A DNA stretch of 14,515 bases from IMG/VR virus record IMGVR_UViG_2541047895_000006; one strand, written 5' to 3'. How positions within the stretch are numbered: position 1 is the first letter of the stretch; each line of letters begins with the position of its first letter. Of this stretch, positions 1 through 14,515 are shown piece after piece. The stretch is from a virus. Taxonomy: Duplodnaviria; Heunggongvirae; Uroviricota; Caudoviricetes. The notes below the pieces were generated by a model. The model made no database searches and was not told where the DNA came from. It was given only the letters and a program-made list of their open reading frames with translations. Made by a program: the position numbers and the translations under genes.

Positions 1-1284
1 CTACTTCTTCGCCTCTGCAACCACTTTGCTACCCACGCCGCGGTTATTGTATTCCCACATGCGGTTGTAGTTAGTGTCATTCAGATTGCGCTGTACTTCG
101 TCGTTATCATCAACGCTGCCGGTGTTACCCGCAAATGGACGATTAGAGATCACCGCATCAGCCCACGGTTTGGCTGTGTTAAAACCTTCGTTGATGGCGC
201 TATCACGGATCACTACCTGACCGTTGGTATTGGCATCAACATCCAGCGAGCGGCCCAGTTGCGCCACGCCATCACCGGAAGCATTGAAACGGCTGTTTAC
301 GGCGAGGAAACCGTAGTAAATGTTGGACAGCGTAGCCGGTGCAAACACATACGCTTCTTGCTGGGTACGGGAGTTCACCACGCGGAATTCGGTGTTATCG
401 AACACCACTGCGCCGCGACCAGAAACGATATCCACATCCCCTTCAATATAGCTGTTGGTCACCAGCGTACGCGGCTGACGATTCGTTTCCAGACGGTTCT
501 GCACACCGCTGTTGGTGACAAAGAAGGTGTTCTGACGACCGAGAATGTTGACGTTATTGATCTGCACTTTGTCGCCATCAGTACGCAGTGCCACCGCCGG
601 ATGGTTACCCGCATCTACGCTATCGCCCAGCGTGTTTTCGATGGTCAGGTTTTGCAGTTGCAGGCCATTGTTTTGTGACCAGAAGACCGCAGAGCAGAGA
701 ACACCGATACTGTCGCTGCGTTTACTCTGGCAGCTATCGTACATATACCACGCCGGTTTACCTGGCATATATTTGCCGCGCGGGTTGACGTCGTGACGCC
801 AGTCGGCAGGGCTCATGCCACCATCAAGGGAAAGCCCAATCTTCACATCAATCGGTTTTTCACCTGTACCGTATAGAGTAATTCCACCCGGAGCGGCAGG
901 GACATACACCGTTCCCTGATACTCACCAGGCATCACGGCAATATACTGGCGCTTGTTGGTACGCTTGATAATTGCCGCATCTACCGCCGCCTGAATCGTG
1001 GTATGCGTTACACCTTGAGTACCCGCCGGGCCGACAACAAAGTCAGGTTGCGCAGGCAGGGTAATCGGGGAAGGATTCCACGCTGCCGCACCTGGTGTCA
1101 GGGATGCAAAATAGTGTTGAGCATCGAAATTCTGCGCTTCTTTTGCCGACAGAATCGGGCGAGAAGAGGTACCAGGCGCGGTTTGATCAGAAGGACGTTG
1201 ATCGGGCGGTGTTGAGCTACAGGCGGTCAGCGTCACGCCAAAAGCCAATGTCAGCGCCAGACGGGAAACTGAAAATGTGTTCAC
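1..1284 (-). CDS. ybhC: Host outer-membrane lipoprotein YbhC (pectinesterase-fold putative esterase), complete 427 aa
   Basis: Full ORF with stop at 1-3. N-terminus MNTFSVSRLALTLAFGVTLTAC has a signal peptide and lipobox (LTAC). ybhC is the gene flanking attB-lambda on the gal side in E. coli. Confidence 0.85.
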   Translation of the reverse strand: MNTFSVSRLALTLAFGVTLTACSSTPPDQRPSDQTAPGTSSRPILSAKEAQNFDAQHYFASLTPGAAAWNPSPITLPAQPDFVVGPAGTQGVTHTTIQAAVDAAIIKRTNKRQYIAVMPGEYQGTVYVPAAPGGITLYGTGEKPIDVKIGLSLDGGMSPADWRHDVNPRGKYMPGKPAWYMYDSCQSKRSDSIGVLCSAVFWSQNNGLQLQNLTIENTLGDSVDAGNHPAVALRTDGDKVQINNVNILGRQNTFFVTNSGVQNRLETNRQPRTLVTNSYIEGDVDIVSGRGAVVFDNTEFRVVNSRTQQEAYVFAPATLSNIYYGFLAVNSRFNASGDGVAQLGRSLDVDANTNGQVVIRDSAINEGFNTAKPWADAVISNRPFAGNTGSVDDNDEVQRNLNDTNYNRMWEYNNRGVGSKVVAEAKK

Positions 1285-1330
1285 AGGTTGCTCCGGGCTA
1301 TGAAATAGAAAAATGAATCCGTTGAAGCCT

Positions 1331-1345
1331 GCTTTTTTATACTAA
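1331..1345. other. attL: attL core (O) of lambda-type site-specific recombination; host B arm to the left, phage P' arm to the right
   Basis: Exact 15-bp lambda att core GCTTTTTTATACTAA. Left flank tgaagcct matches the attB B arm; right flank gttggcattataaaaaagcattgcttatcaatttgttgcaacgaacaggtcactatcagtcaaaataaaatcattatttg matches the lambda P' arm. Confidence 0.92.
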
Positions 1346-1418
1346 GTTGGCATTATAAAAAAGCATTGCTTATCAATTTGTTGCAACGAACAGGTCACTA
1401 TCAGTCAAAATAAAATCA
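1346..1418. promoter_or_regulatory. P' arm of attL (Int arm-type and IHF binding region)
   Basis: Sequence between the core and the int stop matches the lambda P' arm as recalled. Individual P'1-3 and H' sites were not mapped base by base. Confidence 0.6.
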
Positions 1419-2489
1419 TTATTTGATTTCAATTTTGTCCCACTCCCTGCCTCTGTCATCACGATACTGTGATGCCATGGTGTCCGACTTATGCCCGAGA
1501 AGATGTTGAGCAAACTTATCGCTTATCTGCTTCTCATAGAGTCTTGCAGACAAACTGCGCAACTCGTGAAAGGTAGGCGGATCCCCTTCGAAGGAAAGAC
1601 CTGATGCTTTTCGTGCGCGCATAAAATACCTTGATACTGTGCCGGATGAAAGCGGTTCACGACGAGTAGATGCAATTATGGTTTCTCCGCCAAGAATCTC
1701 TTTGCATTTATCAAGTGTTTCCTTCATTGATATCCCGAGAGCATCAACATGCAATGTTGTAGGGATGGCAATTTTTACGCCTGTTTTGCTTTGTTCGACA
1801 TAAAGATATCCATCTACGATATCAGACCACTTCATTTCGCATAAATCACCAACTCGCTGCCCGGTAACAACAGCCAGTTCCATTGCAAGTCTGAGCCAAC
1901 ATGGTGATGATTCTGCTGCTTGATAAATTTTCAGGTATTCGTCAGCCGTAAGTCTTGATCTCCTTACCTCTGATTTTGCTGCGCGAGTGGCAGCGACCGG
2001 GTTTGTTGTTATATGGCCTTCAGCTATTGCCTCTCGGAATGCATCGCTCAGTGTTGATCTGATTAACTTGGCTGACGCCGCCTTGCCCTCGTCTATGTAT
2101 CCATTGAGCATTGCCGCAATTTCTTTTGTGGTGATGTCTTCAAGTGGAGCATCAGGCAGCCCCCTCCTTATTGCTTTAATTTTGCTCATGTAATTTATGA
2201 GTGTCTTCTGCTTGATTCCTCTGCTGGCGAGGATTTTTTCGTAGCGATCAAGCCATGAATGTAACGTAACAGAATTATCACTGTTGATTCTCGCTGTCAG
2301 AGGCTTGTGTTTGTGTCCTGAAAATAACTCAATATTGGCCTGTATTGCTTCAGTGATTGCTATCCTCCTGTCTCGGCCTAAACCAAACTCTTTACCCGTC
2401 CTTGGGTCCCTGTAGCAGTAATATCCATTGTTTCTTATATAAAGGTTAGGGGGTAAATCCCGGCGCTCATGACTTCGCCTTCTTCCCAT
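1419..2489 (-). CDS. int: Lambda integrase (tyrosine recombinase), 356 aa
   Basis: ORF translation MGRRRSHERRDLPPNLYIRNNGYYCYRDPRTGKEFGLGRDRRIAITEAIQ... matches lambda Int along its full length, including the C-terminal catalytic region (HELRSLSARLY...GHKSDTMASQY). Sits next to attL and overlaps xis by 23 nt as in lambda. Confidence 0.97.
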   Translation of the reverse strand: MGRRRSHERRDLPPNLYIRNNGYYCYRDPRTGKEFGLGRDRRIAITEAIQANIELFSGHKHKPLTARINSDNSVTLHSWLDRYEKILASRGIKQKTLINYMSKIKAIRRGLPDAPLEDITTKEIAAMLNGYIDEGKAASAKLIRSTLSDAFREAIAEGHITTNPVAATRAAKSEVRRSRLTADEYLKIYQAAESSPCWLRLAMELAVVTGQRVGDLCEMKWSDIVDGYLYVEQSKTGVKIAIPTTLHVDALGISMKETLDKCKEILGGETIIASTRREPLSSGTVSRYFMRARKASGLSFEGDPPTFHELRSLSARLYEKQISDKFAQHLLGHKSDTMASQYRDDRGREWDKIEIK

Positions 2490-2685
2490 TTCTGATCCTC
2501 TTCAAAAGGCTACCTGTTACTGGTCGATTTAAGTCAACCTTTACCGCTGATTCGTGGAACAGATACTCTCTTCCATCCTTAACCGGAGGAGGGAATATCC
2601 TGCATTTGCGCACCCATCGACGAACTGTTTCAAGGCTTCTTGGGCGTCGCTGGCGTGCGTTCCACTCCTGAAGTGTCAAGTACAT
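2467..2685 (-). CDS. xis: Lambda excisionase, 72 aa
   Basis: MYLTLQEWNARQRRPRSLETVRRWVRKCRIFPPPVKDGREYLFHESAVKVDLNRPVTGSLLKRIRNGKKAKS matches lambda Xis; overlaps the int start. Confidence 0.95.
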   Translation of the reverse strand: MYLTLQEWNARQRRPRSLETVRRWVRKCRIFPPPVKDGREYLFHESAVKVDLNRPVTGSLLKRIRNGKKAKS

Positions 2686-2710
2686 CGCAAAGTCTCCGCA
2701 ATTACACGCA

Positions 2711-2733
2711 AGAAAAAGCCGCCATCAGGCGGC
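2711..2733 (-). terminator. Intrinsic-terminator-like hairpin on the minus strand between the 55-aa ORF and xis
   Basis: Stem GCCGCC (2718-2723) / GGCGGC (2728-2733) with a 4-nt loop; the A-run at 2712-2717 on plus gives a U-run after the hairpin on the minus strand. The loop contains the stop codon of the upstream ORF. Confidence 0.4.
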
Positions 2734-2892
2734 TTGGTGTTCTTTCAGTTCTTCAATTCGAATATTGGTTATGTCTGCATGTGCTATCTGCGCCCATATC
2801 ATCCAGTGGTCATAGCAGTCATTGATGTTCTCTGCTTCGATAACTCTGTTGAATGGTTCTCCATTCCATTCACCTGTGACTCGGAAGTGCAT
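2725..2892 (-). CDS. Small hypothetical protein (55 aa) upstream of xis in the pL operon
   Basis: Minus-strand ORF ATG at 2892 to TGA at 2725, translating MHFRVTGEWNGEPFNRVIEAENINDCYDHWMIWAQIAHADITNIREELKEHQAA. Below the 60-aa cutoff of the supplied track. Position corresponds to the small ORF lambda carries between xis and ea8.5. Confidence 0.55.
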   Translation of the reverse strand: MHFRVTGEWNGEPFNRVIEAENINDCYDHWMIWAQIAHADITNIRIEELKEHQAA

Positions 2893-3134
2893 TTATCATC
2901 TCCATAAAACAAAACCCGCCGTAGCGAGTTCAGATAAAAGAAATCCTCGTCAGTGCGAGGATGCTGTTCATTGCTGCTATACACTTTTTTGCTCTCAACG
3001 TAAGCGGTAGCTCATTCTGTTGGGTTGGTGCAGTTGCTTTTAGGAAATGCTATTTACCCCTTAAACGTCGGCTGAAAGAGCTAAAATCCATGCAAAAAAT
3101 TTACGCAATTTTGTGTATTATTGTGCAGTAAGTA

Positions 3135-3563
3135 ATGAGCTATTTTCTGCGCAAAAAATGGATGGTAAATTTGTCCGGGGCAGGAAAAATTTTATGGGCG
3201 CTAAACATGAAAAAAGATTCGTATCCTTATTTGATTTGCATGACAGTTTCAGGCCTGATCTTTATTTTCCTTTTCTTCTGGTGGCGGGCAGATATTTACA
3301 GGGTCACGTTTCTTAATCAGAGTATATCCCACTATTACATTCTGTTTAGCATGGGAATAGCTTTTCTGTTATCTCTGTTTTGGGTTAAGAAGGGGATAGT
3401 AAAACAAAGCGGCTGGAAGAGTCTGTCAGCATACCTTAAGGTTTATGCAGGGATGTGCATATTTGCTGGATTTTTTCTGATTATACCCCTTACAACACTA
3501 ACTTATTTTTTTGCCTGGAGAGACATCGTCTTATGTTGCACCGTATCGGTATACTTCCGGTAG
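3135..3563 (+). CDS. Hypothetical small membrane protein (about 119-142 aa, about 3 predicted TM helices); start uncertain (ATG 3135 or ATG 3206)
   Basis: Longest ORF in the AT-rich insert, with hydrophobic stretches YLICMTVSGLIFIFLFFWW, YYILFSMGIAFLLSLFWV and CIFAGFFLIIPLTTLTYFFAW. No convincing Shine-Dalgarno at either start; AT-rich DNA readily produces spurious hydrophobic ORFs, hence moderate-to-low confidence. Confidence 0.4.
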   Translation: MSYFLRKKWMVNLSGAGKILWALNMKKDSYPYLICMTVSGLIFIFLFFWWRADIYRVTFLNQSISHYYILFSMGIAFLLSLFWVKKGIVKQSGWKSLSAYLKVYAGMCIFAGFFLIIPLTTLTYFFAWRDIVLCCTVSVYFR

Positions 3564-3588
3564 TTCAAAAAGTTGTTCTGGAGCTGAG

Positions 3589-3738
3589 GTGGATGACCCC
3601 GATCTACATGAGAATATTCGCATTTGCTATCCGTATGGCAATTATGAGTACGATAATATTATCTATGTTGAAAAGAAAATTAATACATTAGGTGCGGTAG
3701 TAACATATGCACAGACCGCGCGTGATGATACTGAATGA
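3589..3738 (+). CDS. Hypothetical small ORF downstream of the membrane-protein ORF (49 aa from GTG 3589; alternative 32-aa hydrophobic peptide ATG 3593-3691 in another frame)
   Basis: GGAG at 3580-3583 sits 5 nt before GTG 3589 and 9 nt before ATG 3593. The 3593 frame encodes MTPIYMRIFAFAIRMAIMSTIILSMLKRKLIH. The frame cannot be resolved by eye. Confidence 0.2.
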   Translation: MDDPDLHENIRICYPYGNYEYDNIIYVEKKINTLGAVVTYAQTARDDTE

Positions 3739-3772
3739 GATAGTATATAGCGGGCAAGTTTTAGTTAATTTA

Positions 3773-3796
3773 TCGAGGTAATATAATTTACCTCGA
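3773..3796. terminator. Perfect 9-bp stem-loop downstream of the plus-strand cargo ORFs (possible terminator)
   Basis: TCGAGGTAA (3773-3781), loop TATAAT, TTACCTCGA (3788-3796). Followed on plus by ctcgtttatt, a weak U-run. Confidence 0.35.
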
Positions 3797-3948
3797 CTCG
3801 TTTATTCTGGTATTAATATTTCGCTTTACGATCGATTTTTATCTGATGATATCATGCGGTTTTCATATACTGACTTACTGTCTTTTCTCCGTTAGCGATT
3901 TTCTCCTGCTCAGCGATGATTTTATCTTTGGCTTCTAGTTAATTTCGC

Positions 3949-5344
<1,396 letters not shown>

Positions 5345-5413
5345 AGCACCTGTGTTGTTCTGAGGTGAGCATATCACCTCTGTTCAGGTGGCCAAATTCA
5401 GTGTGCCACTACA

Positions 5414-5416
5414 GTC
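5414..5416. repeat. Target-site duplication (GTC), left-hand copy flanking the IS
   Basis: See the IS feature; this copy also encodes Asp3 of the pre-insertion orf73. Confidence 0.8.
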
Positions 5417-5477
5417 TGCCATCTTCCATTAATCCCTGAATTGTTGGTTAATACGCTTGAGGGTGAATGCGAACAAT

Positions 5478-5498
5478 AAAAAAGGAGCCTGTAGCTCC
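5478..5498 (-). terminator. Intrinsic-terminator-like hairpin on the minus strand between the orf61-region gene and native orf73 start
   Basis: GGAGC (5484-5488), loop, GCTCC (5494-5498), preceded on plus by AAAAAA (5478-5483), giving a U-run after the hairpin on the minus strand. Confidence 0.45.
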
Positions 5499-5520
5499 CT
5501 GATGATTTTGCTTTTCATGC

Positions 5521-5736
5521 TCACCGTTCCTTAAAGACGCCGTTTAACATGCCGATCGCCAGGCTTAAATGAGTCGGTGTGAATCCCATCAGCGTTACCG
5601 TTTCGCGGTGCTTCTTCAGTACGCTACGGCAAATGTCATCGACGTTTTTATCCGGAAACTGCTGTCTGGCTTTTTTGATTTCAGAATTAGCCTGACGGGC
5701 AATACTGCGAAGGGCGTTTTCTTGCTGAGGTGTCAT
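5521..5736 (-). CDS. Hypothetical lambda early-left protein (71 aa from MTPQQ; ORF extends in-frame upstream to 5802)
   Basis: ORF in the position of lambda orf61. The ATG at 5736 overlaps the TGA of the upstream micro-ORF (ATGA). Start choice is uncertain. Confidence 0.5.
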   Translation of the reverse strand: MTPQQENALRSIARQANSEIKKARQQFPDKNVDDICRSVLKKHRETVTLMGFTPTHLSLAIGMLNGVFKER

Positions 5737-5816
5737 TGAACAAGTCCCATGTCGGCAAGCATAAGCACACAGAATATGAAGCCCGCTGCCAGAAAAATGC
5801 ATTCAGTGGTTGTCAT
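5733..5816 (-). CDS. Possible 27-aa hydrophobic micro-ORF translationally coupled (ATGA overlaps) between orf63 and the downstream gene
   Basis: ATG at 5816-5814 overlaps the orf63 stop (5815-5813); translation MTTTECIFLAAGFIFCVLMLADMGLVQ; its TGA overlaps the next ATG. Could simply be the 5' extension region of the 5521-5802 frame set. Confidence 0.25.
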   Translation of the reverse strand: MTTTECIFLAAGFIFCVLMLADMGLVQ

Positions 5817-6004
5817 ACCAGGTCTCTCTCATCTGCTTCTGCTTTCGCCACCATCATTTCCAGCTTTTGCGAAAGGGATGTGGCTAACGTATGAAATTCT
5901 TCGTCTGTTTCTACTGGTATTGGCACAAACCTGACTCCAATTTGAGCAAGGCTATGTGCCATCTCAATACTCGTTCTTAACTCAACAGGAGATGCTTTGT
6001 GCAT
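5813..6004 (-). CDS. Lambda orf63-like small protein (63 aa)
   Basis: 63-aa ORF in the position between orf60a and orf61, overlapping orf60a at its 5' end as in lambda. Confidence 0.7.
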   Translation of the reverse strand: MHKASPVELRTSIEMAHSLAQIGVRFVPIPVETDEEFHTLATSLSQKLEMMVAKAEADERDLV

Positions 6005-6159
6005 ATCGCCTCCCGTTTATTATTTATCTCCTCAGCCAGCCGCTGGGCTTTCAGTGGATTTTGGATAACAGAAAGGCCGGGAAATACCCAGCCTCGCTTT
6101 GTAACGGAGTAGACGAAAGTGATCGCACCTACCCGGATATTATCGTGAGGATGCGTCAT
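5977..6159 (-). CDS. Lambda orf60a-like small protein (60 aa from MTHPHDN)
   Basis: ATG at 6159 overlaps the exo stop (ATGA), matching the 4-nt exo/orf60a overlap recalled for lambda; 60 codons plus stop. Confidence 0.7.
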
Positions 6160-6836
6160 CGCCATTGCTCCCCAAATACAAAACCAATTTCAGCCAGTGC
6201 CTCGTCCATTTTTTCGATGAACTCCGGCACCATCTCGTCAAAACTCGCCATGTAATTTTCATCCCGCTCAACCACGACATAATGCAGGCCTTCACGCTTC
6301 ATTCGTGGGTCATAGTTGGCAAAGTACCAGGCATCTTTTCGCGTCACCCACATGCTGTACTGCACCTGGGCCATGTAAGCCGACTTTATGGCCTCGAAAC
6401 CACCGAGCCGGAATTTCATGAAATCCCGGGAGGTAAACGGGCATTTCAGTTCAAGGCCGTTGCCGTCACTGCATAAACCATCGGGAGAGCAGGCGGTGCG
6501 CATACTTTCGTCGCGATAGATGATCGGGGATTCAGTAACATTCACGCCGGAAGTGAACTCAAAGAGGGCTCTGGCGTCGTTCTCGTACTGTTTTCCCCAG
6601 GCCAGCGCCTTAGCGTTAACTTCCGGAGCCACACCGGTGCAAACCTCGGCAAGCAGGGTGTGGAAGTAGGACATTTTCATGTCAGGCCATTTCTTTCCGG
6701 AGCGGGGTTTTGCTATCACATTGTGAACTTCTGAAGCGGTGATGACGCCGAGCCGTAATTTGTGCCACGCATCATCCCCCTGTTCGACAGCTCTCACGTC
6801 GATTCCGGTACGCTGCAGGATAATGTCCGGTGTCAT
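6156..6836 (-). CDS. exo: Lambda exonuclease (Red-alpha), 226 aa
   Basis: [65 protein letters not shown]... matches lambda Exo; start overlaps the bet stop. Confidence 0.97.
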
Positions 6837-7618
6837 ACAGCCACCTTCTGTTCAGAGGCTTTCTGTTTCAGGAATCCAAGAGCTTTCATTGCTTCTGCCT
6901 GTGTCAGTTCTGACGATGCGCGAATGTCGCGGCGAAATATCTGGGAACAGAGCGGCAATAAGTCGTCATCCCATGTTTTGTCCAGGGCAATCAGCAGAGT
7001 GTTAATCTCCTGCATGGTTTCATCGTTAACCGGAGTGATGTCGCGTTCCGGCTGGCGTTCTGCAGTGTATGCAGTATTTTCGACAATGCGCTCGGCTTCA
7101 TCCTTGTCATAGATACCAGCAAATCCGAAGGCCAGACGGGCACACTGAATCATAGCTTTATGCCGTAACATCCGTTTAGGATGCGACTGCCACGGCCCCG
7201 TGATTTCTCTGCCTTCGCGGGTTTTGAATGGTTCGCGGCGGCATTCATCCATCCATTCGGTAACGCAGATCGGATGATTACGGTCCTTGCGGTAAATCCG
7301 GCATGTACAGGATTCATTGTCCTGCTCAAAGTCCATGCCATCAAACTGCTGGTTTTCATTGATGATGCGGGACCAGCCATCAACGCCCACCACCGGAACG
7401 ATGCCGTTCTGCTTATCAGGGAAGGCGTAAATTTCTTTCGTCCACGGATTAAGGCCGTACTGGTTGGCGACGATCAACAATGCGATGAACTGCGCATCGC
7501 TGGCATCGCCTTTAAATGCCGTCTGGCGAAGAGTGGTGATCAGTTCCTGTGGGTCGACAGAATCCATGCCGACACGTTCAGCCAGCTTCCCTGCCAGCGT
7601 TGCGAGTGCTGTACTCAT
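6833..7618 (-). CDS. bet: Lambda Bet (Red-beta single-strand annealing protein), 261 aa
   Basis: [66 protein letters not shown]... matches lambda Bet. Confidence 0.97.
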
Positions 7619-7623
7619 CCGTT

Positions 7624-8040
7624 TTATACCTCTGAATCAATATCAACCTGATGGTGAGCAATGGTTTCAACCATGTACCGGATGTGTTCTGCCATGCGCT
7701 CCTGAAACTCAACATCGTCATCAAACGCACGGGTAATGGCTTTTTTGCTGGCCCCGTGGCGTTGCAAATGACCGATGCATAGCGATTCAAACAGGTGCTG
7801 GGGCAGGCCTTTTTCCATGTCGTCTGCCAGTTCTGCCTCTTTCTCTTCACGGGCTATCTGCTGGTAGTGACGCGCCCAGCTCTGAGCCTCAAGACGATCC
7901 TGAATGTAATAAGCGTTCATGGCCGAACTCCTGAAATAGCTGTGAAAATATCGCCCGCGAAATGCCGGGCTGATTAGGAAAACAGGAAAGGGGGTTAGTG
8001 AATGCTTTTGCTTGATCTCAGTTTCAGTATTAATATCCAT
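7624..8040 (-). CDS. gam: Lambda Gam (RecBCD inhibitor), 138 aa
   Basis: [79 protein letters not shown]... matches lambda Gam; 46-nt overlap with kil as in lambda. Confidence 0.95.
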
Positions 8041-8138
8041 TTTTTATAAGCGTCGACGGCCTCACGAAACATCTTTTCATCGCCAATAAAAGTGGCGATA
8101 GTGAATTTAGTCTGGATAGCCATAATTGTTTGATCCAT
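7995..8138 (-). CDS. kil: Lambda Kil (FtsZ-targeting host-killing protein), 47 aa
   Basis: [47 protein letters not shown], between cIII and gam, overlapping both. Confidence 0.8.
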
Positions 8139-8271
8139 TTTTTGGGACTCCTGGCTGATTAAGTATGTCGATAAGGCGTTTCCATCCGTCACGTAATTTA
8201 CGGGTGATTCGTTCAAGTAAAGATTCGGAAGGGCAGCCAGCAACAGGCCACCCTGCAATGGCATATTGCAT
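8107..8271 (-). CDS. cIII: Lambda CIII (FtsH/HflB inhibitor), 54 aa
   Basis: Translated by hand from the minus strand: [54 protein letters not shown]. Below the track cutoff. Confidence 0.85.
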   Translation of the reverse strand: MQYAIAGWPVAGCPSESLLERITRKLRDGWKRLIDILNQPGVPKNGSNNYGYPD

Positions 8272-8343
8272 GGTGTGCTCCTTATTTATACATAACGAAA
8301 AACGCCTCGAGTGAAGCGTAATTGGTATGCGGTAACGCCGCGC

Positions 8344-8712
8344 TCAGGCGGCCTTGATAGTCATATCATCTGAATCAAATATTTCTGATGTATCGATATC
8401 GGTAATTCTTATTCCTTCACTACCATCCATTGGAGGCCATCCTTCCTGACCATTTCCATCATTCCAGTCAAACTCACACACAACACCATATGCATTTAAG
8501 TCGCTTGAAATTGCTATAAGCAGAGCATGTTGCGCCAGCATGATTAATACAGCATTTAATACAGAGCCGTGTTTATTGAGTCGGTATTCAGAGTCTGACC
8601 AGAAATTATTAATCTGGTGAAGTTTTTCCTCTGTCATTACGTCATGGTCGATTTCAATTTCTATTGATGCTTTCCAGTCGTAATCAATGATGTATTTTTT
8701 GATGTTTGACAT
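8344..8712 (-). CDS. ea10: Lambda Ea10 (ssb-like early protein), 122 aa
   Basis: MSNIKKYIIDYDWKASIEIEIDHDVMTEEKLHQINNFWSDSEYRLNKHGSVLNAVLIMLAQHALLIAISSDLNAYGVV... matches lambda Ea10 as recalled. Confidence 0.85.
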   Translation of the reverse strand: MSNIKKYIIDYDWKASIEIEIDHDVMTEEKLHQINNFWSDSEYRLNKHGSVLNAVLIMLAQHALLIAISSDLNAYGVVCEFDWNDGNGQEGWPPMDGSEGIRITDIDTSEIFDSDDMTIKAA

Positions 8713-8730
8713 CTATTCATATCCTCATAG

Positions 8731-8758
8731 ATAAAAAATCGCCCTCACACTGGAGGGC
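8731..8758 (-). terminator. Intrinsic-terminator-like hairpin on the minus strand just upstream of ea10
   Basis: GCCCTC (8741-8746), loop ACACTG, GAGGGC (8753-8758); A6 at 8733-8738 on plus gives a U-run after the hairpin on the minus strand. Confidence 0.5.
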
Positions 8759-8820
8759 AAAGAAGATTTCCAATAATCAGAACAAGTCGGCTCCTGTTTA
8801 GTTACGAGCGACATTGCTCC

Positions 8821-8848
8821 GTGTATTCACTCGTTGGAATGAATACAC
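8821..8848. repeat. Perfect 9-bp inverted repeat (GTGTATTCA-N10-TGAATACAC) upstream of the plus-strand cargo gene
   Basis: Read directly from the sequence; no adjoining U-run, so more likely a protein-binding or structural site than a terminator. Confidence 0.4.
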
Positions 8849-8881
8849 AGTGCAGTGTTTATTAGTATGCCTGTCTTTTAA

Positions 8882-9779
<898 letters not shown>

Positions 9780-9936
9780 CTGGATTCTCTTGTCAGTTAG
9801 CTTTGGTGGTGTGTGTGAGTCGTAGTCCTGAACGAAAACACCCCCGATTGGCTCATTTGCAGCTAATCCGGATTCGCACTTCCGGCCAATGCTTCGTTTC
9901 GTATCACACACCCCAAAGCCTTCTGCTTTGAATGCT

Positions 9937-9967
9937 GCCCTTCTTCAGGGCTTAATTTTTAAGAGCA
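9937..9967 (-). promoter_or_regulatory. nutL: nutL (boxB hairpin 9937-9951; boxA about 9953-9967)
   Basis: Minus strand reads TGCTCTTAAAAATTAA (boxA) followed by GCCCTGAAGAAGGGC (boxB stem-loop), between the pL promoter and N. Confidence 0.8.
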
Positions 9968-10006
9968 TCACCTTCATGGTGGTTAGTGCGTCCTGCTGAT
10001 GGCTAA

Positions 10007-10035
10007 ATAGTACGATTTGTACTTTATTGAGTCAA
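10007..10035 (-). promoter_or_regulatory. pL: pL-equivalent leftward early promoter (TTGACT-17-TACTAT)
   Basis: On the minus strand, -35 TTGACT (plus 10030-10035) and -10 TACTAT (plus 10007-10012) with a 17-nt spacer, about 40-70 nt upstream of nutL. Confidence 0.6.
10009..10023. promoter_or_regulatory. Candidate OL operator: palindrome AGTAC-N5-GTACT overlapping the pL -10
   Basis: AGTACGATTTGTACT is a perfect dyad; a related AGTAC-N5-GTATT lies over the pR -10 region (10889-10903). Sequence differs from the lambda OL/OR operators. Confidence 0.5.
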
Positions 10036-10100
10036 TACAAAATGTTCTAAATATAATTGGTTTTTTATAACGCTTTGTATTTAGTGGGTTTATATTTTGG

Positions 10101-10130
10101 AAAAAGAAAACCCGACACTAAGGTCGGGTT
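10101..10130 (-). terminator. Intrinsic terminator downstream of cI (minus strand)
   Basis: AACCCGAC (10109-10116), loop ACTAAG, GTCGGGTT (10123-10130); AAAAAGAAAA at 10101-10110 on plus gives a U-rich tail after the hairpin on the minus strand. Lies 30 nt after the cI stop, where lambda has rexAB. Confidence 0.55.
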
Positions 10131-10160
10131 ATTGTTGTGTGCTTTAGAGTGGTGAGGCTG

Positions 10161-10856
10161 TTAACTAAATGTCTCTTCAGGCCACTGGCTGGCGATAACT
10201 TTCCCTACTACGGAACAGCTATCATTGCATGGAATCATTGGATATTGCGGGTTTAGTGGCTGTAGGAACACCTGACCGCTATCCCTGATCAGTTTCTTGA
10301 AGGTAAACTCGTCACCACCAAGTCTGGCTATGCAGAAATCACCTGGCTCAACAGCCTGCTCAGGGTCAACGAGAATTAACATCCCGTCAGGAAAGCTTGG
10401 CTTGGATCCTGTTGGCGCGGTCATGGAATTACCTTCAACTTCAAGCCAGAACGCACAATCACTGGCTTTTTTGGTTGTGCTGACCCATCTCTCCGCATCA
10501 CCTTTGGTAAAGGTTCTAAGCTCAGGCGAGAACATCCCGGCCTGAACATGAGAAAAAACAGGGTACTCATATTGTTTTTTAACGGGGGCAGATGAGTATT
10601 CGCCAACAGGTGAAAATGTACCGTCGTGGTTGAATGAGACGTTATCAATACCAAGGTATTTAAACACCACACCAATCTCGTCAAGAGATGGATGACGAGA
10701 TCCGCGCAACCAGTGACCAATTCCACCCTGCGTCATACCAAGCTCTTCAGCTAACTTCTCTTGAGTTATGCCGAGCTCTTTCATTCTGGATCTAGCCAGT
10801 TCATACCATTTCATTTTCATACCCTTATTATTACGCTCTGTACTAAAACCATCCAT
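10161..10856 (-). CDS. cI: CI-type prophage repressor (HTH N-terminal domain plus LexA/S24-like autocleavage C-terminal domain), about 225-231 aa; start uncertain (ATG 10856, 10820 or 10814)
   Basis: C-terminus ...[51 protein letters not shown] matches lambda CI as recalled; N-terminal domain ([37 protein letters not shown]) is an HTH not matching lambda, 434 or other repressors I can recall. Confidence 0.9.
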
Positions 10857-10876
10857 GCACAAGATGTATTTTTTGT

Positions 10877-10905
10877 TTGCATTCTAAAAGTACATATCGT
10901 ATTAT
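10877..10905 (+). promoter_or_regulatory. pR: pR-equivalent rightward early promoter (TTGCAT-17-TATTAT)
   Basis: -35 TTGCAT (10877-10882), 17-nt spacer, -10 TATTAT (10900-10905), about 27 nt upstream of the cro start. A minus-strand TAGAAT (plus 10881-10886) is a candidate pRM -10. Confidence 0.55.
10889..10903. promoter_or_regulatory. Candidate OR operator (AGTAC-N5-GTATT) overlapping the pR -10
   Basis: Shares the AGTAC-N5-GTA pattern with the OL palindrome at 10009-10023. Confidence 0.4.
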
Positions 10906-10931
10906 TGTTTCATGGTTACTATGGAGGGCAT

Positions 10932-11147
10932 ATGAGCAACCTACGAAAATATCGAGAGTCACTGAATATCTCTCAAACAACACTTGCTAAGGCAGTTGGA
11001 TGCACACAGGGAGCTATCGGACATTGGGAATCTGGTCGTCGCTTCCCAGACCTTAAAACATGCCGTGCTCTTGTTGAGTGCCTAAACAAGTTAGGCGCAA
11101 AAGTCAGTCTTGATGACGTGTTCCCGCCGGAACACAAAGCCGCTTAA
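10932..11147 (+). CDS. cro: Cro-type repressor (XRE-family HTH), 71 aa; not lambda Cro
   Basis: ATG at 10932 with GGAGGG 6 nt upstream; MSNLRKYRESLNISQTTLAKAVGCTQGAIGHWESGRRFPDLKTCRALVECLNKLGAKVSLDDVFPPEHKAA; divergent from cI. Confidence 0.85.
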   Translation: MSNLRKYRESLNISQTTLAKAVGCTQGAIGHWESGRRFPDLKTCRALVECLNKLGAKVSLDDVFPPEHKAA

Positions 11148-11155
11148 GACATTCC

Positions 11156-11187
11156 CGCTCTTACACATCCCAGCCCTGAAAAAGGGC
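11156..11187 (+). promoter_or_regulatory. nutR: nutR (boxA CGCTCTTACACAT 11156-11168; boxB GCCCTGAAAAAGGGC 11173-11187), followed by the tR1 region
   Basis: Canonical lambda boxA and boxB sequences read directly; downstream sequence up to cII matches the lambda tR1/cII leader as recalled. Confidence 0.85.
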
Positions 11188-11266
11188 ATCAAATTAAACC
11201 ACACCTATGGTGTATGCATTTATTTGCATACATTCAATCAATTGTTATCTAAGGAAATACTTACAT

Positions 11267-11560
11267 ATGGTTCGTGCAAACAAACGCAACGAGGCTCTAC
11301 GAATCGAGAGTGCGTTGCTTAACAAAATCGCAATGCTTGGAACTGAGAAGACAGCGGAAGCTGTGGGAGTTGATAAGTCGCAGATCAGCAGGTGGAAGAG
11401 AGACTGGATTCCAAAGTTCTCAATGCTGCTTGCTGTTCTTGAATGGGGGGGCGTTGACGACGACATGGCTCGATTGGCGCGACAAGTTGCTGCGATTCTC
11501 ACCAATAAAAAACGCCCGGCGGCAACCGAGCGTTCTGAACAAATCCAGATGGAGTTCTGA
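11267..11560 (+). CDS. cII: Lambda CII transcriptional activator, 97 aa
   Basis: MVRANKRNEALRIESALLNKIAMLGTEKTAEAVGVDKSQISRWKRDWIPKFSMLLAVLEWGGVDDDMARLARQVAAILTNKKRPAATERSEQIQMEF. Confidence 0.95.
   Translation: MVRANKRNEALRIESALLNKIAMLGTEKTAEAVGVDKSQISRWKRDWIPKFSMLLAVLEWGGVDDDMARLARQVAAILTNKKRPAATERSEQIQMEF
11276..11289 (-). promoter_or_regulatory. pRE: pRE -35 region with CII binding repeats TTGC-N6-TTGC
   Basis: Minus strand reads TTGCGTTTGTTTGC overlapping the 5' end of cII, the known CII recognition motif at lambda pRE. Confidence 0.65.
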
Positions 11561-11582
11561 GGTCATTACTGGATCTATCAAC
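11506..11582 (-). ncRNA. oop: Probable oop antisense RNA (positional inference from lambda)
   Basis: cII-O intergenic region and cII 3' end resemble lambda; GC-rich hairpin at 11511-11520 is followed by a U-run on the minus strand, as for the oop terminator. Boundaries projected from lambda coordinates, not independently verified. Confidence 0.4.
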
Positions 11583-11592
11583 AGGAGTCATT

Positions 11593-12492
11593 ATGACAAA
11601 TACAGCAAAAATACTCAACTTCGGCAGAGGTAACTTTGCCGGACAGGAGCGTAATGTGGCAGATCTCGATGATGGTTACGCCAGACTATCAAATATGCTG
11701 CTTGAGGCTTATTCAGGCGCAGATCTGACCAAGCGACAGTTTAAAGTGCTGCTTGCCATTCTGCGTAAAACCTATGGGTGGAATAAACCAATGGACAGAA
11801 TCACCGATTCTCAACTTAGCGAGATTACAAAGTTACCCGTCAAACGGTGCAATGAAGCCAAGTTAGAACTCGTCAGAATGAATATTATCAAGCAGCAAGG
11901 CGGCATGTTTGGACCAAATAAAAACATCTCAGAATGGTGTATCCCTCAAAACGAGGGAAAATCCCCTAAAACGAGGGATAAAACATCCCTCAAATTGGGG
12001 GATTGCTATCCCTCAAAACAGGGGGACACAAAAGACACTATTACAAAAGAAAAAAGAAAAGATTATTCGTCCGAGAATTCTGGCGAATCCTCTGACCAGC
12101 CAGAAAACGATCTTTCTGTGGTTAAACCGGATGCTGCAATTCAGAGCGGCAGCAGGTGGGGGACAGCAGAAGACCTGACCGCCGCAGAGTGGATGTTTGA
12201 CATGGTGAAGACTATCGCGCCATCAGCCAGAAAACCGAATTTTGCAGGGTGGGCTAACGATATCCGCCTGATGCGTGAACGTGACGGACGTAACCACCGC
12301 GACATGTGCGTGCTGTTCCGCTGGGCATGCCTGGACAACTTCTGGTCCGGTAACGTGCTGAGCCCGGCCAAACTCCGCGACAAGTGGACCCAGCTCGAAA
12401 TCAACCGTAACAAGCAACAGGCAGTAGTGACAGCCAGCAAACCAAAACTCGACTTGACAAACACAGACTGGATTTACGGGGTGGATCTATGA
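11593..12492 (+). CDS. O: Lambda O replication initiator, 299 aa
   Basis: MTNTAKILNFGRGNFAGQERNVADLDDGYARLSNMLLEAYSGADLTKRQFKVLLAILRKTYGWNKPMDR... matches lambda O. Confidence 0.97.
   Translation: MTNTAKILNFGRGNFAGQERNVADLDDGYARLSNMLLEAYSGADLTKRQFKVLLAILRKTYGWNKPMDRITDSQLSEITKLPVKRCNEAKLELVRMNIIKQQGGMFGPNKNISEWCIPQNEGKSPKTRDKTSLKLGDCYPSKQGDTKDTITKEKRKDYSSENSGESSDQPENDLSVVKPDAAIQSGSRWGTAEDLTAAEWMFDMVKTIAPSARKPNFAGWANDIRLMRERDGRNHRDMCVLFRWACLDNFWSGNVLSPAKLRDKWTQLEINRNKQQAVVTASKPKLDLTNTDWIYGVDL
11941..12065. repeat. ori: ori-lambda: four iterons (O-protein binding sites) plus adjacent AT-rich unwinding region, inside the O gene
   Basis: Four tandem copies of the ATCCCTCAAAACGAGGGA type repeat (11941-12028), followed by an A/T-rich stretch aaagacactattacaaaagaaaaaagaaaagattatt. 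Confidence 0.88.
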
Positions 12493-13190
12493 AAAACATC
12501 GCCGCACAGATGGTTAACTTTGACCGTGAGCAGATGCGTCGGATCGCCAACAACATGCCGGAACAGTACGACGAAAAGCCGCAGGTACAGCAGGTAGCGC
12601 AGATCATCAACGGTGTGTTCAGCCAGTTACTGGCAACTTTCCCGGCGAGCCTGGCTAACCGTGACCAGAACGAACTGAACGAAATCCGCCGCCAGTGGGT
12701 TCTGGCTTTCCGGGAAAACGGGATCACCACGATGGAACAGGTTAACGCAGGAATGCGCGTAGCCCGTCGGCAGAATCGACCATTCCTGCCATCACCCGGG
12801 CAGTTTGTTGCCTGGTGTCGTGAAGAAGCATCTGTTATTGCCGGACTGCCAAACGCCAGCGAGCTGGTTGATATGGTTTACGAGTATTGCCGGAAGCGTG
12901 GCCTGTATCCAGATGCAGAGTCTTATCCGTGGAAATCAAACGCGCACTACTGGCTGGTTACCAACCTGTACCAGAACATGCGGGCCAATGCGCTGACTGA
13001 CGCGGAATTACGGCGTAAGGCTGCCGATGAGCTGACCTGTATGACAGCGCGAATTAACTGTGGTGAGACTATACCTGAACCAGTAAAACAACTTCCTGTC
13101 ATGGGCGGCAGACCTCTAAATCGAGCACAGGCTCTGGCGAAGATCGCAGAAATTAAAGCTAAGTTCGGACTGAAAGGAGCAAGTGTATGA
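12489..13190 (+). CDS. P: Lambda P (DnaB helicase loader), 233 aa
   Basis: MKNIAAQMVNFDREQMRRIANNMPEQYDEKPQVQQVAQIINGVFSQLLATFPASLANRDQNELNEIRRQW... matches lambda P; start overlaps the O stop. Confidence 0.97.
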   Translation: MKNIAAQMVNFDREQMRRIANNMPEQYDEKPQVQQVAQIINGVFSQLLATFPASLANRDQNELNEIRRQWVLAFRENGITTMEQVNAGMRVARRQNRPFLPSPGQFVAWCREEASVIAGLPNASELVDMVYEYCRKRGLYPDAESYPWKSNAHYWLVTNLYQNMRANALTDAELRRKAADELTCMTARINCGETIPEPVKQLPVMGGRPLNRAQALAKIAEIKAKFGLKGASV

Positions 13191-13477
13191 CGGGCAAAGA
13201 GGCAATTATTCATTACCTCGGAACGCATAAGAGCTTCTGTGCACAGGACGTTTCCGCGCTAACAGGCGCAACAGTAACCAGCATAAATCAGGCCGCGGCT
13301 AAAATGGCACGGGCAGGTCTTCTGGTTATCGAAGGTAAGGTCTGGCGAACGGTGTATTACCGGTTCGCTACCAGAGAAGAACGGGAAGGAAAGGTGAGCA
13401 CGAACCTGATTTTTAAGGAGTGTCGCCAGAGTGCCGCGATGAAACGGGTATTGGCGGTATATGGAGTTAAAAGATGA
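13187..13477 (+). CDS. ren: Lambda Ren (Rex exclusion resistance), 96 aa
   Basis: MTGKEAIIHYLGTHKSFCAQDVSALTGATVTSINQAAAKMARAGLLVIEGKVWRTVYYRFATREEREGKVSTNLIFKECRQSAAMKRVLAVYGVKR. Confidence 0.9.
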   Translation: MTGKEAIIHYLGTHKSFCAQDVSALTGATVTSINQAAAKMARAGLLVIEGKVWRTVYYRFATREEREGKVSTNLIFKECRQSAAMKRVLAVYGVKR

Positions 13478-13502
13478 CCATCTACATCACTGAGCTAATA
13501 AC

Positions 13503-13533
13503 AGGCCTGCTGGTAATCGCAGGCCTTTTTATT
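13503..13533 (+). terminator. tR2-like intrinsic terminator between ren and ninB
   Basis: AGGCCTGC (13503-13510), loop TGGTAATC, GCAGGCCT (13519-13526), followed by TTTTTATTT. Confidence 0.65.
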
Positions 13534-13550
13534 TGGGGGAGAGGGAAGTC

Positions 13551-13991
13551 ATGAAAAAACTAACCTTTGAAATTCGATCTCCAGCACATCAGCAAAACGC
13601 TATTCACGCGGTACAGCAAATTCTTCCAGACCCAACCAAACCAATCGTAGTAACCATTCAGGAACGCAACCGCAGCTTAGACCAGAATCGAAAGCTTTGG
13701 GCTTGCCTTGGTGACGTCTCTCGTCAGGTTGAATGGCATGGTCGCTGGCTGGATGCAGAAAGCTGGAAGTGCGTTTTTACAGCAGCATTAAAGCAGCAGG
13801 ACGTTGTTCCTAACCTTGCCGGGAATGGCTTTGTGGTAATAGGCCAGTCAACCAGCAGGATGCGTGTAAGCGAATTTGCGGAGCTATTAGAGCTTATACA
13901 GGCATTCGGTACAGAGCGTGGCGTTAAGTGGTCAGACGAAGCGCGACTGGCTCTCGAATGGAAAGCGCGATGGGGAGATCGGGCTGCATGA
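13551..13991 (+). CDS. ninB: NinB (Orf family recombination mediator), 146 aa
   Basis: ATG at 13551 after GGGAGAGGGAAG; MKKLTFEIRSPAHQQNAIHAVQQILPDPTKPIVVTIQERNRSLDQNRKLWACLGDVSRQVEWHGRWLDAESWKC... Confidence 0.9.
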   Translation: MKKLTFEIRSPAHQQNAIHAVQQILPDPTKPIVVTIQERNRSLDQNRKLWACLGDVSRQVEWHGRWLDAESWKCVFTAALKQQDVVPNLAGNGFVVIGQSTSRMRVSEFAELLELIQAFGTERGVKWSDEARLALEWKARWGDRAA

Positions 13992-14515
13992 CTATCAAAT
14001 CAAATACGCCATCACACGACAAGGACTGCTGGCAAACGCCGCTCTGGCTTTTTGATGCACTGGATATTGAGTTTGGATTCTGGCTGGATTCGGCAGCGAG
14101 CGACAAAAATGCTCTGTGCGCTCACTGGCTAACTGAGGCTGACGACGCGCTAAATTCTGAGTGGATAAGCCACGGTGCAATCTGGAATAACCCACCGTAC
14201 AGCAATATCAGGCCGTGGGTGGAAAAAGCCGCTGAGCAGTGCATACAACAACGACAGACGGTAGTGATGCTTGTGCCAGAGGATATGTCTGTCGGATGGT
14301 TCAGCAAGGCTCTGGAGAGTGTCGACGAAGTTCGCATTATCACTGATGGACGGATTAATTTTATCGAACCATCGACAGGGCTGGAGAAGAAGGGAAACAG
14401 CAAAGGCTCCATGCTGCTGATTTGGCGACCGTTCATCAGTCCTCGACGGATGTTTACTACCGTATCCAAAGCGGCATTGATGGCGATCGGGCAGGGCGTC
14501 AGGAGGGCGGCATGA
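13988..14515 (+). CDS. Phage-type DNA N6-adenine methyltransferase (Dam-like, NPPY motif), 175 aa, in the ninC position
   Basis: ATG at 13988 overlaps the ninB stop (ATGA). Translation MTIKSNTPSHDKDCWQTPLWLFDALDIEFGFWLDSAASDKNALCAHWLTEADD...AIWNNPPYSNIRPW... carries the (D/N)PPY catalytic motif of amino-methyltransferases. Stop at 14513-14515, the window end. Confidence 0.8.
   Translation: MTIKSNTPSHDKDCWQTPLWLFDALDIEFGFWLDSAASDKNALCAHWLTEADDALNSEWISHGAIWNNPPYSNIRPWVEKAAEQCIQQRQTVVMLVPEDMSVGWFSKALESVDEVRIITDGRINFIEPSTGLEKKGNSKGSMLLIWRPFISPRRMFTTVSKAALMAIGQGVRRAA

Follow-up and report, generated by a model that had tools for sequence, protein, structure and literature searches.

A frameshifted single-gene cassette in a lambdoid prophage belongs to a widespread family of three-helix membrane proteins with a possible role in phage exclusion

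Lambda bor, lambda lom, and HK97 gp15 are morons in the sense of Hendrix and colleagues; the last of these, a membrane protein, prevents DNA entry. Another prophage-encoded protein, P22 SieA, interferes with the ejection-protein conduit and so stops DNA delivery (PMC10883804). In P2-like prophages, the locus between gpQ and gpA is the old/tin anti-phage defense hotspot (PMC9122126). Among its cassettes, system #4 is listed as “3 TM,” without Pfam assignment and with 470 occurrences (Rousset et al. 2022, Table S5B, PMC9122126); it was catalogued as a sequence and does not belong to the systems that were cloned and tested (PMC9122126). Only three of the eight newly tested P2 systems conferred protection, and the hotspot also holds non-defense cargo such as partition systems and a cytolethal distending toxin (PMC9122126).

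The locus described here lies in a 14,515-nt stretch of DNA (here, the window) from a Caudoviricetes virus, IMG/VR record IMGVR_UViG_2541047895_000006. While the lambda gene order is int, xis, a 55-aa ORF, ea8.5, ea22, orf61, orf63, orf60a, and exo, the order in the window is int, xis, orf55, an insert, a TraR/DksA zinc-finger gene, an IS3-family element, orf63/orf60a homologues, and exo. This comparison confirms a preliminary description, made from the sequence alone, which had placed an AT-rich insert of about 1 kb (positions 2893 to 3948) in the slot that is filled by ea8.5 and ea22 in lambda. The composition agrees as well, since the G+C content ranges from 0.35 to 0.43 across 2900 to 3950 and is 0.372 in the core from 3070 to 3845, versus 0.476 for the whole window. 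The statement that the segment has no minus-strand ORFs holds for those of at least 60 aa lying wholly within it, of which an ORF scan found none; however, short ones of 25 to 34 aa occur inside, and a 61-aa ORF (2799 to 2984) begins just inside the left edge. An Rfam scan of 2600 to 4300 returned no RNA family, with only one chance-level match. The insert shows 99.8% nucleotide identity with phage 434, in which it likewise lies between orf55 and the zinc-finger gene in the same orientation, and it was found in 905 of 5,426 complete Escherichia coli genomes (about 17%). The window differs from phage 434 in having seven instead of six T residues at one site, in lacking ORF114 of 434, and in the adjoining IS3-family insertion.

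Our analysis indicates that the insert is composite (see the table). Its core, 3070 to 3845, is a mobile single-gene accessory cassette, or moron, which is antiparallel to the pL operon and is situated between the tL4 terminators and a probable Ead/Ea22-like remnant. The moron reading put forward earlier thus stands for this unit: the slot is filled differently from that of lambda, the G+C content deviates, and the same block recurs in the gpQ-gpA hotspot of P2-like prophages. Like the classical lambdoid morons (lambda bor and lom and HK97 gp15), the cassette is an extra gene of deviant composition with a candidate promoter and a hairpin, placed within a conserved operon and oriented against it. 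Its protein has no sequence similarity to bor, lom, or HK97 gp15, and a PHROG scan gave no match to any of them. We regard this anatomy, together with the family assignment and the pseudogene status described below, as highly probable.

Table. Features of the insert and of its flanks (positions in the window).
Feature	Coordinates	Strand	Basis
55-aa lambdoid ORF (lambda lambdap35, 434 ORF55), left neighbor	2725..2892	-	phrog_676, E = 1.7e-39
Two tandem intrinsic-terminator-like hairpins	2912..2962	-	M60848 t-L4, consensus scan, folding
56-aa ORF, “putative membrane protein” in the 434 record	2961..3131	+	Annotated only in OL657226
Conserved non-coding upstream region	3070..3206	+	Aligns with E. 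coli and Salmonella P2-like prophage copies
Pseudogene for a 176-aa inner-membrane protein	3207..3738	+	434 alignment, PGAP, homologues, dN/dS, AlphaFold2
Frameshift site, T7 versus T6 in intact alleles	3506..3512	+	Pairwise alignment with phage 434
Perfect 9-bp hairpin, candidate cassette terminator	3773..3796	+	Consensus scan, folding; shared with L018
Probable 5'-truncated Ead/Ea22-like remnant, no start codon	3846..3945	-	Alignment with L018
TraR/DksA-type zinc-finger gene, right neighbor	3949..4179	-	PF01258, E = 8.5e-9; phrog_54

Judged by sequence comparison, the first 100 bases of the segment belong to a terminator region that many lambdoid phages share and that lies outside the insert proper, and positions 2893 to 2988 are common to more than 200 records of lambdoid, Stx, and P22-like phages at about 88 to 90% identity. 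This region carries two tandem hairpins (2943 to 2962 and 2912 to 2931), each followed by a U-run and both detected by a consensus scan. The right-hand hairpin matches t-L4 of phage 434 (M60848; equivalent to window 2936 to 2966), and the tandem fold has a free energy of -22.7 kcal/mol (z = -3.05). The two hairpins would terminate leftward (pL-direction) transcripts. The 56-aa ORF that follows is probably not a gene, and we rejected it because it is without any support. Pfam, PHROG, PADLOC, and NCBIfam searches gave no match to it, PGAP makes no call, and homology with the P2-borne cassettes starts only at 3070. At the other end, downstream of the cassette in a P2-like prophage copy (L018), lies a minus-strand, frameshifted Ead_Ea22 (PF13935) gene, the pieces of which match at E = 4e-14 and 1e-6. 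The corresponding stretch of the window translates to LEAKDKIIAEQEKIANGEKTVSQYMKTA, followed by a stop codon, and shares 11 of 16 residues with the L018 piece (pairwise E = 4e-5). The 28-aa window remnant itself matches neither Pfam nor lambda Ea22. It is probably what is left of an Ead/Ea22-like gene, as the alignment with L018 suggests. The 5' end of the neighboring zinc-finger gene is broken by the IS3-family insertion.

The hydrophobic plus-strand ORF reported earlier (3135 or 3206 to 3563) exists and encodes three hydrophobic segments, but it is only half a gene. The overlapping short ORF at 3511 to 3738 had been taken as a separate one; it is the second half of the same frameshifted gene, so that the 142-aa ORF (3135 to 3563) and the 75-aa ORF (3511 to 3738) belong together. 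The first part, from 3207 to 3563, encodes three transmembrane (TM) helices, after which the frame is lost and a stop codon follows, and the second part, from about 3513 to 3738 in the +1 frame, encodes a conserved 74-aa C-terminal beta-barrel domain. An extra T separates them; with this T removed, the window and phage 434 genes differ at one other base. Intact copies of the gene are found in phage 434 (CPT_434_36, UMO75300.1, “putative membrane protein”), in some 900 E. coli genomes (WP_000120060.1), and, as ECs_0804, in prophage Sp3 of O157:H7 Sakai. PGAP flags the gene as “frameshifted” in CP027550, which is identical to the window, and in EC12.

By alignment of the family, the conserved start codon is ATG 3207, not 3206 or 3135. 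Divergent family members begin at M25 of the PGAP model, which corresponds to window 3207, and we discarded the start that PGAP calls at 3135, since the added stretch contains a stop codon in L018 and is missing from all divergent homologues. The caution about gene boundaries in the preliminary description was therefore justified, as the boundaries were indeed wrong. In the E. coli allele, no obvious Shine-Dalgarno sequence precedes ATG 3207. Starting from this codon, the window product is 118 aa long and keeps the three helices without the C-terminal domain. It departs from the family layout, in which three TM helices and a C-terminal beta-domain with two invariant cysteines are encoded in one frame. 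Sequence comparison thus identifies the window copy as a frameshifted pseudogene of the family and not as a functional member. Because the conserved domain is wholly lost, this copy is most probably inactive and most probably does nothing in this lysogen.

A homopolymer sequencing error, which would leave the gene intact in the real strain, comes to mind because a single-base difference in a T-run is typical of long-read error sites. The distribution of the allele makes such an error improbable. Among 904 complete E. coli genomes matching a 70-nt stretch across the site, two have the extra T (gap-free match), and these are independent assemblies from different laboratories in the USA and Korea. 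All 10 of the other matches listed span 69 nt, one base less than the 70-nt stretch of the window. None of the 902 remaining genomes is gap-free here, which argues against a systematic error at the T-run. The excisionase, exonuclease, and DUF1317 protein alleles of the two extra-T assemblies are also the same, and the mutation therefore looks as if it had been passed down in a single prophage lineage. The two are not one and the same assembly, since the IS3 insertion is absent from one of them.

The intact gene product is a protein of 176 aa, probably with three TM helices and a 74-aa beta-barrel that faces the periplasm. Hydropathy analysis shows three hydrophobic segments, and the positive-inside rule is obeyed, with five K/R residues in loop 2 and 12 D/E versus 6 K/R residues in the C-terminal domain. 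The predicted topology places the N terminus in the cytoplasm and an OB-like beta-barrel in the periplasm. In the AlphaFold2 model, the pLDDT is 80.7 over the full length and 92.4 in the C-terminal domain, which is confidently modeled as a small five-stranded beta-barrel. C147 and C164 are invariant in the family alignment and probably form a disulfide bond within this domain. Most invariant positions are found in the extracytoplasmic beta-domain and loop 1 rather than in the helices. The intact cassette does not encode the small toxin-like peptide that had been considered; its product has 176 aa and a conserved extracytoplasmic domain.

We found 74 homologues of uniform length and architecture, and a profile search gave 61 cluster representatives with the same layout. 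The preliminary description had suggested a check of conservation across related prophages, and an intact ORF is carried by phage 434 and some 900 E. coli genomes, with homologues in P2-like prophages. Homologues down to 42% identity keep the same architecture and the gene is under purifying selection (dN/dS of 0.08 to 0.17), which shows that the ORF is more than a product of chance. These data bear on the possibility that the whole segment is non-functional debris of ea8.5/ea22, in which AT-richness gives rise to spurious hydrophobic ORFs. Some parts of the segment do fit such decay: the last 100 bases are probably an Ead/Ea22-like remnant, the 56-aa ORF is unsupported, and the window gene itself is broken. 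However, the central ORF is conserved across genera at the identity and selection levels given above, about 60 cluster representatives share its length and architecture, and its product gives a confident fold prediction. Degradation of ea22, also raised earlier, probably applies to 3846 to 3945 only, and for 3070 to 3845 the conservation data refute it at the sequence level. For the segment as a whole, debris is an extremely improbable explanation.

The database records of the 434-type gene assign it no function. With the reconstructed protein, Pfam, NCBIfam, and the PADLOC-DB 2.0 defense models (E ≤ 1) gave no match, nor did Pfam for any of the 21 aligned members or a profile search of PDB sequences. 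In a BFVD fold search, the full model retrieved nothing below E = 0.017. The sole family match is phrog_1416 (function unassigned), which covers the C-terminal 88 residues at E = 2e-50. No experiment on any family member was found in a literature search, and a search for the family motifs, ECs0804, and the WP accession found no mention in any paper. Short NfeD-type proteins are superficially similar, with N-terminal TM helices and a C-terminal OB-fold; an NfeD-like viral protein was ranked 15th in BFVD with a non-significant E value of 0.21, and neither the Pfam NfeD domain nor NfeD structures were matched. P22 SieA resembles the 434-type protein in being the product of a single prophage gene with three predicted inner-membrane helices and in its size (162 to 164 aa versus 176 aa); its effect on DNA delivery is also of the type suggested below for the 434 family. 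Yet SieA has its soluble segment between helices 1 and 2 and no C-terminal beta-barrel, and homology was rejected at an hhalign probability of 0.2%.

Nucleotide homology with the P2-like prophage copy L018 spans 3070 to 3845, which implies that the upstream region and the hairpin travel with the ORF. The upstream region is 79% identical to that of L018, compared with 59% at third codon positions of the gene; it is thus more conserved than synonymous positions. It contains TTGTGYA direct repeats with a 10-bp spacing (about 3111 to 3127), the sequence TTTTCTGCGCAAAAA at 3143 to 3157, and a conserved candidate extended -10 element, TGgTAAATT (TGnTAAATT), at 3163 to 3171, about 35 nt 5' of the start codon. 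Chromosomal homologues in Cedecea and Klebsiella have a TAAATT or TAAGTT hexamer equally far from the gene. This pattern points to a probable sigma-70 extended -10 promoter, the use of which we infer; a consensus promoter scan did not list it because it has no good -35 hexamer. The 434 record annotates a CII site here (TTGT-N6-TTGT, window 3111 to 3124), which we did not take as the reason for the repeats because they recur in P2-borne cassettes. To our knowledge, P2-like phages have no CII. Inspection of the region by eye revealed no convincing match to an Ogr-type TGT-N12-ACA element, a CRP site, a LexA box, or a marbox. The perfect 9-bp hairpin noted earlier is present 35 nt 3' of the stop codon (-13.5 kcal/mol, z = -2.7, plus strand). 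Its U-run, CUCGUUUAUU, is weak, and L018 has a weaker hairpin with one compensatory change at the equivalent place.

Five prophage-borne variants, 52 to 78% identical to the 434 protein, are located between gpQ and gpA of P2-like prophages, and the closer ones (78%, 70%, 58%, and 55%) occur in E. coli, Salmonella, and Klebsiella. The “3 TM” system #4 of the hotspot is 52% identical to the 434-type protein over 168 residues (E = 3e-57). It has the same three TM helices and the C-terminal motifs SKSCSGA, DDPDL, and ICYP.G.Y, while the phage type and the slot differ from those of the window cassette. More distant homologues (35 to 57% identity) occupy fixed chromosomal non-prophage sites in Enterobacter, Klebsiella, Cedecea, Hafnia, and Serratia, with the same neighbors in all 17 Enterobacter contigs read, and are also found on Pantoea megaplasmids. 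The chromosomal homologues adjoin envelope or transport genes (ptsG, bgl-type PTS, TolC/HlyD/MFS efflux, OMP, and PhoPQ), and no defense gene was adjacent in the neighborhoods examined. A link to a glucose-family PTS transporter was considered and left aside, as such a gene is adjacent in Serratia and Klebsiella and not in six other chromosomal or megaplasmid contexts examined.

Taken as a whole, the locus is best explained, with a probability of roughly 0.45, as a moron cassette for an inner-membrane protein that excludes superinfecting phages and that is frameshifted here. Under this explanation, the lysogen would express the intact protein from the cassette promoter, and the protein, acting at the inner membrane or in the periplasm, would keep out superinfecting phages, in the simplest case through interference with phage DNA entry. 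An exclusion or abortive-infection role is plausible from the genomic context. For an anti-phage role of some kind, the context suggests a likelihood slightly short of even; envelope-level exclusion is a tentative proposal, and a block of DNA entry in particular is doubtful. More tentative than envelope-level exclusion as such is the idea that the intact protein founds a new single-gene envelope-level family, in which a so far undescribed, periplasmic disulfide-bonded OB-like domain on an inner-membrane anchor would block genome entry. Such a family would be common to lambdoid prophages (434 and EHEC Sp3/CP-933K) and the P2 old/tin hotspot, and its TTGTGCA-repeat control region would tie expression to a host signal.

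There are other explanations for the same protein. (i) It may serve an envelope function unrelated to phages, for example in tolerance (stress or permeability), as a partner of a transporter, or in immunity to a bacteriocin or secreted toxin that acts at the membrane or in the periplasm, and be prophage cargo that raises host fitness (lysogenic conversion). The 35 to 57% identical homologues at fixed non-prophage sites, beside envelope or transport genes and with no defense gene, are consistent with this, as is the non-defense cargo of the P2 hotspot. Divergent variants in two prophage accessory slots, one of them the old/tin hotspot enriched in anti-phage genes, argue against it; moreover, a pathway is not suggested by any conserved partner gene or operon, and characterized immunity or transporter-accessory families gave no match. 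On balance, we consider a phage-unrelated function rather unlikely. (ii) The protein may be an abortive-infection effector or membrane toxin that is silent until infection and then permeabilizes or depolarizes the inner membrane, so that the cell dies before phages are released. In its favor, suicide effectors are a common interpretation of membrane proteins in prophage and satellite hotspots (PMC9122126), and the family protein is small, membrane-bound, and encoded alone behind a control region of its own. The invariant residues, however, lie mostly in the extracytoplasmic beta-domain and loop 1, that is, mainly outside the helices, which suggests binding rather than pore formation. In addition, neither a sensor nor a partner gene is present, a toxic product fits poorly with species-wide chromosomal copies, and the truncated allele keeps the three helices yet is carried by two strains from different countries. 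This second alternative is thus improbable. With respect to an anti-phage role in general, the chromosomal non-prophage copies fit a general envelope function equally well.

The dead gene in the window points to an abundant, uncharacterized family. Through lambdoid prophages, the family is carried by about 17% of complete E. coli genomes, including O157:H7, O55:H7, O145:H28, and O104:H4 strains, and by Shigella sonnei; in the P2 defense hotspot, it is the fourth most frequent cassette. In our literature and database searches, no earlier link of the phage 434 gene to the P2 “3 TM” system was found, and this link brings together two independent lines of context that point to inter-phage competition. 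If the family does not exclude phages, it would be an example of non-defensive hotspot cargo. If phage exclusion is true, the family would provide a new envelope-level mechanism, with 434 lysogens as a ready model and the window allele as a natural null, and phage 434, a classic of molecular genetics, would bear an unrecognized exclusion gene.

The window opens within ybhC and contains a lambdoid prophage integrated at the lambda attachment site; in the stretches compared (2600-4300 and the insert at 2893-3948) it is 100% identical to Escherichia coli 2015C-4136CT1 (NZ_CP027550). The insert occupies exactly the slot that ea8.5 and ea22 fill in lambda. The preliminary description, which had recognized this slot, a low G+C content, and a perfect terminal hairpin, was largely right about the sequence: G+C is 0.35-0.43 between 2900 and 3950, and 0.372 in 3070-3845 versus 0.476 in the whole window. 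More than 200 records of lambdoid, Stx, and P22-like phages share the first 96 bases of the insert. ORF114, which lies between xis and orf55 in phage 434, is missing from this prophage (window 2686-2724 versus 2401-2820 of locus L001); the window prophage has the cassette module in common with 434, yet is not 434. To the right of the insert, an IS3-family element of about 1.25 kb, which looks IS911-like, is inserted after the second codon of a TraR/DksA zinc-finger gene; the prophages of EC12 and CB9615 are nearly identical apart from lacking it.

Features of the insert and its surroundings in the window
Feature	Position	Strand	Remarks
ybhC, int, xis, 55-aa ORF	left part	minus	
GC-rich 8-bp hairpin, T-runs on both sides	2716-2735		between xis and orf55; looks like a bidirectional terminator; matches the position of the t'I-type terminator annotated in 434 records
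Two terminator-like hairpins	within 2912-2962	minus	t-L4 in the old 434 record corresponds to one of them
TTGTGCA-like direct repeats (TTGTGYA) and a TTTTCTGCGCAAAAA element	3100-3160		two to three repeats, 10-bp spacing
TTGT-N6-TTGT	3111-3124		labelled CII site in the 434 annotation
Hydrophobic ORF	3135-3563	plus	three hydrophobic segments
TGgTAAATT	3163-3171		consistent with an extended -10 promoter, some 35 nt upstream of the ATG
T-run	3506-3512		T7 here, T6 in 434
Overlapping ORF	3511-3738	plus	
Perfect 9-bp hairpin	3773-3796		
Ead/Ea22-like fragment (probable remnant)	3846-3945	minus	translation LEAKDKIIAEQEKIANGEKTVSQYMKTA*, no start codon
TraR/DksA zinc-finger gene	3949-4179 (right part)	minus	N-terminus replaced by the IS3-family element
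IS3-family element	4167-5413 (right part)	minus	transposase orfA and orfB
Lambda orf63 and orf60a homologues, exo, bet	right part		

Phage 434 (OL657226) matches segment 2893-3948 at 99.8% identity, phages 2B8 and mEp332 carry the segment as well, and 905 of the 5426 complete genomes of E. coli have a match covering at least 80% of its length. It departs from 434 in two places: the base at 3198 is substituted, and the T-run has one T more. Removal of the extra T fuses the first ~100 codons of the hydrophobic ORF to a 75-aa ORF, and the fused ORF is the “putative membrane protein” of 434, catalogued in RefSeq as WP_000120060.1, which is ECs_0804 of prophage Sp3 in O157:H7 Sakai. Thus, the hydrophobic and overlapping plus-strand ORFs described earlier do exist, but their boundaries as separate ORFs were wrong, as they are one gene broken by a single base. 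A 70-nt query across the T-run found a gap-free match in only 2 of 904 genomes, CP027550 and EC12 (Korea), in both of which PGAP labels the gene “frameshifted”; the remaining 902 fell in the 95-99% identity band, and all ten other matches displayed were one base shorter. Because the EC12 prophage carries the same excisionase, exonuclease, and DUF1317 alleles as the window without the IS3 insertion, the frameshift looks like a true inherited mutation that predates the arrival of the IS3 element and not like a sequencing error. The predicted window product from the ATG at 3207 has 118 aa (three helices and 17 out-of-frame residues), and the window copy is a pseudogene.

By comparison with its relatives, the gene is real and starts at 3207. 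Among 5.8 billion proteins searched, 74 relatives were identified; those that diverge (42-78% identity, in Salmonella, Enterobacter, Cedecea, and Klebsiella) have 169-186 aa, and all of them start at the equivalent methionine. The PGAP start at 3135, a 24-codon extension, was rejected, as a stop codon closes the extension in the E. coli P2-borne copy. dN/dS is 0.08-0.10 when the 434 allele is compared with those borne by P2-like prophages and 0.08-0.17 across pairs in which synonymous sites are not near saturation. A profile search of 1.84 billion cluster representatives gave only 61 hits, about 35 of them full length (166-202 aa) with the same layout, while shorter hits match one part of it. 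Those looked up belong to Enterobacterales (Phytobacter, Hafnia, Proteus, Providencia, and Erwinia) and one Pseudomonas, and nearly all are named “hypothetical.”

P2-like prophages carry four variants, 78%, 70%, 58%, and 55% identical to the 434 protein, between portal gene Q and replication gene A; the hosts are E. coli, Salmonella (two variants), and Klebsiella michiganensis. The locus lies near cos, is the site of old and tin in P2, and was shown to be an anti-phage hotspot (Rousset et al. 2022, PMC9122126). System #4 in Table S5B of that study, a single “3 TM” protein with no Pfam domain and 470 occurrences, shares 52% identity with the 434 protein (E = 3e-57); the study's table of cloned systems does not include it. 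The same hotspot also holds non-defence cargo, and 3 of 8 newly tested P2 systems were protective (PMC9122126); in a 2026 follow-up, machine learning predicts an antiviral role for 15-32% of unknown P2 hotspot proteins (PMC13586616). In the K. michiganensis hotspot (L025 2281-6537), the homologue lies beside a 790-aa AAA_16 protein and a domain-less 279-aa protein, which may be a separate candidate defence system. The early interpretation of the insert as a moron is supported and sharpened: its core is one gene, conserved and under selection, that travels as a unit between accessory slots in two temperate phage types with no relationship to each other.

The extent of this unit is seen in L018, an E. 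coli P2-like prophage, where nucleotide homology with the window (76%) spans 3070-3845 and takes in ~135 nt before the start and ~105 nt downstream, including the hairpin. The upstream region is constrained, judging from 79% identity over 110 nt versus 59% at third codon positions. Conserved in lambdoid and P2-borne copies alike, the TTGTGCA-like repeats (also at L018 5890-5950 and in the same region of two further copies, L006 and L007) and a TTTTCTGCGCAAAAA element vary less than synonymous sites do, and neither was recognized as the site of a known regulator. A CII-specific reading of the repeats was dropped, since the P2-borne copies have them too. TGgTAAATT is a putative promoter, and chromosomal Klebsiella and Cedecea homologues have a TAAATT or TAAGTT hexamer at the same distance. 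A consensus promoter scan did not list it because it has no good -35 hexamer.

The cassette is accompanied in 910 E. coli genomes by a minus-strand fragment that is probably an Ead/Ea22-like gene remnant. The aligned L018 region (6622-7004, minus strand), adjoining the cassette inside the gpQ-gpA hotspot, carries an Ead/Ea22-like gene, of a type from the lambdoid exo-xis region, that is frameshifted (PF13935; E = 4e-14 and 1e-6), and 11 of 16 aligned residues are identical between the window and L018 peptides. The assignment stays at “probable” because the fragment alone gives neither a Pfam hit nor a match to lambda Ea22. Ea22-like DNA next to the cassette within a P2-like hotspot suggests that the L018 block went from a lambdoid phage into P2.

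Hydropathy indicates three transmembrane segments in the 434-type protein. Cytoplasmic positions are expected for the N-terminus, MKK, and for loop 2, which has five K/R and no acidic residue; this would place the acidic C-terminal 74 residues (12 D/E, 6 K/R) in the periplasm. The AlphaFold2 model has three long helices and a beta-domain of five strands, with pLDDT 80.7 overall and 92.4 for the isolated domain. Most of the invariant residues, numbered on the 200-aa PGAP model, lie either in loop 1 (T58 and L60) or in the C-terminal domain, C147 and C164 among them; we infer the topology and a disulfide in this domain. Searches of Pfam, NCBIfam, PADLOC, and PDB sequences gave no match, and the sole family hit is phrog_1416, which has no function assigned.

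The unit runs opposite to the early-left operon, and with pL repressed in the lysogen there would be no read-through from the other side; transcription would come from its own candidate promoter. In the most likely reading, the conserved beta-domain and loop 1 of the predicted inner-membrane protein would face the periplasm and may bind a component of an incoming phage, or a host envelope protein that phages need, and thereby exclude superinfecting phages. We give an anti-phage role of the intact protein a probability of roughly 0.4-0.45; that it acts by blocking entry is somewhat unlikely. An abortive-infection membrane toxin fits more poorly and is improbable, given that conservation is concentrated in extracytoplasmic parts and that a truncated allele keeping all three helices is evidently tolerated.

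The main rival, an envelope function unrelated to phages and carried as lysogenic conversion, is somewhat unlikely, although favoured by more distant homologues at fixed non-prophage chromosomal or megaplasmid sites in Enterobacter, Klebsiella, Cedecea, Hafnia, Serratia, and Pantoea, which have varied envelope-related neighbours and no constant partner. In Hafnia alvei (L032 5001-5975), the chromosomal homologue is followed by a 134-aa TolA C-terminal-domain protein, an outer-membrane beta-barrel protein, and PhoPQ. The Serratia marcescens homologue lies directly downstream of ptsG (L029 4333-6510) on “plasmid” pE28_003, which looks like a chromosome fragment since holB, tmk, and mltG are also on the record, and a Klebsiella homologue and a bgl-type PTS EIIBCA gene are oriented divergently (L015 3882-6543). 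For the entry of their DNA, HK97 and lambda rely on the inner-membrane factors PtsG and ManYZ. PTS genes are not adjacent in the other six such contexts examined.

For the anti-phage reading, the closest functional analogue is P22 SieA, which sits in the inner membrane, has 162-164 aa and three predicted helices, and prevents DNA delivery (PMC10883804). The likeness is an analogy and not membership, because a sequence relationship is absent and the domain layout differs. The gene is already sequenced and annotated in phage 434 and many E. coli prophages, its function uncharacterised; the new point is that one family unites it with the frequent but unnamed “3 TM” cassette found in the defence hotspot of P2. 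The intact allele is therefore a good and cheap candidate for an exclusion test, and, if the protein does exclude phages, it would be a new envelope-level exclusion factor.

Follow-up and report, generated by a model that had tools for sequence, protein, structure and literature searches.

A putative CI/Cro switch of the VT2-Sakai immunity type in an otherwise lambda-like Escherichia coli prophage

Gene order and junctions with lambda

The window, by which we mean the whole stretch of 14,515 nucleotides analyzed here, represents a lambda-like prophage adjoining ybhC, the att-lambda site, and matches E. coli 2015C-4136CT1 (NZ_CP027550) at 100% identity. Its genes follow in the order int, xis, an IS3-family insertion, exo, bet, gam, kil, cIII, N, cI, cro, cII, O, P, ren and ninB, with N, cII and ren of the lambda type. 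The ORF found in the sieB slot gave no match in PADLOC or Pfam, and its sole PHROGs match was phrog_1244, a family of unknown function. A scan of the whole window at the Rfam gathering thresholds detected only the cIII thermoregulator and nothing in the immunity region.

The layout around the repressor is that of a lambdoid switch: cI (minus strand) and cro (plus strand) are divergently oriented, with putative operator sites between them (10829-10904) and in a second intergenic region beyond the end of cI (10008-10082). We mapped the junctions with lambda by blastn of the window against the lambda genome. Three homologous blocks were obtained, 9456-10001 (95.6% identity), 10167-10571 (93.8%), which covers the C-terminal two-thirds of cI, and 11154-13991 (97.0%), which runs to the end of ninB; no DNA homology to lambda was detected by blastn at 10002-10166 and 10572-11153. 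The four resulting junctions are situated at the start of PL, at the cI stop codon, in the cI linker and at nutR boxA, 7 nt past the cro stop codon. The divergent operator DNA begins right after position 10001, which aligns to a lambda position just downstream of OL1; we take this, from what is known of lambda, to be the start of PL. Mosaic junctions inside cI and between cro and nutR had been proposed in an earlier note on this DNA, and the breaks at 10571/10572 and 11153/11154 place them exactly there. The same note considered everything rightward to be lambda-like, which holds as far as 13991 and not past it. It also bounded the immunity module at 9937-10931; its elements do lie where stated, but this end falls one base short of cro, itself a member of the module.

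Both antitermination sites flanking the module are of the lambda type. The nutL boxB hairpin (9937..9951, minus strand, GCCCTGAAGAAGGGC on that strand) is inside the 95.6% identical block, and at nutR (11156..11188, plus strand; boxA CGCTCTTA, boxB GCCCTGAAAAAGGGC) the lambda homology restarts. The two boxB sequences were also recovered as an inverted repeat in the repeat search.

Directly behind cI there is an intrinsic terminator of the cI (PRM/PRE) transcript (10109..10130, minus strand), which consists of an 8-bp GC-rich stem and a 6-nt loop followed by UUUUCUUUUU, begins 30 nt past the cI stop codon and has a folding energy of -12.1 kcal/mol (z=-2.86). The 78 bp between the cI stop codon and the nearest operator, OL3, contain this one terminator and no ORF of at least 40 aa, and the rexA/rexB segment of lambda (35825-37114) has no blastn match anywhere in the window. 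It was thus correctly noticed before that cI is followed directly by a terminator, that rexAB are missing and that a lambda-type ren is retained. With the rexAB slot empty no Rex exclusion is expected, and the OL-OR distance is about 0.88 kb instead of about 2.4 kb in lambda. Relatives of the cassette carry different genes in this slot: orf22 in VT2-Sakai, an NYN-domain protein in 2B8, a PDC-M24A/B-like pair in ev207 and Orf11 in phi458. The rexAB position is therefore a variable cargo slot, empty here and in Salmonella phage L.

Repressor, Cro and putative operators

The cI gene (10161..10820, minus strand) encodes a repressor of 219 aa, with Pfam matches to HTH_3 (8e-11) and Peptidase_S24 (9e-29), if read from the ATG at 10820, which is probably its start codon. 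PGAP and GenBank call a longer ORF, in the case of PGAP 231 aa from an ATG at 10856; with that start the coding region would include OR3 and one base of OR2. According to the alignments, residues 1-83 form an HTH_3 domain of the kind present in phage L and VT2-Sakai, and from residue 84 onwards the protein consists of an S24 domain of the lambda type for autocleavage and oligomerisation, nearly identical to that of lambda CI with three substitutions past the junction. The Ala-Gly cleavage site (VQAGMF) and the Ser (GNSMT) and Lys (FKKL) motifs are all within the stretch identical to lambda CI, so that the protein has the composition of a lambdoid repressor, an N-terminal HTH joined to a C-terminal S24 domain with an Ala-Gly site and a Ser/Lys dyad. 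The N-terminal domains of the two repressors can be aligned over 26 HTH residues only (12/26 identical, E=1e-7). The mosaic nature of cI claimed earlier stands for the lambda-type C-terminal domain, but the N-terminal domain is not unrelated to that of lambda; it is a diverged HTH_3 homologue with a different recognition helix. Residues E34 and D38 in helix 2 of the lambda HTH constitute the positive-control patch of lambda CI. They align with two other acidic residues, E21 and E25, of the window CI.

The cro gene (10932..11147, plus strand) encodes 71 aa with a match to HTH_3 (Pfam 1.4e-12). No alignment between this protein and lambda Cro was obtained, which agrees with its previous description as an XRE-type protein unrelated to lambda Cro. 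With the N-terminal domain of the CI encoded beside it, on the other hand, it shares 35% identity (E=5e-13), and the recognition helices of the two are alike (CTQGAIGHW in Cro, MTQGGIGHW in CI).

AGTAC-N5-GTA(C/T)T dyads had been suggested as operators overlapping the -10 elements of both early promoters. A search for further sites of this kind with AGTACNNNNNGTAYT, allowing at most one mismatch, gave 7 strand-matches at 4 sites, all located in two intergenic regions; 0.59 matches are expected by chance, and 7 were reached in none of 200 shuffled sequences. Altogether six putative operators of 17 bp can be recognized, with the consensus TAGTACAAATTGTACTA and with A5, C6, G12 and T13 invariant across the twelve half-sites. 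The two dyads over the early -10 elements were confirmed as OL1 and OR1, the best matches to the consensus, but they were only two of the six sites. On the left side OL1 (10008..10024, TAGTACGATTTGTACTT) contains the exact motif, has the highest PWM score (20.4) and overlaps the PL -10, OL2 (10033..10049, CAATACAAAATGTTCTA) overlaps the PL -35 with its centre 25 bp from that of OL1, and OL3 (10066..10082, TATAACGCTTTGTATTT; PWM 15.0) follows with its centre 33 bp from OL2. On the right side OR3 (10829..10845, TATTACGCTCTGTACTA) overlaps the putative PRM -10, OR2 (10855..10871, ATGCACAAGATGTATTT) is the weakest site (PWM 12.4) and abuts the putative PRM -35, and OR1 (10888..10904, AAGTACATATCGTATTA) overlaps the PR -10. 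An unbiased repeat search paired OL1 with OR1, OL2 with OL3, OL1 with OL2 and OL1 with OR3.

The predicted PL promoter (10007..10035, minus strand) was found in a promoter scan with 9 of 12 matches and consists of TTGACT (10035-10030), a 17-nt spacer and TACTAT (10012-10007). The PR promoter (10877..10905, plus strand) is read here as TTGCAT, a 17-nt spacer and TATTAT (10900-10905), a register set by eye; the scan gave the alternative register TTTGCA-18-TATTAT at 10876-10905. For PRM, the likely -10 element is AATAAT/TAATAA within OR3 and the likely -35 element a weak TGGATG abutting OR2, from which the cI mRNA would start at about 10820 and be leaderless or nearly so.

In relation to the genes the operators occupy nearly the same positions as in lambda: the centre of OR1 is 36 bp from the cro ATG (35 in lambda), and those of OR2 and OR3 are 43 and 17 bp from the cI ATG at 10820 (42 and 19 in lambda). 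The spacing between sites differs. The centres of OR1 and OR2 and those of OL2 and OL3 are both 33 bp apart, compared with 24 and 20 bp in lambda, and the OL1-OL2 and OR2-OR3 distances are 25 and 26 bp. The stretch from OR2 to the PR -35 is longer than in lambda by about 9 bp, and this brings the OR1-OR2 spacing to 33 instead of 24 bp. A candidate OR2 at the lambda-like distance of 24 bp from OR1 (10864-10880) was rejected, as it does not contain the invariant C6 and is not among the top 25 PWM matches.

The operators might be mis-assigned, with only OL1 and OR1 being real or OR2 situated elsewhere, and with a switch logic unlike that of the six-site model. The PWM was scored on its own training sites, the score of OR2 is close to the mean maximum of shuffled sequences (11.6), and the OR1-OR2 spacing varies by subtype, 33 bp here and 32 bp in VT2-Sakai. 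We consider this improbable, however, because every relative keeps the half-sites of OR2 (TGCAC...GTAT), whereas the bases in its centre and flanks differ, a corresponding site (ACACACATATTGTATTA) is located 26 bp from OR3 in phage L, and the distance between OR2 and the cI ATG is similar to that of the activating site in lambda. Across six relatives the half-site columns are variable at 4 of 60 positions versus 46 of 140 in the remaining intergenic DNA (Fisher p=3.5e-5). When the PWM trained only on the six sites of the window was applied to the 2.2-kb immC record of phage L, the five top matches were three OR sites, spaced 26/34 bp between c2 and cro, and two OL sites.

Relatives and age of the cassette

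The cI-OR-cro DNA is 93-94% identical to that of VT2-Sakai, Stx1 phage AP005153, Stx2 phage II, 1717, YYZ-2008, Nil2, 2851 and the PA-series Stx2a phages, and for 10572-11147 the identity to the VT2-Sakai / Stx2-phage-II immunity type is 93.8-94.1%. The only CI of the VT2-Sakai type that we compared in full, that of AP005153, is identical in the HTH stretch, with three substitutions in the N-terminal domain that are all outside the HTH, and its C-terminal domain is also lambda-type; its Cro is identical at 70 of 71 residues. The six putative operators annotated in AP005153 are orthologues of those in the window, and all six operators of the VT2-Sakai type align, the differences being in central bases or at the outer edges. 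The operators listed for VT2-Sakai (PMC10742460, Table S1) are the same sequences as the AP005153 sites, OR1-3 and OL1-3 have been predicted in Sakai-type phages, with Fattah et al. 2000 cited for the Sakai OL3 (PMC4587872), and lambda CI was reported to be closest to the CI proteins of Eru2/Eru3, in Clade I with 61% overall identity, VT2-Sakai being the representative of Eru3 (PMC8951638). When the N-terminal domain of cI and cro are compared with known immunity types they thus match VT2-Sakai / Stx2-phage-II, and at the level of sequence the cassette is of this already sequenced and described type. The novelty implied by the earlier note does not hold, since the same cassette occurs in Stx phages and its putative operators had been annotated and published; that the type is known did not move the operators, which are at the positions first noted.

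Differences from the Stx phages are found around this core. In them cI and OL are separated by about 1.5 kb, which holds orf22/b63 among other ORFs, where the window has only the terminator, their OL region is just 82% identical, and their backbone is HK97/HK022-like in contrast to the lambda-like backbone of the window (N, cII, O, P, ren). More similar over the whole region from nutL through OL, terminator, cI and cro to nutR (9900-11200) are the phages Louie, Dewey, vB_EcoP-720R6 and vB_EcoP-683R2 (about 99%), whose backbones differ from that of the window, Louie for example having an early region of RecT/HNH/DnaC type, and phi458 (97.6%), in which a 1047-bp ORF is inserted between cI and OL. 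The record of Louie gives sewage-plant inflow as its source, and phi458 was described as a spontaneously induced prophage.

A more distant homologue, judged from sequence comparison, is the immC module of the Salmonella phage L, which has a P22-like backbone. Its Cro (MW013503) shares 70% identity (E=2e-39) and the recognition helix with that of the window. In an older record (X94331) this protein seemed unrelated past residue 23, the effect of a frameshift in that record. Overall the c2 repressor of phage L shares 46% identity with the window CI, and in the N-terminal domain 34 of 60 residues are the same, with the recognition helix KTQGAIGHW compared with MTQGGIGHW, and its C-terminal domain is only distantly related to that of lambda. 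The operator consensus and OR order are the same with a spacing of 26/34 bp, the PR -35, OR1 and -10 align with those of the window, both hexamers being conserved, OL has only two clear sites by PWM, and a terminator and OL come right after c2, with no cargo in between. Because of this homology the immunity type can best be viewed as a combination of an L-like module for DNA binding, with its operators, and a C-terminal domain of the lambda type. ST64T and SEN22 were grouped with the phage L immC. With lambda the window shares the divergent cI/cro, the tripartite OR and OL, the C-terminal domain of CI and the flanking nutL, N, nutR and cII, but the recognition helix is different, the lambda operators are of the TATCACCGC type and lambda Cro is from an unrelated sequence family. 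With the N-terminal domain, Cro and operators all differing, the region is not imm-lambda, and sequence comparison supports its earlier description as hetero-immune to lambda.

The cassette is common. The segment from the CI N-terminal domain through OR to cro was found in 773 of 5426 complete E. coli genomes, about one in seven, and the OL-terminator-cI junction with an empty slot in 184. A match in DH5alpha, at first considered to represent phi80 immunity, turned out to be a P22-like prophage (Erf/Ssb/DnaB-type) with the same cassette.

Two other explanations concern the history of the region. It could be the decayed, non-functional remnant of a cryptic prophage, given the IS3-family insertion and one frameshifted gene in the b region. 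This is very improbable, as cI, cro, N, cII, O, P and the six operators are intact and the same cassette is found in phages deposited as complete genomes. Purifying selection is indicated, moreover, by the C-terminal domain of CI, in which only three amino acids have changed although its DNA differs from lambda by about 7%. Least probable of all is a recent lambda x Stx-phage recombination in this strain, with a crossover inside cI giving a new hybrid immunity: the flanks are indeed 95.6-97.8% lambda-like and the CI N-terminal domain, OR and cro of Stx-phage type, but the Stx1-phage CI, which is of the VT2-Sakai type, already has a lambda-type C-terminal domain, any two of the alleles of this domain in the window, lambda and the Stx1 phage are separated by 6.8-8.5% at the DNA level, which exceeds the divergence of the lambda-type flanks, even divergence is seen instead of an identical C-terminal domain with a step in identity at 10571, the cassette including OL and terminator is present at 97.6 to about 99% in five phage genomes, and stretches spanning cI, terminator and OL (at least 80% covered) occur in 184-206 complete E. 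coli genomes on lambda-like and P22-like backbones. From the pairwise divergence of these alleles and the lambda-type C-terminal domain of the Stx1-phage CI it follows that the internal junction of cI is old and did not arise recently in this prophage.

A probable lambdoid switch with altered operator spacing

From all these results we consider, with a probability of roughly nine in ten, that an otherwise lambda-like prophage here carries a standard lambdoid CI/Cro switch whose immunity is of the VT2-Sakai type. In such a switch CI dimers would bind the six 17-bp operators through an HTH of the phage L/VT2-Sakai kind. Bound at OL1 and OL2 they would cover the -10 and -35 elements of PL and at OR1 the -10 of PR; OR2, whose centre lies 43 bp ahead of the cI ATG, would be placed for activation of PRM, and OR3, lying over PRM, would provide negative autoregulation. 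As the C-terminal domain is essentially that of lambda, it should allow CI to dimerise, dimers to interact cooperatively with one another, and OL and OR, about 0.88 kb apart, to be joined in a loop; autocleavage at the Ala-Gly site, stimulated by RecA, and with it RecA-dependent induction, are also expected. Cro, which has the same type of recognition helix, would bind the same operators and turn PRM off in lytic growth, and the cI transcript would end at the hairpin 30 nt past cI.

Since the OR1-OR2 and OL2-OL3 spacings are unlike those of lambda, pairwise cooperativity at OR1-OR2 of the lambda kind cannot be assumed. The 26/33-34 bp spacing in OR, conserved from phage L to the present cassette, hints that it is functional. 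If lambda-type cooperativity needs a roughly lambda-like spacing, the cooperating pair in OR could be OR2-OR3 and not OR1-OR2, a possibility that we regard as rather unlikely.

The prophage is hereby assigned to a common and already described immunity group, which as a discovery carries little weight. On account of the identical HTH stretch and the conserved half-sites it is predicted to be homoimmune with Stx phages of the VT2-Sakai type, and it should be heteroimmune with lambda, 434, 21 and HK022. For this very common type, which is carried by clinically important Stx2 phages, we found in the literature searched no direct measurement of how the cognate CI or Cro binds its operators; in the sole EMSA found, lambda CI bound VT2-Sakai sites weakly, in the micromolar range. 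A mildly interesting point is the combination of a lambda-type cooperativity domain with operators spaced 33/26 bp. If OR2 and OR3 do cooperate, the autoregulation of PRM and the threshold of induction would be unlike those of lambda, and this would bear on the induction of Stx phages, as VT2-Sakai has the same arrangement.

Genes at the rexAB and sieB positions

Relatives that share this immunity type have unrelated cargo between cI and OL, in the slot that corresponds to the rexAB position (L004 1067-1588, L006 1105-1962, L007 744-2050 and L008 1018-2064, each in the coordinates of its own comparison locus). For example, 2B8 has an NYN-domain protein there, and ev207 a gene pair with a match to PDC-M24A/B, a candidate system in PADLOC. 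In both the window and Salmonella phage L, which carries a distant homologue of the module, this slot is empty. A 164-aa ORF on the plus strand (8969-9463) occupies exactly the position of lambda's sieB slot, and around it homology to lambda ends at 8953 and restarts at 9456. The ORF matches phrog_1244, a family of unknown function, and possesses a CxxC...CxxC motif in its C-terminus; Pfam and PADLOC searches with it gave no match. This ORF may be a superinfection-exclusion or defence gene that has replaced sieB.

The immunity module in other hosts and records

In the P22-like Klebsiella phage phiKp_30, OL1-OL2, OR and cro are present (L009 2392-2888) with about 100 bp from OL1-OL2 to OR and cro and no cI gene between them, an arrangement suggesting that this immunity module has lost cI by deletion. 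The cassette was also found in a P22-like prophage of the Erf/Ssb/DnaB type (L010 4001-5160) in NZ_CP026085, a 4.83 Mb assembly labelled DH5alpha. Such a prophage is unexpected in DH5alpha, and the strain may be mislabelled or lysogenised. When phage L cro from the 1990s GenBank entry X94331 (L011 1678-1875) is compared with that of the modern genome MW013503 (L012 1801-2016), the older sequence appears to be frameshifted past residue 23.

Regions flanking the immunity module

The lambda-homologous b region is split between 4166 and 5414 by an IS3-family element annotated by PGAP (about 4167-5413, minus strand), with orfA/orfB and a programmed frameshift. A non-lambda segment (2963-3936) stands in place of the ea8.5/ea22 region; in it PGAP calls a frameshifted hypothetical gene, and a 142-aa ORF (3135-3563) is membrane-like in appearance. 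The Rfam scan of the window gave a single element, the cIII thermoregulator RNA Lambda_thermo (8226-8284, minus strand, 88.5 bits). On the right side lambda homology extends to 13991, and a phage N6-adenine methyltransferase gene (about 13988-14515, plus strand) takes the place of lambda ninC. Immediately beyond the right edge of the window in the source genome, this prophage encodes a KilAC-domain antirepressor in its nin region (L005 15805-16527), which could provide a second induction route, independent of CI cleavage.
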